A stretch of DNA of 64,000 bases from NCBI GenBank assembly GCA_016861085.1, contig BOKR01000001.1, positions 761,696 to 825,695 of the forward strand. The letters are read 5' to 3'. Within the stretch, counting starts at the first letter, position 1; every line of letters starts with the position of its first letter. The position numbers and the translations under genes are program-made. The DNA is from Patescibacteria group bacterium. Its GTDB lineage: Bacteria; Patescibacteriota; Microgenomatia; UBA1400; PJMF01. This document shows positions 1 through 64,000 of the stretch, piece by piece. Under the pieces are notes generated by a model. That model worked only from the letters and a program-made list of their open reading frames with translations. It was not told the origin of the DNA and ran no database searches.

Positions 1-408
1 CATAATCTTATTTCCACCAATTGTAATCGCCATTTCTCTGGCAGGTAGATACACTACAGTCAGTCTTCTATCAGCTATGATTTTTTCTTCTTCAGGGGTA
101 AATCGCACTTGAATTACAGAATGAATGACACTACCACCTTCGCGGACAGTATTAAGATAGGCATGTAACGAAACTCTGCTAAAACTTAATAAGACATCGC
201 ATTCACTAGAAGATGCATTTATCTTAGTATCTGAAATATCTAGCTGATAGCAAGAGTAACCACCTTTTATAAGTGAAGGATATTCTCTGTATCCAAACAC
301 AAACATTCCAACGTTCTTCAAAGCTTTAGCTAGAACTTCACCAACAGAGTTGATACCCATTCCAGATTCACCAGCCACTTTGACTACAAATCTATGTAAA
401 TATGTCAT
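1..408 (-). CDS. 2-oxoacid:ferredoxin oxidoreductase alpha(/gamma)-type subunit, N-terminal part (runs off window start)
   Basis: ATG on minus strand at 408-406 overlaps the upstream stop (ATGA). Translation MTYLHRFVVKVAGESGMGINSVGEVLAKALKNVGMFVFGYREYPSLIKGG matches the GxxGxG...FP.yPs.irGG motif of the KorA/PorA family. Partial. Confidence 0.6.
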   Translation of the reverse strand, partial: MTYLHRFVVKVAGESGMGINSVGEVLAKALKNVGMFVFGYREYPSLIKGGYSCYQLDISDTKINASSSECDVLLSFSRVSLHAYLNTVREGGSVIHSVIQVRFTPEEEKIIADRRLTVVYLPAREMAITIGGNKIM

Positions 409-893
409 GTTGCTTGTCCTTGCGCTTGTGATTCATATAAAGGGAGAGTTTCATCAGCCCATTTTTTGACCATTTCCTCTATCACAGTTTCAAATGGTTC
501 TCTGCCTATTGTTAAAGCTACACCAACAGATCTTCCTTTACTTTTTTCCCAGATTTCTTTGATTGCAGTCATACCAGAACAAAAATAGTATTTTTCATAC
601 CTCCTGTCACCCAATCCAATAAATGAGGCAGTTTTGCCTGAGAAATCAGCAGTTTTCATCTCTTTGAGTAGTGCCAAGAAAAAAGGATTAATTGCACCAT
701 GGTCCCACGTAGAAGTTGCAAATAAAAAATACTTATTGTTTGTGATCACCGAAAGTGGGGTTTGCTCTGATCTATGTAATTCAACTGTGACTCCTTGTTC
801 CCGCCAATATTGAGCAACTTGCTCCATGACGTGTTCAGTATTACCCCCAGTTGAAGCATAAATGATATGAATTGGTGCGGTTAAACTAGCCAT
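405..893 (-). CDS. flavodoxin
   Basis: IIYASTGGNTEHV phosphate-binding loop (T/S-x-T-G-x-T). The true start is probably the internal MASLTAPIHIIY at 893. ATGA-coupled to the oxidoreductase gene. Confidence 0.7.
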   Translation of the reverse strand: MASLTAPIHIIYASTGGNTEHVMEQVAQYWREQGVTVELHRSEQTPLSVITNNKYFLFATSTWDHGAINPFFLALLKEMKTADFSGKTASFIGLGDRRYEKYYFCSGMTAIKEIWEKSKGRSVGVALTIGREPFETVIEEMVKKWADETLPLYESQAQGQAT

Positions 894-898
894 AGTGG

Positions 899-1585
899 TT
901 AGAGGTAAATACCAAGCATTTGCAAAAAGCCGAGAACTCCGTGAATAATTCCTAAAATAACCGTTATCCAAACAAAGTGTTTATGCACCGAGCTCCACAC
1001 TAAATGTGTTCCTGACTCATCAAGTGGATCAGGACCAATTTTTGATCCTTTCCACGGGAGTGGAAGTTTTGCCCAAGGAAGTGCAAAGCACGTGGCAAAC
1101 GTTAGCACAAAGAAGATTCCCAAGAGAATGCCTGTCCAACCCAATAGAGAAAAGCCTGCTATTCTAATTCGCTTCGCATACCAGGCAGATGCATCCTCAT
1201 CAGATTTTTCTGAAGGCTCTTGAGTAGTTGATACTGACTCCGCATTCGGGTCAGCTTCAGGTTGTTCTGCTTGTTCTACATATCCCTCTAAAGTACCAAC
1301 TACTGTAAAACCAGCAAAAACTTCTGGACCATGTGGCGCATTTGCCATAGCCTCAGTGAGATCTATTCCCGCCTGCAACCCAAAATGTTCACCCATTGCC
1401 CATAATTTACTATCTGTAACATCGTAGACAACACCTTTGTATGAAGTATACGCTTTAGCCCCATCTTTTCCGTTATATTTGCTGAGCTCTTCAACAGTAA
1501 AGACTTTGCCCTGTGCGAACACAACTTGCACTGAAAAAATTAAGATTATGAAGCTTAAAAAGAATGTCTGTAATAACTTTTTCAT
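899..1585 (-). CDS. membrane protein with N-terminal signal peptide and cytochrome b5-like heme/steroid-binding domain
   Basis: Signal peptide, then FTVEELSKYNGKDGAKAYTSYKGVVYDVTDSKLWAMGEHFG (cyt-b5-like fold), a Glu/Pro-rich linker and a C-terminal polytopic domain. Confidence 0.55.
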   Translation of the reverse strand: MKKLLQTFFLSFIILIFSVQVVFAQGKVFTVEELSKYNGKDGAKAYTSYKGVVYDVTDSKLWAMGEHFGLQAGIDLTEAMANAPHGPEVFAGFTVVGTLEGYVEQAEQPEADPNAESVSTTQEPSEKSDEDASAWYAKRIRIAGFSLLGWTGILLGIFFVLTFATCFALPWAKLPLPWKGSKIGPDPLDESGTHLVWSSVHKHFVWITVILGIIHGVLGFLQMLGIYL

Positions 1586-1587
1586 AA

Positions 1588-2490
1588 TTACTCAGTGGCA
1601 GCTTGTTCAGGGGCTTCTCCAATGTGCCCAAATGGAACTAAATATACGACAACCTCATTGAGAGGGTCAAGCTCTAGCGCACTAGCTACTGCCTGTTTGT
1701 TGAATCCACCCGTTACAACTGTGGCCATCTTAAGTGATTCAATCTGTAGATAAATGTTTTCACCAATATGACCAGCCTCTAAATAAATGTTTGGCATTGG
1801 ATCATTATCTGGAGCTATGGCTTGCATAATAGCAGGAGCAGCCACAAGAGCAACAACAACCGGTGACTTTTGTGAGTTTTCTTGAACTTTAGCTTCAATC
1901 AATCTGTCTCCAGCATTTGCCAAACCTAAACTACCAAGAGAGTTGTCTTTAGGATTGTACAAATACAAGCCAGCTGGAATATCTTCAACATTTCTAATCA
2001 CTACATAGACAGAAAATGGATATGCACTTCTTGCAGATGGGGCTGCTCTGTGTCCAGCTTCATCGGTTATTCCCTGTGCTGACCACAAAACTTGAGACAG
2101 CTCTTGTTTTGTTACTGGCTCTTCAGAAAAATATCTTCTACTTCTTCTGCTCTGGATGGCTTGTTCTACTGACACAGAACTCTTCAACTTTGGTGCAGGA
2201 AGTTCAACTACTTCACGAACTGACTTTAGCGTAGGTAGTTCATACTTTGTTATTGCTGCAGTTGCAGAATCTGTCTCTGACATCGGACTTGCAAGCTTTG
2301 CCCGTTTTTCGTTGATAAGCAAAACAGCCAAAACGGTAGTTGCACCAATTAATAATAATGTAATAAAGGAAAGTACCTCTTTTTTCATAGGCATTCCACC
2401 TTTCATGCAATTACCACAACCGCCGGGCTTATTGCAACAATCTTTGTTTTCTATGTTACTAACTATTGGTAAAGTAGTGTCATTGGGCAT
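1588..2490 (-). CDS. SagB-type dehydrogenase / nitroreductase-family protein with N-terminal TM anchor
   Basis: RRSRRYFSEEPVTKQELSQVLWSAQG and AYPFSVYVV match the nitroreductase/SagB fold. Cys-rich N-terminus CCNKPGGCGNC. Likely start at MKKEV. Confidence 0.6.
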   Translation of the reverse strand: MPNDTTLPIVSNIENKDCCNKPGGCGNCMKGGMPMKKEVLSFITLLLIGATTVLAVLLINEKRAKLASPMSETDSATAAITKYELPTLKSVREVVELPAPKLKSSVSVEQAIQSRRSRRYFSEEPVTKQELSQVLWSAQGITDEAGHRAAPSARSAYPFSVYVVIRNVEDIPAGLYLYNPKDNSLGSLGLANAGDRLIEAKVQENSQKSPVVVALVAAPAIMQAIAPDNDPMPNIYLEAGHIGENIYLQIESLKMATVVTGGFNKQAVASALELDPLNEVVVYLVPFGHIGEAPEQAATE

Positions 2491-2528
2491 ACATATCCAT
2501 TAAAGATCTTTTTAAAACTTAAGTCAAG

Positions 2529-3779
2529 TTAGAAACGGTATAACATTATGAGGGTCTGCAATAACATATTACTGGAAAAAAATAAGAGCAACACCAAAAA
2601 AACTATTACGAATTGTTTTTTTTGCAATTTTTTTAACAAAAAATCAATAAAATAGGCAACTGCGATGCTCAATTGAGGCAAAACACTTACAAACATTCTT
2701 GAACCATATGGACCTCCAATAATTTCTGGTCCCCAGCTGGCTACAACGTAAAGCTGTAGTAAAAAAGCAATCAATGAAATAGTTCCTAATATGGTTACTT
2801 TTTCCTTCAATTTTCTAATCAAAAAAAGAACTGCAAATCCTAGTACTGGTGCGAAGAAAAACAAACCATTTTCTAGAGTAAATAATACTCTAATAAAATC
2901 AGGCTTAAACCAGTTGAGCTGCTCACCTCTCATAAGATACGGACTCCCTAATACACCAAAAAGAGTAACGGTAGTCAAAAACTGAATACCCATAACCACA
3001 AATGCACTCCCACTAAAAAGAATCGCCCAATTCAGCTTATGCAACAAACTTTCTTTTTGAACTATAAACAAGGTGATAAATATAGGTAAAACTACAACTA
3101 AATCTTGATTCCGTACTAACATCAGAAACCCCGCAGTTACTCCCATGGGAATCACATTTTTCCAAGTAATTCTTGAGTGTAGTACTCTTGAAATTTGGTA
3201 GAATAACAACGCTGATAATAGAAATGATATTGAATGGGAATTAACTGGATCAATAGCAGTGTAATAAAATAACTGTGTTGAACAAAATAACAATATGGTC
3301 GTAAATATTGTAACCTTTTTACTAAACCACATACTCATAGTTTTAAAAACAAACCATAGCCCCAAGACACTAAAACAGACTGCCGTAACACTTACAGAAA
3401 GCTGAGGCAACAAACCATAGCCATCTACTAAAAAAAGGGTTCCTCCAACAACAGTATTACTAGCCAAAGCCACTGTTTGTCCCAACACAAAACCGGGTAT
3501 CCAGAATAGGGCAGTGCCGGGTGAAAATTTGTTGGTAACCATTCCTGTTCTTGGAGAGATTTCTGGTGCATTGGGAAAACCTAAATTTTTATGAAAGGCC
3601 TCATTACTAAAATCAATATCCCGATCCATGACGATCGATCTTGTGTACGCATAATAATAAAGACTATCACCCCAAATAATACTTTTTACCCTAAGCAAAA
3701 CCAAGATATACAAAAACAGACTTACTATAAAAAGTAAAACAAAAAAATGCTTCTCGGAAATCAGATTCCTTCTTATCAC
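2529..3779 (-). CDS. polytopic membrane protein, GT-C-like (PMT/ArnT-type) glycosyltransferase candidate
   Basis: Eleven or more predicted TM helices. The hydrophilic loop near the N-terminus (YYYAYTRSIVMDRDIDF) resembles the GT-C DxD loop. Confidence 0.4.
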   Translation of the reverse strand: MIRRNLISEKHFFVLLFIVSLFLYILVLLRVKSIIWGDSLYYYAYTRSIVMDRDIDFSNEAFHKNLGFPNAPEISPRTGMVTNKFSPGTALFWIPGFVLGQTVALASNTVVGGTLFLVDGYGLLPQLSVSVTAVCFSVLGLWFVFKTMSMWFSKKVTIFTTILLFCSTQLFYYTAIDPVNSHSISFLLSALLFYQISRVLHSRITWKNVIPMGVTAGFLMLVRNQDLVVVLPIFITLFIVQKESLLHKLNWAILFSGSAFVVMGIQFLTTVTLFGVLGSPYLMRGEQLNWFKPDFIRVLFTLENGLFFFAPVLGFAVLFLIRKLKEKVTILGTISLIAFLLQLYVVASWGPEIIGGPYGSRMFVSVLPQLSIAVAYFIDFLLKKLQKKQFVIVFLVLLLFFSSNMLLQTLIMLYRF

Positions 3780-3801
3780 AATACAGGTAGAATACTATAA
3801 A

Positions 3802-4206
3802 CTACTTCTGTATCCAATACCGCGCTTCAGCTTCACTTGAGAACCATGCTAATTTTGCTCCCAGATCACCAGTAAAAGTCAAAATAAAGTTGGCAATGGA
3901 GACCTGAGCGTCTGATGAACCCAGTACCGCCACTTTAGCAATTCTCTGATCAGAAACAAACTTCATGTATACTTCTCTTGCTTTAGGAGAAATATGGCTT
4001 TTACTTCCCATTGGGCGTAAGTCTACAATTACCTTTGCCGGCGTACTAAATCCTTTTTCGGCAATCAGAGCAAAGCACTTCTCAGCACCAGCTTGTGCTT
4101 GAATTGCGTTCTTTTCATCATCATATATTGCTTCTAAAAACGAAACAATAAGAATATCATTCTTGTCTGCATTTACCACCACGGTATCTTCAATTTTTAG
4201 TTGCAT
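3802..4206 (-). CDS. hypothetical protein
   Basis: 134-aa ORF with no recognisable motif. Confidence 0.4.
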   Translation of the reverse strand: MQLKIEDTVVVNADKNDILIVSFLEAIYDDEKNAIQAQAGAEKCFALIAEKGFSTPAKVIVDLRPMGSKSHISPKAREVYMKFVSDQRIAKVAVLGSSDAQVSIANFILTFTGDLGAKLAWFSSEAEARYWIQK

Positions 4207-4305
4207 AGTTGTCTTTCTGTAGCAATAACTTTATCGCCCTCTGTACAAAGTATACGATAAATAGGGAAAATTTTTCAAGTTAAGTTTTGAGGTTTCAAGA
4301 AACCT

Positions 4306-4343
4306 ACTTATAAAAAAGGAGCCTTGCTCATCGCACAGGCTCC
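4306..4343 (-). terminator. rho-independent terminator after the LTXXQ gene
   Basis: Minus-strand RNA GGAGCCUGUGCGAUGAGCAAGGCUCC followed by UUUUUUA. Confidence 0.55.
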
Positions 4344-4368
4344 TGAAAAAGTTTTCTAGTAACAAAAA

Positions 4369-4863
4369 TTATGGTCTTCTAAAACGTTTTCCAAATTCCA
4401 TGAACACTTCAAAGTCTATTCCCTGCTCCTCAGCCCAATTTTGCATTTCATCACGAAGATCTGCTCTCATTTCTCTGAGGTCTTCCTTAGAAAGATCTTG
4501 GTCATGTAGTTCTTGCATACGTTCATACATCTCGTCATGTTTTTCAAGAATTGCATTCATTTGAACCTCTGTAAGGTTGCCTGCAGCTACCGCACGCTGT
4601 AATCTTTCTTCCATTCTTGATTCCATCTCTTGGTGTCTAGTCTCCATTTCTTGCTGGTGGTATTGCTGGATAGTTTCTTCAACTTGCGCTTGGTCCAAGC
4701 CAAACTTTTGAGCTATCACTGCTGCAAATTCACTCTTGCGATTTTCACCGCCAAATGCATTGACTTTGTCAGTCATTGACCAAGCTAAAACTGCAACCAA
4801 ACCAAGCATTGCGATTGGAATAAAAATATATTTCTTTGAGGTTTGCTCTAATTTTTGTTTCAT
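4369..4863 (-). CDS. membrane-anchored periplasmic LTXXQ-motif (Spy/CpxP-like) protein
   Basis: N-terminal TM segment. Charged helical repeats carry LTEVQ and LDQAQ (LTXXQ-type motifs). Sits immediately downstream of the HK-RR pair. Confidence 0.45.
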   Translation of the reverse strand: MKQKLEQTSKKYIFIPIAMLGLVAVLAWSMTDKVNAFGGENRKSEFAAVIAQKFGLDQAQVEETIQQYHQQEMETRHQEMESRMEERLQRAVAAGNLTEVQMNAILEKHDEMYERMQELHDQDLSKEDLREMRADLRDEMQNWAEEQGIDFEVFMEFGKRFRRP

Positions 4864-4951
4864 ATGGTTCCTTTCAATAAAACCTACTTTAATACATAGT
4901 TAGTAGAAGTATAAAAAATGAAACTGAGAATAAACTTAAAAACGTAAAACT

Positions 4952-5983
4952 CTATAAAGGTAGAGTAGTGGTAAATGTTGTCCCTTTACCAATTTCACTC
5001 TCAACGGTAATGGTACCGTTGTGGTTTGCAACTATTTGTTTTGCAACTGAAAGCCCGAGCCCGAATCCAGGTTTTTGGCTACAAGTCCTACTTGAATCGA
5101 TTCTATAGAATCGATCAAAAATATGTTGTAAGTATTTTTTATTTATCCCGATTCCGGTATCAGCTATCTTTATTGTTACTGTGCGCTTGCCCGGAATAAT
5201 CAGTACGTTAATTTTTCCTTTACAGTTGCTATACTTTATTGCGTTGTCTAACAAAATAGTAAAGAGTTGCTGTAGGCCAGTTTCTGAAGCCAGAACTTGC
5301 TGGTGCTGCAACTTTGATGTTATTTTTAACTCTTTTTCATCTGCTAATGGTTTTACAATTTTTAGCACTTTACCCATTACTTCATGAACATCGATCAGTT
5401 GCTTTATAATTGTTTTATTTTCTTGGCTAGCTAACTGTAAAAGACTGTCAATCAATTCTTTGAGTGCATCTACATCTTCTAAATTACTTTCCAAAACTTT
5501 CTTTGCCCTTTGGTCAATTTTCTTGTCTCTGAGTGATACCTCTATTGCGGTTTTCAAACTTGTAAGGGGAGTGCGCAATTCATGTGAAGCATCGGCAATA
5601 AACCTCTTTTGATCAGAGAGAACATCTTCTATTGGTTTGAGTGTCCTACCAGCAAGAGCGTAGCTTGCCACACTGCTCGCTAACAAAATAAAAGCATTTG
5701 TCATTAAAAGATGAAGTAAGACTTTCTTCTTGGATTCCTGTAATTCCTCCAAAAAGAATTGATGTAGCTCTTGCCTGTTTTCTGCTTCGTTTGAAGCTTG
5801 GCGTAACAACTGTTGAGCAAAACCCGGTGCAGTTCGAAGTCTATTTTCTGCCCGTGTGAAGCTTTGTTCAATATTCTGGGACACACCCTTATAGATTGCG
5901 TAACTAAACATTGTACTCACCACCATGATTGCGGTTACGTAGAAAACGGTCAGCTTAATTCTTGTAAATGCAAATACATTCAT
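4952..5983 (-). CDS. sensor histidine kinase
   Basis: H-box ADASHELRTPLTSL. G-boxes DTGIGI...GFGLGLSVAKQIV. Confidence 0.85.
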   Translation of the reverse strand: MNVFAFTRIKLTVFYVTAIMVVSTMFSYAIYKGVSQNIEQSFTRAENRLRTAPGFAQQLLRQASNEAENRQELHQFFLEELQESKKKVLLHLLMTNAFILLASSVASYALAGRTLKPIEDVLSDQKRFIADASHELRTPLTSLKTAIEVSLRDKKIDQRAKKVLESNLEDVDALKELIDSLLQLASQENKTIIKQLIDVHEVMGKVLKIVKPLADEKELKITSKLQHQQVLASETGLQQLFTILLDNAIKYSNCKGKINVLIIPGKRTVTIKIADTGIGINKKYLQHIFDRFYRIDSSRTCSQKPGFGLGLSVAKQIVANHNGTITVESEIGKGTTFTTTLPL

Positions 5984-5986
5984 AAC

Positions 5987-6664
5987 TTATTTGTCAGATA
6001 TTTTGTATCCAAATCCTCGAACAGTTTTAATCAGCATCTTTGATTTTTTAAATGGTTTATCGATTTTATTTCTTAAATATCCAATGTAAACTTCTACAGT
6101 ATTTGGAAGCACATCAGTATCAAACTCCCAAACTTTGGTAATTATTGTTTTTTTACTTACTGTTCGATGCTTATTTTTGAGCAAAAATTCTAATAGTAGA
6201 AATTCTTTCTTTGAAAGCTCAATTGGCATGCCTGCTCGATTAACTTCAAAAGTAGTGGTATTCAAAACTAAATTATCAATCGTAAGCACCTGGGTTTTCT
6301 GACTTCTACCTCTTCTTGAAAGAGCTTTTATCCTTGCAAGCAATTCTTCAAAAGCGAATGGCTTAGCTAAATAATCATCTGCCCCTATTGTGAGTCCAGC
6401 AACTTTGTCAGAAACTTCTGACTTTGCTGTGAGCATTAGAATGGGGGTCTGATTCTTTTTTTCGCGTAATTGCCTGCATACCGTCATTCCGTCTAACAAC
6501 GGCAGCATGAGATCTAACACTAAAACGTCATACCCGTCACTGAGAGCCATATCTAAACCAGACTCACCGTTGAACGCTACATCAACAAGAAAACCCTCTT
6601 GTTCGAGTCCTTTTTTTATCACAGAAGAAATTCTATGATCATCTTCTACCAACAATATCTTCAT
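5987..6664 (-). CDS. OmpR-family response regulator
   Basis: Receiver domain MKILLVEDD...DLMLP. Winged helix ending TVRGFGYKI. Confidence 0.9.
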   Translation of the reverse strand: MKILLVEDDHRISSVIKKGLEQEGFLVDVAFNGESGLDMALSDGYDVLVLDLMLPLLDGMTVCRQLREKKNQTPILMLTAKSEVSDKVAGLTIGADDYLAKPFAFEELLARIKALSRRGRSQKTQVLTIDNLVLNTTTFEVNRAGMPIELSKKEFLLLEFLLKNKHRTVSKKTIITKVWEFDTDVLPNTVEVYIGYLRNKIDKPFKKSKMLIKTVRGFGYKISDK

Positions 6665-6721
6665 GGAGTACTATTATACTGCTTTACCTGAGAAAAAGCT
6701 GAAGTTACAATACGACTAACT

Positions 6722-7795
6722 GTGAATAAAAAAAAATTCTTCATTATTGTCTCTATCACTGCACTCATCGTTGCCTCAGCAACTGCTACATATATCTTTG
6801 TTGGAAATAAAAAAGCAACTGTGGGGGAGACTCAATCGCAAGTTTTAGCAGCTGAAGCTATTACTTTCACACCAGATCCTAATTTTGAAAACAAAGACAA
6901 CCTCTCAATTTTGTTGCTTGGGTATGGTGGGGCTGGGCATGAAGGAGGATTCTTGAGCGATGTAATCCAAGTTGTACACTTTGACTTTGATGCAAAACTT
7001 ATCTCATTTATTTCAATCCCCAGAGATTTATTTGTAACTTTACCCAATGGCACTAACGGTAAAATAAATACTGCATTCAGTTTGGGTGATAAAAATGACC
7101 CTATCCACAGTGGTTCTCAAATAGCTAAAGAAATGGTAACTATGGTGACAGGCATTCCAATCGACACGTTCATTTCTATCGATTTTGTTGGTTTTCAAGT
7201 AGCAATTGGTGGCATCTTGGATGGATTAGAAGTTACCGTTAGTGAAACTTTAGATGATAAATGGTATCCGATCGAGGGAAAACAGCTTGAAACTTGCGGA
7301 AAAACTCCAGAAGAAGTTGCTGAGTTAACAAATACCCTAACAGGCTTCGAACTCGAACGACAATTCGAATGTCGGTACCAACGTATTTATTATCCAATTG
7401 GAATTCATCACATGGAAGGGGGAGACGCACTTGCGTATGTCCGCTCTCGTCACGGATCTGCAGGGGGAGACTTCTCAAGAAGTAAGCGACAACAAGAAGT
7501 TTTGTTGGCAGTCAGAGATAAATTATTTACACTTAAAGCACTAGAAAAAATTCCACTATTCTTTAAAACAATGATCGCTCTAACTGATACTGACCTTACA
7601 ATTGATACAATCTCCACGCTAGCACCAAAGCTAGCAACAGCAAAAGATATGAGAACACAAAGTATCACACTGAGTACCCAAAACGTATTTGAACATTCCA
7701 AATCATCGACTGGCGCATATATTGTTGTCCCAAAAACAGGACTTAATAACTGGCAAGAAACGCGAGATTTCGTTAAATCAGAACTCGAAAAATAA
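6722..7795 (+). CDS. LytR-CpsA-Psr (LCP) family cell-envelope phosphotransferase
   Basis: N-terminal TM anchor. LLLGYGGAGHEGGFLSDVIQVVHFD...SIPRDLFV is the LCP core. Confidence 0.85.
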   Translation: MNKKKFFIIVSITALIVASATATYIFVGNKKATVGETQSQVLAAEAITFTPDPNFENKDNLSILLLGYGGAGHEGGFLSDVIQVVHFDFDAKLISFISIPRDLFVTLPNGTNGKINTAFSLGDKNDPIHSGSQIAKEMVTMVTGIPIDTFISIDFVGFQVAIGGILDGLEVTVSETLDDKWYPIEGKQLETCGKTPEEVAELTNTLTGFELERQFECRYQRIYYPIGIHHMEGGDALAYVRSRHGSAGGDFSRSKRQQEVLLAVRDKLFTLKALEKIPLFFKTMIALTDTDLTIDTISTLAPKLATAKDMRTQSITLSTQNVFEHSKSSTGAYIVVPKTGLNNWQETRDFVKSELEK

Positions 7796-7848
7796 ATTTA
7801 TTTTTGCCACTAGCATCAAAAATAAACTACAATGTATAGTAAATTAAT

Positions 7849-9555
7849 ATGATTTTACTAATACTTTTTGCCTTCTTAGCTGGATTTGTAACAATTCTAT
7901 CCCCATGTATTTTACCCATATTACCTATTGTTCTAAGTGGTTCCCTTTCTGGTGGAAAAAGCAGACCTCTTGGTGTTGTTGCTGGTTTCGTAGGTAGTTT
8001 TACCTTTTTTACCCTGTTTTTATCGATCATTGTTAGAAATACAGGCATACCTGCTGACTTTATGCGAAACTTAGCAATTGTCTTAATTTTTATATTCGGA
8101 ATTTTTCTAATCTTCCCTCAAGCACAAGCAATTTTCGAAAAAATCATTAGTAAGTTATCTTCGTTACAACCAAAAACTAACCAAACTAATCAAAATGGAT
8201 TTTTTGGAGGCATTCTTGTGGGTGCTAGTCTAGGTCTTATTTGGGCACCTTGCGTTGGACCGATTTTGGCCTCTATTATCACCCTTTCAATTACTGCTCA
8301 AGTTACACTCAATGCAGTTTTGATCACATTTGCCTATTCTATTGGGACTGCAATTCCTATGCTTATTATTACGTATTCAGGAAGAAAATTGTTTGAAAAA
8401 ATACCATGGCTACTAGAGCACACCACACAAATCCAGCAGACCTTCGGGGTCCTTATGGTTTTTACCGCTATCGGTTTGTTTATGAATGTTGATATCAAGT
8501 TTCAGCAATATATCTTAGAGAAGTTCCCTAATTATGGATCTAATCTAACGAAATTTGAAGACAACTCAGAAATTCAGAAACAACTAAACCTCCTCACTGA
8601 CCCCCAAAATCCAGTTAGTGAACCAAAAAAAACTGATCAACTTCTGTTCGAGCCAGGAATCAATGCACCTGGTTTTCAAAATGAAACATCTTGGATAAAC
8701 TCTCAACCTCTTACTTTAGAAACAGACCTAAAAGGAAAAGTTGTGCTGATCGACTTCTGGACATACACCTGTATTAACTGTGTCCGAACATTCCCATACT
8801 TAAAGGATTGGTACCAAAAATACCATGACTTGGGTTTTGAAATTGTCGGGGTACACTCACCCGAATTCGAATTCGAAAAAAAATATGATAATGTTGTCAT
8901 GGCAAGCAAACAATATGAATTGCTATACCCAATCGTTCAGGATAATGATTTCAAAATCTGGAGAGCATACGAAAATAGGTATTGGCCAGCTCATTATTTG
9001 ATTGATAAGAATGGAGACATTCGTTATACCCACTTTGGTGAAGGCAAATATATTGAAACCGAGAACGCGATACGAACTCTATTAAATGAAGCTCCACTTG
9101 ACCAACCAGAAATAGAAATAAATGGAAGAAAACTAACTCCTGAGATTTACCTAGGGTATGATCGTGCGGCAAACTACACGAGTGAGAATGCAATCAAGTT
9201 AGATACCTCTGTCACCTACCCTGCAGTAGAGAAACTTCCTAATGATGCTGTAGCACTTGAAGGTACCTGGACTGTGGGACCTGAAAGTATTACTGCTGAC
9301 ACAGACGGCGCTAAACTAAAATTAAACTTTTTGGCTGCAAAAGTATTTTTAGTCCTGCACCCACCTGAAAATCAAGTGAGTCCTGTTTCCGTAAATATCA
9401 GAATCGATGGACAAGACACAGAAAAATCATTTGTCTTGGAAGAACCAAATAAGTATGATATTGTTTCACTGGAATCAAGTGAATATGGCAGACACTCTGT
9501 CGAACTTATATTTCCAAAAGGTGTATCTGCTTTTGCCTTCACTTTTGGAATTTAG
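7849..9555 (+). CDS. DsbD/CcdA-type transmembrane thiol:disulfide transporter fused to TlpA-like thioredoxin domain
   Basis: Conserved TM cysteines (SPCILP, WAPCVGP), then a thioredoxin-fold domain with FWTYTCINCV (CxxC). Confidence 0.75.
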   Translation: MILLILFAFLAGFVTILSPCILPILPIVLSGSLSGGKSRPLGVVAGFVGSFTFFTLFLSIIVRNTGIPADFMRNLAIVLIFIFGIFLIFPQAQAIFEKIISKLSSLQPKTNQTNQNGFFGGILVGASLGLIWAPCVGPILASIITLSITAQVTLNAVLITFAYSIGTAIPMLIITYSGRKLFEKIPWLLEHTTQIQQTFGVLMVFTAIGLFMNVDIKFQQYILEKFPNYGSNLTKFEDNSEIQKQLNLLTDPQNPVSEPKKTDQLLFEPGINAPGFQNETSWINSQPLTLETDLKGKVVLIDFWTYTCINCVRTFPYLKDWYQKYHDLGFEIVGVHSPEFEFEKKYDNVVMASKQYELLYPIVQDNDFKIWRAYENRYWPAHYLIDKNGDIRYTHFGEGKYIETENAIRTLLNEAPLDQPEIEINGRKLTPEIYLGYDRAANYTSENAIKLDTSVTYPAVEKLPNDAVALEGTWTVGPESITADTDGAKLKLNFLAAKVFLVLHPPENQVSPVSVNIRIDGQDTEKSFVLEEPNKYDIVSLESSEYGRHSVELIFPKGVSAFAFTFGI

Positions 9556-10061
9556 TTAATCCTTTTTGGCACCTTAATAGTAACAGTAGTTCCTTTGTTT
9601 GGATGCGTATCAATAAAGATCTTCCCGCCTAGAAACTCTGTCACTTTTTTGGCATAAAAAAGGCTTAATCCCGTCCCAAACGGTTCATATTTGAGTATAT
9701 TGCTTCCTCTAAAATACCTTTCAAATAAGTGTGGTTTCTCTTCTTCCATTACCCCATAACCTGTATCACTAATCACAAAGGTTATATCTTCGTAATCAGC
9801 ACTTAACTTAAGGTTGATTGCTCCCAAATGTGGTGTGTACTTGATAGAGTTTGATAAAATAACTGAAATAACGTCACCCAAGAACTGAGAGTCACTAACC
9901 ATAGGACTGATATCAGGCGAGATCTCAGCCATGAGTTTTAAGTGCTTTTGTTGAATCTCTCTATCAAACTTTTTAACAATGAGCGTTAATAAATCTTTTG
10001 GATGAAATAGTTTTAAATTTAAACTCAGTGTACCATGCTCAATGTTTAAGATGTTTGTCAA
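9552..10061 (-). CDS. histidine kinase catalytic (HATPase_c) fragment, probably frameshifted 3' part of the upstream sensor gene
   Basis: TTG start. LNIEHGTLSLNLKLF...SNSIKYTP...DTGYGV...GTGLSLF. No H-box of its own. Deleting one A from the GAAAAG tract near 10080 fuses it in frame to ORF 10039-11445, giving ...LKEEIHETNAILTNILNIEHG. Confidence 0.6.
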   Translation of the reverse strand: MTNILNIEHGTLSLNLKLFHPKDLLTLIVKKFDREIQQKHLKLMAEISPDISPMVSDSQFLGDVISVILSNSIKYTPHLGAINLKLSADYEDITFVISDTGYGVMEEEKPHLFERYFRGSNILKYEPFGTGLSLFYAKKVTEFLGGKIFIDTHPNKGTTVTIKVPKRIN

Positions 10062-11445
10062 GATAGCGTTTGTCTCGTGAATTTCCTCTTTTCAAAGTTA
10101 CAGCCTGCCAAAGCTGTGGATTTTCTGTTGCAAGGCTAACTCCAGTAGCCAGTTCTCGGGGACTACCCCAAACCAATTCAAGATTTGGATGCAGAATGTA
10201 ATAGCCCTCTTCATCAACAACTACAAAACCTATGTTCTTTGATTCAAACAAGACTGGTACTACTATCTTCACAATCGGGTTAAACGGTCGCTCGATTTCA
10301 GATTTATCATTTCTTTTTGGTGTTACTCTAAAGATATGTACATCTGTGATGTTCTTGAAAGTTTCAAGTTCATCTTGCGTGATTTCACCCAATTCAGTTT
10401 GAGGAATCGCTACGTGGTTTCCATCCCCCTGCTTCACGACAGCTCGTTGCTTTCCATTTGAATCGACAAATGCAATAGTGTCAACCTCTGGGTTAACATC
10501 AAGATACCTAGAGAATATCGCCTCAACTTCCACAATGGATTTTTGCTCTACCGATAACTGTAAAAACTCAGGGAGTTTGCTTAAAAATACACTGTTGTTT
10601 TTAAACTGTTCAAAAACAAATTGTAATCTATCGGCATAAAACGTATTTTCCAACTCAGTAGTTTTTTGTGCATTAGCTATTAAAATATTTCTTGAATTGT
10701 TGTACACGTAGGTGGTTCTTACAGTAAGTGGAATCAATACGAGCAATGAGATAATCAATACTAATTTTTCTTTAAATGAGGTAAGTATTCTGACCCTCTG
10801 GTCAAAATAAAGTAAAAATGAGTAAAAATACACAGACACTGATAGTGAAATAAAAATAAGATTAAGTGAAAGAGTACTTGATTCTAACTGAATGTAGATA
10901 AGCTCATAAACAATGATAATTGGTAATACGAGTCCAGATAGCAATATTACAAATAATTTTTTAGGAATAAAAAGTCTGTTAATAAAAAACTTATATAAAG
11001 TCAATAAAATAAAAAATAGTGAAGGAGATAAAGACACAAAAGCAAAGCTTGCCTGCAGCAATTGGTTATCACCCTCAACAACAGCACCAATATTAGAAGG
11101 CAATGAAAAGTAAACAGCCCACAAACTATATGCTAAGACAAAAAAGAACCTTGAAACTGTATGTTCACTTACAAGCAAATATCGGGCGACAAACAAATAT
11201 TGGAATAACAAAAAATAGTGAAGTAAAAAAACAAGAATTGAAGAAGTATAACTAGACAGAAAAGGTGGTAACAATGCAAGATTATTTGCTAATCCTACCG
11301 CAGAGAACAACCAAGTTACCACCAAAAAATTAACGAAGAACAGCAAAATTCTTCCTTGCTTTACCTTCCTGATCGAAAAAATAAAAAGCAATGTCGAAAA
11401 CGCAAGCGTGAATAAAATTAGTGGAGATATTAGTAACTCTGTCAT
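10039..11445 (-). CDS. polytopic membrane sensor domain protein (N-terminal part of a probable frameshifted histidine kinase)
   Basis: About 8 TM helices plus a roughly 230-aa soluble domain. Overlaps the HATPase ORF in another frame. Confidence 0.55.
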   Translation of the reverse strand: MTELLISPLILFTLAFSTLLFIFSIRKVKQGRILLFFVNFLVVTWLFSAVGLANNLALLPPFLSSYTSSILVFLLHYFLLFQYLFVARYLLVSEHTVSRFFFVLAYSLWAVYFSLPSNIGAVVEGDNQLLQASFAFVSLSPSLFFILLTLYKFFINRLFIPKKLFVILLSGLVLPIIIVYELIYIQLESSTLSLNLIFISLSVSVYFYSFLLYFDQRVRILTSFKEKLVLIISLLVLIPLTVRTTYVYNNSRNILIANAQKTTELENTFYADRLQFVFEQFKNNSVFLSKLPEFLQLSVEQKSIVEVEAIFSRYLDVNPEVDTIAFVDSNGKQRAVVKQGDGNHVAIPQTELGEITQDELETFKNITDVHIFRVTPKRNDKSEIERPFNPIVKIVVPVLFESKNIGFVVVDEEGYYILHPNLELVWGSPRELATGVSLATENPQLWQAVTLKRGNSRDKRYLDKHLKH

Positions 11446-12497
11446 CCCACTTTTTCATCCTTTTGCTTCTCATTTATCATCTTCTTTAATTTCACCAGTT
11501 CTAGTTCTCTATTAACCATAATATTGTTTAAGTCTTCTAATTCTTTAACTTTCTTCTGAGCAACTTGCTGGTTATCATCTACGCTCTTTGCAATTTCCGA
11601 AAGATCTCTTTTAATCTTCTGCTGTAAATTATTAATAGAATTAGCCATTGTTTCAAATTCATCTTTGGTATCGACTTGAACATAATTTTGATAGTTGCCA
11701 CTTGCAATAAAATCAATAGAAGCAGTTATCTCTTTTATTGGGAATAAGAACCAATACACAAAAAGACCAATTATTATCAAAGCTATTAAAGCTGCAACAA
11801 GTACTTGCCCGGCACTTGTTTGTGCGAACTGTTGGGTTTGACTTAAAACAACCTCTGGCGTAAATGTAATCAATAGATGAAAGTTAATCTGATCAATCCG
11901 TTTCGCAATAAAAAATGAGTCTTTTCCAAAATTTTGTAGATCAGGGGCCTCAAAAGAAAGAACTTCTTCCGAAACTTTTATTTTATCCCACTCAAGCTCT
12001 CTATCCAATGAAACTATTTCTTTTCCCAAATATTGAGACTCTTTTTTACCGATTAACTCTCTTAATTCTGGAACTTCTACTAAACTTTTAAGAATGAGAC
12101 CTTGATTTGTACCGAAAATAACAACACTTGAAGAATCAATCAAATAAATATCCCAACCCTGTTGTGAAAAAAATAACTTTTGAATATTTTCTTCACCAAT
12201 TTTGATAACTGCAACGCCAAGGAATTCTCCAGTATTCTGCCTTGAATAAATTGGATATGAAAAATAATACCCCATGTTGTTTGAAGTTATACCTAAAGCA
12301 GTAGTAATATATACTTTTTCAGACCTAGCTCTAGTAAAGTAATCCCTAAACCCATAGTTATTTCCTTCAAACGTTGGATCTGTTGATGCAAGCGTTAATC
12401 CTTCTGAATTGAGCAAATAAATACTTTCGTAATTTTGCGCCGCATTATATGAGTTAAGATGATCTATATATATCTTGGTGAAGTACACCTTGATCAC
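11442..12497 (-). CDS. Cache-like sensor / TM / HAMP / coiled-coil protein (C-terminal part; probably continuous with 12454-12768 through a frameshift)
   Basis: GTG start. A second TM is followed by HAMP (ITASIDFIASGNYQNYVQVDTKDEFETMANSINNLQQ). No output domain. Confidence 0.5.
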   Translation of the reverse strand: MIKVYFTKIYIDHLNSYNAAQNYESIYLLNSEGLTLASTDPTFEGNNYGFRDYFTRARSEKVYITTALGITSNNMGYYFSYPIYSRQNTGEFLGVAVIKIGEENIQKLFFSQQGWDIYLIDSSSVVIFGTNQGLILKSLVEVPELRELIGKKESQYLGKEIVSLDRELEWDKIKVSEEVLSFEAPDLQNFGKDSFFIAKRIDQINFHLLITFTPEVVLSQTQQFAQTSAGQVLVAALIALIIIGLFVYWFLFPIKEITASIDFIASGNYQNYVQVDTKDEFETMANSINNLQQKIKRDLSEIAKSVDDNQQVAQKKVKELEDLNNIMVNRELELVKLKKMINEKQKDEKVG

Positions 12498-12768
12498 CTT
12501 CTAGAAAATTAATTACCTTTTCATCTTGTGAAAGTATTTTTACCAACCGCTGCGAAACAGAAAATTCATAAGCCAGCCTCTCCTCTTGATAATCTGCAAT
12601 TCTTTTTAATTCATTGGTTTTATCAGTAATTGCTCTATCATTTATCCCCCTGAAAATAACCAGACTGACTCCACTTGCAATGATCGAAATAACTATCAAA
12701 CACACAAACAAGACTTTATAAATCACAGATACATAAGGCCTTCTTATCTTGGCTAAGACAGTTTGCAT
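12454..12768 (-). CDS. N-terminal TM plus start of Cache sensor (5' part of the gene above)
   Basis: Overlaps the next ORF by 44 nt in another frame. The overlap spans a (TA)4-5 dinucleotide tract at 12464-12474. Confidence 0.45.
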   Translation of the reverse strand: MQTVLAKIRRPYVSVIYKVLFVCLIVISIIASGVSLVIFRGINDRAITDKTNELKRIADYQEERLAYEFSVSQRLVKILSQDEKVINFLEGDQGVLHQDIYRSS

Positions 12769-12846
12769 GGGCAGTATTTTTTCATTTGTATACCAACAAT
12801 TTTACTCAATAAATCAGAGGAATGAAAGGGTACAAACTATATTAGT

Positions 12847-13755
12847 TTACTGGCAACTGAATCGTGCAAATACACCAGTCGATAATTGCCGGTTCGTTTT
12901 GGTCTCTTCAATGATTAGTTCTCCGGCTTCTACACTACCGTTGTAGCTCTTCATATTCTCCTGTAATAGTGAGCCTAGAGTCTGTATAGAAATTGGGACT
13001 GCATACGCATTACAAAGCACAAATAATGGCTCATCTACCAAAATCTGTGTACATAAATCCAGTAAGAGTGGAAACGACGATTTAAAATTCCAAACTTCAC
13101 CTTTTGAACCATGGCCGTATGCAGGGGGGTCCATGATGATCCCGTCATACTTCACTCCACGTTTTATCTCTCTAGTCACAAATTTGACCACATCATCCAA
13201 AATCCACCGGATAGATCTTTCATCAAGCCCAGAGGCTAATTGGTTTTGCTTTGCCCATCCAATTGATGACCGAGAAGCATCAACGTGTGTAACTTTTGCT
13301 CCCATTTTTGCACAAACAACACTTGCCATTCCTGTGTATGCAAAAAGATTTAAAATGTGGGGTTGATGCCCTGGATTTTGTTTCTTGTGTTTTTCTAGTA
13401 TATCCTGCATCCATTTCCAGTGCGCGCTTTGCTCTGGAAATATTCCTGTGTGTTTGAATGGCGAGAGGTGCACGCTGGCAACTAAGTCCTGCCAGCGTAT
13501 TGGCCATGACTCAGGCAACTGTTTTTTCATCTGCCAGAATCCTTTGTCACCTTGAGTTTTTCTAAAAGTTGCATCCGCAGTATTCCAAACCTGTTCAGGT
13601 TGTGATTTTGGCCAGTTAATTCCAGGGTGTGGACGTCGTAAAATATATGGGCCAAATCGCTCAAGCTTTTCGTCTCGACCACTATCAATGAGTTCATACT
13701 CATCCCAGCCAGTTTGTTTTATGGTAGTTAGTTTAAAGGACAAAAGATCGCTCAT
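12847..13755 (-). CDS. class I SAM-dependent RNA methyltransferase (RlmI/YccW-like, PF10672-type)
   Basis: LNLFAYTGMASVVCAKMGAKVTHVDAS...DGIIMDPPAYG. Confidence 0.65.
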   Translation of the reverse strand: MSDLLSFKLTTIKQTGWDEYELIDSGRDEKLERFGPYILRRPHPGINWPKSQPEQVWNTADATFRKTQGDKGFWQMKKQLPESWPIRWQDLVASVHLSPFKHTGIFPEQSAHWKWMQDILEKHKKQNPGHQPHILNLFAYTGMASVVCAKMGAKVTHVDASRSSIGWAKQNQLASGLDERSIRWILDDVVKFVTREIKRGVKYDGIIMDPPAYGHGSKGEVWNFKSSFPLLLDLCTQILVDEPLFVLCNAYAVPISIQTLGSLLQENMKSYNGSVEAGELIIEETKTNRQLSTGVFARFSCQ

Positions 13756-14222
13756 AGCTCAATAGTTACTTCCTTGCCTTCTTCCCACAGCTCCTCGTTA
13801 AAAAATTTGATTTTTTTGGGGATTATTTTATACATCCTGCCGCTTATCAGTTTTTTTGTCATACCCTCATAGCTGTACTCTGTGCTTGTAACTCCCAAAG
13901 TTTTTTTCCACAGATTGAGTGCATGCGTAATTTTATGTTTCCCTGAAATCTGTTGCGCTACCCCAAAAATTTGTAACCCTTTTTTGTTGCTTGTTGGATT
14001 TTGCGGAGAGTCAGCAATTGCTACTGCTACTTTTTGATTTTCATCTATTTGTTTACAGTGCAGAGTATTTGGGCTACTTAAAAAGTAAAGATTTAGTTCA
14101 TCATCAAATGAAAAATAGAGTGTGGCAATCCACGGGTATTCGGCTCCACTTGTTGCTAGAACCATTTGGTACTTATCGGTTAAATATTTTTTAATTAGGC
14201 CTCTGTGTTTTTCTTCTAACAT
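13752..14222 (-). CDS. pyridoxamine 5'-phosphate oxidase-like FMN-binding protein
   Basis: PNPOx split-barrel pattern (MVLATSGAEYPWIATLYFSFDDELNLYFLSS). ATGA overlap with the methyltransferase. Confidence 0.55.
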   Translation of the reverse strand: MLEEKHRGLIKKYLTDKYQMVLATSGAEYPWIATLYFSFDDELNLYFLSSPNTLHCKQIDENQKVAVAIADSPQNPTSNKKGLQIFGVAQQISGKHKITHALNLWKKTLGVTSTEYSYEGMTKKLISGRMYKIIPKKIKFFNEELWEEGKEVTIEL

Positions 14223-14237
14223 AGTAGAAATTATACT

Positions 14238-15443
14238 TTAAAGTTGACTTAATGCATGAACAATCATTCCAGAAGCCCATGCGAAAGGAGATTCTGACTG
14301 GTATGCCAAGCGCTTTACCGGTTCGTTCTTTCCATTTGGTTCATAACATTCATGGATTTGCTGATCTACAACTATTTTTGCTGAAATCTTTTGTGCTAAC
14401 TTTTCCGCTTCTTTTTTTCGCCCCATTTTTTGAAGAGCTGAGAGAAAACTAATAACTGGCTGCCACCAAATAACAGATTGATTTTGATAGTCACCCATAC
14501 CAATCGCTCTATGCAAGAAGTCTACTCTCCACCATGGATATTTTGGCGTATTGGTTTGAATACCAAACTGTGCCGTTGCCCCACCAACAGAATCCAAAAT
14601 TGAATGGGATTCTTCTTCATTAGTTAACCCCCATGCAACTGCTAAACAATTTCCATACGGATATAAGTAATCATGTCGTTTTATGTCATTCCAATCAGCA
14701 AAATATTTGCCATTCCACAGACGTTTTCGTAATGCCTCAGCAATATGCTGTTTTTTTTGACCAAACTCCAAACTCAACTTTTTGTTAAATCCAAGAGAAA
14801 AATGCTCCAAACGGTCATACATATACCAGTAAATCACGTTTGAATATAATAGGTTGCCAAATTTCCAAACACAATCATTCCACTCAGCCATTGGGCCATC
14901 CCAAAGTAATCCATTTTTTTCTTTGGTTTTAAGAAATTCTAGCGCACTGATGATCTTTTGTAGATGCTCTTTCCTATTCATCAAAGCTGAAAATAAAACA
15001 GTGAGTGTGGTGCCATCTAAAATATTTTGGCCAATACCTCTTAATCTATATGTAGGTTGAGGTGTTTCAAGATACGTCGGCTTGCCACGATATTTTCCCA
15101 ATGTCATTTTTGATCTCATTAGACGATATGGAAGCATCCCACTAGGTAATTGGAAAGAAAAAAACTGGTCGATCATTCGGTTAACCACTGCGAAATCTTC
15201 TTGTCCACCAAGGGTCATAGCCCCAAGCGCTGCAAAGTATCCGTCCCTTCCCCATACATCTGTGAAGTGATGCGGGCCTGCGATAATGCCTTCAGAAACA
15301 TAACAGGTTCGCAAATCTCTCTGAGCTATTTGCAATGCTTCCTTGATAGGAGTTCTCAACATATTTGGGATTATATCACCTGATTTTTCACGATAAAATT
15401 GAGCATGATCTTTGCATGCTAAATATATTGCTGTATCATTCAA
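14238..15443 (-). CDS. glycoside hydrolase, (alpha/alpha)6-barrel GDE_C/GH63-like
   Basis: HHFTDVWGRDGYFAALGA together with the acidic and aromatic residues typical of amylo-alpha-1,6-glucosidase/GH63 catalytic domains. Confidence 0.5.
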   Translation of the reverse strand: MNDTAIYLACKDHAQFYREKSGDIIPNMLRTPIKEALQIAQRDLRTCYVSEGIIAGPHHFTDVWGRDGYFAALGAMTLGGQEDFAVVNRMIDQFFSFQLPSGMLPYRLMRSKMTLGKYRGKPTYLETPQPTYRLRGIGQNILDGTTLTVLFSALMNRKEHLQKIISALEFLKTKEKNGLLWDGPMAEWNDCVWKFGNLLYSNVIYWYMYDRLEHFSLGFNKKLSLEFGQKKQHIAEALRKRLWNGKYFADWNDIKRHDYLYPYGNCLAVAWGLTNEEESHSILDSVGGATAQFGIQTNTPKYPWWRVDFLHRAIGMGDYQNQSVIWWQPVISFLSALQKMGRKKEAEKLAQKISAKIVVDQQIHECYEPNGKNEPVKRLAYQSESPFAWASGMIVHALSQL

Positions 15444-15462
15444 ATAATGCTAGTATAAAAAC

Positions 15463-16275
15463 ATGAAGATACAACCAGAAAAAATATTTAACCATTGGAC
15501 ATTGCTTGTCATAAATATATTGATCGTTATCGCAGCAGAAGCAAGTGGTACTTTTTTTGCTCGATCAGGATTAATTCATCTTCTCGCAATAATTTTTGTT
15601 GGGCTAGGATTAGTCAGATTGTGGTTTCATACACACGTCCACGATCAATATTTGGAACCAATAATTCATAGAGGAATACTTGCGTTACTTGTTTTAGCAA
15701 TTTCACATATTGTTGAATATTTTAGCTTCATGCACCTTAAATTACCCCGACAAGCAATTTATGCAAATGTGATCAACTTTTATCTTGCCGGCTTGTTGAT
15801 TATTAATTTAGGAGTAGAAGGATTTCTGAGAAAATTACGCAATGATTCCTCAAAGATTATTCCAACTTCTTGGATAGTTATTGCGGGATTCTTTGTGTTG
15901 ATTGGTATTTTATTTATGAATCCACAATCGGTGAGTCTTAGTCCTGGCAGTTGGCACGTCTTTGGGTATCTTTTAGCTACAACACTCGTTGCTACATTTA
16001 GTATTTACAGACTAACACTACTTAAAAATCACGTTGCAATTATGGTCAAATTCATTAGCTATTTTATTGCCGGTATTATTTTAATTTCAGCCTGCGCAGT
16101 GATTTCTGCTACTGAAGAATACATTGCCAAATTGGGCGTACCTACTATTCAAATCGCATTTATTAATCATTTCTTGTTTTATGGAGCATTGAGTTTAGTT
16201 TTTCTGGCGTATGAGAGATTGCTCCATTTAGGAGGTGTTTATGATGATTTAGAAAAGTTGTATGGTGCTCAGTAA
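15463..16275 (+). CDS. polytopic membrane protein, hypothetical
   Basis: Seven or more predicted TM helices. Confidence 0.45.
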   Translation: MKIQPEKIFNHWTLLVINILIVIAAEASGTFFARSGLIHLLAIIFVGLGLVRLWFHTHVHDQYLEPIIHRGILALLVLAISHIVEYFSFMHLKLPRQAIYANVINFYLAGLLIINLGVEGFLRKLRNDSSKIIPTSWIVIAGFFVLIGILFMNPQSVSLSPGSWHVFGYLLATTLVATFSIYRLTLLKNHVAIMVKFISYFIAGIILISACAVISATEEYIAKLGVPTIQIAFINHFLFYGALSLVFLAYERLLHLGGVYDDLEKLYGAQ

Positions 16276-16290
16276 ATAAGGTGTTCTGTT

Positions 16291-16767
16291 TTATTTTATT
16301 TTACATTTCTGTTTAATTACCGCCTCAACATTTCTAGGCAAATGATATGTTGTGCCAATTTCTGTAACTGGCACAAAACCACGCCACTCAATATTTTTTT
16401 CGGTTGGTTGTGATAATTCACCATCTAATGTTGCGCTGTAAAATAGTTGCAAAGTCTGATGATATTTTTTATTACTAAAATGATAAAACCAATTCGTTTC
16501 AGCATGAAGTAATTCACCAATTTTAATTTTCGCACCACCTTCTTCTAAACCTTCCCTTGCCAGTGTTTCTTCAATCGTCTCACCAAATTCAATACCACCA
16601 CCAACAATATCGTGCAACTTTTCTTTTCGATTTTTGATAATTAAAACCGTGTCATTTTTTGTAATTACTGCGTATGCAGAAACTCTCCAAGTAATTTCAG
16701 AACCATCATACATAACTACTTCTTGGTCTGCGTTTAAAAATGTTTTGTTTTGTAATCGACTATTCAT
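16291..16767 (-). CDS. NUDIX hydrolase
   Basis: Nudix box GGGIEFGETIEETLAREGLEEGG. Confidence 0.8.
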   Translation of the reverse strand: MNSRLQNKTFLNADQEVVMYDGSEITWRVSAYAVITKNDTVLIIKNRKEKLHDIVGGGIEFGETIEETLAREGLEEGGAKIKIGELLHAETNWFYHFSNKKYHQTLQLFYSATLDGELSQPTEKNIEWRGFVPVTEIGTTYHLPRNVEAVIKQKCKIK

Positions 16768-16779
16768 TATTTCCTTTTT

Positions 16780-17958
16780 TCATAACCTTTTAGGTCTTCC
16801 TACATACAGTAATACCAAAATCAAAAATAATACAGCTGAATTAAATTGCAAAGCAGCAGTCAAATTAAATTTATCTGCGATGAGTCCTAATACAGGGCCA
16901 AATCCAGCATAAATAAATCTTCTAATCAAATTCATAAATGACAAAACTGTTGCTGCACGATTTGAAGGAACCAGTGCCAATACTTTATGGGAAACTAGAG
17001 TTTGATTAATGACAAGAAACAAATTAAAAAATAGCCAGAGTGGAAAAATGAATAAACTTGGAAAAGTTCCAAGTAAAAATAATGAAATAATTGCAATTAA
17101 ACCCATCACAATAAATGGTCTCCTCACAAGCCGCTCCAAGATTTCAATATGTGCTGATCCGAATGCAGTAACAATATTAAAACTCGCAAAAATAATTCCA
17201 AAGTAAATAACTGGCACACCAAGATTTTGCAAATAAGGTTGGGAGAACCAACTTGTTGACCAAATGAGTGCATTAAATGATGCAAAAAACAATACCAACC
17301 ACAATACAGTTTTACTGTTTGTAACGATCTTCAAACTCTCTTTGATTATTTGAACATACTCTGTTTTTTCTTCCCTTGGCAGTTCTTCTTTTGTTTCTGT
17401 AAAAGTCAAACTTGTTAAAAATCCAATAAAGGTTGAAACTGCCGTTGCAAGCAACGTGTAACTAAGCGATATTGACCCAAGAACACCACCTAGCAACTTT
17501 CCTACCGCTCTAGAAATACTGGTAAGACCTCGAACCTTACCTTCAGTTTTTTTATATTCAGCTCCTCTTCCAAGTGATTTGAGAGTCTCATGAATAAATG
17601 CACTATCAGCACCAGAAATAAGAGCTGCCCCCACCGCAATAGTTAATTCGCCAACAATGAAGTGCCAAAACATAGTTCCAATTCCGTAAACAAAAAATCC
17701 AAGTGTAAAAAAAAGTGAGCCAAAAACCAAACTAATTCTTTTTCCAAAATAATCAGCTAATGCACCAGTTGGCAACTCAAGAATAATAACTCCGATAGCG
17801 TAAATAGATTGCAGCCACATGATTTGGGAAAAATTCAATCCTTTTGACTGCCAAAACAACACTATCACAGGAGCAAAAAATTCAAGACTATTAAAAAACT
17901 GAAATGAATAATATTTTTTTATGTTACCGGCTAACACCATAGAGTTTATTATATGCAT
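16780..17958 (-). CDS. MFS transporter
   Basis: 12-TM topology. GKRISLVFGSLFF loop motif. Confidence 0.7.
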   Translation of the reverse strand: MHIINSMVLAGNIKKYYSFQFFNSLEFFAPVIVLFWQSKGLNFSQIMWLQSIYAIGVIILELPTGALADYFGKRISLVFGSLFFTLGFFVYGIGTMFWHFIVGELTIAVGAALISGADSAFIHETLKSLGRGAEYKKTEGKVRGLTSISRAVGKLLGGVLGSISLSYTLLATAVSTFIGFLTSLTFTETKEELPREEKTEYVQIIKESLKIVTNSKTVLWLVLFFASFNALIWSTSWFSQPYLQNLGVPVIYFGIIFASFNIVTAFGSAHIEILERLVRRPFIVMGLIAIISLFLLGTFPSLFIFPLWLFFNLFLVINQTLVSHKVLALVPSNRAATVLSFMNLIRRFIYAGFGPVLGLIADKFNLTAALQFNSAVLFLILVLLYVGRPKRL

Positions 17959-18067
17959 TTTTTTTGCTTTTACCTTCAGTAATTTAGGATTTATATCTTA
18001 TAACTTGTTATTATAGTGATATTGTGATATAATCCTTCTATTAAAATAAAACTCAATTGGTTCAAGC

Positions 18068-19315
18068 TTGTATATTCTTGTCTTTTGCCTTTTGCGTAAA
18101 AGAAAAATATATATGTATAACCAAAGGAACTCCCGAGGTGGTTTTAACCATTCACAGGGAAATTATAGATCGTTCAATTCTCAGCAGAATCGTGGTGGTG
18201 GTGGAAGAAAGAAAATTTCTTTTGACCCTTCTATGATCGTGCAACAACATGCTGTAGCTGAACCTGAAAAACCAAAGTATCAGGCAAAGCATACTTTTGC
18301 TGACTTTCCTATTTGTGAACAGCTCAAAAAAAATATTCTTGCAAAAGGGTATTCTGTACCTACTCCAATTCAAGACCAAGCAATCCCTCATATTCTAGAC
18401 ACAAGAGATATTATTGGACTTGCAAGTACTGGAACTGGTAAAACAGCTGCTTTTTTGATTCCACTAATTAACAACATATACCAAAATTCTGGCAGAGTCT
18501 TAATTATGGCTCCAACCAGAGAATTGGCAGTACAGATCAGAGCAGAATTTACTGACTTTGTTCAAGGCATGGATCTTTATTCAGCCCTTTGTATTGGTGG
18601 TGTTCCTTTAGATAGACAGATAGCTACCGTTAAAAGAAGACCTCATTTTATTATTGGAACCCCAGGAAGATTGATTGACTTAGAAAAACGTGGAGTTTTA
18701 AACTTCAAAGATTTTTCTGCTATCGTTTTGGACGAAGTTGATCGTATGTTTGATATGGGTTTTATCGAAAACATGAAGTATGTTATTGCCCGTTTACCAG
18801 AGCAACGACACTCATTATTCTTTTCTGCAACTCTGCCTAATAAATTGACTGATATCGTTCGCAGCTTTTTGAGACACCCTATTACTGTAGAAATTGAAAA
18901 ACAAACAACTTCCGCAAACGTTAAGCAAGAGGTTATAAAAGTGAATGGAAAATCAAAAGTTGATATTTTGCATGAGTTATTAAAAACTGAAGGATTTACA
19001 AAAGTATTGGTCTTTGGCAGAACTAAACATGGACTCAACAAACTTTCAACCGCTCTAGATAAACGCGGTTTCAAAGTTGGTGCCATTCACGGAAATAAAT
19101 CACAAAACCACAGACAAAAAATATTGCAGCAATTTAAAGATGACCGTTTACAAGTTTTACTAGCTACAGATATTGCATCAAGAGGCTTAGATATTGATAA
19201 CGTTACTCACGTAATTAACTACGATCTTCCACAAACATACGAAGATTACATTCATCGTATTGGTAGAACTGGTAGAGCTAATAAAACGGGCGCTGCGTTT
19301 AGCTTTGTTGATTAA
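18068..19315 (+). CDS. DEAD-box ATP-dependent RNA helicase
   Basis: ASTGTGKTAAF (motif I), DEVDRM (DEAD-like), SAT, HRIGRTGR, plus an RGG-rich N-terminus. The real start is probably MYNQRN near 18113. Confidence 0.9.
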   Translation: MYILVFCLLRKRKIYMYNQRNSRGGFNHSQGNYRSFNSQQNRGGGGRKKISFDPSMIVQQHAVAEPEKPKYQAKHTFADFPICEQLKKNILAKGYSVPTPIQDQAIPHILDTRDIIGLASTGTGKTAAFLIPLINNIYQNSGRVLIMAPTRELAVQIRAEFTDFVQGMDLYSALCIGGVPLDRQIATVKRRPHFIIGTPGRLIDLEKRGVLNFKDFSAIVLDEVDRMFDMGFIENMKYVIARLPEQRHSLFFSATLPNKLTDIVRSFLRHPITVEIEKQTTSANVKQEVIKVNGKSKVDILHELLKTEGFTKVLVFGRTKHGLNKLSTALDKRGFKVGAIHGNKSQNHRQKILQQFKDDRLQVLLATDIASRGLDIDNVTHVINYDLPQTYEDYIHRIGRTGRANKTGAAFSFVD

Positions 19316-20489
19316 CGGTTTGTAGTAATTTTACAGTTACTGGCACAACTGTTAGTAGCGTAAAGATTCCTAAAACTGAAAACATTACTGTTATTCCGAA
19401 TTGTGAAATAATTGTCCCTGAAATTGAAGTTAACAGAATGTATACAAACCCAATTGCAAAACTCAGAAACGAAATTGCAGTTGCTCTGTATTTACTTGAA
19501 AATGCTTTGTTTGTCAGGGGTGCAAGTAAAATCCATCGCGCAGTTGTAACAACCATTGCAGCTTGCACAAATAACACGCCCCAAAAATCTTTTAGTAAGA
19601 ATCCTGGCAAATATGCGATCAGCATTACAATCGGGAAAAATAAAATTCTTCTTTTAAGATTAAATACTTTGTTATTCTGCAGTACAGATCTAATTGCCAA
19701 AATGTTAATCAATCGCATTCCTGCAGTAAGAAACCCTCTCAGACTGTCTGATGTTACAAACTCTGTCATCATAAAACCATTAAAATATAAAGTGCTTGAC
19801 CACCCAATACCAGCAACTAAAATATAAAAAAGTGAAAGATAGGTAGTGCTTTGGTCTTTGAATGCTTCCTTTGATCCATTTTTTATTTGCAACAAGTAAT
19901 TTTTAAGCGTAAAAGTTTCTGAGTCGATTCTTGGCTCTTTGTATAAAGAAATCAAAAGAGCTCCAACAGACAAACATACACCATACAATACATACGGTAA
20001 AAATACCCATTTTGAATACAGCAATCCACCAAGAGCTGTGGCTATAATCAATCCAACTTGATAAATAAAATCACTATTTCCATACATTTTTTCAAACTCA
20101 TGCTCTTTGCCTGCCTGCTTGTATGAATCATATAAAAGAGCTTCCTCTGAACCAGAACGAAACGAGTCATTGATGCCAACCATTAGTGCTAGAATTAAAA
20201 AATGGGTAAAGTTGGTTGCCAATGGGAACAAGAAAAAACTGACTGCACCAATCACCCAACCCACTAGATTTGTGTTTCTTCTCCCAATCAAATCTGCGAG
20301 TGCACCACTTGGCAATTCCAACGCCATCTGAGCAACATACTGGATTGTCACCAAATATGAAATCTCGGCAGTAGAAATTTTTCCTTGGTAATACACAATC
20401 CAAATTGGAATAGTAAAAATCAGAGAATGCAGAAACTGTGTGATATAAAAAATCCACATATTCCTTTTATAGATCGGGAGGTTTTTCAT
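19299..20489 (-). CDS. MFS transporter
   Basis: 12-TM topology. Convergent 17-nt overlap with the helicase gene. Confidence 0.7.
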   Translation of the reverse strand: MKNLPIYKRNMWIFYITQFLHSLIFTIPIWIVYYQGKISTAEISYLVTIQYVAQMALELPSGALADLIGRRNTNLVGWVIGAVSFFLFPLATNFTHFLILALMVGINDSFRSGSEEALLYDSYKQAGKEHEFEKMYGNSDFIYQVGLIIATALGGLLYSKWVFLPYVLYGVCLSVGALLISLYKEPRIDSETFTLKNYLLQIKNGSKEAFKDQSTTYLSLFYILVAGIGWSSTLYFNGFMMTEFVTSDSLRGFLTAGMRLINILAIRSVLQNNKVFNLKRRILFFPIVMLIAYLPGFLLKDFWGVLFVQAAMVVTTARWILLAPLTNKAFSSKYRATAISFLSFAIGFVYILLTSISGTIISQFGITVMFSVLGIFTLLTVVPVTVKLLQTVNQQS

Positions 20490-20543
20490 AGACTGTGTTT
20501 ATTTGTCCACATAGTGTACCATGCTTGAGTACCTTGAGCTATA

Positions 20544-21305
20544 ATGCAATGTATGAATATTCAACAGTTTTTAAAAGCCTATTATGAATTTCTTATTGAA
20601 CATACCAACCCTCAGCGAGCAAAAAAAGAAAAAGCCTATTTATATTCTGATTTCAAACATTATGGAATCGCATTTGGGTTACGGTCTCAGTTCATAAAAA
20701 AATATAAAAAAGAATTGGCTCAATTAGAAAAGACTGACGCATTAAATCTCATCGACACACTATGGCACAAAGATTCATTTGAGGAAAAAATGTTGGCATT
20801 AGATGTGTTGGGATTACATGCTAAAAAAATCGATCACACAGATATGCCATTTATTGAGCATTTACTAAGAACCTCAAAAGGATGGGCATTGCTTGACAGC
20901 TTTATTATCCAGATAATGCCGGGATTGCTGGAACGTGAACCACAAACATACGATATACTCAAAAAATGGATAACTGACTCAGACTTTTGGGTCAGAAGAT
21001 CTGCGCTGCTTTCCCAATTGTTGTTTTTTCGCAAGAATAATGGTGGAAATAAAAAACTATTTTTTGATTTTGCTGTTTCTCAGTTTGATGAAGGTTGGAT
21101 TGATTCTTTGTACAAAAATACCCTCGATAAAAAAAGGGCAAAATTTTTTATTAGAAAAGCAATTGGTTGGGCACTCAGAGAAATGTCTGTTAAAGACCCA
21201 CAGCCAGTATTTAAATTTCTGAAAAGATACAAAAATGAAATGAGCGGTTTAAGTTTTCGTGAAGGTTCAAGAAAGCTACCAGAAGAATTGAAAAAGCTGC
21301 TGTGA
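20544..21305 (+). CDS. DNA alkylation repair protein (AlkD/AlkC-like HEAT-repeat glycosylase family)
   Basis: Helical-repeat pattern ...WVRRSALLSQL...FIRKAIGWALRE... typical of PF08713. Confidence 0.65.
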   Translation: MQCMNIQQFLKAYYEFLIEHTNPQRAKKEKAYLYSDFKHYGIAFGLRSQFIKKYKKELAQLEKTDALNLIDTLWHKDSFEEKMLALDVLGLHAKKIDHTDMPFIEHLLRTSKGWALLDSFIIQIMPGLLEREPQTYDILKKWITDSDFWVRRSALLSQLLFFRKNNGGNKKLFFDFAVSQFDEGWIDSLYKNTLDKKRAKFFIRKAIGWALREMSVKDPQPVFKFLKRYKNEMSGLSFREGSRKLPEELKKLL

Positions 21306-21326
21306 TGTTACCTGTATAATTTTGAG

Positions 21327-21860
21327 ATGAAAGACACTATGCTCAATGAAATTGAGTCACCAAACGAAGAAAAAAAACTATTGCTAAGTCAAGAAATTGA
21401 AAAAGCTCAAAATGATCGAATCGATCTGTTAAAAAATATTCTTGTTAAAATCGTAAAAGATGAAAAAATTCAAAGAGTGGCTAATTCACTCGTTAATGCT
21501 ACAGTTGGCTCTTACATAACTTTATCTTTAGAAGCATGGAGAGGTAAAACAGCGATTGGAAATCAAGAATTAACACCTCTAGGTCGAATTATGGATATAA
21601 TAATTATCTCAACCGCTGCAACTGCCTATACAACTGTTTTTAATGAAAAACTAAGACCACTTGGGGGTATGTCTTATGCAGTTTCTTGGGCAGGATGGGG
21701 TGTAATGCATGGTCCTGATGTTGTGTTACCGATTATTGCAAAAATGGCTGATGCAACCAGAGAATCAAACCCCAAAACCAGCTCCCTCCTTCAGACTCTG
21801 AAAAAAGGAATTGAAAAAAGTAAAATGATATGGTTTAAGAAAGACACTAACAATGAATAA
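21327..21860 (+). CDS. hypothetical protein
   Basis: 177-aa ORF. Confidence 0.4.
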   Translation: MKDTMLNEIESPNEEKKLLLSQEIEKAQNDRIDLLKNILVKIVKDEKIQRVANSLVNATVGSYITLSLEAWRGKTAIGNQELTPLGRIMDIIIISTAATAYTTVFNEKLRPLGGMSYAVSWAGWGVMHGPDVVLPIIAKMADATRESNPKTSSLLQTLKKGIEKSKMIWFKKDTNNE

Positions 21861-22023
21861 AAATGATATGTCGATTGACGAGATAGTCAAACAACTCATA
21901 GCTTTGGGAGAAGATGCTGACGAGCTTCAATTTTGGTTAGAATTGTTCCCACATTTAGAAAACAATGACCAAACAAAATTGTATGATAATCTTGCAAATG
22001 AGTTAACCAACCTCAAGAAATAG
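21853..22023 (+). CDS. small hypothetical protein (56 aa)
   Basis: ATG at 21853 overlaps the upstream stop (ATGAATAA). MNKNDMSIDEIVKQLIALGEDADELQFW... Its 3' end overlaps the convergent APH-family gene by 11 nt. Confidence 0.3.
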   Translation: MNKNDMSIDEIVKQLIALGEDADELQFWLELFPHLENNDQTKLYDNLANELTNLKK

Positions 22024-22834
22024 TAATCGCAAGATCAAAATATTTCCTATGTTCTCTAAAATCCCCCTCTTTTCTTGCCAAGTGAATTCCCGCAGCAAGA
22101 ACTATTGCTTCTTTCATTCTTTGCTGTGAAATTTCTGGATATCTCTTAATTACCTTTTTATCCAATCTTAAAACTTTTTTGAGTAATTCATACATGAGTC
22201 TGTATGTCTGAGGAATATGAGCTGGAGCATCTGAAACCATTGCATTAACTGCTGTAAGTGCAATATCTAATGCAGGATCACCAACAAATGCATCCATCCA
22301 ATCAATTACGACAATTCTCCCTTCATCAGTTTTGATAACATTTCCATGGTGAAAATCACCATGACATAATTTTTTTGCTTTTGATTTTTTTAGCAACCCC
22401 ATAAGCACTGCCCTTTCTTGTTTGGTCAACCTGTTAGTGCTTTGAATCAATTCTGAAAAACTTTCAAGCTGCGTTGGAACACCAGCCACTTCAAAACTAT
22501 GAATTTTCCTGGCAATATTTGCTAGTACTTCTGACTGAGTAAAATACAAAACTGGCTTTTCTTGGAATAAATCCATAAATGATTTTCCAGAAATTTTTTC
22601 GAAAACAATTCCATGTCTACCATTAACGACTCTCTGTTCAACGGCATGAGGAACTAAGTCACCAACAACTCTTGAAACTGCCTGCACATTCTGAAATTCT
22701 CGAGCAATTTTTTCTTTTGGAAACCCAGCTGAGTATAGCTTTAGAATTTTACCTATGCCAATATCAAAAATTTCTGACTCTCTACCAAAAGCAATTGGCA
22801 TGCCCATATGTTCAGGATTTCTCATCATTTGCAT
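22013..22834 (-). CDS. phosphotransferase (APH/choline-kinase-like protein kinase fold)
   Basis: CHGDFHHGNVIKTDEGRIVVIDWMDAFVGDPALDIA (catalytic loop and DxD). Confidence 0.7.
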   Translation of the reverse strand: MQMMRNPEHMGMPIAFGRESEIFDIGIGKILKLYSAGFPKEKIAREFQNVQAVSRVVGDLVPHAVEQRVVNGRHGIVFEKISGKSFMDLFQEKPVLYFTQSEVLANIARKIHSFEVAGVPTQLESFSELIQSTNRLTKQERAVLMGLLKKSKAKKLCHGDFHHGNVIKTDEGRIVVIDWMDAFVGDPALDIALTAVNAMVSDAPAHIPQTYRLMYELLKKVLRLDKKVIKRYPEISQQRMKEAIVLAAGIHLARKEGDFREHRKYFDLAITIS

Positions 22835-22910
22835 ATTCTATCATCTCGAGAATTTCTTCTCACTATATATACGCTTTTTTTACAGGCATTAGTGCTAAAA
22901 TATAAAAACA

Positions 22911-23480
22911 ATGAAACGAGTATTTATTATTCACGGCTGGACCACAACTAATCAACAAGATTGGATCCCTTGGGCAGTCAAAGAAACTACCAAAAAAGGA
23001 TATACAGTTATTGCACCATTAATGCCTGATACTAATTATCCAATGATTGAAGCTTGGGTGCAAAAAATGGCAGAAGTTGTTGGAGTTGTCCAACCAACCG
23101 ATATATTTATTGGCCACTCACTTGGTTGCCAAGCAATACTTAGATATTTAGAAACACAGCCAGAACATACTAAATTTGATAAGCTCATTCTTGTTGCAGG
23201 TGCTCAACATTTATCAAGAGAAGCGTTGCCTTTGCCAGAGGATGAAGGCATCTTTGCCCCATGGAGAAATACGCCAATCAATTTTGAAAAAATAAGAAAA
23301 ATGGCAAAAAAAGTAGTAGCGCTTTTCTCTAACGATGATCCTTGGGTTCTGTTCGAAGACAATGCTCCAATTTATAAAGAAAAACTTGGCGCTGAAATTA
23401 TCCTACTAAATAATAAGGGTCATTTTATGGAAACAAATGGTGGAGTAACTAAACTACCAGAAATTTTGCAGTATCTATAA
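22911..23480 (+). CDS. alpha/beta serine hydrolase (RBBP9/YdeN-like, PF06821)
   Basis: FIIHGW...IFIGHSLGCQ nucleophile elbow. Confidence 0.7.
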   Translation: MKRVFIIHGWTTTNQQDWIPWAVKETTKKGYTVIAPLMPDTNYPMIEAWVQKMAEVVGVVQPTDIFIGHSLGCQAILRYLETQPEHTKFDKLILVAGAQHLSREALPLPEDEGIFAPWRNTPINFEKIRKMAKKVVALFSNDDPWVLFEDNAPIYKEKLGAEIILLNNKGHFMETNGGVTKLPEILQYL

Positions 23481-23575
23481 AAAGAAAAGTCAAAAAAATT
23501 GCCACTACAGCACATCTGAATATTACTGGCGTTGAACCCCCGAACGGATTTCTTCCAACACTAGGCACACTTATA

Positions 23576-23839
23576 GTGCTTTTGACCGCTGGAACTTTTT
23601 TTTATGCAACAGAAGAGGGATGGTCATACTTTGACTCGTTCTATTTCACCTTTGTAACCATTACTACAGTAGGATATGGCGACTTTCATCCGACAACAGT
23701 ACTATCAAAGACTTTTACAATTTTTTTGATTTTTATGGGAGTTGGACTTGGTCTGTACGTAATTACTTCTTTTTCTGAGAGTTTTAGATCCGGCCGTGGA
23801 AAACGAATGAAACGATTAAAGTCTCTTTTAGATGAGTAG
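23576..23839 (+). CDS. miniature 2TM potassium channel (KcsA/Kcv-like pore-only subunit)
   Basis: Canonical selectivity filter TITTVGYGD between two hydrophobic helices. GTG start. The in-frame upstream extension (IATTAHLNITGVEPPNGFLPTLGTLIVLL) has no canonical start codon. Confidence 0.6.
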   Translation: MLLTAGTFFYATEEGWSYFDSFYFTFVTITTVGYGDFHPTTVLSKTFTIFLIFMGVGLGLYVITSFSESFRSGRGKRMKRLKSLLDE

Positions 23840-23864
23840 GATTCTTTCTGTGTAGAAAATTTGA

Positions 23865-24179
23865 TCAAGCTTTTCTTTTGCCACGTCTACTAAGCACATA
23901 CTGCACAGAAGCACTGACTGCCTTATCTGTTCTGTGGATACAACCGATCCAGCAACATGGTCTGCGAGCTCCTTCTTTCAGCTGTTTAGGCACTCGTTCA
24001 ACATGTTCTTTTCTGGTCTCTGGTTTTTTAACTGAGACTGTCCAACAAATCCATTCGTTGCGGGCAAGGGGTGTAAGGCTTTCCCATAATTCGAGAGCTT
24101 TTGGATCAGAAGCCAAAACAGCCTGCAAATCAGCTGGCAAATCGTGCACCACACCACTAGAAATAGTTTTTTGAGACAT
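23865..24179 (-). CDS. YdeI/OmpD-associated family protein
   Basis: ...LTPLARNEWICWTVSVKKPETRKEHVER... pattern of PF13376. Confidence 0.55.
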   Translation of the reverse strand: MSQKTISSGVVHDLPADLQAVLASDPKALELWESLTPLARNEWICWTVSVKKPETRKEHVERVPKQLKEGARRPCCWIGCIHRTDKAVSASVQYVLSRRGKRKA

Positions 24180-24208
24180 ATGGTTTTAGTAAATACCTAG
24201 ACAGTTGA

Positions 24209-24514
24209 CTAAATAATCCCAGAAAGAAGCAGAACCAAAGCAATTATGACAATCACTGCAAACGCTCCAACCGTCTGAACAAATAAATCCAAAGATTCTT
24301 TTTTCTTCCCATTAACCAAAAGCAAAAGAGGTTGATAAAAAAATAGATATGCCATCACTGCAACAGAAAGAGTAAGTAATGATAGAAAAATGATCGGAGC
24401 AAAGACAGTATCGGGTTTATTACCTTGAGTTTCTGAAATGAAATTCATAACGCTAGCCACAACAACAATATAAGCTGAGGCACTTAAAGCGTTGACAATA
24501 GATTTTTTAGACAT
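24209..24514 (-). CDS. small membrane protein, hypothetical
   Basis: Three predicted TM helices. Confidence 0.4.
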   Translation of the reverse strand: MSKKSIVNALSASAYIVVVASVMNFISETQGNKPDTVFAPIIFLSLLTLSVAVMAYLFFYQPLLLLVNGKKKESLDLFVQTVGAFAVIVIIALVLLLSGII

Positions 24515-24535
24515 ACAACAATTTTACCTTTCTTT

Positions 24536-25156
24536 TTACTCCTGATACTGCTGCATTAGTTGCTCGAGCTGCTCTTGATTCATGGCCGGATTATCCCCCG
24601 AACCATTGCTTTGAATATTTTGCATAAAAGCACTCATGTCAGTAAACGTAATATCTGTTGGAGGGGTCAACATACTTTCATCAAATGACTCAGTTGTGCA
24701 GGTAACTGTATATCCAAGATTTTCGTATTCATCCCATGCTGATTCTTGAGAAAAATCTGGAGCCTGAGTAGCTTGTGGAGATTCAGGATTTTGATCAGTT
24801 GGTGCAGTTACTGGGAATTTGACACCTTCTTTTTTTGTCTCGTTCCAGGTATACACATACTCTGTATCAGTCAAAAATGAGCCACTCGCTTCAGGATTTT
24901 GTGGGTCAAGAGAATCAACGCGAACTTTTTTACCTTTCATGTAATACTGACCAGTTTGCTGTGTTTGAGTGTTTCTCATTTCACATTTTACTGATTTTCC
25001 AGATTCAATCGCTGCACCAATTTTTTGCCATTCAGAAAGAGATTCTGCAGCTGTTTGCCCGTCTCCAATTGTTGCCGTGGTAGTTTGTGATTTATTCAAA
25101 CATCCACTCAAAAAAAGAGCACTTCCGACCAATATAACTGCATGAAACTTATTCAT
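24536..25156 (-). CDS. lipoprotein, hypothetical
   Basis: Likely start MNKFHAVILVGSALFLSGC (lipobox LSGC). The ORF track extends it to 25234. Confidence 0.5.
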   Translation of the reverse strand: MNKFHAVILVGSALFLSGCLNKSQTTTATIGDGQTAAESLSEWQKIGAAIESGKSVKCEMRNTQTQQTGQYYMKGKKVRVDSLDPQNPEASGSFLTDTEYVYTWNETKKEGVKFPVTAPTDQNPESPQATQAPDFSQESAWDEYENLGYTVTCTTESFDESMLTPPTDITFTDMSAFMQNIQSNGSGDNPAMNQEQLEQLMQQYQE

Positions 25157-25202
25157 ATTTGTCCTTAACAGCTTACTAAGTAAATTGAGTATAGCATAAG
25201 CT

Positions 25203-25583
25203 TTACTTCTCAACGACCGCCTCAAACCCACCATATGCCATGCGCCTCATATCAAATGGTACCGACATATCTTTGTATTTGTCTTGATCTTTATTCATCT
25301 CTTCCATAACTTTTGCATTAACTTGATCTCTATGTTCTTTGGACTCAAAGACAATAAAAGAAAACCAAACTGTTTCATCGCTGCCTGCTCCAGCCATTTC
25401 AACAAAAGAGCGTGTTTTTTGATCGCCCATTTCTTGAGGTTTCAAATCATCTCCCCTGCATTCAAAATATTCTAATGCTCCTAGCCGCATCCACATATCT
25501 GCTCCATCTTGAGCCATTTTTTTATATTCTTCAGTTTTATCTTTTGGTACTACCAGAACGAAACCATCTACGTATTTAGACAT
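25203..25583 (-). CDS. DUF1428 family protein
   Basis: MSKYVDGFVLVVPKDK...VWFSFIVFESKEHRDQVNAKVM pattern. Confidence 0.6.
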   Translation of the reverse strand: MSKYVDGFVLVVPKDKTEEYKKMAQDGADMWMRLGALEYFECRGDDLKPQEMGDQKTRSFVEMAGAGSDETVWFSFIVFESKEHRDQVNAKVMEEMNKDQDKYKDMSVPFDMRRMAYGGFEAVVEK

Positions 25584-25703
25584 ATCTCCTCCATATTACT
25601 TAATTAATAGTATCGAAAATCATTATAGCATCGCTGAAATGTGAAAGAAATGTAAGAAAATGGTAAGTTTGCCGCAGGCCTTATACAGTATAATAGTCTC
25701 TTC

Positions 25704-27326
25704 ATGTTACTTGAAGCAAAACAATTATCTAAACAAATCGGAGCCAAGTACCTCTTTGAGGATGTGTCTTTTTCTATTATGCCGGGTGAAAAAGTTGCCT
25801 TGATTGGCCGAAACGGTCAAGGGAAAACCACCTTGTTAAAAATCATTAGTGGAGAAGATCATGACTATCTTGGTACTGTAACCACTGCAAAAGGTACACA
25901 TACTACACTTACTCGACAAGAGCATGAAGGTCTGGAATCACAAACACCTCTTGAATACATAATAAATAGTGTTCCCAATTATTTTACATATAAAAAAATT
26001 TTGGAAGAGTATGAAGAGGGTAAACACACTAATCTGACTCGTTATTTAGAAGTACTAGACATCTTTACTGCTAAAAAATTTTTCTATTTACCAGAGGCCA
26101 TTATAAGCACTCTTGCAGATTTTGGTATTCCTCCTGAATTATCACGACAACCATTTTCTCAGCTTTCTGGTGGGCAAAAGCGCTACGCCGAAATGACTCG
26201 CATGATGTTTTCACAGGCAGACTTGCTGCTTATCGATGAACCAACTAACCACTTAGACTATTTGGGAAAAGAGCGTTTTATCTCCTGGATGAAAGGCATT
26301 AAAAAAGCAGTCATTGTAGTTACTCATGATCGTGATGTCTTGAAATATGTTGATAAGATTATTGAACTCAAAGATAAACGACTGCACATCTTTAATGGAA
26401 ACTTTGACCATTACGTCTATCAAAATTCTTCACAAACTATGACCTCTGTTAAGCAGTACCAAGATCAATTAAATCTACTCAAAGAAGCTAAAAAGAAAGT
26501 TGATTGGGGTTTACGCATGCGAGCAAAAAGTAAAGCATGGAAAATTCGCTATGATCATTGGCAGAGAGATTATGACCGCATTAAAGCTGCAACAGTGAAA
26601 CCTTCGTTTTGGATTGATCAAGAAAGTATTGAATCATTGGACCAAAAAACAATTGACTCATATGACAAATTTAAAGAAAAAAACATTAATATCTCTATTA
26701 CTAGCAAGCGTGAACATGGTATCGAACGGCTTGAAATTCGTAATTTGGCCTTAGGGTACAAAGATCCAGTTTTTGCTGGATTAAGTTTTTCAATACATGA
26801 TAATGACAGAGTTTTTATTAAAGGTAAAAACGGAGCGGGGAAAAGTACCTTAGTGCGAACTATCTTATCGCTTTCAAAAAATCAGACACCAACAGCTAAC
26901 CAATTTGAGGGCACAATTAAACTGTCTAATGACCTTCGAATTGGTGAATATCAACAAGAAATAGACTCACGGTTTCTTAACCTTTCACTCTCGGATGCAA
27001 TTAGCACCTGCTATTTAGAAAAAGGGGTAAATGTTGCTGAACAAACCATTAAAAGCATGCTCGCTCAATACCTTTTTAACCCTACTCTTGATGCACATCA
27101 AAAGATAAAGAACCTATCGGGTGGACAAAAAGCCCGTTTCCAAATCATCACAATGTTAATTGATAATCCTAATCTATTAATCCTAGACGAACCAACCAAC
27201 CACTTAGATTTACCTTCAATTGAAGAACTAGAGAATGCACTGGGCAATTTTCAAGGTGCAATTTTGTACATTTCACATGACACCTATTTTATTAAAAAGA
27301 TGGGTGGGCAAGTTGTTGAGTTATAA
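25704..27326 (+). CDS. ABC-F family ATPase (two ABC cassettes, no TMD)
   Basis: Two Walker A sites (GRNGQGKTT, GKNGAGKST) and two signatures (LSGGQKRY, LSGGQKARF) separated by a coiled-coil linker. Confidence 0.85.
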   Translation: MLLEAKQLSKQIGAKYLFEDVSFSIMPGEKVALIGRNGQGKTTLLKIISGEDHDYLGTVTTAKGTHTTLTRQEHEGLESQTPLEYIINSVPNYFTYKKILEEYEEGKHTNLTRYLEVLDIFTAKKFFYLPEAIISTLADFGIPPELSRQPFSQLSGGQKRYAEMTRMMFSQADLLLIDEPTNHLDYLGKERFISWMKGIKKAVIVVTHDRDVLKYVDKIIELKDKRLHIFNGNFDHYVYQNSSQTMTSVKQYQDQLNLLKEAKKKVDWGLRMRAKSKAWKIRYDHWQRDYDRIKAATVKPSFWIDQESIESLDQKTIDSYDKFKEKNINISITSKREHGIERLEIRNLALGYKDPVFAGLSFSIHDNDRVFIKGKNGAGKSTLVRTILSLSKNQTPTANQFEGTIKLSNDLRIGEYQQEIDSRFLNLSLSDAISTCYLEKGVNVAEQTIKSMLAQYLFNPTLDAHQKIKNLSGGQKARFQIITMLIDNPNLLILDEPTNHLDLPSIEELENALGNFQGAILYISHDTYFIKKMGGQVVEL

Positions 27327-27341
27327 CAATATTGGTTTAAC

Positions 27342-28559
27342 TTAGTCAAAAGAATACTGAGCTTTTTGAAACTTTGCTACAAAATCTGTAACTTCTTGCT
27401 GAATATTTTCACCTTTAAATGATCTCTCAAGAAAACCAGCAATTACTTGCATTTCAGCTTCTTTCATACCTCTGCGAGTTATTTCTTGAGTTCCTAAACG
27501 AATAAAAATACCTTTATCAAATAAGTCATCAAAATTGACTGTGATGTTGTTGCTAAATAACTGACTATATAGTTGTTTGTAATCACCCAATTCAGCAGTA
27601 AATACATGAGCTTGGTGATTTTCAGAAAATCTTCCAGTATTTGCTTTTCTTAGACTATAACCTTTATCACTAAGTGCTTGAGCCAATGCATTTGAGTTAG
27701 AAATAATTTGCCTTGCATATTCTTGACCAAATTCTTTCATCTCTAAAATTGTTGTGGCGAGTGCAATTAAATGATGAGTAATTGGTGAAGAAAACAAACA
27801 GCTATTAATTATTTTGTTTGCGCGTACACCTAACTTTTCATCTTTGAATGCAATCATACCTTTATGAGGACCAGGTAATGTTTTATGAGTGTTTGCACAA
27901 ATAACGTCAGCCCCTTCTGCAAAAGGATTTTGAAAGGTTTGTCCCATGATTAAACCCATTGTGTGACTCGCATCATAAATAATGATTGCTTTTTCCCCCA
28001 GCGCCTGGCGAATTTCCCTCAGGTTATGTGGATTCAAATAATATGAAACATCCATATAGAATGCTTTTGCACCAGATTCTTTAAACTTCTTTGCCAATTT
28101 TCCGACATCAAAAGAAAGTGTTTCAAAATCATATTCAGCAAACACATGTTTGCGTCCAACCCTATCAAGAATGCCCTTTGTGGCAAAGTGCCCACCGTGA
28201 TCATGGTGCACCGTCATGACAACATCACCAGGTTCTGTTGTAGAAAGAATTGCACACATCATTGCGTGCACACCAGACAGACAGTTAAGGTTCACAATGT
28301 GCGCACCAAGCATTTCCTTAGCTACATCTTCAGCTGCCTCAATCAGTGATGCTACACCAGGGAAACCTATTGCTGTAAAAGGACCAAGGTCAACTTTAGA
28401 ATCTTCTTCAGCTCCCATAAAATATCTATCAGCAATTTTTGAGCTCATAAAAGCTCTTGCTGTTTCAGACATTAAAGGTTCATTTGCGGTTAAGTGTAAA
28501 AACTCTTCGTTTCTTTTTTCTTCTGCTCTAATTTTGGAATAAAATTGATCAATGTTCAT
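27342..28559 (-). CDS. glyA: serine hydroxymethyltransferase-like PLP enzyme
   Basis: PLP-lysine region GADVICANTHKTLPGPHKG and VHHDHGGHFATKG resemble SHMT motifs. Divergent N-terminus. Confidence 0.7.
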   Translation of the reverse strand: MNIDQFYSKIRAEEKRNEEFLHLTANEPLMSETARAFMSSKIADRYFMGAEEDSKVDLGPFTAIGFPGVASLIEAAEDVAKEMLGAHIVNLNCLSGVHAMMCAILSTTEPGDVVMTVHHDHGGHFATKGILDRVGRKHVFAEYDFETLSFDVGKLAKKFKESGAKAFYMDVSYYLNPHNLREIRQALGEKAIIIYDASHTMGLIMGQTFQNPFAEGADVICANTHKTLPGPHKGMIAFKDEKLGVRANKIINSCLFSSPITHHLIALATTILEMKEFGQEYARQIISNSNALAQALSDKGYSLRKANTGRFSENHQAHVFTAELGDYKQLYSQLFSNNITVNFDDLFDKGIFIRLGTQEITRRGMKEAEMQVIAGFLERSFKGENIQQEVTDFVAKFQKAQYSFD

Positions 28560-28588
28560 AGAACATGATTATAGCAAAGAAATTTGAT

Positions 28589-28641
28589 AAACCTTTCGTC
28601 CTTTTGGACTCATCAGTATGGATACACATCCATAGAGGTTT
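28589..28641 (-). ncRNA. type III hammerhead self-cleaving ribozyme
   Basis: Minus-strand RNA AAACCUC^UAUGGAU-GUGU-AUCCAUA-CUGAUGA-GUCC-AAAA-GGAC-GAA-AGGUUU. All conserved core nucleotides are present (C3U4G5A6U7G8A9, G12A13A14, A15.1-U16.1, C17). Stem I is 7 bp, stem II 4 bp, stem III 6 bp. It lies 30 nt upstream of the glyA start. Confidence 0.75.
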
Positions 28642-28735
28642 GCTGTACCTTTCGGTAAATTGTCCGCACGACAATCCAGAATACATTCTGCAGCAACACC
28701 ATAATCTTACTTTAGGCTGATTTAGTTAGTTGAAA

Positions 28736-30229
28736 TCAATTTCCTTCCGAGAGGTAGGCCGGGGCGAACCCGTCAAATACCTCCAGGTCTGGGAAGCCAA
28801 CGCGGTCAATGACCCCGATGTCTAGGCCGGGGAGATCAAGAAGCAGTTCTTCAGGAGCCGTCGCAATCAGAAGAGTTGACATATAGTAATGTAAACCATT
28901 CCCAGAACCAGGTTTGTAGGGGAAGTAGAGGCCAACTGCTTCAAGGCCGGATTTGCCCAGGCCGTTCAGAAGCGACATTGCGAGAGCAACATTGGCGTGG
29001 TCTGGGGTGCCAATGACTGCGTATTTGATGCCGCCACTTGTGCCAACATCAATCGTCCCGGATACGCTTCCGCCCTCTCCGCCGCTGACATTGGCCGAGT
29101 AAGGTGCGGTGTCTTTCCGCAGGTCTCCGAGCAAGTGGACCGCTAACAGTACGCCGGGTTGTTGGCCGTTGCGGATTTGGGGGTACAGGCCGACCCAGTT
29201 GTCGGACTGTTCTATAGCATCCGCCGTTTCAGGAGAGTCAACCAGAAGCACCAGCGAGCTGGGTTCGGGGCTGACCTGCGGGGTCAGAAAGACCCACGCA
29301 TAATAACGGCCGTCACTGAAGACGTATTCCAGGCGGGAAAGTGAGCCAGTGCCAATCAGGTTGGTATTGGGGCCACGGCCGAGGGTGTGCCGGTACGTAA
29401 GCTGGACGGTACCGATTTCCACACCACTGCGGAAAATATGGAAGCCAGTCTGGCGACCAATAATTTCCTTGATGCTGTCCGTGTCCACGATGAAGAGATC
29501 CGGCGTTTCCGCGCCAGTTTGCAACGTGTTACGGATTGAATCGAGGCCGACAGCAACAGTATCAAACGGCGTGCGCGAGGTTTCCCAGAAACCCCATTCA
29601 TGGAACTCGGGAGCAATAACAGTCATCGGGTTTTCCCAGACTGCCGTTGCGCCCATTGCCAGAATGTTTTCGGCGGAGGTGCCCCAGCGTTCGCCATACT
29701 GGATATCGGTCAAGTACAAAGTGCTGGCGCAGGGTTCGGTCACTTCATAGACCAGGGCGACTTCGCCCCGATCAAAGGTCCGAGCAACGCCGCGGAACAG
29801 CCACTGCCAGAGAGTTACGTCCTTCACTTCCAGGATGACCATTCCTTGAACGAGGCAATGGTTGGCATCATAGTACTCGACGACTTCAAGTGAGCCGCCC
29901 AGGTAGTCTCCCCAGGTAACCTGTTGCATTACACCAACTTTGTCGGTAGGTAAATGCCACAAGCGTTCGCTCGCCACACCGCCTGCTCCGCCCTGAGTTT
30001 CTTCGTAATTCAACTCGAAGAAAGGCGAAAGCATTTTTGATGTCTGAGATCCCAGGCCAGCGTGGTAGTTTAAAGTAACCGGGTACTGCCCATTGACGGG
30101 CGGAGGGAGAGGGATAAAGTACTGCGCCGGTGGTTTAGGGGCCGGGTCAGGGTTGCTATCGCAAGCGGCTAAAAAAGCGGCAAGCAACAGCAGGATAATA
30201 GAGATAACGGTCAATTGTTTCTTATTCAT
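28736..30229 (-). CDS. high-GC lipoprotein, hypothetical (probable horizontal acquisition)
   Basis: 497-aa ORF. Signal peptide with lipobox LAAC, then a Pro/Ala-rich linker. The gene body is about 60% GC (one line counted at 37/60) against about 30% in the flanks. Confidence 0.7.
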   Translation of the reverse strand: MNKKQLTVISIILLLLAAFLAACDSNPDPAPKPPAQYFIPLPPPVNGQYPVTLNYHAGLGSQTSKMLSPFFELNYEETQGGAGGVASERLWHLPTDKVGVMQQVTWGDYLGGSLEVVEYYDANHCLVQGMVILEVKDVTLWQWLFRGVARTFDRGEVALVYEVTEPCASTLYLTDIQYGERWGTSAENILAMGATAVWENPMTVIAPEFHEWGFWETSRTPFDTVAVGLDSIRNTLQTGAETPDLFIVDTDSIKEIIGRQTGFHIFRSGVEIGTVQLTYRHTLGRGPNTNLIGTGSLSRLEYVFSDGRYYAWVFLTPQVSPEPSSLVLLVDSPETADAIEQSDNWVGLYPQIRNGQQPGVLLAVHLLGDLRKDTAPYSANVSGGEGGSVSGTIDVGTSGGIKYAVIGTPDHANVALAMSLLNGLGKSGLEAVGLYFPYKPGSGNGLHYYMSTLLIATAPEELLLDLPGLDIGVIDRVGFPDLEVFDGFAPAYLSEGN

Positions 30230-30467
30230 GGTTTTGTTTTTGTTCCAAGTTTTGGGATTAAGGGTTGAGTCAGCCTAGTTAGCGACGTGCGGTCACCAAC
30301 ATAAGCCGACCCCACAATCAAAACCATATAAAAAATCAAAGTAAGATTTTAAGGTGCTCGAAAGTCAAAAAATCACAAATAACATAGCGACTATGCTTTT
30401 CTAATATTATCGACTTTACAGAGGGGAATTATACTACTTTTTATCTTTTTTGTCAAAATTATGGGAT

Positions 30468-30887
30468 TCAAAAATCAAATTCGTAAATCTTATCTTCCTC
30501 ACCACTCAAATCTGAATATCTCACCCACGTTGGAATTATTTTAAAATATGTTTGTTCTGGGTGGTTATGATATCCAGCTGCGCTAGGCACTTTTTTGTGA
30601 TAGAGCTCAACAAGTTTTTCTCTTTCCTGGCCAAAAATTTCGGTCGCAATTCCCTCATACTGAACTGTGATATATTCTTCATCCCAGCCAATTACTAAGG
30701 CAACTTTTGGATTTTCTTGCAGATTTTTATACTTCTTACTCGTTGTAAACGTTCCAAAAACAAGTTCAAAATCATTAGTCTCACCAAAACCAATGAGGGC
30801 AGCCTCAGGAGAGTGACTATCTCCACAGGTAGAAATAACTGCGTGTATTTTTGTTCTGATAAAAGCTAGTATGTTTTCTTTTTTCAT
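30468..30887 (-). CDS. pyridoxamine 5'-phosphate oxidase-like FMN-binding protein
   Basis: PNPOx split-barrel pattern. Confidence 0.55.
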   Translation of the reverse strand: MKKENILAFIRTKIHAVISTCGDSHSPEAALIGFGETNDFELVFGTFTTSKKYKNLQENPKVALVIGWDEEYITVQYEGIATEIFGQEREKLVELYHKKVPSAAGYHNHPEQTYFKIIPTWVRYSDLSGEEDKIYEFDF

Positions 30888-30895
30888 AAATAACC

Positions 30896-31474
30896 TTATC
30901 TATATAGCGTTACCGTCTCAAATTCATTTAGTACAATAATCGGCATTTGTGAGTTATCTCGTAAAAGGTTTAGTTTCATTTCTTTTTTATCTTCAATGTT
31001 CCAATGACAAAGTGTTTGTATTGGTAATAAACCAACTCCTTCATGAACTTCATTTTCCTTTTGATCCGATAAGGACAAAACATAACTAGATGATGCTAAA
31101 AAAGCACCCATAGAACTTCCTGCATAGATTTTCCCATCAAGTTTATGTTTTAAATCCCCTAGTTTGGCATACAAATTTTCTATTGGTTCAGCATCACCAC
31201 CAGCCACATATAAAACATCTGATTTTTCTAATTTAGAAAATAAATCTTTTGGATCTTCCGCAACAAGCATTTTAATTTCTTTGTTAGTATTCATCTTTAT
31301 TGAATTAGTATCTCTTTCAATTAAAGCATCCCAAGTTGATTTTTCTCTAGAAAAATAACACAGTAAAATTATTACTGTTTCTTTTTCGACTAGCTTAGTA
31401 AATTGAGAAAAGAAAAAGTCATTAGCTGGATGAGGCTGTGACGTTTTGCCCCCGTGCAATAGATATGTTGTCAT
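30896..31474 (-). CDS. peptidase S51 (dipeptidase E-like) / class I glutamine-amidotransferase-like protein
   Basis: LYVAGGDAEP...IYAGSSMGAFLAS nucleophile region. Confidence 0.55.
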   Translation of the reverse strand: MTTYLLHGGKTSQPHPANDFFFSQFTKLVEKETVIILLCYFSREKSTWDALIERDTNSIKMNTNKEIKMLVAEDPKDLFSKLEKSDVLYVAGGDAEPIENLYAKLGDLKHKLDGKIYAGSSMGAFLASSSYVLSLSDQKENEVHEGVGLLPIQTLCHWNIEDKKEMKLNLLRDNSQMPIIVLNEFETVTLYR

Positions 31475-31584
31475 GTTGAAATTATAACAAAGTTTTGCAA
31501 GGGTACGAGTTCAACAAGAATCAATAATATTTCTTGAGGAAAAAATGAATGCTTCATGCTATAGACCGAATGAGGAAGTGCTTT

Positions 31585-32085
31585 TTATAATTCAAATTGC
31601 TTGCCAGAAATAAAAAGATCGCAAACTTCTTGGTTCGTTTTTCCAGTTGTATCTAATATAAACCTTATATTTCTCTCATTACTTTGCAATTGGTTAAGTA
31701 ATACTAATGATCGATCTTGGTACTGCAAACCACCGTCTCTCTTTATAAGTCTTTTTTTGATTTCATCTTCCTTGGCAACTAATACGACATACTTAAACCT
31801 AATATTAAAATTTCCAAGCTCGCTAATAAACCAATCCAACTCATCTTCAACAACAAAGTCTATAACTACATCCAAATCGTAACTCAAATAATTCTTTGTC
31901 ATTTCCAAGATGTTTTTCCAGGTAACCTTCAGTCTTTGACTCCACTCCAAACTCCTAACATTCTCAAGTGGACCAAACATAGCATCACCATCAATCAATG
32001 CGTATCCATACTTTTTATTAATCAACCTGCTGAGACTACTTTTTCCTGCACCAAGTGGACCAGAAATTAAATATATTGAATTCAT
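31585..32085 (-). CDS. P-loop kinase (AAA_33-like)
   Basis: Walker A ISGPLGAGKSSL near the N-terminus, about 165 aa. ATGA-coupled to the upstream nucleotidyltransferase. Confidence 0.5.
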   Translation of the reverse strand: MNSIYLISGPLGAGKSSLSRLINKKYGYALIDGDAMFGPLENVRSLEWSQRLKVTWKNILEMTKNYLSYDLDVVIDFVVEDELDWFISELGNFNIRFKYVVLVAKEDEIKKRLIKRDGGLQYQDRSLVLLNQLQSNERNIRFILDTTGKTNQEVCDLFISGKQFEL

Positions 32086-32930
32086 ATCTTAAAACCTACT
32101 AAACTTGCCACTTTACCCTTTGCATAGTCTCTAAATTTCAAAAGCTCATCTTTGTTCCAGTCGATTCCGCCTTGTCGCCTTTGTTCAAGAGTAATCTTCT
32201 TTTCTGACCTATAAACAGATAGTGACTTTTGAACGAGTTCTAAAAATTCTTCAGGCAAGTTACGCAAACCCCATTCACCACCTTCGTCCTTACTAAATAT
32301 TTCCTGATCTCCTTCAGATAGGGTTCGAATAACTCTACAAATATTTAAAATTGAATAAAAGGGTGTTTCGATTATGTTTTCATCAGAAACTATCCAATCA
32401 AAATCGTCTAAGATTGAGTCAATGAAATAATTCCAGGGAATTGGATTAAAAGTATCTTTTATCTCTTTACCGTGCAAAACAACACCTCGTTTAATCACAT
32501 ACATCAAATGTGATGCCAAGTCTGAATCAGTTTTATTTTCGGAAAAGTCGATTTCACCTTTTTTTATCTTTTCATGCCATTCACTACCATAATGAACTTC
32601 AAATGGGCAAGGATGTTTGAATTTTTTTGCTGCAAGAGAAGTAATAACACTTGCTTCTAAATTACCAACTGTTGGACAATTTTCTGCAAGTTTAACAAAT
32701 GTTTCTGCTATTTTCTTCCTTAAGTCGGGTCTTAGCTTAGTATCAATGACTATTATCAAATCAATATCGCTTTTGGGTCTATAATACGAACCCATTGCTA
32801 AAGAACCATATAAGTAAATTCCAACTAGGCTTCTACCCAATAAATCAGATATGTTTCTGACAACACTTTGAATATACTGCTTAATATCCTCATCACAATT
32901 TATCCAAGATTGGGCTTTGCTACTCATCAT
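32082..32930 (-). CDS. aminoglycoside nucleotidyltransferase-like protein (ANT(3'')/(9) fold: minimal NTase plus C-terminal helical domain)
   Basis: YLYGSLAMGSYYRPKSDIDLIIV (GS...DxD Pol-beta NTase motif). Confidence 0.65.
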   Translation of the reverse strand: MMSSKAQSWINCDEDIKQYIQSVVRNISDLLGRSLVGIYLYGSLAMGSYYRPKSDIDLIIVIDTKLRPDLRKKIAETFVKLAENCPTVGNLEASVITSLAAKKFKHPCPFEVHYGSEWHEKIKKGEIDFSENKTDSDLASHLMYVIKRGVVLHGKEIKDTFNPIPWNYFIDSILDDFDWIVSDENIIETPFYSILNICRVIRTLSEGDQEIFSKDEGGEWGLRNLPEEFLELVQKSLSVYRSEKKITLEQRRQGGIDWNKDELLKFRDYAKGKVASLVGFKI

Positions 32931-33064
32931 GCGGAAATTATATCAAAATTCGAGTGTCCACTATGGGTACAAAAAAACTCTAACCTATCTACTTGAGTAA
33001 AGTCAGTTCGAGTCTAACGATGCTCCCTGTTGTAGACCAAATGAGGCAATGCTTCTTGTAAAGA

Positions 33065-33811
33065 CTATCTGTTTTCTAACAATTCCGTAACAGTCACAAA
33101 CTGATATTCTTTTGCTTGTAATCCATCAATGATTGGTTCAATTGCGTCTCTACTTGGTTTGCATGACTCACAAAGTGGATGAAGTAAAATTATTGATCCC
33201 GATTCAGTTTTCTCAATTGTATAGTCTATTGCAAAATCTCTTTTTTCTTCTTCCGACTCTAGCTTTGGCATAAATGTTTCTGCCTCAACATCAACCATAA
33301 TTGTTTTAATGTCATATCTAAAAAGATACCATGGCAATACGAATAGTTTTTTACCATAGGGTGGTCTAAACGTAATCTCACCTTCATAACCAACTTCTCT
33401 AATTAATTGGTTTGTCCTCTCAATCTCTAACTCAACAAAAGAGAGAGGTTTTAAGAGAAAACGCTGATGAGAATAAGAGTGGTTGCCCAATTCGTGACCA
33501 GCTTCAACAATATTTCTAGCTTCTTCTGGATATTTTTCGATATTTTGCCCGATTACATAAAAAGTAGCCACAACGCCTTTTTCAGCTAAAATGTCTAACA
33601 CTTCATCGCTATGTACAGTAGGTGCATCATCAAAAGTTAAAGCTACTATTTTTTTGTCTGTTTCTACCCTTGCAATAATCTCTCCAAAAAATTGGAAAGT
33701 TCTAGACTTACTAATACGAAACAGTGAGTAAAAGAAAAGAATGATTATTAACGAACTAAAGAAAGCCACCTTAGTATATTTTTCTGCTTTTTTGGAGAAT
33801 TTGCTTTTCAT
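33065..33811 (-). CDS. polysaccharide deacetylase (NodB homology domain)
   Basis: TFDDAP...HELGNHSYSH motifs. N-terminal TM anchor. Confidence 0.8.
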   Translation of the reverse strand: MKSKFSKKAEKYTKVAFFSSLIIILFFYSLFRISKSRTFQFFGEIIARVETDKKIVALTFDDAPTVHSDEVLDILAEKGVVATFYVIGQNIEKYPEEARNIVEAGHELGNHSYSHQRFLLKPLSFVELEIERTNQLIREVGYEGEITFRPPYGKKLFVLPWYLFRYDIKTIMVDVEAETFMPKLESEEEKRDFAIDYTIEKTESGSIILLHPLCESCKPSRDAIEPIIDGLQAKEYQFVTVTELLENR

Positions 33812-33939
33812 CTAGTTTAAGTATAACAAAGGTTCTAGCCTCTATTCTGGGTATTGAGTTATGAGGATATAGCACTTGAGGTGAAATTAAAAGCTCCCCG
33901 CTATAGACCAAGTTAGAAACCTACTTTATAATAATTACA

Positions 33940-34491
33940 ATGCAGTTGAAAATAGAATTTAATAATTTTTGGTCAAGAAAATACTTGGTTTTTCACGACA
34001 AAAAAGCATTTGCTGAAATTAATCGCTTTGGACTAATACGACAAGGAATAACTGCAAAAAAAGATAATCAAGTTTGGACATATATAGAAAAAGGTTTTAT
34101 AAACACCAGCATTATTGCGTTCGATGGTATTCATGAAAAACAAATTGGTGAATTTCCTATAAAAAACATTATCCAACTCAGTTCTATTTTGGGGAAAAGG
34201 CAAATATCACCTGGTATTTTTTACACCCCAAATGCTAACTATAAACTTGCTATCAACTTCCAAAATAAGAATATATATTCCTGGCTTGATCAAAATAACG
34301 AGACGCTAATTACTTATGACATGACTACTCGTATTAAATCACTAATAACTAGCATTAGTTTCAACCGTAAAACAACCTGTGTTGCACAGATTCCGGATAA
34401 TTATTCTGACATCGACCTCACACTCTTTTTTTTGGGAATATTTATTATAGATTTGAATTTGTCACTAGAATCTATTGGTCATACACCATAG
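33940..34491 (+). CDS. hypothetical protein
   Basis: 183-aa ORF. Confidence 0.35.
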   Translation: MQLKIEFNNFWSRKYLVFHDKKAFAEINRFGLIRQGITAKKDNQVWTYIEKGFINTSIIAFDGIHEKQIGEFPIKNIIQLSSILGKRQISPGIFYTPNANYKLAINFQNKNIYSWLDQNNETLITYDMTTRIKSLITSISFNRKTTCVAQIPDNYSDIDLTLFFLGIFIIDLNLSLESIGHTP

Positions 34492-34592
34492 CATAATCTA
34501 AAAATAACTTTATTCTCCCTGGTCAACTCATTTTTGTTTGAAATATTAAATCATCACTTACTGATAGGTACCTAATCGGATATGATAAAAAT

Positions 34593-34943
34593 ATGAATAA
34601 AAATCTAAAATTATTATTTATTTTTTTTGCCTATTTAATTTTAGCTATCGACTTATTCGCAATCATATACTTTATGTATTCTGGTGAAAATATACACAAA
34701 GAAATTGATAGCATTGGTGGCATTGTTTTCTATAAAGTTAATGGAAACACTTTACTTAATACATTTATTGTTGATTTTATTGGATTACTAGCCTACAGCA
34801 TTTTCTTTTATGGTCATTTCAAGATGGCTGGTGTTTTCTCAGAAAAAAATAAGTTGGGATTTTTCGCTATAAGTTCACTGATTATCCTTGCTTTCCTTAT
34901 ATCTTTATTGACTAGAAGATACTTAAATTTAGGGAGTATTTAA
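34593..34943 (+). CDS. small membrane protein, hypothetical
   Basis: Three predicted TM helices. Confidence 0.35.
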   Translation: MNKNLKLLFIFFAYLILAIDLFAIIYFMYSGENIHKEIDSIGGIVFYKVNGNTLLNTFIVDFIGLLAYSIFFYGHFKMAGVFSEKNKLGFFAISSLIILAFLISLLTRRYLNLGSI

Positions 34944-35034
34944 AATTAACAATAAACTTTTAATGTCTTCAGAAGGATCTTGAGTTTATTCTAAATGAAC
35001 GCTCCACGTAGTGGACCAAGTTAGGGAGTGTTTT

Positions 35035-35304
35035 TTATGATGACCACCTTTTTAATTTAGGGATATCTTTCATAAAAAAATTTATCATGAAATTAGGCAT
35101 GCCCATTCCACGCATTTTTCCAACAACTAATTCTTGCATTTCATTAGCTGTAATTTTTTTGTTTACAAATTCACCATTCTGATAACATTTACTACAATAT
35201 TCTGTTGATTTAGAACCATTTTTTTCAGTTCCACCACCTTCTTCATCTTTTTTTAATGGCATACCACAACTTTGACATTGTTTTCCTAAAAGCATTTTTA
35301 ACAT
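35035..35304 (-). CDS. zinc-ribbon domain protein
   Basis: CQSCGMP...CSKC four-Cys ribbon. Confidence 0.5.
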   Translation of the reverse strand: MLKMLLGKQCQSCGMPLKKDEEGGGTEKNGSKSTEYCSKCYQNGEFVNKKITANEMQELVVGKMRGMGMPNFMINFFMKDIPKLKRWSS

Positions 35305-35402
35305 GTTTACCTTTCGAAATAGGATCTTTTGATAACAATAATTATACCAAAGGTTCGAGCGTCCACTGAGGAGTATTTATTTTACTTTAGGAAAAAAATG
35401 TG

Positions 35403-35717
35403 CTCCCCGAGTAGGATTCGAACCTACAACCTGCCGGTTACATATAACCCATCTATTTCTAGACGGTATGGACTATCTCATTACCATATTCACCATTTGG
35501 CAAAATTAGGCACTGGGTACTCTAGGGTGTACTCACCTAGTCTCTGAACCTTCTTCGTAATATCTTACAAAGCTCGGCTGCGGATTACCATATTCTTGTA
35601 AAAAACAAAAACACAGGCTTCCCGCAATTCACCCAGTTATCATTCCAAAGTTTCCTTTGGAAGCTGCGATTTTGGAATGTTTCACAGCCGGACGCTCTGC
35701 CATTGAGCTATCGGGGA
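35403..35717 (-). tRNA. tRNA-Asn(GUU) interrupted by a group I intron
   Basis: Exons (34 + 38 nt) splice to UCCCCGAUAGCUCAAUGGCAGAGCGUCCGGCUGU|UAACCGGCAGGUUGUAGGUUCGAAUCCUACUCGGGGAG. Cloverleaf with anticodon loop CUGUUAA, U1-A72 and G73 as in E. coli tRNA-Asn. CCA is not encoded. Confidence 0.75.
35441..35683 (-). ncRNA. group I (IC3-like) self-splicing intron in the tRNA-Asn anticodon loop (between nt 35 and 36)
   Basis: 243 nt. The 5' exon ends in U. P1: exon GGCUGU pairs with the internal guide GCAGCU. P2 hairpin UUCCAAAG-GAAA-CUUUGGAA. Conserved CCGCAGCCGAGC and GGUUCAGAGACUA (P7 region). The intron ends in G before UAACC. Confidence 0.7.
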
Positions 35718-35862
35718 TCTTCACTTGTTAATCGTTGCCAAGAAAATTCGCTGCAAATAAAATAGCTTTCATCTGCAATACAAAAATACTCAACAACAGA
35801 ACCATATTGTAACAAACCCACCTCTAAAAATCCACCATAAAGATAGTGTTACAATAATACTC

Positions 35863-36646
35863 ATGTCCCAAAAATTTGCCAACATCTCCGTCGTCTTCCC
35901 CGCACTTAACGAAGAAAAAAATATTGCCAATTGTCTGAATGCCCTTTTGAATCAAAAAACCAAACCCAAACAAATTATTTTTGTAAACCACAACTCTACA
36001 GATAAAACCCTCGAAATCGCAAACACCTACAAGCCAATTTTCAAACAGCAAAATATAGAATACATCGTCCACACAGAAAAAAAGAAAGGAATTGCCAACG
36101 CCCGCAACTCCGGCTTTGCACTTGCCACTCAACCGATTATTGCCTCAACCGATTCTGATTGTATTCCCCAAAAAAATTGGATTGAAAGCATTGCTACATA
36201 CTTCAAAAAAAAATGATGTCGTTGCCTGTGCAGGAAAAATTGTGCACTACGATGCTGATCCCCTTTGGAAAGAAATGACAAAAAATGGTTCTTATAACGT
36301 ACTTTATAAATTCCTGTACCTCATCAATGGCTTTCACCCCATGACAACAGCTAACTGCGCGGTTTTAAAATCTGCATTTGAAACAGTCGGCAGATTTGAC
36401 CACCAAATTATCTCCATTGACGGCCTTGATGATATTGACCTCGCCGCCCGCTTATCTTTTGTTGGCAAAGTTAAATACAATAAAAACATGGTCGTTGAAA
36501 GTTCGTTTCGAAGATACAACGGTTTTTCAAAAGCAATTGGCAGTACCTATAGAAGATTTTTAGCACTGCTTCGTGTCAAAAGAAAATTTAGAAAAAAACA
36601 ACTAGACGTACTATACGAAAATTTGTTTCCCAAAAAAAGTAGCTAG
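35863..36646 (+). pseudogene. family 2 glycosyltransferase interrupted by a frameshift in an A9 homopolymer
   Basis: ORFs 35863-36216 and 36092-36646 are both GT2-like (VVFPALNEEKNIANCLNALLNQ...; ...DVVACAGKIVHYD...). A9 tract at 36205-36213. With 8 A the frame reads YFKKNDVVACAGKIVHYD continuously. Confidence 0.7.
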
Positions 36647-36657
36647 TCAAAGTAGAA

Positions 36658-37950
36658 TTAATCCAAGAAATCCTGCAATTTTTTGCGTCTACTTGGATGC
36701 TTTAATTTTCGTAAAGCCTTAGCCTCAATTTGACGAATACGCTCACGGGTCACACCAAATTTTTTGCCGACTTCTTCTAAAGTCATCATTTTATTGTCGT
36801 TCAAACCAAATCGCATTCGGAGTACCTTTGCCTCACGGTCAGAAAGTGCACTGAGCACTTCTTCTACATTTTCACGAAGCATCTGTTGACTGGTGGCTTC
36901 ATATGGAGACAGCTGTTGGTCATCAGAAATAAAATCACCCAACACACTGTCGTCATCACCGTCACCAACTGGGGACTCAAGCGAAGTTGTGTTTTGTGAA
37001 ATCTTGAGAATTTCGCGGACTTTGTCTGGGTCCATCTCCATTTCAACACCAATTTCTTCTGGTGTTGGCTCTCTGCCCAAATCTTGCATCAGCCTTCGGC
37101 TGGTACGCATCAATTTGTTGATGGTTTCAACCATGTGCACTGGAATACGAATAGTTCTGGCTTGGTCTGCAATAGAACGAGTAATTGCTTGGCGAATCCA
37201 CCATGTCGCGTAAGTAGAAAACTTGAATCCTTTGGTCCAGTCAAATTTTTCGACTGCACGGATCAGACCTTTGTTACCCTCTTGGATCAAATCCAAGAAA
37301 GTCATGCCACGACCAATATATTTTTTAGCGATAGAAACAACCAAACGCAAATTAGCGTCTGTTAATTGTTTTTTAGCCTCAATGTCGCCTGCTTCAACTC
37401 TTTGAGCCAAACGAATTTCGTCTTCACGATTTAACAGTGGAATTCTGCCAATTTCCTTGAGGTACATGCGCACTGGATCAGCAACGCTGCGATCAGTCAA
37501 CGTAGATAATGTTTCAAGTTCTTGGGTTAAAGTATCGTCAGAATCTTTTTTCTTTTCGTCAGTTACAGATTCAAAAACATCGATATCATGGGCAATTATT
37601 TGGCCGTAAAAATCGTCAAGCTCTTGGATGTAGTCTTCTGGCTCAACAAATGTTGCTAAAATATCATCTTGAGTGATATAACCCTGAGACTTTGCTTTTG
37701 CAAACAAATTTTCAATGTCAGTAGAAAGTGCTTTTGGAACTTTGCTAGCAGATACCTGTTCTTCAAATTGAATTTCAGAAGGTGCTTCCTGCTGTGTTCC
37801 TTCTGCTACTTCATCGCCTGTCTGCTCAACAATTTCTTGTTGGGCCTCTTCAAGCATATCAAGTTGTGCTTCCGCCTCTTTGATCTCTTCTAATTCTGAT
37901 TTTTTGACTTTTGGGGTCAGTTTTTTTGGAGCTTTTTTCGCTGTAGGCAT
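36658..37950 (-). CDS. rpoD: RNA polymerase sigma-70 factor
   Basis: Regions 1.2, 2 ([18 protein letters not shown]), 3 and 4 ([28 protein letters not shown]). Confidence 0.95.
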
Positions 37951-38034
37951 AAAAAAATGTTTCTTACTAGCTTGTCAAGACGTGATTCGCCTGGAATAGT
38001 GTATAATTATACAACAAAAGTCAAGAATGAAAAG

Positions 38035-39312
38035 CTACAAATTCCCTTTTGTGAAAGCCTCGACCTCAGCAAGAATAGTAACAGCAGAATCTTCAAATTT
38101 TTCTAAGGCCTTTACTGCATTTTGCGCCCTCACAGTCTGCAACCTCAAATCCCTTACTTCGTTTCGTAACGCTGTTATTTTTTCCTCTGGGGTTTGTCTT
38201 CCCATTTTTCCTAAAAGTGCGTTTGCAAGTGGAGCTGTTGCGTTTCCCAACACTCCTTTTCTAGCTCTTTCCTTTCGTTCGAGTAGCTTTTCCTTTTCGT
38301 CCCATTTTGCTTTCAACTCATCAGCTTTTGCCGCCAACCTTCTAGCTTCCTCCAGTTCCTCAGCGAGTACTTTCGCTGCAGCAGCAAATCTCTCGTCTAG
38401 TGGAAGTTCACGAAAATCTGACCCCAGCAGTTCAGTCAAAAAAAGACTCCCATCACGCGCTTTTCGGATATCATGAAGTACTCCATTGACCACCTTAACT
38501 ACTGCTTCGCCTATTTCAGTTTTTCTATAAGAAAGGTTCTCAGCTATACGCTCCATAATCCCTTGGGCATTCTGTAACTCTGCTAATCTCTTTAGCAACT
38601 CATAATTTTGCTGCAACTGTTGCAACCCCTCATGTGCTGCTCTAATTTGTTCCATTGTTGGTCTATAATCACTAACATCTCTAGTACTTTCCGCGACACG
38701 TTTTCCTAACTCATCAATATCCGCCGTAAAGTTAGCACCACTTTCATTAAATGCCTCAGCAAGATTTCCAATCTCTTGATATTCAGCTTGCAACTCTGTA
38801 ACATCCAATTGAGCATCAGGTTGACGCTGTAATTGCATCATCAGCTCTCTAGCTAACCGACTTTGTTCTGGATCATGAATACTTAAAGTCATCGCCTTTC
38901 GTATCTGACGCTTCTGATTACGAACATTTTGTAAACCATTTTCTTTTCTATATTGAAACCCAGCCAAAGATTCTTCAAAATTACTCAAAATAGCTTGTCC
39001 TCTCTGGGTAATTTCTGCTTTATCTTCTCCGTCAACTTGCAAAAGCATTTCTTGAAACTGTCGTTGGAATTGTGTAATAACTTCGACAGCCTGATCTATA
39101 TTTCCAGAAATTGCTCGGTCAGGGTTTCCTGTGTGATCCCAGTGGTATAGCAAACCCAACGCATCTTCTAGTGCCTCTACGTCAGGAAGTGCTTCTGCTA
39201 ACTCGGCAAGGTGTTTCTCTTTTTTATTAATTTCAGCTGCATATGCCTGCTGAGCAGCCACTGATTCCTCTATTCCACTTAAAATCTGTGCTTTATCATC
39301 ATCGATCGCCAT
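38035..39312 (-). CDS. hypothetical alpha-helical/coiled-coil protein
   Basis: 425 aa, rich in Q/E/L/A heptads. Somewhat higher GC than its neighbours. Confidence 0.5.
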   Translation of the reverse strand: MAIDDDKAQILSGIEESVAAQQAYAAEINKKEKHLAELAEALPDVEALEDALGLLYHWDHTGNPDRAISGNIDQAVEVITQFQRQFQEMLLQVDGEDKAEITQRGQAILSNFEESLAGFQYRKENGLQNVRNQKRQIRKAMTLSIHDPEQSRLARELMMQLQRQPDAQLDVTELQAEYQEIGNLAEAFNESGANFTADIDELGKRVAESTRDVSDYRPTMEQIRAAHEGLQQLQQNYELLKRLAELQNAQGIMERIAENLSYRKTEIGEAVVKVVNGVLHDIRKARDGSLFLTELLGSDFRELPLDERFAAAAKVLAEELEEARRLAAKADELKAKWDEKEKLLERKERARKGVLGNATAPLANALLGKMGRQTPEEKITALRNEVRDLRLQTVRAQNAVKALEKFEDSAVTILAEVEAFTKGNL

Positions 39313-39459
39313 AACAATAGTATGCCTCTTGCAAGAGAGGTTTACAAGTTAAAAAGAGGTAAAAACAACAAAATGAGAGGGAGGCAACTCGCACTAGGTG
39401 CATCACTATGGGGTTATACACCTACTGTAGCTTCATGCCTCCCCTCATCTTTCAAATAT

Positions 39460-40737
39460 CTACTCTTCGTTACCTCTTAAAAGCATTGTATCGACAACCT
39501 TTTTGACTGCGCTCATATAGGTCGCGACACGCGACGTAACTTTGGTATCATTTTTTAATTGCCACATTCTATCAGTGGCTTCGTCCATCAGACCTTTGAG
39601 TCTTTCAAGAACTAATTCTTTTTCCCAATAGTAACCCTGCAAATTTTGTACCCACTCAAAGTAAGAAACCGTTACCCCACCAGCATTTGCCAGAACGTCT
39701 GGAATAACAGTAATACCTTTTTTAGCTAAAATTTCGTCAGCCTCCGGAGTGGTTGGACCATTTGCCATTTCAAGCACTAACTGCGCTTTTACTTTTCCTG
39801 CATTCTCTTTTGTCAAAACATTCTCAAGGGCCGCTGGCACTAATACGTCAACGTCTAGCTCTAATAATTCAGCATTTGTAATCTGCTTGCCTTTGTATGA
39901 GCCAACTGTTCCACCTGCTTCTTTGTGCGCTAATACTTTTTCTGGATCCAAGCCGGCAGCACTATATATTCCGCCCCTTGAGTCTGATAACGCCACAACT
40001 TTATACCCTGCCTTATTGGCAAAGTATGCAAACCAGTACCCAACATTGCCAAACCCTTGCACTGCAATCGTTGCGCCTTTTTTAAGTTTCATCTTCTTGG
40101 CTAAGTTCTCAAATACATAAAACCCACCTAAGCCAGTCGCTTCAGTTCTGCCTTTAGAGCCACCAAGTAATAATGGTTTTCCAGTAAATGTAGCGATTGG
40201 ATTTTCAACCAACGTTTTGTATCGCTTTTTGGCTGCGGTTTCATACTCATCAACCATCCAAGCCATAATTTGCCCATCAGTGTTCACGTCTGGAGCTGGA
40301 ATATCGGTCCAAGGCCCAATGTGAGGTGCAACAAATAGTGCATATGCCCTTGATAAGCGTTGTAACTCTCCCTGTGATAACTTTTTTGGGTCAACAATCA
40401 CACCACCTTTGCCACCACCATAGGGGATCCCTGTGACACTACACTTCCAGGTCATCCATGTAGAAAGTGCCATAACTTCTTCTTTGGTAACATTCTGATG
40501 AAATCGGATTCCACCTTTATAGGGACCAACCGCATTATTATGCTGTGAACGATACGCTTGGAAAGTTTTAACTTTCCCGTCATCCATTCTGATTCTCAGC
40601 TTGCCTTCTATAACTCTGTCCGGAGTCTTTAATTGATCAATTGCAGCATCAAAAGATTCTTTGTCTTCATAACTCTGCCGTAATACTGCAGCTACAGTTT
40701 CAAGTTGTGTAATTGCATTTTGATGAGGATTACTCAT
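39460..40737 (-). CDS. gdhA: NAD(P)-glutamate dehydrogenase
   Basis: Catalytic loop PYGGGKGG. Dinucleotide fold GFGNVGYW. AAGGAG Shine-Dalgarno upstream. Confidence 0.9.
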   Translation of the reverse strand: MSNPHQNAITQLETVAAVLRQSYEDKESFDAAIDQLKTPDRVIEGKLRIRMDDGKVKTFQAYRSQHNNAVGPYKGGIRFHQNVTKEEVMALSTWMTWKCSVTGIPYGGGKGGVIVDPKKLSQGELQRLSRAYALFVAPHIGPWTDIPAPDVNTDGQIMAWMVDEYETAAKKRYKTLVENPIATFTGKPLLLGGSKGRTEATGLGGFYVFENLAKKMKLKKGATIAVQGFGNVGYWFAYFANKAGYKVVALSDSRGGIYSAAGLDPEKVLAHKEAGGTVGSYKGKQITNAELLELDVDVLVPAALENVLTKENAGKVKAQLVLEMANGPTTPEADEILAKKGITVIPDVLANAGGVTVSYFEWVQNLQGYYWEKELVLERLKGLMDEATDRMWQLKNDTKVTSRVATYMSAVKKVVDTMLLRGNEE

Positions 40738-40877
40738 GTATTCTCCTTTACTTGTCTGTATGATGTAAAAATATCATACTTTTTCATACCTTTTCAAGTA
40801 CCACTTTATGTTCCAAAAATCAGGCCGCCAAATATCATGACGAGATACTAGATTTTCATTCAAACTTGTACGAACTA

Positions 40878-41942
40878 TTACTCTTGCGTTTCAAGCCACC
40901 GCTCGGCATCTAGCGCAGCGCTACATCCTTGTCCTGCAGCCGTAATTGCCTGTTTGTAGCGCACATCAACTCCGTCACCAGCTGCAAACACTCCTTCAAC
41001 CGAGGTCATGGTTGGGAATGATACTAAGCCATCCTCTGAAAGAGCTTTACCTGCCAATTCCACACCTTGAATGGTGCCACTTTGTCTGGTTACCACATAC
41101 CCTTTAGTATCCATCTCAACTTGATTAGTGAAGATAAGATTCATAGGTCTGTGGCCAATCGCCATAAAAACTCCCTGTGCATCATATTCTTTTTTCTCAC
41201 CATTCTCGATAACTGAAACTTTTTCTACAGATTTTGTACCCATAATCTGTTCAAGCGTTGTGCTCCAATGGACCGTAATTTTTGGATTATGCAGTACGCG
41301 CTCTTGCATAATTTTGCTTGCTTTAAATGAATCGCGTCTGTGCAAAATATGTACTTCAGTAGCAAATTTTGTGAGAGCCATTGAATCTTCCATAGCAGAA
41401 TCACCACCGCCAACCACAAAGACTTTCTTGTCTTTGAAAAATGCGGCATCACACACAGCACAAGCACTCACGCCTCTTGACCAAAATTCTTGTTCACCAG
41501 GAATTCCAAGGGTAATTGGAGATGCGCCTGTAGCAATAATAACTGCTTTGGCCATGAGTGCAGGCTCAGATTGCTTCACTTTTTGTGTAAAATCTGCAAT
41601 TTCTTCAGGCTTAAGTTTGCCAAATTGTTGTGGATCAAATCCTTCTGGGAAGTTTGTCCAAACCTTAAAAGGACGTTCACTGAAATCAACCGCAGTTATA
41701 TACTCATCTTTGATCACTGTGCCAAACTTTTCTGCTTGGGCACGCATGCCGATCATAAGATCTGGCCCCATGATACCGTTTGGAAAACCAGCAAAATTTT
41801 CAACGTCTGTAGTATTCATGAGTTGCCCACCACTTGCAAAACCACCGTACAAAACGGGGGCTAGTTTTGCTCTCGAATTGTAAATTGCCGCAGAATACCC
41901 CGCCGGACCAGAACCAATAATGACTACAGTTGCAGTTTCCAT
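40878..41942 (-). CDS. trxB: thioredoxin-disulfide reductase
   Basis: Two FAD/NAD Rossmann motifs (IIGSGPAGYSAA, VVGGGDSAME). Redox-active CAVCDA. Confidence 0.9.
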   Translation of the reverse strand: METATVVIIGSGPAGYSAAIYNSRAKLAPVLYGGFASGGQLMNTTDVENFAGFPNGIMGPDLMIGMRAQAEKFGTVIKDEYITAVDFSERPFKVWTNFPEGFDPQQFGKLKPEEIADFTQKVKQSEPALMAKAVIIATGASPITLGIPGEQEFWSRGVSACAVCDAAFFKDKKVFVVGGGDSAMEDSMALTKFATEVHILHRRDSFKASKIMQERVLHNPKITVHWSTTLEQIMGTKSVEKVSVIENGEKKEYDAQGVFMAIGHRPMNLIFTNQVEMDTKGYVVTRQSGTIQGVELAGKALSEDGLVSFPTMTSVEGVFAAGDGVDVRYKQAITAAGQGCSAALDAERWLETQE

Positions 41943-41950
41943 ATATTCCT

Positions 41951-42301
41951 TTATTCTTCCATTGCTCCTTCAAGCATACTTACATATCCTTGTTTGCCTG
42001 CAAAACCAATTTTTCTATCAACTTCTTCACCGTTCACAAAGACTATAACTGTTGGAATTGACATCACTCCGTATGTTGCTGCCAATGAGTTTTCTGCGTC
42101 AACGTCAACTTTTGCGATCACTGCTTTGTCAGCATATTCACCAGCTAATTCCTCGATCACAGGAGCAGCCATCTTGCATGGACCACACCATTCTGCAAAA
42201 AAATCAACTAAAACTGGTTTTTGTCCGGCTGCTTTGAGCGTTTGATCAAAATCAGCTTGGGATAGGTGCAGTGCACCTGGTTTTTGAGCATTGTCTGCCA
42301 T
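41951..42301 (-). CDS. trxA: thioredoxin
   Basis: WCGPCK active site. Start taken at MADNAQ. Confidence 0.85.
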   Translation of the reverse strand: MADNAQKPGALHLSQADFDQTLKAAGQKPVLVDFFAEWCGPCKMAAPVIEELAGEYADKAVIAKVDVDAENSLAATYGVMSIPTVIVFVNGEEVDRKIGFAGKQGYVSMLEGAMEE

Positions 42302-42389
42302 ATATTCTCCTTTTATATTTCCTATTATTACTACTTTTAATTCGCAAATCAAACCAAATGTGTTTTTTTAGGTTTACTAGCTTTCCGTT

Positions 42390-42638
42390 TTAATATCGAA
42401 AAATTTCCTTCAAAATTTCATTCAGTTCATCTGCCTTGCGCTCTTTTGTACATCGAGTTGCTTCACTTGAGAGTAGAGATTTTGCTACGCTGCCCAGTGA
42501 ACTGCGTGCAGCAATTACCTGGCGAACAATATCCACACAAGTTCGCTCATCTTCATACATACTAATGATTCCGTCAATTTGACCGCGAATCCGTTTTAGT
42601 TGGGTTAGGACTGTATCTTTTTTTTCATCATTTTGCAT
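42390..42638 (-). CDS. CsoR/RcnR/CstR-family (DUF156) metal/thiol-sensing transcriptional repressor, 2-Cys type
   Basis: 82 aa, LKRIRGQIDGIISMYEDERTCVDIVRQV...ATRCTKE. Cys34 and Cys63 are spaced 29 residues apart as in CsoR C36/C65. The CsoR His position is Glu, which is CstR-like. Confidence 0.7.
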   Translation of the reverse strand: MQNDEKKDTVLTQLKRIRGQIDGIISMYEDERTCVDIVRQVIAARSSLGSVAKSLLSSEATRCTKERKADELNEILKEIFRY

Positions 42639-42692
42639 ATTGGTTTTTTGTATCAGCGGGATTATATTTTGAGTGGTGTTGATTCCCGCGTT

Positions 42693-42713
42693 CTGTGTTT
42701 TAATATACCCCCA
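42693..42713. promoter_or_regulatory. perfect 10-bp-arm palindrome ATATACCCCC-A-GGGGGTATAT, candidate CsoR-family operator
   Basis: Lies about 55 nt upstream of the repressor start codon. The TACCC...GGGTA architecture is that of known CsoR/RicR operators. Confidence 0.5.
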
Positions 42714-42739
42714 GGGGGTATATTTGTAAAGGGGGAAAT

Positions 42740-44587
42740 TTAGCCAAGTTTCTCTTTTGCATTCAAATCTGCAAGTGCTCTGAGCAACTCATCGTGCTCT
42801 GCTTGTTCTGCTTGGGTGAGATGTTGTTTTTCATCTAAGACTGAGATTGCATCAATCAATGTTTTTTTCTCATCTACAATTGTAAGTTTTTTGAGTTTTT
42901 TGATGCTCCCAAGCCATTCAGTTTGTAAGTCAATCTCTTCTATACCGGAAATAAATTCTTGGTTGGCATGTATTTCAAATAGAGTTTCTTGAATATCAGC
43001 TGGAAGTGACGCAGCAAACTTTTTAAGCTCAAATACACCTTGATGCTCGTCTAGAGCTCTCAGAATTTGTTTTAATCCAGGAGTTACAAACACAATCTCA
43101 TTGCTATGCAAACTACGCACGTGTTCAAAAATTTGCGTATTTTCAGTTTGAAACAACAAAAACATAACGTACTTTTCTAGCCGTTCTCTAGCTGTTTCTT
43201 TCTGCGGAGTTTGAGCAGTTTTTGGCTCGGTTGCGGTCGTATTTGTCGTACTCATTTTAGAACTTGCGTTAACCCCACCAATCCTTTTTTTATTCTTAAA
43301 TTGTGCAATATCCGCCTTGACACTCTCTAGTTTTACACCCAATTTTTCTGCAATTTCGCGGCTATAATGTTCAAGTTCAACTGCATGTTCAATTTCTGAT
43401 AGCACAGGCAGCAATTCGCGCATTATTGCTTTCTTGCCCTCTGGTGTTTCATGGTTATGTTGTTGAAACGCCACTTTAATCAAAAATTCATGTGCAGTGA
43501 CTGATTGTTTTACAGCCTCACGCCATAGTTTTGGATCTGTTTTGATTAATTCATCAGGGTCTTTACCACCTGGAATAATAATGACTCGCAATTCAAGTTC
43601 GGTTAATTTGAGCGCATCAATAGCTTTTTTTGTAGCCGCCACACCTGCACTATCAGTGTCAAGCGAAAGTAACACTTTTGTAACCGTTCTTTCTAACAGT
43701 TTAGCGTGATCTTGCGTCAGGGCTGAACCTTTAATAGCCACAATCGAATTCATGTGGGCTTGCGTTGAAGAAACCACATCAAATTCACCCTCAACAACGA
43801 CAACAAATCCTGCCTTGCGAATTTCTTGGTAAAGTTCAGAAAACCCAAAGAGCATTTTGCTTTTGTGATACAACATTGTTTCTGGAGAGTTAATGTACTT
43901 AGCATCTTTTTCATCTCCAAGAATTTTTCGACCAGAAAATCCGACCACTCTACCTCTGTGATCTTTGAGAGGAAAAATGATTCGGCCGCGAAACCGGTCA
44001 TAGTATTTACCGTTTCTGCCTTGAATGATCAAACCTGCTTGTTCTAACAACAGCAAACTGTATTTTTTCTTCTTATGTAAAAAGGTAAGCAAGCCTTCCC
44101 ATTGGTCAAGAGCATAGCCCATTTGGAACAAGTTGATAGATTCTTTAGTAACTCTTCGCTCTTTGAGATATTCACGGGCTACTTCTCCTGCTTTATGTTC
44201 TGTCAATAAATAGTGATAGTACTGCTTTGCTAGGCTTAACACCTCTAGAATCTGCTCACGAACGGTATCGTCTTTTGATTTTGTGAATTTTTGCAGTGTA
44301 ATTCCAGCCCGATTTGCAAGTTCTTCTAAAGCCTCGCTAAAGCTCATGCCCTCATATTTTTCTAAAAAAGTAATAACATCACCTGACTCACCACAACCAA
44401 AACATTTGTAACGCTGGAGTGCGTCGTCGACAAAAAAAGAAGGACTTCTCTCTGAATGAAATGGACAATTGGCTTTAAAATATTTTCCTGATCGCTGCAA
44501 ACTCACCTTGGCACCGATGACAGAAACAATATCAGTTGCTTCCTTGACCTCTTGTACTTGCGACATAATTACCCTAATTTTAACCAA
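42740..44587 (-). CDS. dnaG: DNA primase
   Basis: Zinc ribbon CPFHSERSPSF...CFGCGESGD. TOPRIM EGEFD...DTD. C-terminal helical domain. Confidence 0.9.
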   Translation of the reverse strand: MVKIRVIMSQVQEVKEATDIVSVIGAKVSLQRSGKYFKANCPFHSERSPSFFVDDALQRYKCFGCGESGDVITFLEKYEGMSFSEALEELANRAGITLQKFTKSKDDTVREQILEVLSLAKQYYHYLLTEHKAGEVAREYLKERRVTKESINLFQMGYALDQWEGLLTFLHKKKKYSLLLLEQAGLIIQGRNGKYYDRFRGRIIFPLKDHRGRVVGFSGRKILGDEKDAKYINSPETMLYHKSKMLFGFSELYQEIRKAGFVVVVEGEFDVVSSTQAHMNSIVAIKGSALTQDHAKLLERTVTKVLLSLDTDSAGVAATKKAIDALKLTELELRVIIIPGGKDPDELIKTDPKLWREAVKQSVTAHEFLIKVAFQQHNHETPEGKKAIMRELLPVLSEIEHAVELEHYSREIAEKLGVKLESVKADIAQFKNKKRIGGVNASSKMSTTNTTATEPKTAQTPQKETARERLEKYVMFLLFQTENTQIFEHVRSLHSNEIVFVTPGLKQILRALDEHQGVFELKKFAASLPADIQETLFEIHANQEFISGIEEIDLQTEWLGSIKKLKKLTIVDEKKTLIDAISVLDEKQHLTQAEQAEHDELLRALADLNAKEKLG

Positions 44588-44605
44588 AACTTTTGAAATT
44601 TAGTA

Positions 44606-46273
44606 GTGGGAGTTGATCTGGCGACATTGTATAGTATAACCGTGACAAAAACGCACTTAAAATTATTTTGGCCGATCATCTTGTTGTTGCTCTACTTTAG
44701 CTCTTTTTATTTGGTATACATTAACTTATTCAATTCTGATATTGGCCGGCATATTGCCAATGGACGAGTGATATGGGACAACCTTAAATCTGGTTCATTA
44801 CATTCTCCTGCGAGTGTTTTAACCACAAACTTTTATTCATTTACACAGACAGACTTTCCAACTATTAACCATCATTGGTTCTTTGGAATTTTTGCTTATT
44901 TTCTGCACATAGTTGGAGGGTTTGAATTATTAACATGGTTTAATTGGCTACTAAATACTGCAGCGTTTGCTTTGATTCTGGCCACGGCAATAGCCACTTT
45001 GCAACAAAAAAGTAAGGTTGGAATTGTGTTTGTTGCAATAATTGGTTTTTTTCTAATGCCGTTGTTGACACATCGAGATGAAGTAAGACCTGAATCAATC
45101 AGTTTACTGTTTTTTTCATTGTATTATTTCTTGTTTAGTAGTGGCCTCATTCTGAAAAAGAAGTGGCTGTTTGCAATCATACTTGGGATTCAAATCATTT
45201 GGGTAAATAGTCACTTATTTTTTATTTTGGGACCATTGTTGGCTGGGTATTTTTTATTCGAAAGAGTTTTAACTCTCCTGTTTGGAAACAGTAAAAACAG
45301 AGTAAGACTACTTTTTACTGACAAAAAAATACGACTTTGGTTTGCTCTCACTTTTGGATTATTTGCTGTGAGCATTGTCAACCCAAATGGACTTGCCGGT
45401 GCACTTGCACCACTACAAATTTTCAACAACTATGCATACAGAGTGGCAGAAAATCAATCAACTTTTTTTATGATCAAGTATGGAGCCAATGTGTTGTTGT
45501 ATTCATATTTTATAGCAATCAGCTTTATAGCTTTATTGCTGACACTTTGCACTCTAAGAAATAAAGAAGTACCTCTAGGAAAAAGAATTGCACAATTGCT
45601 TTTATTGACACCATTTATTTTTCTCGCCAATAAGATAAATAGAATGTCACCCTTTTTTGCAGTTCTTGTAATTCCATTTATCGTGCAGGTTTGCCATAAA
45701 TTTATCAACCACCTCTATGAAAAACACAAACAAAAATTTCAAGATTCTATTTTTATTATGGGAGGTTCAACTGTAACCTGTATTGTTCTGATACTTGTAC
45801 TTAAACTTGGATTTTTTGTTCCTCACATTTCAATGATAGGCGCTGGAGTACTTTCTGATACGTACATCCCCGCACATTTTTTTTTAGAAAATAATTTGCA
45901 TGGTCCAGTTTTTAATAATTATGACATTGGAGGGTACCTTGCATACAATCTTTTTCCAAAAGAAAAATTATTTTTAGATAACCGACCTGAGGCCTATGCA
46001 GGTGAATTTTTAACAGACGAATATTTAGCAGCACTCAAAGATGAAGCTGTGTGGAAAAGTCTTGTGCAAAAATATCAACTAAATGTCATTTTTTTCTTGA
46101 GGCATGACCAAATTGATGGCGCTCAACAATTTTTGTACAACCGAGTGACTGATCCGGAATGGGTGCCAGTATTTGTTGATGATTTTGTGTTAATTTTAGT
46201 CAAAAACTCTGAACAAAATAAATCAGTTATAGATAGATACAAACTTCCCCAAGAATTGTTTGTGATGAGATAG
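44606..46273 (+). CDS. large polytopic membrane protein (possible GT-C-type glycosyltransferase)
   Basis: Twelve or more TM helices plus a C-terminal soluble domain. Confidence 0.45.
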   Translation: MGVDLATLYSITVTKTHLKLFWPIILLLLYFSSFYLVYINLFNSDIGRHIANGRVIWDNLKSGSLHSPASVLTTNFYSFTQTDFPTINHHWFFGIFAYFLHIVGGFELLTWFNWLLNTAAFALILATAIATLQQKSKVGIVFVAIIGFFLMPLLTHRDEVRPESISLLFFSLYYFLFSSGLILKKKWLFAIILGIQIIWVNSHLFFILGPLLAGYFLFERVLTLLFGNSKNRVRLLFTDKKIRLWFALTFGLFAVSIVNPNGLAGALAPLQIFNNYAYRVAENQSTFFMIKYGANVLLYSYFIAISFIALLLTLCTLRNKEVPLGKRIAQLLLLTPFIFLANKINRMSPFFAVLVIPFIVQVCHKFINHLYEKHKQKFQDSIFIMGGSTVTCIVLILVLKLGFFVPHISMIGAGVLSDTYIPAHFFLENNLHGPVFNNYDIGGYLAYNLFPKEKLFLDNRPEAYAGEFLTDEYLAALKDEAVWKSLVQKYQLNVIFFLRHDQIDGAQQFLYNRVTDPEWVPVFVDDFVLILVKNSEQNKSVIDRYKLPQELFVMR

Positions 46274-46313
46274 GTTACAGTTTACGTAAGTTTTCAGCGT
46301 TATATTTGGTTTT

Positions 46314-46688
46314 ATGATAGTCAAACCAAATGATGTGCTTTCTAAAATAGAAACTGAGAGAAATGGCACGCAAAATATTTCTTGTATCTTTTTTTTAAAC
46401 GAACAGAAAGAAATTCTCAGTATCCATCGACAAATTTTTTTTGAAACAGCACAATTAAAAGTAAGTGATATTTTTATTCCGGCTTTTTATCTTTCGGCAA
46501 AAAACATTGTTCTTGTATATATAAAAAATAAAGAAAAAACTGTGTTACCAACTTTGTATGAAATCAATTTTACAAAAAAAATAATGACTGCAGGAAAATT
46601 TTTGAATGTTCAACTACTAGACCATTTAATCGTAACAAAAAATGAGTATTACTCCTTTCATAAAAGTAAGGTTATTTCACCCTTTTGA
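46314..46688 (+). CDS. RadC-like JAB/MPN-domain protein with degenerate metal site
   Basis: C-terminal ...AGKFLNVQLLDHLIVTKNEYYSF matches the RadC tail, but the HNHPSG motif is replaced by YIKNKEK. Confidence 0.45.
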   Translation: MIVKPNDVLSKIETERNGTQNISCIFFLNEQKEILSIHRQIFFETAQLKVSDIFIPAFYLSAKNIVLVYIKNKEKTVLPTLYEINFTKKIMTAGKFLNVQLLDHLIVTKNEYYSFHKSKVISPF

Positions 46689-48375
46689 AGAGTTGATCTA
46701 AATACATAACATCCAACTCCACTTCAACTGGCCTACCATGTGGACAAGTATACTTTCCTTCAGTTTGCTGCAATTTTTCTAGCAAACGTTTTCTTTGTTT
46801 TGGAGTCAATTTCTCTCCGGATTTGATTGCGGTTCTACATGCAAGGTATGCCAGAGTCCGATGCGTTCCAACATCCAGCTCTTTAGGATTTTTGTTCTCA
46901 ACACTATCATGTAAAATTTCTTGAATTAATCTTTTGATGTTTCTTGTTTTAAAGACCTTTGGAATTTGTTTCACTAAAAAATTAGTTTGATCTTTTTTTT
47001 TCTGACTTATTTCTTCTGTAATAACGAATCCCAATTTACTAAACACGGCAAGTTCCGTTTTTAAAAATTCTGCCTCTGCAACTGGGAGTTCAACTCTAAT
47101 CGGTTCCGATAAAACAATTGCATCATTTCTTTCTTTTTCAAATTTTTCTAAGAATTCTTGATACAAAATTCTTTCGTGGGCTGCATGTTGATCCACAATT
47201 AAAACACCACGCTTTGTTTGTGTTACCAAATACAAATTATGTATTTGTAAAACTTCAGCTCCAGTAGCAAGTTCAACATCTTTAATATTCCATCCATCGC
47301 CTGATTCTTTTACCAATTTTGCAATACCAGGATCCATTAAAAACTCATCATAAAATCCATTATTGCCACGCTGTTCGTACGTTAAATTTGCCTGTTCAAG
47401 TACAGATCTAATTGCACTGTTTAGTTCTTTTATAATTTCAGTTTCTATCAAAAATTTTATCCTTGTTTTTTGAGGGTCAACATTAATATCTATCAATTCT
47501 GGGTTCAAGTGTATGTTAAATAAAAAAGCGGGATAGCTTCTGGGTTCTAGCAAAGTTGAAAAAGTTTCTTTAACAATCTGGGAAATCTCTTTACTCAGCA
47601 CACTTCTCTTATTTACAAATAAAAACTGCCTCAGCTGTGATTGTGTACCAATTTGTGGCTTGCCCACAAAACCAGATAGAAAAAAATGGTCAGACTGTAT
47701 GCTAAGTGGTAATAGATTTTCGGCAATATGATCAGAGAGTAGGTGTGCCACTCGCTCCAGGATAGTTTGATCGGACGGAAGTTCCAAAACAATTTTTTTG
47801 TTATGACTTACAGTAAAACTAATCTGAGGATTTGCGAGTGCGATCTCAGTAATCACTTGCAAACAATGTGCTAATTCAGTAGTGTCAGATTTTAGAAATT
47901 TTTTGCGAGCGGGAATAACTGCAAACAATCCAGAAACTGTAACTCTAGTTCCCGTAGGCATTCCAACCGAACCAGTTTTTGTAATTATCCCACGTTCAAC
48001 TTCAATATATTTTCCGGCGAGAGATCCTGGGAGTTTAGATTCAATTCTAACCTGTGCAACAGCACACATACTCGAAAGCGCTTCACCTCTAAACCCAAAT
48101 GTCTGAATTGCGAGTAAGTCAGAAATATCAGAAATTTTACTGGTGGCGTGATGCAAAAAACACAAAGAGAGATCTTCTTGTGACATCCCAATTCCATCAT
48201 CTACAACCACAATTTTCTTTTTTCCAGCTGATTCAAGCTCAATGCGTATATGTTTTGCACCGGCGTCCAGTGAGTTTTCAATGAGTTCTTTCACCACACT
48301 CGCTGGACGCTCAACTACTTGCCCTGCTGCAATTCTCGCAATTAGTTCCTGTGGTAGTTTTTGTATCTGTGCCAT
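46672..48375 (-). CDS. mutL: DNA mismatch repair protein MutL
   Basis: GHKL ATPase N-terminus (VVKELIENSLDAGA, VDDGIGM, GFRGEALSS). C-terminal dimerisation domain. Confidence 0.9.
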   Translation of the reverse strand: MAQIQKLPQELIARIAAGQVVERPASVVKELIENSLDAGAKHIRIELESAGKKKIVVVDDGIGMSQEDLSLCFLHHATSKISDISDLLAIQTFGFRGEALSSMCAVAQVRIESKLPGSLAGKYIEVERGIITKTGSVGMPTGTRVTVSGLFAVIPARKKFLKSDTTELAHCLQVITEIALANPQISFTVSHNKKIVLELPSDQTILERVAHLLSDHIAENLLPLSIQSDHFFLSGFVGKPQIGTQSQLRQFLFVNKRSVLSKEISQIVKETFSTLLEPRSYPAFLFNIHLNPELIDINVDPQKTRIKFLIETEIIKELNSAIRSVLEQANLTYEQRGNNGFYDEFLMDPGIAKLVKESGDGWNIKDVELATGAEVLQIHNLYLVTQTKRGVLIVDQHAAHERILYQEFLEKFEKERNDAIVLSEPIRVELPVAEAEFLKTELAVFSKLGFVITEEISQKKKDQTNFLVKQIPKVFKTRNIKRLIQEILHDSVENKNPKELDVGTHRTLAYLACRTAIKSGEKLTPKQRKRLLEKLQQTEGKYTCPHGRPVEVELDVMYLDQLFKRVK

Positions 48376-48383
48376 ATGTTTTT

Positions 48384-51005
48384 TTATTTTTTTGAAGCAA
48401 TCTCTTGTAATCTTGCTAGTTCCTGTAATGCTTCAATTGGGGTCATACGTTCAATAACAATCGCTTGTAAATCTGCAACAATTTTTTCACTCAAATCACT
48501 TGTATTAATCTTTTTATTTTCGCCCTTAATTTCTTCAGCTTTTTTTTCTAAATTTGATAAAATTTTCACTGCTTTTTTTGTCACAATTTCTGGCACCCCA
48601 GCAAGTTTAGCAACAGCCACACCAAAACTATGTGAAGCACCACCAGGAATTACCTTGTGCAAAAAAATTGGCTCACCATTGTCATTCTCAATTGCCACCT
48701 GGAAATTCTGAATTTTTTCTGGATATTGTTCTGCCAGTTTTTGCAATTCATGATAGTGAGTTGCAAACAATGTTTTGGCATGAAGGCCACTTGTAACCAA
48801 ATATTCCGCAACTGCCCATGCAATGCTAATTCCATCATAAGTACTCGTACCTCTACCAATTTCATCCATGATAATTAAACTATTCTGAGTGGCGTGATTC
48901 AAAATGTGAGCGGTCTCTACCATCTCAACCATAAATGTTGATAAACCACTCGCAATAATGTCTGAAGCCCCGCTACGAACAAAAATTCTATCAACCAAAC
49001 TAATTTGTGCTGATTCTGCCGGTACAAAACAACCAATGTGAGCAAGCAAAACAATCAATGCAGTCTGGCGCATATAAACAGACTTACCAGCCATATTTGG
49101 GCCAGTTATTAACAAAAGTTGGTAATCAGTTTCATTCAAATAGGTATCATTGGGAACAAACTGGCTCTCATCCAAAACAGTTTCAACTACGGGGTGTCTG
49201 CCTTCTCGAATCAGTATCTCGCCAGTAGTAATCAGTTCTGGTTTTGTGTACCTATTTTTTTGAGCCAGCACAGCAAAAGAGGAAAGTACATCTGTGACTG
49301 ACATAGCATGTGCAGTATTTTGTAAAACTTGTGTATGTTGAACTACTTTTGAAACTGTTTCTAAAAATAACCGATGTTCTAACTCACCAATTTCCTCTTC
49401 AGCATTAAGAATCATGTCTTCATATCGCTTTAAGTCATCGGTAATAAACCGCTCTGCATTTACGAGTGTTTGTTTACGATAGTAATCACTTGGAACATGG
49501 TCTAAGTTTGCTTTGCTCACTTCAATATAATAACCAAACACTTTGTTATATTTTACTTTTAGTGAAGAAATTCCTGTTCTTTCACGTTCCTTTTGTTCAA
49601 GTTCTTTCACCCATGATTTCCCACCACCAGAAATATTTCTTAATTTGTCTAACCTCTCACTAACTCCTTCACGAATAATGCCTCCACTACGAATGTCAAT
49701 TTTGGGATTATCTAATATCTGTTTTGCAATCCATTCAATTACCACGGTGATTTCTTCGGTAATCTCTTTACTTAATTGGACAGCTAGATTATTTTTTAGT
49801 TCCAGCAAAAGTTTCTTAACTTCAAGTGATTTCTGCAAAGAGAGTTTGAGATTGAGCAGATCACCAGGATTTGCTAAACCCACTGAAAGCTTTGCTACAA
49901 TCCTTTCAATATCATATATTCCACTTAACTCCTCAATAACTTTTGATCTAAGGTTACGGTTAAATACACATTCTTCTACAAAGTCTAACCGCTGCTCAAT
50001 ATTTTTTTTATTTTTTAGTGGATGAATAAGCCAATTTTTTAGTAGACGCCCCCCAGCTGCACTCACTGTTTTATCTATGACTTGTAACAATGAGCCTTGC
50101 TTTTCGCCTTCACGAATTGTTTCAAATAGTTCCAAATTAACCACTGTAGAGCGATCTAAAATAACAAACTCATGAGGTTTATACGATTCGATTTTTTTTA
50201 TATGAGAAACTGTTTGTTGTTGGGTATGGTTTAGATATCCAAGTAGCACGGCGCTAGCAACCTTCGCATATGTTTTTGTTTCTATTCCGAATCCTCGTAA
50301 ACTAGAAATACCAAAATGATTTTTTAAATAATTGGCCGCATCACTTTCAAATACTTCCCATTGATCAAACGGGAAAATATTGAGCGAGGATACCTTTTTA
50401 AGTAGACCAAGAAACTCTCCTTCATTATATAAATTGTTTGGCAAAATACATTCACTGGGTTGAAATCGTAACAACTCAGTTAATAAAAGCTGTTCAAATT
50501 CTTGTCTGTTTTGAGCAGTAACCTGTGTTGTGACAAATGATCCTGTAGAAATATCAGCAAATGCAAGTGCAATCACTAACTCACCTTTTTCTTCACCTCT
50601 GCTAATACTCACAATGTGATTATTTTCTTTTTGTTGTAATGAGTTTTCATTCAAAACAGTACCAGGAGTTACAATTCTTACCACAGCTCTCTCAACAATT
50701 CCTCTTTTATCTGGCTCTGTAATTTGCTCACAAATTGCAACTTTATATCCGGCCTTCACCAATTTTGCAAGGTACTGTTCAGATGCATGATATGGTACCC
50801 CTGCCATTGGTACATCGCCGTCTTTACCTCTTGGACGAGCGGTTAGTGTAATGTTTAAAACTTTTGCACCAATTAGTGCATCATCTAAAAATAATTCATA
50901 AAAATCACCTAAACGAAAAAATAATAGGCAATCTGGATATTGCCTTTTGATTTCCATATATTGGAGCATCATTGGAGTTGAAAATTCTCTGTCCATAGTC
51001 ATCAT
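48384..51005 (-). CDS. mutS: DNA mismatch repair protein MutS
   Basis: Mismatch-binding N-terminus (MMLQYMEIK...GDFYELF). Walker A GPNMAGKS. TFMVEM and DEIGRGTSTYDG. Confidence 0.95.
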   Translation of the reverse strand: MMTMDREFSTPMMLQYMEIKRQYPDCLLFFRLGDFYELFLDDALIGAKVLNITLTARPRGKDGDVPMAGVPYHASEQYLAKLVKAGYKVAICEQITEPDKRGIVERAVVRIVTPGTVLNENSLQQKENNHIVSISRGEEKGELVIALAFADISTGSFVTTQVTAQNRQEFEQLLLTELLRFQPSECILPNNLYNEGEFLGLLKKVSSLNIFPFDQWEVFESDAANYLKNHFGISSLRGFGIETKTYAKVASAVLLGYLNHTQQQTVSHIKKIESYKPHEFVILDRSTVVNLELFETIREGEKQGSLLQVIDKTVSAAGGRLLKNWLIHPLKNKKNIEQRLDFVEECVFNRNLRSKVIEELSGIYDIERIVAKLSVGLANPGDLLNLKLSLQKSLEVKKLLLELKNNLAVQLSKEITEEITVVIEWIAKQILDNPKIDIRSGGIIREGVSERLDKLRNISGGGKSWVKELEQKERERTGISSLKVKYNKVFGYYIEVSKANLDHVPSDYYRKQTLVNAERFITDDLKRYEDMILNAEEEIGELEHRLFLETVSKVVQHTQVLQNTAHAMSVTDVLSSFAVLAQKNRYTKPELITTGEILIREGRHPVVETVLDESQFVPNDTYLNETDYQLLLITGPNMAGKSVYMRQTALIVLLAHIGCFVPAESAQISLVDRIFVRSGASDIIASGLSTFMVEMVETAHILNHATQNSLIIMDEIGRGTSTYDGISIAWAVAEYLVTSGLHAKTLFATHYHELQKLAEQYPEKIQNFQVAIENDNGEPIFLHKVIPGGASHSFGVAVAKLAGVPEIVTKKAVKILSNLEKKAEEIKGENKKINTSDLSEKIVADLQAIVIERMTPIEALQELARLQEIASKK

Positions 51006-51026
51006 TACTATAACAGCCCGATCACT

Positions 51027-51704
51027 TTACTCAAAGTCTTGTGTGTTAATCTTCTTCAATTTAAAGTTGATTCTCTTTTTTGCAAGTAATTCCTCAAGCT
51101 GACTATTCTTTTGGTAAGAACTTAATAGATATATAGTAGTATCACCATTTTCAGCTTCTTGAGCCTGTTCTCTAATGGCCAGCTGTTTCATTAGTGTCAA
51201 AACTCTATTCAAGTTTTTTGTTTTAATGCTTAATACATATGGTTTCGATTTAAGCCCAAAGATGAACTGTAGTTTTGCTATTGGTTCAAGCAATAACACA
51301 AACCCTAACATTGCCAGAGAGACTAAGTAGAATCCTGAACCAATTGCAATACCCATAGCAGCAGCAACCCAAATCATGGCTGCAGTTGTGACTCCCAATA
51401 CTTTTCTATCACTTTTCAAAATCACCCCTCCACCTACGAATCCAATTCCTGTCACGATTTGTGCCATCAGTCTTGCTGGATCAGCATTGGGAGAAACATA
51501 AATGTCTTTGAGGTGAATGGAAATTGCAGTTAACAGGGTTGAGCCAACACACAGTAACATTTGAGTCCGAATGCCAGCTGGCTTGCCACTCATTGTCCGG
51601 GTATACCCCATGATACCGCCCACAATAAAAGCAAAGATCAGTTTAAAAATTATTTGTAGTTCAAAAGGGTAAACATACTGATAAAATATATCAAAGAAGT
51701 CCAT
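51027..51704 (-). CDS. MgtC/SapB family membrane protein
   Basis: MgtC N-terminal 4-5 TM domain plus a C-terminal ACT-like domain. Confidence 0.7.
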   Translation of the reverse strand: MDFFDIFYQYVYPFELQIIFKLIFAFIVGGIMGYTRTMSGKPAGIRTQMLLCVGSTLLTAISIHLKDIYVSPNADPARLMAQIVTGIGFVGGGVILKSDRKVLGVTTAAMIWVAAAMGIAIGSGFYLVSLAMLGFVLLLEPIAKLQFIFGLKSKPYVLSIKTKNLNRVLTLMKQLAIREQAQEAENGDTTIYLLSSYQKNSQLEELLAKKRINFKLKKINTQDFE

Positions 51705-51756
51705 AGTAGTAGCACTATACTACTATGATTCGTAAATTTCAAAGACCCTTTTTCAT

Positions 51757-52152
51757 TTGGTGCTGTATACTAAAACCATGCAATATAACCAAAACACCAA
51801 GATTGCCGTAGTTGGCGTTTCTGCAAACCCAGATAAGTATGGACACAAAGTGTTCCGTGACTTACTACGATCTGAGTACAACATTGTTGGAATCAATCCA
51901 AAAGGTGGAGTTATTTTGAACCAAAAAATCTATCCTTCTCTACTCGACCTTCCAGAAATTCCAGAATTGGTAATCCTGGTTGTTCCACCAGAGGTTGGAA
52001 TGTCAGTTTTAGAAAGTGCGCTAGACTTGGGTGTAACTAATGTTTGGCTACAGCCTGGTGCCGAATCTGATGAATTAATCAAGTTTGCACAAGACAATAA
52101 CCTTGATATAACACACCATGCTTGCTTCATGACTACACAGGGAATATGGTAG
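51757..52152 (+). CDS. CoA-binding domain protein (YccU-like)
   Basis: IAVVGVSANPDKYGHKV...NIVGINPKGG...VILVVPPE. Confidence 0.65.
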   Translation: MVLYTKTMQYNQNTKIAVVGVSANPDKYGHKVFRDLLRSEYNIVGINPKGGVILNQKIYPSLLDLPEIPELVILVVPPEVGMSVLESALDLGVTNVWLQPGAESDELIKFAQDNNLDITHHACFMTTQGIW

Positions 52153-52923
52153 ATGATGAAAACTGTAGCTTTTCTTAAATCAGGTTTTGATGTTGAACGG
52201 TTTCGAAAAAAACTTCTGTGCAAAAAAAAATATAAGACTCTGCTAGAAACGTATTTCAATGATTTGCCCGAAATTGAAGATCAAAATTCTCCAAAATTTT
52301 GGGATGAAAAATTTGCTACGGAAACTGAAAGTGATTTATTCCCAATGTCCACAGACAGAAATAGAATTGTGGGCTCATTAATTCAGCCAAACACAAAAGT
52401 GCTTAATATTGGTGCTGGAATGGGGTACCTAGAAGAAGTTGTTTTTAACACTATTGGTGAACATATTGACTGGACTGGAACAGATATCACCAACCAAACA
52501 CTAGAAAAATTAAAAACAAATTTTCCAAAATATCATTTTGTGAAATCAAAAATAGAAGAGTTGCCTTTTGAGAGAGACACTTTTGATATTGTTTGTTTAC
52601 TAGAAGTTCTTGAGCATATTTCACCAAGGCACACATTTGGGGTGCTCAAAAAAATCCATACTGTTTTAAAGCCAGGAGGTACAGCAATTATCAGTGTGCC
52701 AGTGAATGAAGGTTTAGAAATGATGCCAAACAATCCAAATTCACACCTACGCGTTTATTCCAAAGAATTGCTTTCTTTTGAAGCCAGAATTTCTGGGTTT
52801 AAAATCAAAAGAATAATTGCTCTAACGGCATTCCCAAATTGGTATTTTGTTAAAAAAATAATCAACTCAATCTTCAATCTAAGAAAACCAAACAACTATA
52901 TTTTTATTTTAGAAAAAAAATAA
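52153..52923 (+). CDS. class I SAM-dependent methyltransferase
   Basis: Motif I VLNIGAGMGYLEE. Post-I acidic DITN. Motif II FDIVCLLEVLEH. Confidence 0.7.
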   Translation: MMKTVAFLKSGFDVERFRKKLLCKKKYKTLLETYFNDLPEIEDQNSPKFWDEKFATETESDLFPMSTDRNRIVGSLIQPNTKVLNIGAGMGYLEEVVFNTIGEHIDWTGTDITNQTLEKLKTNFPKYHFVKSKIEELPFERDTFDIVCLLEVLEHISPRHTFGVLKKIHTVLKPGGTAIISVPVNEGLEMMPNNPNSHLRVYSKELLSFEARISGFKIKRIIALTAFPNWYFVKKIINSIFNLRKPNNYIFILEKK

Positions 52924-53487
52924 TTATCGTAATACAGCTGGAAACTTCTTCTTTGCCAACTCCCATGCTGCAATCGTCTGACCACACCAAATTTCATTGG
53001 CTTCAATTAGTCTATCCATTTCCTCAAAACTCAACTTTACAATCTCAATATCCTCTGTTGAATCAAAATGCTGTTGAGAATTAAACTCACAATCTTTTGC
53101 TAAATACACAAACACAATTTCTGTTGCCTTAGTTGAAAAGCCAGAAAGCCTTGCAAACTGCGTTAATTGGCTTAGTTCAACTTTGACACCAGTTTCTTCT
53201 TCAAGTTCATGTTGAGCTGTTTCATCCATATTTTTGTGAGTATCTTCGATTCTTCCGGCTGGGAACTGCATAATAACTTCATCGACTCCTGGTTTGTATT
53301 GATTCACAATAATGACTTTCTTGTCTTTCGTTATTGGAACAATCATGGCCACATCAGCCAAAGTAGTTACAGTAAAATCATCAACAATTCTTCCGTTTGG
53401 CAACTGATAGGTACGCTCTTCAATTGGAAACCATTTACTTGGTGAAACATCTTTTTTCGAAAGTAACTTCCATTTTTTAGGTTGCAT
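52924..53487 (-). CDS. NUDIX hydrolase
   Basis: Nudix box GRIEDTHKNMDETAQHELEEETG. Confidence 0.75.
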   Translation of the reverse strand: MQPKKWKLLSKKDVSPSKWFPIEERTYQLPNGRIVDDFTVTTLADVAMIVPITKDKKVIIVNQYKPGVDEVIMQFPAGRIEDTHKNMDETAQHELEEETGVKVELSQLTQFARLSGFSTKATEIVFVYLAKDCEFNSQQHFDSTEDIEIVKLSFEEMDRLIEANEIWCGQTIAAWELAKKKFPAVLR

Positions 53488-54244
53488 TTTTTACCTCTTT
53501 TTCTCGTTCTGCTAATAATTCTTTTGCTTTATTCTTACCAATGTCAGTGACAAAATAACTGTCTAAGTCGTTTCGCAAATTTTCTAAGTACTCTATTGGT
53601 ATAACTCCCTTTCTTATTGTATCTTGCCAAAAGTTGAGGTGGGTAAATGACCAAACATGATCCAAATCGACAAGCAACTGAACCTCTGTTGGCATCTCAT
53701 TTCCCGCACCAGCAACTGCTTCTGGTTTGTCATGAAATAAAATTGCCTTGCAAATAAGTTCAATTTCAGAATTTGTTAATCCAAGTTCATCTTGTTTTTC
53801 TGTTAAAATTCTCCTTGCATTTTGTTCACCTAAAATTGCATGTTTTTCTTTCGGAGCAAGAGCTTTATTAGTTATCCTCAAGCCTAAAACACCTAAACTA
53901 TATGCAATTTCTTGCTCAGTCATTTGACTCCAACCAGAATCATGTAACATAAGTGCATAAGCTAAAACATTTCTGTTAACATTTTTACCAGTAGATTCTG
54001 CTTTTGCAATAAATTCATTTAAATACTGCATACAAACTGCTGTGTGAACATCTGTAGTTCTTGCGGATAATAGTGGTAAAATTTCGGAGTAAAAAGATCG
54101 AAAATCTTTCGGAATTAAATCAAGATATTCGTCACTCCACGGCAAAAAAATAAGAAAGTGCTGTTCAGACTCTGGTAGTTGTGAATTATCTGGCAATGTA
54201 ACCAAGACATCTTTTGGAAAATTCGCTGGCACAGTTACTCGCAT
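53477..54244 (-). CDS. HD-domain-like metal-dependent phosphohydrolase (putative)
   Basis: The H...HD...D pattern (DVHTAV, LMLHDSGW, ILFHDKPE) is suggestive only. Confidence 0.4.
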   Translation of the reverse strand: MRVTVPANFPKDVLVTLPDNSQLPESEQHFLIFLPWSDEYLDLIPKDFRSFYSEILPLLSARTTDVHTAVCMQYLNEFIAKAESTGKNVNRNVLAYALMLHDSGWSQMTEQEIAYSLGVLGLRITNKALAPKEKHAILGEQNARRILTEKQDELGLTNSEIELICKAILFHDKPEAVAGAGNEMPTEVQLLVDLDHVWSFTHLNFWQDTIRKGVIPIEYLENLRNDLDSYFVTDIGKNKAKELLAEREKEVKNAT

Positions 54245-55101
54245 AATATTTCCTCCCAGTATGTTACTCTATCATTTCTAATGGCCAAAATATTTTGAAA
54301 TGCAAAAATTTCATGGGTCACTGGTGAGTATTTCTGTAATGGCAACAATCCATTTTTGCTAACTCTATAAAGAGTATAACCATTCAAAATATCAACGAAA
54401 TCTTTAAAAAACACCCGTTGGAACACATTCATTTGATTAAACTCAAATTGAATTAACTCTATTTTTTTATTTTCCAGTAATTCAAGCGCCCCACGCAAAA
54501 CTTCCAACTCAAATCCTTCTACATCTATTTTTAATAATGAAATATTTTTTATTTTCTGTTCTTTTACAAACATATCCAAAGTTACACAGTCAACCATAAA
54601 TGACTGTGCCTTTTGACCATGTAAATTTTCAATCACAGTTTTATTCAAGCTTGCTAAAGTTGATGTTGGTTGCGTATATTTTAATTCACTATCTTCAGCA
54701 AAATCCCACAGTTTAACCTTTTTGTTTTCAGAACCTACTGCTAAATTGTGAGCAGTTATTTTTGTTCCAAACCGATTTTTTTTAGGAGCATTTTTCAAAT
54801 ATTTCTCAAAAATTTTTGGGTGTGGCTCAAATGCAATAATTTCTTTTGCGTGTAAAGAATTGGAACCAAAAACTACTGTATTAGCACCAACATCTAAAAT
54901 CGTATCAAGTTTCTTTTGTGAGATTTTTTCAATCAACCATCCTTCACCAGTTACCTCATCACTACCAGCATTTAAAACACCCATGCCACGAAGAGAAAGT
55001 TTATAGATGGTAACCCATAATTTTTGCAATGATTTTCTTGTTACCACTGAAGTTAATAGTAAGGCTAGGCGGTTTTTCAGGTCTAAGAGTAAAGTATCCA
55101 T
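54235..55101 (-). CDS. FkbM-family methyltransferase
   Basis: VGANTVVFG...FEPHP...LLKIDVEGFELEVL. Confidence 0.65.
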   Translation of the reverse strand: MDTLLLDLKNRLALLLTSVVTRKSLQKLWVTIYKLSLRGMGVLNAGSDEVTGEGWLIEKISQKKLDTILDVGANTVVFGSNSLHAKEIIAFEPHPKIFEKYLKNAPKKNRFGTKITAHNLAVGSENKKVKLWDFAEDSELKYTQPTSTLASLNKTVIENLHGQKAQSFMVDCVTLDMFVKEQKIKNISLLKIDVEGFELEVLRGALELLENKKIELIQFEFNQMNVFQRVFFKDFVDILNGYTLYRVSKNGLLPLQKYSPVTHEIFAFQNILAIRNDRVTYWEEILCE

Positions 55102-55121
55102 GAGGAAAATTATAACACTAA

Positions 55122-55206
55122 GGCGGAGGTGGAGGGGTTCGAACCCACGAATCCCGAAGGATCACGCTTTCCAGGCGTGTGCAATTGACCACTATGCGAC
55201 ACCTCC
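55122..55206 (-). tRNA. tRNA-Ser(GGA)
   Basis: Type II tRNA GGAGGUG...CACGC-CUGGAAA-GCGUG. Long variable arm AUCCUUCGGGAUUC. T-loop UUCGAAC. One U-U mismatch in the T-stem. CCA is not fully encoded. Confidence 0.7.
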
Positions 55207-55234
55207 TCAAAAAAAGCTACAAATTAGAGATCTA

Positions 55235-55753
55235 TTATAACACTAAATTCTCGACAGCTTTCACCATATCATCATTACCAAGCAGTGTGTCTTTTTGAGA
55301 CAATATTTCTTCTCTCGTGTACCATTTTGCATCATAAATTTCTTCGTCTGATGGATTTTTAGTGACATCAATTTTTTGCTCGCCAACCAATGTGCATTGG
55401 TAACCGATACAAACAATATGGACACCGCTTTTTTCTGGGCTGTCATGCTCTTTTTCTCCTAAGACAAAATCCCAAGCTCCAATTACTTTACCAACTTTTA
55501 TGTCTAGCCCCGTTTCCTCTTTTACTTCTCGAATCAGTGCTAGATCTAAACGCTCACCAAACTCTATCCCGCCTCCTGGAAAATCAACAATTTCTACAGG
55601 ATTTCCGTCGCGATGCACTAATTCATGAATCATCAAAATTTTACCCTCATGAACTATGAGCGCTTTCACCCCGGGACGCATTCTTTGTTTTGGATTTAAG
55701 TGATCTGTTGGCATATGGTTTATAATACCAGGCAAATGAAAAAAATTATACAT
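55235..55753 (-). CDS. NUDIX hydrolase
   Basis: Nudix box GGGIEFGERLDLALIREVKEETGL. Confidence 0.8.
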   Translation of the reverse strand: MYNFFHLPGIINHMPTDHLNPKQRMRPGVKALIVHEGKILMIHELVHRDGNPVEIVDFPGGGIEFGERLDLALIREVKEETGLDIKVGKVIGAWDFVLGEKEHDSPEKSGVHIVCIGYQCTLVGEQKIDVTKNPSDEEIYDAKWYTREEILSQKDTLLGNDDMVKAVENLVL

Positions 55754-56431
55754 CCTGAAAGTGGTACTGCGACTAATTTATTTGCGTTGCCAGAACTTCC
55801 AACTCAGCTTCAAAAAAGTATTGAGTTAGTGCAAAGACAAAATGGAATTCTAACTATTTTAATTCATCCTTTTTTCCAACAACTTGGTTCACAGCAGTTT
55901 GATTCTTTTTCAACTCCTCAATTAATGAAATATCTTCTTGAACACGACACAGCTTCAACTAAGGGCCTGAGTGCTCGATCAAGAGGTTCATTACACAGAC
56001 AAATAATCACAAAAGATGTGACGGAGTTAGGTACAATGGCTTATTTTTTTCGTCTGAAAAATCTGCTTGAAAAATCAAACATGATGATCCTTGCACTTGG
56101 AGAATATGGGCCACACGTGGGAGCTTCTATAGCTTTACTCCGTGAGTTTGGATATAAAGGTGACCTGCTGGTATATGAAACAAAAATTGCCGACCCAAAA
56201 CCTGACCCTCGTGAAGGCACGTGGGATGATTTAGCAAGAGCTATAGCATTACTTGCTCCAAAAAAGCTTGTTGTAGGCGGTCAAATGAATAGATGTCCTG
56301 CAGAAAATATGTCTGTTCGTAGAGGTTGTATTCCCGGGTTCGTGACCGATATCAGTGCAAGACTACCCAAAGATAAAAAAACTCAAATTATTATTTCACC
56401 AGTTACTTATCCAAATTGGTGGAAAAAGTAG
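55700..56431 (+). CDS. hypothetical protein
   Basis: Start is probably MKKIIHPE near 55736. Confidence 0.35.
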   Translation: MICWHMVYNTRQMKKIIHPESGTATNLFALPELPTQLQKSIELVQRQNGILTILIHPFFQQLGSQQFDSFSTPQLMKYLLEHDTASTKGLSARSRGSLHRQIITKDVTELGTMAYFFRLKNLLEKSNMMILALGEYGPHVGASIALLREFGYKGDLLVYETKIADPKPDPREGTWDDLARAIALLAPKKLVVGGQMNRCPAENMSVRRGCIPGFVTDISARLPKDKKTQIIISPVTYPNWWKK

Positions 56432-57521
56432 ATTGAAACTTGTTTAAAACTTCACAAACCCATTGAATGTCATCGCTCCTCACATGCAACCCCATCGGTA
56501 AGTACACAATTTTTTGCTTTTTGCTCCAAGGGCTATCGTTAAGTTCAAACCTCAGTAACAGACCGTTTTCACGAACAAACCGCAAAAAAAATTCAGCATA
56601 CTGCAACTCTAAGCCTAACGGAAATCCTCGCAGCTGAGAAAAATCTGGTTCAGAAATTGGAATGTAAAAAAAGTATTTTGATTTTTTTGTTTTCTGCAAA
56701 ATATTTTTGTATAGCTGTGCTTGTTTACGCTTTAGGTCATATATTTTTACAATATTTAGCCTGTTTGACATCCATGCCATTCCAGGAATTCCACATGCAG
56801 GTAACTGTTGATCACCAATAACGTCATAACCCTTTTTCATAGCAAACTCAGCACAAATATTTCCGTATTTTTGAATTACCTTACTTTTTGTGTAGTAAGC
56901 AATATTGAGGAATAGCTCCATTAGCACCCACCAAAAAAATACTTGCAATCGATACCAAGCTGTTAAAAGATTAGTTTTCATGGGAATTTTTGGAATTGGA
57001 TGAACCGAATATACCCAACTGCCCTGCACTGGAACCACTTTTCGCAAACTATCTATAACGTAATGGTTTTTCGTAGCAAATTTGATAGCTTGAGGATCAA
57101 CAACTTTGTGCACACAGTCTTCAATCAAAATAGTTTTTTTTGGCAAAAACTCTAACCATTCCTTTGAATTTTTTAGCAAAGGATTTGTAATTCCAATTGA
57201 ATGAAAAATAACAACAACCGCTGGATTATTTTTTTGTAACTTGTTAATAAAATCAGATTCGTTTGGCTGCAAATATTTGTCTACATTGTAATGAATGTGC
57301 TGCAATCCGTGAGAATTCATGTTATCTGTCACATCACCACAAAAAAATTCAGGAACTAAAACAACTGCATTTTTCTTGATTTTGTGGATTTTGAGCAAAT
57401 GCCACAAAGCGTCCTCCCAAGAAAGAAAAAAACTCCCACTAATTTTTTTTGTTTGAGAAGACAGTTGACTTGAGCGATTGGTAAAATACGTAGGAATCAA
57501 TGGTGGCTGAATAGGGAGCAT
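56403..57521 (-). CDS. hypothetical protein
   Basis: 372-aa ORF with no confident motif. Confidence 0.4.
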   Translation of the reverse strand: MLPIQPPLIPTYFTNRSSQLSSQTKKISGSFFLSWEDALWHLLKIHKIKKNAVVLVPEFFCGDVTDNMNSHGLQHIHYNVDKYLQPNESDFINKLQKNNPAVVVIFHSIGITNPLLKNSKEWLEFLPKKTILIEDCVHKVVDPQAIKFATKNHYVIDSLRKVVPVQGSWVYSVHPIPKIPMKTNLLTAWYRLQVFFWWVLMELFLNIAYYTKSKVIQKYGNICAEFAMKKGYDVIGDQQLPACGIPGMAWMSNRLNIVKIYDLKRKQAQLYKNILQKTKKSKYFFYIPISEPDFSQLRGFPLGLELQYAEFFLRFVRENGLLLRFELNDSPWSKKQKIVYLPMGLHVRSDDIQWVCEVLNKFQSTFSTNLDK

Positions 57522-57843
57522 GATTTTTATCTAAAATAGAGGATTTATATGGGTTCATTTTATCATATTTTGATCTGGTTTACCACTTGTAATATAGCAT
57601 CATTGTGATATACTATTATAGGTTGTTTTGATTTCGTTGCTATGCGCGATGAATAATCAAAAGAGCCACTGTTCTTTAACATACCGCGTGATACTAGATT
57701 TTTTGAAATAAGGTTCGCCCTTGTTGATTATATATGGTTCGTATATTTAGATATGGTACTTTGTGTGATCAACTAGGGCGAGCAAAATTCAAAAATTTAA
57801 TTTAATGCTTGTCCTTTATTCTTTCCCTATAGGTGAAAAACTT

Positions 57844-58188
57844 ATGAAACGTTTGAAAACCATTCTCATCATCGCCAGTTTCTTGATTGGGCTGGCCCTC
57901 CTGGTTGGGTGCGCAAGCGCCCCAACCTCCGCGCCGGCGGCTCCGGCAACCACAACATACGTTGTCACAAATGAAGATGCCCGCTCCGTTGACACCCCGG
58001 CCATCACGGCCGAAGTCACCTGGGACGGCTCTTCCTGGACCTGCAACGTCCAGAACTGCGCCCAGAACAAGCAGATCAATGGCAATACCATGGAATTCTG
58101 GGTTTCCATGGTCAAAATCGCCACGGAAGACGTTGACAACCCCGGCCAACTAATCCCTGAACCCGGCTTTACAGTCTCGGTTAAATAG
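57844..58188 (+). CDS. high-GC small lipoprotein, hypothetical (probable horizontal acquisition)
   Basis: MKRLKTILIIASFLIGLALLVGC (lipobox LVGC), then an Ala/Pro/Thr linker. One 60-nt line counts 42/60 G+C, against AT-rich flanks. Confidence 0.6.
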   Translation: MKRLKTILIIASFLIGLALLVGCASAPTSAPAAPATTTYVVTNEDARSVDTPAITAEVTWDGSSWTCNVQNCAQNKQINGNTMEFWVSMVKIATEDVDNPGQLIPEPGFTVSVK

Positions 58189-58199
58189 TTTGAGTAGAA

Positions 58200-58229
58200 C
58201 TTAGGCACCCTCAACTTGAGGGTGCCTAA
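58200..58229 (+). terminator. rho-independent terminator
   Basis: Perfect 14-nt inverted repeat TTAGGCACCCTCAA-C-TTGAGGGTGCCTAA, then GGTTTCT. Confidence 0.6.
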
Positions 58230-58279
58230 GGTTTCTGCAAATTAAAGCACAGCAACAAAAATCACGCGGTATATAACTT

Positions 58280-58702
58280 TTAATGAGAACTCAACAAACC
58301 AGGATGCTCAGCAGCAATTTTTATAATTTTTTTAAGCGTTGGCAGATTGACTTGTTCTATTTTCTTGAATCGAATGCAGCTTTTACCAACACTGACTTTA
58401 CCTAGTTCGTTCTTATATTTTTCAGCTACATACTCATTATCAACTACGCTACAAATATATACACTCACATAGTTTTTTTGATTAGCTAAAGCAATCACAG
58501 GCCATTCACCTTTTTCTTTTTTGTAATTGGTGTAAGGAAAAGAACCATACCCAATCATATTTGAAGCAAAATGAGGTTTTAGTGTTGGGGCATTTTCTTG
58601 GATAAAAGCGTGAAGAAAATTGATTATTTCTTGACGATCTTCAGGGACTGCATCTATATAAGATTTAATTGATGCAGCTTTGATGGATTTAAACATGTTC
58701 AT
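58280..58702 (-). CDS. DUF1801-domain protein
   Basis: ...YIDAVPEDRQEIINFLHAFIQE... pattern. Confidence 0.55.
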   Translation of the reverse strand: MNMFKSIKAASIKSYIDAVPEDRQEIINFLHAFIQENAPTLKPHFASNMIGYGSFPYTNYKKEKGEWPVIALANQKNYVSVYICSVVDNEYVAEKYKNELGKVSVGKSCIRFKKIEQVNLPTLKKIIKIAAEHPGLLSSH

Positions 58703-58740
58703 TTGTAACTATTGTAACAAATAACTGTTATTGGCGGAGC

Positions 58741-58857
58741 ACCCGGGTCTGGAACCCGTGCGGCCTTATAACCGCTCACTCCACTATGGGTAATTATACT
58801 CAAAATGAGACAAATGGGACACTATAAAAAAGGAGCGTCTTGTTTTTATGAAACAAA
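58741..58857 (+). repeat. repeat family copy 1 (part A hairpin GCGGAGCACCCGGGTCTGGAACCCGTGCGG, part B GACAAATGGGACACTATAAAAAAGGAGCGTCTTGTTTTT)
   Basis: Shares 30-40-nt blocks with the copies at 60154-60210 and 61050-61193. Confidence 0.55.
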
Positions 58858-58862
58858 ACTAT

Positions 58863-58899
58863 TGACAACAAATTAGCAGTCTGATAATATGATTGCTAA
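58863..58899 (+). promoter_or_regulatory. sigma70-like promoter overlapped by a CIRCE-like inverted repeat upstream of the Hsp20 gene
   Basis: TTGACA (58863-68), 16 nt, TAATAT (58885-90). TTAGCAGTC-N9-GATTGCTAA (58873-58899) versus CIRCE consensus TTAGCACTC-N9-GAGTGCTAA. Confidence 0.45.
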
Positions 58900-59028
58900 T
58901 AAGGTGCAAAGGATGTACACATACGCTTTGAGCAGCGAAGTGGTCCTAAATAAGACATCTTGTATTGTGATACATCAGTTTCACCTTTTGATAGTTAGTA
59001 AGTATTAATTAAAAGAAAGGAAAAGACT

Positions 59029-59469
59029 ATGTCACTCGATTTAGTTCCAAGAAGATTACTTTCATTCCCATCTATGGTACCTTCAATTTGGGATAATGAT
59101 GATGATTGGTTTACTGCTCCATCTACCCAAACAGGTTTGTCAATTTCTGAGGATGAGCAGAAAGTGTATGTAGAAGCTGCTCTCCCAGGAATTAATCCAG
59201 ACAACATTGAAGTTACCTATCAAGACGGTTATGTTTGGATAAAAGGAGAACAGCAAGAAGAAGAAAGTGATAAGAAAAAGAAGTATTATCGAAAAGCCTC
59301 AAATGCTTTCTCATACAGAGTTGCTGTTCCTGGTGAAGTTGATTTAAATAAAGAACCAGAAGCAACTTATGAGCATGGAGTGATGAAAGTATCCTTCATG
59401 AAATCTGAGGCAAGCAAGCCAAAGAGAATTGCTATTAAGCAGAAAAAGCAGCTTGGTAGTGGGAAATAA
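59029..59469 (+). CDS. Hsp20/alpha-crystallin family small heat-shock protein
   Basis: Alpha-crystallin domain ...VYVEAALPGINPDNIEVTYQDGYVWIKGE...YEHGVMKVSF. Confidence 0.85.
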   Translation: MSLDLVPRRLLSFPSMVPSIWDNDDDWFTAPSTQTGLSISEDEQKVYVEAALPGINPDNIEVTYQDGYVWIKGEQQEEESDKKKKYYRKASNAFSYRVAVPGEVDLNKEPEATYEHGVMKVSFMKSEASKPKRIAIKQKKQLGSGK

Positions 59470-59577
59470 TCTTGTAGCTTCTGTTTGTTGGGCAGAAACA
59501 TTTTGTTTCTGCCCAAATAAGAGAGGTTAACCATTAATTTCTCTAATTAATTAAGGTTTTCTGAATGTTTTCGCGAT

Positions 59578-60114
59578 ATGAATAAAAAAGTTGGTTTATA
59601 TAATTATCCAATCAGAAGTAGCACCATTGTTACTGCAATGGGAATAGGTTCTGTAGTGCTTTTTGGTATTTTGTTGAGTCTTGTTAGTTATATACCTTTA
59701 ATGTTGCTAAAAGAAATCCTTGCTCCTGAAATTTCTATTACTTTTACCTCCATACTTATACAGATAGCTATTCTTGTTCTAGTGAGTTTTGGAATCATTT
59801 CACTCCTAATGAAGTGGGTTGGAACTTCTTATGTGATTAAAGACAATGAAATTATTGTTCAAAATGGACTATTTAATATCAAACAAAAAATTTATCCACT
59901 TGAGGGTCATGAAGAAGTTAAGATTTATAAATCATTCTTTGGAAAAATTTTTGATTATGGAACGCTATCAATTTATCAGCCCATGCTTCAAAAGTATGTC
60001 ACACTAGAGAATATCCAAGATCCTGATTTATTTGCAGAAGTAGTTAGACAAACTAAGTCAAAAGAATCACTTAGTTCAGAAAAGGTTATTTTTTCAAGAA
60101 AAAAGAGAAAATAA
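59578..60114 (+). CDS. membrane protein with bacterial PH (bPH_2/YdbS-like) domain
   Basis: Two TM helices, then YVIKDNEIIVQNGLFNIKQKIYPLE...LSIYQP. Confidence 0.6.
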   Translation: MNKKVGLYNYPIRSSTIVTAMGIGSVVLFGILLSLVSYIPLMLLKEILAPEISITFTSILIQIAILVLVSFGIISLLMKWVGTSYVIKDNEIIVQNGLFNIKQKIYPLEGHEEVKIYKSFFGKIFDYGTLSIYQPMLQKYVTLENIQDPDLFAEVVRQTKSKESLSSEKVIFSRKKRK

Positions 60115-60153
60115 ATTTGTTTTACAAATATCAACTTATACTTGGATATCCCT

Positions 60154-60210
60154 GTAGTTCGAATCCTGGGATGCGGAGCATGTGGGTCTGGAACCAGTGT
60201 GTCCCCTAGC
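60154..60210 (+). repeat. repeat family copy 2 (GTAGTTCGAATCCTGGGATGCGGAGCATGTGGGTCTGGAACCAGTGTG)
   Basis: Same hairpin with conserved loop TCTGGAA and a partly compensatory stem. Abuts the cupin gene stop. Confidence 0.5.
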
Positions 60211-60213
60211 ACA

Positions 60214-60543
60214 CTATCTAGCCATAGTGAGCAACATCTTGAACTGTTTTGCTGCCTGCAAAGCATGCGGTGTATTGGCAGGTAAAATAAGTACCTGACC
60301 TTCGTTAACTTCGTATTTTTTTTCATCAACTGAAATAATTGCTTCACCATCTAGAATTTGCGCAAAAGCAGTAAAAGGAGTTGTATGCTCACTTAAACCT
60401 TGTCCTTTAGCAAAAGCAAATGCAGTGATAGTAGTTTTTGTGGTTTTAATAAGTTCCCTGCTCACGATAGAGCCACTTTGGTACTCGACGACATTTTTTA
60501 GAACATGCGGCGATATGGTTAGATTATATGTTACTTCTGTCAT
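60214..60543 (-). CDS. cupin-domain protein
   Basis: ...GEAIISVDEKKYEVNEGQVLILPANTPHAL. Confidence 0.6.
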   Translation of the reverse strand: MTEVTYNLTISPHVLKNVVEYQSGSIVSRELIKTTKTTITAFAFAKGQGLSEHTTPFTAFAQILDGEAIISVDEKKYEVNEGQVLILPANTPHALQAAKQFKMLLTMAR

Positions 60544-60565
60544 AATAATATCCTATCATGAAAAC

Positions 60566-61012
60566 CTATTTCAATTGGGTGAGTATACTATCTGCCCATT
60601 GTCTACTTTTTTGATATGTAGCCTGGTTTGGGTAGCCATCAATTTGAAGAACTGGTTCAAGAATATTTCCTTGCATTGGCTCAATTTTTTCACTACTTAT
60701 TTTTCCGCTTGTTGCAAAATGGGGATAACTAGAATCACCAAGTGAGAAAAAAGCAAAATGTGTATTGTTGCAATTATGATTTTGTTGATCAGCTGTTGAA
60801 AAAAATAATTCAGTAATTGGGTTTAAGTCTCCATCCCCATACGTAGAGCTACCAAAAAAAACCAACTCATGCTCTTTTAGTTGATCGGGATTGGTATTAA
60901 TAACATCAAATAACTCTGCTTTGTGACCATTATTATTTAGATAATCAACGAGATCATTAGCTACAAGCGCCGTATTTCCCGATAGAGTAGAAAATGTTAC
61001 TGCAATTTTCAT
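60566..61012 (-). CDS. flavodoxin-like fold protein
   Basis: MKIAVTFSTLSGNT...FFGSSTYGDGD. Confidence 0.6.
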   Translation of the reverse strand: MKIAVTFSTLSGNTALVANDLVDYLNNNGHKAELFDVINTNPDQLKEHELVFFGSSTYGDGDLNPITELFFSTADQQNHNCNNTHFAFFSLGDSSYPHFATSGKISSEKIEPMQGNILEPVLQIDGYPNQATYQKSRQWADSILTQLK

Positions 61013-61049
61013 ATGACTTTTATTTTAGTTTCACAAGTCCTCGTCACTG

Positions 61050-61204
61050 TAGTTCGAATCTTAGGATGCGGAGCACGCGGGTCTGGAACCCGTGCGTCGT
61101 TATAACTGTCCCATTCCAGGATCGAGCTTCCAGGGTAATTCTACCAAAAACGGGACAAATGGGACACTATAAAAAGAGAGTGTCTTGTTTTTGAAGCTCG
61201 ATCA
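61050..61204 (+). repeat. repeat family copy 3 (part A and part B, with flanking 11-nt inverted repeat GATCGAGCTTC/GAAGCTCGATC)
   Basis: Part A GTAGTTCGAATCTTAGGATGCGGAGCACGCGGGTCTGGAACCCGTGCG. Part B GACAAATGGGACACTATAAAAAGAGAGTGTCTTGTTTTT. Confidence 0.55.
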
Positions 61205-61445
61205 TTTTGCTATTTTCACCACAAGCATTCGTTATATTATTTTGCCTATTCATCCAACCTTTGGTTGGAATCAATTAAAGAAATGTTTTACAATTTGTAC
61301 AGATAACTATTAGAGAGTTTGGAGCTAGCTTCAAAAAGAACTGTTAGGCTTAACACAAGATTTTAGTTATAATGGTTTAGCATATCTTGCAACTCAAGTA
61401 TTTATTTCGTCATTCTGAGTAAAGAATGGTAATTGAATTTGCCCT

Positions 61446-62408
61446 ATGGTTAACAACCTACTACTACAAACAATAATTTATATCGTATGCTTTTTTTTGG
61501 TATGGATTGGAGCTGGCCTAGTTGTTTCTCCGATATCCGATCTCTCCAAATCTTGGAGGCTTCCACGATTTATTATCTCTTTTTTCTTACTAGGTATTCT
61601 TACTTCGCTCCCTGAAATCACGATTAGTACCATAGCCATCCTGAACAACGACCCGGTCATAGTCGCTGGTAACTTATTAGGGGGAGTTATTGTTATGTTC
61701 TTGGGAGTAATTCCTCTTTTGGGTTTAGTGGGCAATGGAGTAAAAATGCCCACTCAGCTCAACAAGAAACAACTCATCATTACTCTTTTAGTTGTGGTTG
61801 CTCCGGCTTTCCTAACTGCTGACCAAAAAATTGGCCAATACGAAGCGATTTTCTTGATTTTGCTTTATCTTAGTTTATTCGTCATGTTTTCTTTCAAGCA
61901 ATCATTTTTTGAAAAGATCAAAACTGGAATAATCAGCAGGAAAAAGAATAGCATGGGACATCTCTTTAAGATTGTGCTTGGGGTTTTAATTTTAATTGGA
62001 GCTAGTAATCAAATTGTTAATTCGACTCTGTTTTTTGCAGATATGTTTAAAATATCTCCATTTTTTGTTAGTTTGATTGTAGTTGCTTTGGGGACCAACA
62101 TACCTGAAATCTCAATTGTTTTCCGCTCAGTTTTGAGTGGTAAAAAAGACATTGCACTAGCTGATTATCTTGGCTCTGCTAGTGCGAATACATTACTTCT
62201 TGGTATTTTCACCCTGATGCATGGAGAAACCATCCAGCTGCCCAACCACTTTTTTCAACGATTTTCTTTCTTAGCAGTAGGACTTATCTTATTTTTCTTC
62301 TTTGCTCGATCTAGAAACACGCTGTCTCGAAAAGAAAGTGCCATTTTACTCTCGCTATACCTGGGATTTATCATGTTTGAGATGCTGCTTATAGCACGTT
62401 TGAACTAA
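61446..62408 (+). CDS. CaCA-family cation/calcium exchanger (YrbG-like)
   Basis: Two alpha-repeat regions (LPEITISTIAIL...GNLLGG; GTNIPEISIVF...LGSASANTLLLG). Ten TM helices. Confidence 0.65.
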   Translation: MVNNLLLQTIIYIVCFFLVWIGAGLVVSPISDLSKSWRLPRFIISFFLLGILTSLPEITISTIAILNNDPVIVAGNLLGGVIVMFLGVIPLLGLVGNGVKMPTQLNKKQLIITLLVVVAPAFLTADQKIGQYEAIFLILLYLSLFVMFSFKQSFFEKIKTGIISRKKNSMGHLFKIVLGVLILIGASNQIVNSTLFFADMFKISPFFVSLIVVALGTNIPEISIVFRSVLSGKKDIALADYLGSASANTLLLGIFTLMHGETIQLPNHFFQRFSFLAVGLILFFFFARSRNTLSRKESAILLSLYLGFIMFEMLLIARLN

Positions 62409-62516
62409 CTTACGCGGCTGTTGAAGCGAAAAATGTTCAAATCAAGGGAATTTAGCAAGCCACATCAACCCATTTAACGCTATTAGACGGGTCTATCAGG
62501 GAAAAATCAATATATG

Positions 62517-62601
62517 CGGAGGCAGTGGGATTTGAACCCACGAACCAGAAACCTGGTACGGGTTAGCAACCCGTTGCAATCGGCCACTATGCGATGCCTC
62601 C
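62517..62601 (-). tRNA. tRNA-Ser(GCU)
   Basis: GGAGGCA...ACGGG-UUGCUAA-CCCGU, long variable arm ACCAGGUUUCUGGUUC, T-arm GUGGG-UUCAAAU-CCCAC, acceptor UGCCUCC-G. Confidence 0.8.
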
Positions 62602-62688
62602 ACTCTCAGATTAGAAATGAATTATAACATTAAACAAACCTCAAAAAAATCTTGATATCTTGTATTCATAACAATCTGTGTGTCATAA

Positions 62689-63066
62689 TTGACTGATATG
62701 CCCAAAAAAAATGTTCTTTTAGTTGAAGACGAAATAGTATTAGTTAAGGCTTTAACATCAGCATTCTTAAATACAGATTGCAACTTAACTGTTGCCTATA
62801 ACGGTGAAGAAGCATCAGAATTGATTAACAAATCTATCCCAGACCTTATTCTTCTTGATTTACTTCTCCCCAAGAAAAATGGTATTGAATTACTTAAGGA
62901 GATCAGAGCGTCAGAAAAAACCAAACACATTCCTGTCGTGGTGCTTTCAAATTTCAATGAAGCATCCCAAGTTGAAACACTTGATCAACTGGGAATAAAA
63001 GAATTTATCACAAAGGCGGATGCTGACCTATCGCAAATAGTTAAATCAGTCGAGAAATATTTATAA
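62689..63066 (+). CDS. single-domain CheY-like response regulator receiver
   Basis: VLLVEDE...DLILLDLLLPKKNG...VVVLSN. Confidence 0.85.
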   Translation: MTDMPKKNVLLVEDEIVLVKALTSAFLNTDCNLTVAYNGEEASELINKSIPDLILLDLLLPKKNGIELLKEIRASEKTKHIPVVVLSNFNEASQVETLDQLGIKEFITKADADLSQIVKSVEKYL

Positions 63067-63068
63067 AA

Positions 63069-64000
63069 ATGTTCAAGAATAAACTTTCGATTCGATATAT
63101 TTTTACAATTCCCTTTATCATATTTATTTTATTTACTTCAAGCTTGACAGCTTTTATTGCGTACCAAAGCAACAGCCAATCAATCCAGTCTCTTTCAGCC
63201 GAGCTTTTTTCACATTCAAGTAATCAAATAAAAGACAAAATAACGGCCGTTTTAAGTGCCCCTCAAAATATAAATAAGATTAATAAAGACGCTATAGAAA
63301 GTGGTGCTATCTCAATCACAGAAAAAGAGAAAATGGGAAACTTGTTCTTTTCACAATTACTCACCTATGACTCTGTAGGTTCCATAGAATATGAGGATAT
63401 AGATAGCAACAATGTTGGTGTTATCAGAAACATTTTTAACTTTGACTATGGCATTGGAATGTCTGGCCCAGAAACACAATACACCTTTACTCTCTATGAA
63501 AAAAAACTTGATGGATCTGTTGGGGAAATAATTTTTGAACTACCAAATTATAATGAATTCGAGAAAAGCTGGTTTGATCTTGCAATTAAAGCTGATAAAC
63601 CAATTTGGACCCCAGTATATCTGTGGCCGAATGGTGATGTCGGCTTAGACGCAGTAACAACAGTTAAGAATAAAGAAAAAACTATCGGAGTGCTTGACGC
63701 ATCACTCACACTCAAGGAGCTTTCTGATTTTTTGATCAATGCTAAAACATTTGATTCAAGTACCATTTTTATTATAGAAAAATCTGGGCTTCTTATTGCA
63801 ACATCTGATACAAATGAGAATTACAAGAAAAATGGAGAAATGTTGGAACGGCTCCATGCTTCTGAATCAAAAAATGAGACAGTTAGAGCAATATTTGAAT
63901 TTTTTACTACCCAATATGGCGATATCAATAACATTACTGCTGACATTTCAACTACATTTACAAAGAATACTACTGATTATTTTGTCAATGCGTATCCAGT
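63069..64000 (+). CDS. Cache-domain sensor protein (probable sensor kinase), 5' partial, runs off window end
   Basis: ATG at 63069 sits 2 nt after the receiver-gene stop. N-terminal TM, then a double-Cache-like extracellular region. Confidence 0.55.
   Translation, partial: MFKNKLSIRYIFTIPFIIFILFTSSLTAFIAYQSNSQSIQSLSAELFSHSSNQIKDKITAVLSAPQNINKINKDAIESGAISITEKEKMGNLFFSQLLTYDSVGSIEYEDIDSNNVGVIRNIFNFDYGIGMSGPETQYTFTLYEKKLDGSVGEIIFELPNYNEFEKSWFDLAIKADKPIWTPVYLWPNGDVGLDAVTTVKNKEKTIGVLDASLTLKELSDFLINAKTFDSSTIFIIEKSGLLIATSDTNENYKKNGEMLERLHASESKNETVRAIFEFFTTQYGDINNITADISTTFTKNTTDYFVNAYP

Follow-up and report, generated by a model that had tools for sequence, protein, structure and literature searches.

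The small lipoprotein gene at positions 57844-58188 (+ strand) of the window, that is, the whole 64-kb stretch of DNA analysed, is proposed to be a native envelope-protein gene, probably highly expressed, that is carried in an rRNA-like Nus/boxA closed-loop cassette, a reading to which we give a probability of about 0.55. The host is a Pacebacteria-like CPR bacterium (MAG BroJett025; complete genome of 1.17 Mb) of anammox-reactor communities, and its DNA is present in the sequencing runs DRR258780, SRR8466088, SRR31091722 and SRR31091724.

The lipoprotein gene and its C-ending codons

The coding sequence, defined by the open reading frame list, its composition and a 13-member family, encodes a protein of 114 aa, rather than the 115 aa given in the original prediction. 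It is preceded by the Shine-Dalgarno sequence AGGTGA, read from the sequence at 57831-57836 (+), and either AAGGAG or AGGTGA stands at the aligned position in the homologues. The N-terminus, MKRLKTILIIASFLIGLALLVGC, contains the lipobox LVGC with Cys23, followed by the linker APTSAPAAPATTT, both as originally described. When a bacterial lipoprotein signal was defined by a positively charged n-region, a hydrophobic h-region and a lipobox of the form [LVI][ASTVI][GAS]C, the signal peptide and lipobox (57844-57912, +) were found to consist of MKRLK, TILIIASFLIGLAL and LVGC, respectively, and the product is predicted to be a small membrane-anchored surface lipoprotein, by its signal a substrate of Lgt/LspA. 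The mature domain is small and beta-rich with the motif WDG..W.C...C.Q, and the AlphaFold model of the protein (pLDDT 80.5) is all-beta; searches of the PDB by fold and by sequence returned no match. The minus-strand open reading frames at 57802-58149 and 57816-58214, previously regarded as artefacts, do exist and have no support as genes. A structured-RNA gene in place of the open reading frame was rejected, as Rfam was empty and the frame carries conserved protein features, and no repeat of the 3′ part of the gene, as a DGR target, was found within 57300-58500.

A word-seeded search with the 114-aa protein recovered only the gene itself; orphan status was rejected, since an exhaustive scan (HMMER over 1.84 billion representatives) yielded 5 homologues and a profile search 13. 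All 13 are lipoproteins with a lipobox and conserved W/D/G/C/Q positions, and the lipobox Cys is invariant across the 13-member alignment.

The gene has a GC content of 55.7% and a GC3 of 68.7% (0.687), vs. 37% GC for the window. A GC of 65–70%, as first estimated, was too high for the whole gene, 64–76% being reached only in single 50-nt windows, while the gene does form a sharp compositional island between AT-rich flanks. In 345-bp windows, only two stretches of the 64 kb exceed 50% GC, namely the 57844-58188 gene and the 28.7–30.2 kb stretch, which holds a companion gene encoding a 497-aa lipoprotein with the lipobox LAAC (28736-30229, − strand; GC 0.55). The lipoprotein nature, Pro-rich linker and high GC ascribed to both genes in the original prediction were borne out, with a lipobox in each and both being >50% GC islands. 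Homology of the two lipoproteins was rejected, as BLASTP gave an E value of 0.087 and hhalign aligned only the signal peptide and linker. The 497-aa family comprises 16 homologues, of which those named or located are all from CPR; the model of the 497-aa protein has a pLDDT of 81, and no PDB match was found for it.

Codon usage was compared between the two genes and the background, as had been suggested, and a single shared signature opposed to the background was obtained. The GC3 values of the 114-aa and 497-aa genes were 0.69 and 0.61, respectively, vs. 0.20–0.43 in 67 other ORFs, while a value of 0.30 was expected from the amino-acid sequence and the window codon usage (z of ~10 and ~16, respectively). 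The RSCU values of the two genes correlated with each other at r = 0.66, and with the background at −0.35 and −0.39. C/(C+T) at two-fold sites was 0.74 and 0.64 in the two genes vs. 0.27 ± 0.09 in other genes, and the C fraction at four-fold sites was 0.52 and 0.43 vs. 0.12 ± 0.04, while G/(G+A) in Gln/Lys/Glu codons remained at background (0.29 and 0.33). The enrichment is C-specific, with C in place of T or A at synonymous sites, and four-fold codons ending in G rise slightly too. These results point to selection on codons, and not to a GC-rich donor, as the source of the high GC, the bias being C-specific rather than GC-general, and they are best read as a synonymous recoding to C-ending (with fewer G-ending) codons that is kept by selection in every lineage examined.

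The pattern resembles that of codon-optimised highly expressed genes, which favour C over U in pyrimidine-ending codons, in that C is raised at two- and four-fold sites with a flat G/(G+A), and the ribosomal-protein genes of a related CPR locus (L005) show a codon shift in the same direction. In contrast, the S15, IF2, NusA and DnaK genes of relatives shift far less than the lipoprotein genes, and in L001 and L004 they show no C enrichment. Given that such usual highly expressed genes are not C-enriched, ordinary translational selection seems to be weak in the genomes concerned, and the recoding may have another purpose. The recoding is likely kept because the protein would be made in large amounts, so that translation efficiency and/or mRNA stability matter; high expression is itself suggested by the promoters, the codon bias and the architecture.

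The structured leader, boxA and the predicted transcript-closing helix

A promoter scan located a sigma-70-type promoter at 57587-57614 (+), with the −35 element TTGTAA (57587-57592), a 16-nt spacer and the extended −10 element TGaTATACT (hexamer at 57609-57614), and the same −35/−10 positions are conserved in the lineages L013, L018, L019, L029 and L031. From the presumed transcription start to the ATG extends a leader of ~225 nt (57621-57843, +), supported as structured by conservation and covariation. The leader and trailer flanking the 114-aa gene are better conserved across lineages than the coding sequence (alignment A4), and in the leader 96% of cells are paired, with compensatory changes in nine pairs and a covariation score that was reached by 0/500 shuffles. 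Rfam 15 gave only two weak matches on 57000-59000 (E of 0.26 and 0.47), both far under the gathering scores and neither on the leader sense strand, and no match on the cassettes of seven other loci. The leader is a structured RNA motif that is well supported and new, with no counterpart in Rfam. The same scan of the small cassette found no hammerhead or other ribozyme.

The 5′-terminal stem domain (57621-57667, +) is a GGTTG...CAACC-type stem around a hairpin with a 5-nt loop, which reads CUAUG in the window and AAUGC or AUUGC in other lineages; its single-sequence folds agree in all lineages, covariation occurs in helices 1 and 2, and in position the domain appears boxB-like. Further downstream, RNAalifold predicted a long 22-bp hairpin with a variable loop (57713-57783, +), in which five pairs (alignment A5) or six pairs (alignment A7) show compensatory changes. 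Most of the one-sided changes in this hairpin leave a G.U pair, which is tolerated only in RNA of the sense strand, and a few cells are unpaired. An alternative hairpin, GGGCGAGCA (57776-57784) pairing with TGCTTGTCC (57806-57814), is followed by a U-rich run (the element spanning 57776-57828, +); its stems covary in all lineages folded, and the U-run follows it in most of them, the L017/L019/L029 type excepted. As it and the long hairpin compete for the 3′ arm of the latter, the 57776-57828 element looks like an attenuator.

Between the 5′-terminal domain and the long hairpin, a motif scan detected GTTCTTTAACA at 57671-57681 (+), an exact match to the NusB/NusE boxA consensus GYTCTTTAANA as used in PMC5725501. 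It is the sole exact match on both strands of the 64-kb window (128 kb), one-mismatch matches occurring there at chance frequency. The boxA starts 57 nt past the −10 hexamer, from which the start site was placed, and lies after the 5′ stem domain and 163 nt upstream of the ATG; it is predicted to be single-stranded in the leader folds as well as in the whole-transcript fold. The element is exact in the window and in three lineages retrieved by homology of the protein (L017, L018 and L019); in L013 a single position differs. Among the intergenic boxA-like sites in CPR loci, 11/13 precede C-rich genes of the cassette type, and NusA is present in relatives. A literature search gave nothing on boxA, or on GC-rich lipoprotein genes, in Patescibacteria.

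A complementarity search revealed a long-range helix whose upstream arm, ATACCGCGTGAT (57681-57692, +), abuts boxA, and whose downstream arm, ATCACGCGGTAT (58261-58272, +), follows a conserved GCAACAAAAA-type stretch. The two arms are perfectly complementary (12/12 nt), have no further exact copy in the window, and were both found in 8/8 lineages. When the predicted transcript (57621-58275) was folded, the MFE and centroid structures alike contained the closed 12-bp helix. RNAduplex energies of the leader vs. the 3′ UTR were uninformative, as huge interior loops were permitted. The small-family arms are invariant across lineages and their pairing has no covariation; in six of the loci carrying the left motif, which were retrieved by searching that 18-mer, the motif is invariant by construction, while the right arm and the five lineages found by protein homology do not depend on this retrieval. 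Such invariance would equally fit a protein-binding DNA site. A MITE or transposon with terminal inverted repeats was rejected, since the repeats do not mark the ends of an element: conservation continues for 125 nt outside the left one, across the 5′ domain and the promoter.

The 3′ UTR contains a perfect 14-bp hairpin with a 3-nt loop (58200-58230, +; 58200-58213 pairs with 58217-58230), which lies in a stretch (58186-58275) of −32.6 kcal/mol (z of −5.2) and is retained with differing sequences in 7/8 lineages. Of the perfect 14-bp-stem terminator originally described, the G+C-rich stem is present as stated, while its role as a terminator is doubtful: the sequence directly after the stem is GUUUCUG and no U-run, the terminator scan made no call, and the conserved 3′ arm of the closing helix lies 31 nt downstream. 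If this hairpin terminated transcription, the arm would be missing from the mRNA.

A comparable plan is found at the 497-aa gene. Its leader (30270-30456, −) carries the consensus promoter elements TTGACA (30456-30451) and TATAAT (30433-30428) with a 17-nt spacer, a hairpin (30395-30383, −), the boxA-like GCACCTTAAAA with two mismatches (30357-30347, −), and two arms, AATCTTACTTT (30348-30338, −) and TAGGCTGA (30277-30270, −), whose partners in the 3′ UTR (28703-28720, −) are TCAGCCTA (28720-28713) and AAAGTAAGATT (28713-28703). L004, L001 and L038 form the same two leader–3′ UTR helices with sequences that are changed yet complementary, and compensatory changes between the window, L004 and L038 support the helices of this family. 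The boxA is exact in the large-family locus L007, and the Band7 gene of L001 carries GCTCTTTAACT together with a complementary arm in its 3′ UTR. Two other, unrelated gene families have boxA, exact or with one mismatch, at the corresponding place in their leaders. The shared leader/trailer plan supports a common mechanism as the probable cause of both GC islands. A hammerhead also belongs to the 497-aa gene and is specific to the lineage of the window.

Probable native origin and alternative explanations

Assembly chimerism, named in the original prediction as a finding that would speak against it, was excluded, as both loci are reproduced in independent Logan assemblies. Some homologues of both families were analysed as proteins only, and all those whose contigs were read lie in low-GC CPR-type DNA and are GC-richer than their flanks. 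For the small family, gene vs. flank GC was 0.52 vs. 0.33 (L018), 0.51 vs. 0.36 (L019), 0.51 vs. 0.37 (L017) and 0.445 vs. 0.39 (L013), and in L023 and L031 the gene has a GC of 0.53–0.54 within loci of 0.36–0.37; the large family has 0.49–0.55 vs. 0.38–0.40 in the flanks, down to 36% amino-acid identity. The neighbours of the 114-aa gene are housekeeping genes. Family members stand in differing immediate gene contexts, and MutL–MutS–NUDIX lies 6–7 kb upstream of the gene both in the window and in L013, a shared neighbourhood that suggests vertical inheritance. The 114-aa gene is best read as native and as a member of a rare family that is known to date from CPR-type DNA only.

A recent horizontal transfer of both lipoprotein genes from a moderately GC-rich donor, e.g., a host bacterium, with unameliorated composition and with the flanking repeats as insertion scars, would account for strong composition and codon outliers that stop at the gene borders, for the single codon pattern common to both genes and for the differing contexts of family members. 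It is quite improbable, as no homologue placeable in a GC-rich organism was found in 5.8 billion clusters or in the HMMER scan of 1.84 billion representatives, and homologues with read contigs are GC-enriched within low-GC DNA down to 36–45% identity, where neutral amelioration would be complete. Further, the AT-rich leader and trailer are conserved along with the gene, G is not raised in the Glu, Lys and Gln codons, the wider MutL–MutS neighbourhood is shared with L013, and the gene borders (57300-58500) have no integrase, tRNA target or direct repeats, the nearest tRNAs being 2.6 and 4.3 kb off. The gene is like horizontally acquired genomic islands in that its atypical GC and codon usage are limited to one gene. 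Unlike them, it is a lipoprotein gene without donor or mobility genes, has native AT-rich regulatory flanks and a bias that persists family-wide, and all its placeable homologues are in low-GC CPR-type contigs rather than in a different lineage of matching composition. The homology search that had been proposed has placed the locatable homologues of both genes in CPR-type DNA only, and of the two origins offered for them originally, a common mechanism gains from the shared codon signature, lipoprotein signal and linker, and leader/trailer plan, while a common foreign source is opposed by the missing donor, the low-GC CPR homologues and the C-specific shift.

The invariance of the arms bears on two more alternatives. 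The invariant 24-mer and its downstream copy might be the sites of a DNA-level operator or looping regulator, or of another RNA-binding protein, with the likeness to boxA coincidental and the GC bias unrelated (due, e.g., to avoidance of AU-specific RNases or to biased gene conversion in a surface gene that recombines often). Zero variation in 12–24 nt across lineages while the neighbouring helices vary, and the lack of C bias in classical highly expressed genes of L001 and L004, fit such sites; however, the exact consensus match is unique in 128 kb, boxA recurs at the same leader position in two unrelated families, and gene conversion or general GC pressure would raise G at R-ending codons too, which is not seen, so this explanation is considered unlikely. 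Invertible lipoprotein switches occur in mycoplasmas, and phase variation, in which the 12-nt inverted repeats would be recombinase sites inverting a ~570-bp segment and uncoupling the gene from the promoter at 57587-57614, would agree with perfect, invariant repeats that flank the gene and leave the promoter outside, with an invariance typical of protein-recognised sites, and with a surface lipoprotein as a plausible phase-variable antigen. Yet only one orientation relative to the outside flank TTTAAC was seen in 8/8 assembled lineages, no recombinase gene adjoins any copy, and the left arm abuts an exact boxA in a geometry that is the same in the E. coli 16S leader. Moreover, the arms of the 497-aa family and of Band7 differ between lineages yet are complementary, which indicates a constraint at the RNA level and not a recombinase site; phase variation is therefore regarded as very improbable.

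Proposed mechanism and comparison with known systems

The gene is proposed to lie in a self-contained cassette that begins with the promoter and the 5′-terminal stem domain. The boxA would then load NusB/NusE and the Nus complex onto RNA polymerase, as in rRNA operons. The 12-nt arm right after boxA would pair with its complement past the coding region, and by this pairing across the coding region the transcript would be closed in a loop that holds the long regulatory hairpin, the ribosome-binding site, the open reading frame and the stable 3′ hairpin. On the model of 16S rRNA, the polymerase tethered at boxA would bring the 5′ arm to the 3′ arm as soon as the latter emerges, and the helix so closed might shield the ends of the mRNA or serve in processing by RNase III, for which 12 bp is short. 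More tentatively, at somewhat less than even odds, a set of Pacebacteria-like CPR envelope-protein mRNAs, those of two unrelated lipoprotein families and of Band7/SPFH, may be transcribed and matured like rRNA precursors, with the open reading frame in a closed-loop RNA and the C-recoding co-adapted to it.

These results imply that a sharp single-gene GC island in a reduced genome need not be foreign DNA, and composition-based HGT screens would wrongly flag both lipoprotein genes. The cassettes offer a testable case of the boxA/Nus machinery on protein-coding genes that share the complete geometry of a 16S processing stalk, and are relevant to the open question of Nus functions beyond rRNA; if the mechanism holds, it would be an undescribed route to bacterial mRNAs that are very stable or very highly expressed, and Nus/boxA would gain a new function. 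Two or three proteins that are uncharacterised, have an unknown fold and are so far confined to CPR would be probable major surface components of bacteria thought to live attached to a host, and they would be useful targets for proteomics, antibodies and structural work.

In E. coli, the ompA and lpp mRNAs have long stabilising 5′ leaders and 3′ hairpins and encode abundant envelope proteins. The window gene shares with them the 5′-end stem-loop, the long leader, the strong 3′ hairpin and a product of the abundant-lipoprotein type, its abundance being presumed, while no boxA or end-to-end helix is known for ompA or lpp. A boxA in mRNA was reported for the suhB 5′ UTR and other putative targets, with Nus factors at work beyond rRNA (Baniulyte et al., 2017; PMC5725501). 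Those sites, at most ~50 nt from the start codon, act to repress translation; a 5′–3′ closing helix was not described for them (PMC5725501). The CPR genes are similar in having a consensus boxA in the mRNA 5′ UTR, but here it stands far upstream of the ATG, is coupled to a closing helix and belongs to C-rich envelope-protein genes.

The closest parallel is the E. coli rRNA leader. In the rrsH leader, as read here, a 17-nt arm, separated from boxA (GCTCTTTAACA) upstream of it by 4 nt, pairs with the 16S trailer, and a looping model has been described in which boxA-tethered Nus factors aid formation of the 16S closing helix (PMC4807359). The window cassette differs in that it encloses a translated 345-nt open reading frame with its own ribosome-binding site instead of an rRNA, in that its closing helix is 12 bp vs. 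at least 17 bp in E. coli, and in that boxC was not recognised in it, Nus binding and RNase III cleavage there being putative. In both, however, a promoter is followed by a hairpin, a boxA and, within 0–4 nt, an upstream arm, whose partner stands just past the 3′ end of the enclosed body.

The GC-rich lipoprotein genes and their codon bias

The window belongs to a contig of 1.17 Mb from the MAG 'Patescibacteria group bacterium BroJett025'. The ORF at 57844–58188 (+) encodes a 114-aa protein with the lipoprotein signal MKRLKTILIIASFLIGLALLVGC and a Pro/Ala/Thr linker, and is preceded by an AGGTGA ribosome-binding site; translation thus bore out the lipoprotein nature and the linker named in the original prediction. 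The gene has a GC content of 55.7% (GC1/2/3, 0.50/0.48/0.69) vs. a window mean of 36.9%, peaking at 76% in single 50-nt windows, so that the 65–70% first assigned to it was too high. Overall, the predicted gene, GC island and 3′ hairpin are real, while the numbers had been overstated and the terminator is doubtful.

A word-seeded protein search with the product returned nothing beyond the gene itself; an exhaustive HMMER scan of 1.84 billion representatives found five homologues, and a profile search enlarged these to a family of 13, so orphan status was rejected. All 13 members carry a lipobox and share W60, G62, W65, Q77, F85, A93, E95, G101 and G108, with D61 and C67 nearly invariant. The small gene is a new addition to this uncharacterised family of lipoproteins. 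Its product is a small all-beta domain for which no PDB relative was found by sequence or fold, and two conserved Cys probably form one disulfide; as to its role, the most we can say is that it appears to be an exposed envelope protein. The neighbouring 372-aa ORF at 56403–57521 (-), just upstream of the conserved cassette, matched no Pfam family (E ≤ 0.01).

Only one other stretch of the window exceeds 50% GC, the companion gene for a 497-aa lipoprotein at 28736–30229 (-), and either a common foreign source or a common mechanism had been proposed for the two. Assembly chimerism was checked and not found, and an artefact was rejected for either locus, as both are reproduced in independent Logan assemblies from other sequencing runs. 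At the small gene, its 3′ part is joined to the DUF1801 gene as in the window, one assembly (L008) matching window 57997–61107 at 99.97% identity; at the 497-aa gene, the full surroundings are recovered in four (L009–L012).

Small-family homologues with a readable contig all lie in low-GC DNA with genes of the Patescibacteria (CPR) type, and all are GC-richer than their surroundings: 0.52 vs. 0.33 (locus L018), 0.51 (GC3 0.59) vs. 0.36 with neighbour-gene GC3 of 0.17–0.26 (L019), 0.51 vs. 0.37 (L017), 0.445 vs. 0.39 (L013), and 0.53–0.54 in loci of 0.36–0.37 (L023 and L031). The large family, that of the 497-aa protein, has 16 members, including one Pacebacteria and one Collierbacteria by name; gene vs. 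rest-of-locus values are 0.49 vs. 0.376, 0.52 vs. 0.379, 0.53 vs. 0.40 and 0.55 vs. 0.39, and the enrichment persists to 36–45% amino-acid identity. A GC bias kept across such deep divergence is maintained and is no leftover of recent transfer. Consistently, MutL-MutS and NUDIX genes lie 6–7 kb upstream of the small gene in both the window and L013, which fits vertical inheritance. No homologue of either family was assignable to a GC-rich organism in searches that included the HMMER scan of 1.84 billion representatives, and with all read contigs being of the low-GC CPR type, a common foreign source is unsupported. The small gene is real, conserved and native.

Three MAGs carrying the cassette (L023, CAZDWQ010000077.1; L029, CAZUHV010000001.1; L031, CAZZDG010000048.1) are titled 'uncultured Pseudomonadales bacterium'. 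The stretches fetched from them have 36–38% GC, one of the contigs being 575 kb long, and they look like CPR genomes under a wrong taxonomic label.

Among the 69 window ORFs, GC3 was 0.69 for the small gene, 0.61 for the 497-aa gene and 0.20–0.43 for the others, the value expected from amino-acid sequence and window codon usage being 0.30 (z of about 10 and 16, respectively). The comparison of codon usage revealed one common pattern, RSCU of the two genes being positively correlated (r = 0.66) and that of each negatively correlated with the background (r = -0.35 and -0.39). At two-fold pyrimidine-ending codons, C/(C+T) was 0.74 (small gene) and 0.64 (497-aa gene) vs. 0.27 ± 0.09 in other window genes, and C at four-fold sites was 0.52 and 0.43 vs. 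0.12 ± 0.04 (maximum 0.20). G/(G+A) in Gln, Lys and Glu codons was at background, 0.29 and 0.33 (0.27–0.32 in relatives' loci), GAA was commoner than in the background, and CGC/CGT stood in place of AGA/AGG. A GC-rich donor, general GC pressure and biased gene conversion are all disfavoured, since G at purine-ending codons should then rise too; a shift confined to C is the outcome of selection on decoding, to which depletion of A/U in the mRNA may contribute. The C-specific shift is present in most homologues of both families, and ribosomal-protein genes of a Collierbacteria locus (L005) are shifted in the same direction vs. their neighbours. S15, IF2, NusA and DnaK of the large-family loci L001 and L004 are without it, indicating that the selecting force is far stronger on the GC-rich genes than on the classical set with high expression. 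The GC richness of the small gene is thus a C-ending codon bias conserved family-wide.

The conserved cassette of the small gene

In the alignment of cassettes, non-coding DNA is conserved beyond coding DNA. A conserved sigma-70-type promoter (+; -35 at 57587–57592, extended -10 ending at 57614) is followed by a conserved leader of about 225 nt (+) up to the ORF, and the last conserved stretch, 3′ of the hairpin, reads GCAAGCAACAAAAATCACGCGGTAT (GCACAGCAAC in its first part in the window). A repeat search identified two perfectly complementary 12-nt arms on either side of the gene, ATACCGCGTGAT at 57681–57692 and its complement at 58261–58272, the arm having only these two copies in the window. 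This inverted repeat brackets the gene in all other lineages as well, the arms being 553–584 nt apart in the four others scanned. Searching public genomes and metagenomes with the left 18-mer added four distinct cassettes (L023, L029, L031 and L032, the last nearly identical to L013) and recovered L013 itself in exact copies (L025 and L035); at every locus so found, the right arm is present together with a GC-rich small-gene homologue. The left motif is conserved by construction in these loci, and the independent evidence is that of the five protein-found lineages (window, L013, L017, L018 and L019) and of all right arms.

The hairpin at 58200–58230 (+) varies in sequence and is kept as a structure in 7 of 8 lineages. 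Of the perfect terminator originally predicted, the 14-bp stem is real, but the U-tract is absent and the terminator scan made no call, because GTTTCTG follows the stem. Lying inside the closing loop, this hairpin is more likely a 3′ stabiliser or processing stop than a terminator. In L017, L019 and L029, one small-family sub-lineage only, the 3′ UTR opens with a C-rich tract, CCTCCCTCCCCCCGTCGCC, just past the stop codon.

All small-family leaders contain one common set of folded elements (+): a 5′-terminal stem domain (57621–57667), including a hairpin with a 5-nt loop that is CUAUG in the window and AAUGC/AUUGC in other lineages; an invariant 24-mer, TGTTCTTTAACATACCGCGTGAT, unpaired in the folds; a 22-bp hairpin (57713–57783); an alternative hairpin that uses the 3′ arm of the latter and is followed by a U-run in most lineages (57776–57828 with the U-run); and the Shine-Dalgarno sequence. 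In a seven-sequence alignment, 96% of cells were paired and nine pairs showed compensatory changes, a number reached by 3 of 500 shuffles; the covariation score was 0.347 vs. 0.252 in shuffles (0/500) and 0.04–0.13 with partners slid. One-sided changes mostly preserve the pair as G.U, tolerated solely in sense-strand RNA. Rfam yielded no matching family for this leader, nor for seven cassettes from other loci.

The 24-mer opens with GTTCTTTAACA, an exact match to GYTCTTTAANA, the consensus of boxA, the NusB/NusE site of rRNA operons (Baniulyte et al., PMC5725501). On both strands of the window, the exact consensus occurs in this leader only; one-mismatch matches are at chance frequency (18 seen vs. 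21 expected).

Related leaders and RNA elements at other genes

Upstream of the 497-aa gene, TTGACA and TATAAT spaced by 17 nt form a consensus promoter, itself preceded by a conserved TCCTATAAT element, and leaders of this gene's family contain a hairpin with an AUUGC-type loop and a boxA-like site at one aligned position: exact in L007 (GTTCTTTAATA), with one mismatch in L001, L004 and L038 (GCACTTTAACA) and with two in the window. The leader segment right after this site pairs with the 3′ UTR, and a second segment near the Shine-Dalgarno sequence pairs with an adjacent 3′ UTR segment. These helices are AATCTTACTTT/AAAGTAAGATT and TAGGCTGA/TCAGCCTA in the window, CAACTTACTTT/AAAGTAAGTTG and TAGGCTGGTT/AACCAGCCTA in L004, and ATATTCGGTT/AACCGAATAT and ACTGACT/AGTCAGT in L038. 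Arms that differ in sequence while keeping complementarity are evidence for RNA pairing, and argue against reading the inverted repeats of the small gene as recombinase sites. The 497-aa gene shares nativeness, C-ending bias and the leader/closing plan with the small gene, and the common mechanism is supported by the like codon pattern and leader/3′ UTR plan, which now provide a concrete candidate.

A third, unrelated family is represented by the neighbouring Band7/SPFH gene in L001 (11875–12795, cassette 11700–12880; GC3 0.44). Its promoter is of the same type (TATAATATTGACA...), and its leader contains a boxA-like GCTCTTTAACT overlapped by an arm, TGATATGAA, whose complement lies in the 3′ UTR of the gene; this combination suggests a regulon-like class of cassettes. 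Of 13 intergenic boxA-like sites that have a gene downstream in the CPR loci, 11 stand in front of such C-rich genes, which belong to three independent families only.

The upstream TCCTATAAT-like element is common to large-family and Band7 promoters. Hairpins with a similar 5-nt loop (AUUGC/AAUGC) lie 20–30 nt upstream of boxA in relatives' leaders of both lipoprotein families (small, L013, L018, L019, L029 and L031; large, L001, L004 and L007); at these positions the window has loops CUAUG (57636–57650, +) and UCGC (30383–30395, -, 497-aa leader). The boxB-like hairpin and the UP-like upstream element may be recognition elements.

A complete type III hammerhead ribozyme, with CUGAUGA and GAAA cores and three helices, was observed at 28588–28642 (-), between the 497-aa gene, whose stop is 94 nt upstream, and the SHMT gene, which starts 29 nt downstream (E = 4e-9; 45.6 bits, gathering score 48.5). 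The corresponding position is taken by an ordinary terminator hairpin in L001 and L004, and hammerheads were not found in L003, L004, L005 or L007; in the window's lineage, self-cleavage of the ribozyme may generate the mRNA 3′ end. At 35449–35693 (-), among only doubtful ORFs, there is a group I catalytic intron (RF00028, 79.8 bits, E = 1e-18), with no rRNA or tRNA called around it by Rfam or ARAGORN. In L038, a 500-bp stretch (1800–2300) of 51–54% GC in a 39% GC contig is without a convincing ORF and may be a structured RNA gene.

The predicted closing helix and rRNA operons

The predicted transcript 57621–58275 folds with a 12-bp closing helix in both MFE and centroid structures and an unpaired boxA (energy z = -14.5 vs. 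shuffles). We infer that Nus factors would bind the boxA, and that the closing helix would form in vivo, where joining the transcript ends would stabilise or process the mRNA. Both lipoprotein genes are presumably very highly expressed, and their codon recoding would be linked to this expression mode.

In the small-gene cassette, a structured leader with covariation and an exact boxA are combined with a complementarity that would close the transcript in 16S leader/trailer geometry; judged from its sequence, the cassette appears to be a new variant of boxA/Nus-associated regulation. In the rRNA model, NusB/E-bound boxA is tethered to the elongating polymerase, which aids the leader arm in reaching its downstream partner (Singh et al., PMC4807359). 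For E. coli rrsH, the boxA of the leader (GCTCTTTAACA) is separated by 4 nt from a downstream 17-nt arm, which has a perfect complement in the trailer, 28 nt past the 16S rRNA end. In the small-gene cassette, the arm begins on the last boxA base and its partner lies 73 nt past the stop codon.

Follow-up and report, generated by a model that had tools for sequence, protein, structure and literature searches.

The three repeats in the window (the whole 64,000-nt stretch of DNA analyzed here) belong to a family that is widespread in Patescibacteria, and we see an even chance that they are junction (attachment-type) sites of a tRNA-Ser-anchored gene-cassette hot spot common in Microgenomates/Patescibacteria. 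We observed the anatomy of the repeats, their likeness and linkage to tRNA-Ser, one-sided breakpoints, arrays, and one clean cassette insertion beside the platform. We further infer site-specific recombination with a crossover inside GCGGAGCA and a recombinase encoded elsewhere.

All three copies carry a 23-nt core, GCGGAGCA-NNN-GGGTCTGGAACC on the plus strand (Table 1), with no occurrence expected by chance; GGGTCTGGAACC has three matches in the window, compared with 0.06 expected from shuffles. The original prediction was right about the existence of three copies, but its positions (58744, 60169, and 61072) were shifted relative to the actual starts of GCGGAGCA at 58734, 60173, and 61068. 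As it had described, copies 2 and 3 share an extra 5' block, GTAGTTCGAATCYTRGGAT (60154 and 61049), and copies 1 and 3 share a 3' block consisting of a hairpin and a T-run (GACAAATGGGACACTATAAAAA... at 58809 and 61154, with TTGTTTTT after the hairpin); both blocks have an expectation of 0. Copy 1 retains the 5' block only as a degraded trace; in copy 2, the 5' block stands tail-to-tail with the core and looks like the end (3') of a tRNA with GCATCC..GGATGC. The 11-bp inverted repeat was said to enclose copy 3, but encloses only its 3' block. The gene content was as predicted, with the repeats separating a DUF1801 gene, an Hsp20 + bPH_2 unit with its own promoter and a CIRCE-like operator, and a cupin + flavodoxin unit, whose cupin ORF ends at 60214, 3 nt past copy 2. 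ARAGORN and the Rfam tRNA model called two tRNAs in the window, both of them tRNA-Ser genes that use TGTTATAAT; neither program recognized a cloverleaf in the repeats, which have only 3'-end sequence in common with tRNA.

Table 1. Repeat copies, genes, and tRNAs of the window (positions within the window; strand as read for each feature).
Feature	Positions	Strand	Details
Copy 1	58734-58772	-	Core GCGGAGCA-CCC-GGGTCTGGAACC (58734-58756) and TTATAAC box (58766-58772); minus-strand reading GTTATAA..GGTTCCAGACCCGGGTGCTCCGC, a tRNA-Ser-like 3' end
Copy 1, long module	58793-58848	-	ATTATA box 58793-58798 (minus strand: TATAAT); GAGACA/GGGACA direct repeats 58807-58821; TATAAAAAAGG loop with inverted arm GCGTCTT; T-run
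Copy 2, 5' block	60154-60172	+	GTAGTTCGAATCCTGGGAT
Copy 2, short form	60173-60211	-	Core (60173-60195) and degenerate box
Copy 3, 5' block	61049-61067	+	GTAGTTCGAATCTTAGGAT
Copy 3	61068-61106	-	Core (61068-61090) and TTATAAC box (61100-61106)
Copy 3, long module	61120-61203	-	Bracketed by 11-bp inverted repeat (61120-61130/61193-61203); TGGTAGAAT at 61138-61146, which resembles an extended -10 box when read on the minus strand, then GGGACA repeats, hairpin, T-run
DUF1801 gene	58280-58702	-	Directly past the GCGGAG end of copy 1, pointing away from it
Hsp20 and bPH_2 membrane protein	59029-60114	+	Hsp20 59029-59469, bPH_2 59578-60114; between copies 1 and 2
Flavodoxin and cupin cassette	60214-61012	-	Flavodoxin 60566-61012, cupin 60214-60543; tRNA-sense strand, between copies 3 and 2
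tRNA-Ser(GCT)	62516-62601	-	Co-oriented with cores, upstream of array
M-left	62409-62500		Conserved module of ~95 nt just 3' of tRNA-Ser(GCT)
tRNA-Ser(GGA)	55122-55206	-	Bounds the variable region on the other side

The minus strand of the core reads as a tRNA-Ser-like 3' end (T-arm and acceptor, ...CTCCGC). The core agrees with tRNA-Ser 3' ends at 13-16 of the 20 specified positions (mean 14.4), compared with means of 10.3 to 13.3 for the other tRNA types, and with the 3' end of tRNA-Ser(GCT) in the window, GGTTCAAATCCCACTGCCTCCGC, at 17 of 23 positions. A reading as the 5' half of a tRNA (acceptor and D-arm) on the plus strand was ruled out, as no more than 11 of 20 positions agreed with any tRNA 5' end. 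The likeness is accompanied by physical linkage: tRNA-Ser accounts for 34 of the 52 tRNAs in genome loci and for 49 of 90 across all loci, core and tRNA-Ser are co-oriented in 46 pairs versus 9 that are not, and the core mostly lies downstream. M-left, which adjoins tRNA-Ser(GCT) in the window, adjoins the GCGGAG end of the core in eight other loci, and tRNA-Ser(TGA) adjoins the 5' block in locus L081; real tRNA-Ser 3' ends and cores are thus interchangeable partners of the same modules. For M-left itself, neither an Rfam match nor a consensus fold was found. In L038, the same unit of long module and Hsp20 adjoins tRNA-Ser(GGA). An intrinsic terminator directly follows 12 of 125 cores, as with tRNA genes (2% at random positions).

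At least 118 loci carry the exact core; they come from about 101 species-level assemblies, almost all of which belong to Patescibacteria/Microgenomates, and most of these loci are MAGs, in which conserved repeats can produce chimeric joins. More diverged copies are present in the flanks of the core-bearing loci, and most copies are solitary rather than arranged in arrays. Across ~100 species, 20 positions of the core are identical, with TCTGGAA at the place that a real T-loop would occupy. The original prediction would have been abandoned for repeats found only here; the family is instead widespread and tied to gene boundaries. Accessory genes of extreme diversity surround the cores (233 proteins forming 182 clusters, among them GNAT, PhzF, HD, DUF952, flavodoxin, APH, and HAD), which rules out a regulon as the explanation. 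Literature searches by topic and by sequence motif returned no prior description of the family, and Rfam 15 had no match on the repeats, either at the gathering threshold or at E ≤ 10. A scan of viral contigs gave a single match, which had neither a tRNA nor an integrase beside it, so the core is not common as a phage attP.

Synteny breaks coincide with one end of the core. In all-vs-all blastn comparisons, 54 alignments retain the module side and end at GCGGAG, 36 of these no more than 2 nt from it; six retain the opposite side, and none crosses the GCGGAG end. Neither terminal inverted repeats nor an alignment covering both flanks was seen, the boundary being one-sided, which sets the family apart from MITE and REP-type elements. 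Arrays, in which co-oriented ORFs adjoin box and core with their 3' ends, are present in the window and in L079, L003, L020, L031, L039, and L006; the repeating unit is an ORF, a TATAAC box, and a core on the tRNA strand. L006, a close relative, is 93% identical to the window in the platform and 99.2% identical in the flavodoxin-cupin cassette (L006 6070-6997). It contains one additional 595-bp GNAT cassette directly beside the platform, between two repeats of 5' block and core, and from the left and right parts of its hybrid site the crossover maps inside GCGGAGCA. Further genes inserted in these regions lack a core at their junctions, which counts against the repeats being recombination sites. 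Breakpoints at repeats could also arise if RecA recombined dispersed copies or if DNA was exchanged after natural transformation. The predicted cassette array with tRNA-fragment attachment sites is supported by an antisense tRNA-Ser-like 3' end that lies downstream of tRNA-Ser, forms an exact synteny breakpoint, and separates the ORFs in arrays.

Copies 1 and 3 represent a long form with an extra module of ~85 nt that short-form copies lack. In both, the 3' block carries a conserved TAnAAT box that points across the core toward the genes beyond. Of 81 distinct long-form copies, 73 have ATTnTA at a constant spacing from the core; a TGn extension occurs in 43 of 79, and the resulting TAnAAT/TGnTAnAAT -10 box lies 59-60 or 70 nt from the core. 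Among 72 long-form copies, 60 have a gene past the core that points away from it. Judged by its sequence and by the use of TGTTATAAT in both tRNA-Ser genes of the window, the -10 box may be a working promoter; against this, there is no convincing -35, the element's boxes went unflagged in a simple scan for sigma-70 promoters and terminators, and the DUF1801 gene has its own TGTTACAAT box beside the start codon. The GAGACA/GGGACA repeats are probably protein-binding sites. The tail of the long module occurs far more widely than the core and is also found attached to other sequences, so it may be a general regulatory region rather than a part of the recombination site. Two other ideas about the tail were rejected: a gene start at AAGGAG-N-GTG after the tail is contradicted by an ORF of at least 60 aa in only 17 of 185 copies, the GTG being part of an inverted GTGTCTC arm, and a general tRNA-gene promoter is contradicted by ARAGORN, which found a tRNA within 400 nt of only 4 of 185 tail copies and an antisense tRNA just beside the tail only in L235. 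Three intron-bearing tRNAs, moreover, were located inside elements.

If the repeats are junction sites, the 20 invariant nucleotides, GGTTCCAGACCC-NNN-TGCTCCGC on the minus strand, would mimic the T-arm and acceptor 3' end of tRNA-Ser, and DNA would be exchanged exactly at the end of ...CTCCGC. A cassette would comprise one or two genes on the tRNA-sense strand and end in TATAAC box and core, with the box often providing the stop codon. The following unit would begin directly after CTCCGC, in the lineage of the window with the 5' block. The long-form module would constitute the fixed platform side, its -10 box pointing through the core into the cassettes. That this amounts to a dedicated gene-capture system of Patescibacteria (Microgenomates), integron-like in function and different in build (tRNA-Ser-mimic sites, a platform with promoter and protein-binding boxes, and a recombinase elsewhere, possibly of an unrecognized type), is a possibility that we raise tentatively. 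Our phmmer search used XerD and gamma-delta resolvase as probes and was confined to tyrosine and serine recombinases. The integrase or tyrosine recombinase that had been proposed as a check was absent from the 64-kb window and the 118 genome loci in this search, which counts against the junction-site reading; a single match among 120 metagenome loci indicated that the XerD probe works. An integrase gene beside an intact tRNA, as in tDNA islands, was not found.

The repeats could also be passive scars, i.e., decayed and displaced 3' fragments of tRNA-Ser left by successive conventional islands that have since lost their tyrosine integrases, with no present function. Cores downstream of and co-oriented with tRNA-Ser genes would fit this explanation, as would an exact 17-nt duplicate of the locus's own tRNA-Ser(CGA) 3' end beside M-left in L079 and one integrase-like ORF near a related element in L184. 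However, only the separate L079 fragment is a direct repeat identical to the 3' part of a resident tRNA, and the cores are not such copies, as seen from the mismatches to tRNA-Ser(GCT) in the window. Scars would moreover decay independently, yet the same 20 positions, including TCTGGAA in T-loop place, have stayed identical in ~100 species; they predict a conserved host flank, whereas the module side is conserved by 54 to 6; and the units are single genes of 0.4-1.5 kb, not islands. We therefore consider scars quite improbable. A dispersed regulatory or RNA element, either a "mobile promoter/terminator" or a REP-like 3'-UTR hairpin that insulates and drives its neighbors, strikes us as rather unlikely. 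Its minus-strand transcript would form an imperfect hairpin of ~50 nt with the core as the 3' strand, and synteny breaks would be a secondary effect of homologous recombination between copies. The conserved TAnAAT box, the matching orientation of downstream genes, and the wide occurrence of the tail module alone speak for such an element, and so does folding. In minus-strand folds, GUUCC..CCCnnnUGCUCC of the core pairs with the variable region and with GGGAC from the box, G-U pairs favor this strand (mean z-score -1.4), and native NNN triplets beat random ones for folding energy (mean percentile 0.30 for 39 cluster representatives, p = 3e-5). However, the triplet effect is modest and present on the plus strand too, the pairing register differs between subfamilies, and RNAalifold yielded no common minus-strand fold across them. 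Homologous recombination between copies does not predict the one-sidedness of 54:6 or breakpoints within 2 nt of one end, and the link to tRNA-Ser and the interchange with real tRNA-Ser ends are left unexplained.

The original prediction also allowed for a plus-strand small RNA that starts at or before GCGGAGCA, contains a GGG-TCTGGAA-CCC hairpin, and ends at the 3' block terminator, which we now regard as highly improbable. The 3' block does form a hairpin with plus-strand G-U pairs followed by a T-run in the window as well as in subfamilies B and C, but subfamily A has A-runs after the hairpin instead, and short-form copies lack the terminator altogether. Sequences upstream of GCGGAGCA are unrelated among copies, which leaves no shared plus-strand promoter, and Rfam is empty. 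The stem had been described as partly compensatory; this is true of the three local copies, but across 91 distinct family members the positions outside the invariant GG/CC pairs are paired in 70.7% of cases versus 70.0% in shuffles, i.e., without covariation.

Candidate-phyla-radiation bacteria have tiny genomes, few recognizable mobile elements, and almost no genetics, and to our knowledge their gain and shuffling of accessory genes are largely unexplained. The 23-nt core is a searchable conserved marker that locates variable loci in ~100 species, with junctions defined to the single nucleotide. It makes cassette turnover directly testable in population metagenomes, and provides a starting point for identifying the enzyme and for introducing genes into these organisms. 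Should the recombination prove site-specific, the family would represent a second, independently evolved integron-like architecture; if not, it would be a clear case of a portable promoter/tRNA-mimic module spreading across a phylum.

Among known systems, integrons, including CALINs (attC clusters without an integron integrase), resemble the family in lining up small accessory cassettes, mostly of a single gene, in one orientation and in closing each with a recombination-type site that in many cases overlaps the stop codon. Further shared features are a fixed platform side from which a promoter-like box faces outward, the newest cassette beside the platform (in the single resolvable case), and typical content (GNAT, cupin, DUF-type, and small hypothetical proteins). 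In contrast to integrons, no IntI gene is nearby, the hosts are Patescibacteria, the repeat mimics the 3' end of tRNA-Ser, and tRNA-Ser genes anchor the arrays. Integron attC sites conserve structure, whereas the repeats conserve primary sequence (20 invariant nt), and their TATAAC box has no GTTRRRY partner to form the R''/R' (RYYYAAC/GTTRRRY) palindrome. With this palindrome and hairpin covariation both missing, and a longer minus-strand hairpin weakly supported, the label "attC-like" from the original prediction is not supported. Islands in tDNA (displaced 3' tRNA fragments, tandem islands) share tRNA-3'-like direct repeats downstream of and co-oriented with an intact tRNA, junctions exactly at the tRNA end, and the displacement of original flanks (terminator, M-left) to the far side. 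They differ in that the repeat described here is a separate sequence conserved across species and not a copy of the resident tRNA, that its units are single genes without integrase, and that the variable side is opposite to that predicted for island scars. REP/BIME elements, Neisseria dRS3/NIME with "minimal mobile elements," and pdif modules of Acinetobacter plasmids likewise use short intergenic repeats that bound exchangeable modules, may lie in 3' UTRs or between cistrons, and rely on enzymes in trans. These are palindromic or XerC/D sites, usually of high copy number, whereas our family is polar, of low copy number, tRNA-like, and equipped with a promoter-like module. Finally, tRNA-like "t-elements" and organelle tRNA punctuation also place a tRNA-like 3' portion on the sense strand between coding units, as a putative RNA processing signal; in contrast, the repeat has T-arm/acceptor-like sequence only, with a mostly unpaired T-stem and no conserved 5' acceptor strand.

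The three repeats of the original prediction were all recovered, although their positions lie 4–10 nt from those predicted, and each contains a 23-nt core, GCGGAGCA-NNN-GGGTCTGGAACC, with 20 invariant and three free positions. In the 64-kb window, 0.06 occurrences of the 12-mer GGGTCTGGAACC would be expected and three are present; by chance, neither the 5' block GTAGTTCGAATCYTRGGAT (copies 2 and 3) nor the 3' block (copies 1 and 3) is expected at all. The predicted flanking genes (DUF1801, Hsp20, bPH_2, cupin, and flavodoxin) were borne out, with a Na/Ca exchanger following the flavodoxin gene, and the window's only two tRNAs, both tRNA-Ser genes, flank the repeat region on either side. An 11-bp inverted repeat, thought to enclose copy 3, is present but spans only its 3' block.

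Positions of the repeats and of associated features (L handles, core loci from other genomes; L120 to L239, metagenome loci)
Feature	Locus	Position	Strand
Core, copy 1	window	58734 (start)	+
Core, copy 2	window	60173 (start)	+
Core, copy 3	window	61068 (start)	+
5' block	window	60154; 61049	
3' block	window	58809; 61154	
11-bp inverted repeat	window	61120-61130 / 61193-61203	
tRNA-Ser(GGA)	window	55122-55206	-
tRNA-Ser(GCT)	window	62516-62601	-
M-left	window	62409-62500	
Hsp20 promoter, CIRCE-like repeat	window	58862-58905	
TGTTACAAT box	window	58711-58719	-
Lipoprotein-like ORF	window	57844-58188	+
Group I intron match	window	35449-35693	-
First shared segment	window / L006	60164-61091 / 6070-6997	
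Second shared segment	window / L006	61044-61453 / 7590-8000	
1417-bp insertion	L080	2059-3475	
17-nt tRNA duplicate	L079	3633-3665	
tRNA-Ser(CGA)	L079	3767-3853	
tRNA with anticodon-loop insert	L073	403-505	-
Tyrosine-recombinase-like ORF	L184	119-823	-

With one genome taken per species, a scan for the exact core returned at least 118 loci from about 101 assemblies, so the core represents a large family and not a local triplication; nhmmer revealed about 20 more diverged copies in the flanks of core loci. Among the matches listed, titled assemblies are almost all Patescibacteria, mainly Microgenomates-type groups (Shapiro-, Woese-, Gottesman-, Levy-, Davies-, Roizman-, and Pacebacteria). Many of the remaining titles give 'uncultured Pseudomonadales/Gammaproteobacteria', which we took as unreliable labels, since two of the 'Pseudomonadales' titles belong to isolates HK-STAS-PATE-15/16 and their DNA does not differ in kind; one or two matches (e.g., Phytomonospora) look like chance. 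No Rfam family matched the repeats, and literature searches, whether by subject or by sequence motif, turned up no earlier description. In the + orientation of the window, the element comprises an optional 5' block, the core, a TATAAC/TATAGC box about 10 nt past it, a variable stretch, and the long module. The variable stretch (20–35 nt) is followed by an ATTnTA box, two direct GAGACA/GGGACA repeats at 9 nt spacing, TATAAAAAGG, an inverted GTGTCTC arm, and often also a TGATATAGTTTGATATA motif. Among the copies listed, 85 of 133 have the long module and only nine the 5' block (window, L006, L073, and L079).

In sequence, the core corresponds to the 3' end of tRNA-Ser in antisense: tRNA-Ser(GCT) of the window ends in GGTTCAAATCCCACTGCCTCCGC, and the reverse complement of the core reads GGTTCCAGACCC-NNN-TGCTCCGC. 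When every tRNA of the retrieved loci was compared, the 3' ends of tRNA-Ser matched the core at 13–16 of 20 specified positions (mean 14.4) and other tRNA types at 10–13 on average, while no tRNA 5' end exceeded 11. Of the 52 tRNAs near cores, 34 are tRNA-Ser, as are 49 of the 90 in the full set of loci; core and tRNA-Ser are co-oriented in 46 pairs versus nine, the core lying mostly downstream. Even so, the cores do not duplicate the resident tRNA: they carry TCTGGAA in place of the T-loop, where real tRNA genes have ATTCGAA or ATTTGAA, and their sequence is identical across about 100 species.

An all-versus-all blastn comparison of the genome loci yielded 54 alignments in which homology extends for kilobases on the box/module side and ends at the GCGGAG end of the core, in 36 cases within 2 nt. 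The opposite side is retained in six alignments, which end inside the core, and none spans the core junction. The closest relative of the window, L006, shares two segments with it. The first (copy 2 core, cupin, flavodoxin, and copy 3 core) is 99.2% identical, the second (copy 3 and the beginning of the Na/Ca exchanger region) 93%, and left of copy 2 no sequence is shared. Between the segments, L006 has an extra 592–595 bp with a GNAT acetyltransferase ORF, its own box and core, and a 5' block. Copy 3 of the window has the 5' block variant (CTTAGG) of the first L006 site, and the box, long module, and nearly the NNN triplet of the second; this hybrid make-up places an exchange point within GCGGAGCA. 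The GNAT cassette directly adjoins the long-form site, the same position as that of the newest cassette in an integron, beside the platform site. The unit of long module, core, and Hsp20 is found again beside tRNA-Ser(GGA) in L038, and in L011.

Genes around cores are extremely diverse (233 proteins in 182 clusters) and of accessory types, among them GNAT, histidine phosphatase, HAD, APH, PhzF, HD, DUF952, MFS, ABC, flavodoxin, and DUF1801. L079 has six cores, five of them in series downstream of tRNA-Ser(CGA), with one minus-strand ORF between successive cores and its stop codon in or beside the TATAAC box. The array is headed by a long module without a core and closed by a terminator after the last core. 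L003, L020, L031, L039, and L006 are arranged in a like manner.

Cores and real tRNA-Ser ends also exchange partners. In L081, tRNA-Ser(TGA) is directly followed by the 5' block, which in arrays is preceded by a core. M-left, a module of about 95 nt adjoining tRNA-Ser(GCT) in the window, follows real or vestigial tRNA-Ser ends in six further loci and the GCGGAG end of a core in eight. An intrinsic terminator lies directly after 12 of 125 cores in tRNA sense (2% of random positions), and in L079 one terminator sequence follows both tRNA-Ser(CGA) and the last core. Such swapping of 5' block, M-left, and terminator is the signature expected if DNA was repeatedly joined at the ...CTCCGC| end.

M-left is about 80–87% conserved across genera, with an invariant CTTGCTAA and a possible degenerate core (GCGG-N8-GGGTCT), and always lies 12–16 nt from the tRNA-Ser 3' end or the GCGGAG end. 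It also occurs in L090, L073, L062, L107, L031, L010, L018, L052, L015, L087, L045, L096, and L025; it had no Rfam match, and the one strand folded gave no consensus structure. In L079, tRNA-Ser(CGA) has a classical displaced fragment about 100 bp downstream, adjoining M-left: 17 nt that duplicate its 3' end exactly, which suggests that T-loop-type integration also occurred there.

The best-supported reading, to which we give about even odds, is that the repeats mark the junctions in an integron-like hot spot for cassettes, with tRNA-Ser as its anchor; the long module would then supply the promoter and regulatory region on the platform side. Its main rivals take the repeats as passive scars of conventional islands, as dispersed promoter/terminator or RNA elements with homologous recombination being secondary, or as a + strand sRNA, one of the readings originally proposed. 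Promoter-like features do occur: the ATTnTA box, TAnAAT on the minus strand, is found in 73 of 81 distinct long copies at a fixed distance of 59–60 nt (or 70 nt) from the core start, and a TGn extension (extended −10) in 43 of 79. In the window, TGTTATAAT is used by both tRNA-Ser genes and TGnTAnAAT is modestly enriched (31 occurrences versus 20 ± 4). The gene past the core points away from it in 60 of 72 long-form copies. Regarding RNA, the proposed hairpin found no support: the stem positions tested were paired in 70.7% of cases versus 70.0% in shuffles (91 distinct copies). In single-sequence folds of the minus strand, which G-U pairs favour, the variable region and the GGGAC beside the box pair repeatedly with GUUCC...CCCnnnUGCUCC of the core (mean folding z-score −1.4). 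Native NNN triplets outrank random ones in folding energy (mean percentile 0.30, p = 3e-5, 39 cluster representatives), with a weaker effect on the + strand. The minus-strand register varies between subfamilies, and RNAalifold returned no fold common to them. We take these folds as a weak, imperfect palindrome, compatible with, though no proof of, a folded single strand (DNA or RNA).

Junction sites are favoured by the one-sided, precise breakpoints, by the cross-species identity of a sequence distinct from the real tRNA, and by the way cores and real tRNA-Ser ends interchange. Our confidence is kept at this middling level by the absence of a nearby recombinase, the many solitary copies, core-less insertions elsewhere, and possible assembly artefacts in MAGs. 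Neither the 64-kb window nor the 118 genome loci encode a tyrosine or serine recombinase, and only one was found in the 120 metagenome loci; the query sequences were approximate, yet this match shows that they work. The single viral contig matching the core lacks an integrase. The recombinase-like ORF, the only one in 240 loci, encodes 234 aa, is possibly truncated, and starts about 215 nt past a tail module preceded by two core-like GAGCAGTGTGGTCACGGA repeats. A 1417-bp insertion with hydrolase and NUDIX genes lies directly after the tail module in L080 (also L017) compared with L022, L024, and L157; its ends carry no core or other repeat.

In a metagenome scan, the tail of the long module (AATGNGACAAATGNGACANTATAAAA) alone was found at no fewer than 120 loci; among the matches listed, a core-like sequence can be recognised within 135 nt of only 70 tails out of 111. 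Many tails are joined instead to core relatives, GGCTCCCC-N4-CGGTCTAGAAC (e.g., L204, L201, L137, L187, and L207); about 70 nt beyond these stands a second copy (nnCGGTCGGG), which co-varies. Across the whole tail set, conservation is 91–99% at GGTCT and a few other positions. We conclude from these comparisons that the tail is an older, more general module, to which the tRNA-Ser-like core family is joined as one branch. In the metagenome loci, the 4–6 bases that precede the nnCGGTCGGG copy change in step with their counterparts in the first copy, in the manner of a direct repeat. The tail was rejected as a gene start, as an ORF of at least 60 aa follows just 17 of 185 copies.

Within the element of L073, between TAnAAT box and core, lies a tRNA gene (Rfam tRNA, 45.3 bits) that ARAGORN missed, with an anticodon-loop insert of about 33 nt. 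Similar sequences occur in L035 and L115, and the insert stem co-varies among the three loci. The 3' end of this tRNA is similar to the 5' block that copies 2 and 3 of the window carry. The full-length group I intron match in the window (Rfam, 79.8 bits) has only small ORFs as neighbours, with no rRNA or tRNA gene called around it. The Hsp20 promoter is near-consensus (TTGACA-17-TAATAT, with TG) and overlaps a CIRCE-like inverted repeat (TTAGCA-N15-TGCTAA), which suggests HrcA-type heat-shock control. An extended −10-like box, TGTTACAAT, lies so close to the DUF1801 start codon, its end being only about 8 nt upstream, that an mRNA from it would be nearly leaderless; it would also be independent of the element's own box. 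The lipoprotein-like ORF, which like the repeats sits between both tRNA-Ser genes, has 52% GC against a background of 33–38% and no Pfam match, and was probably horizontally acquired.
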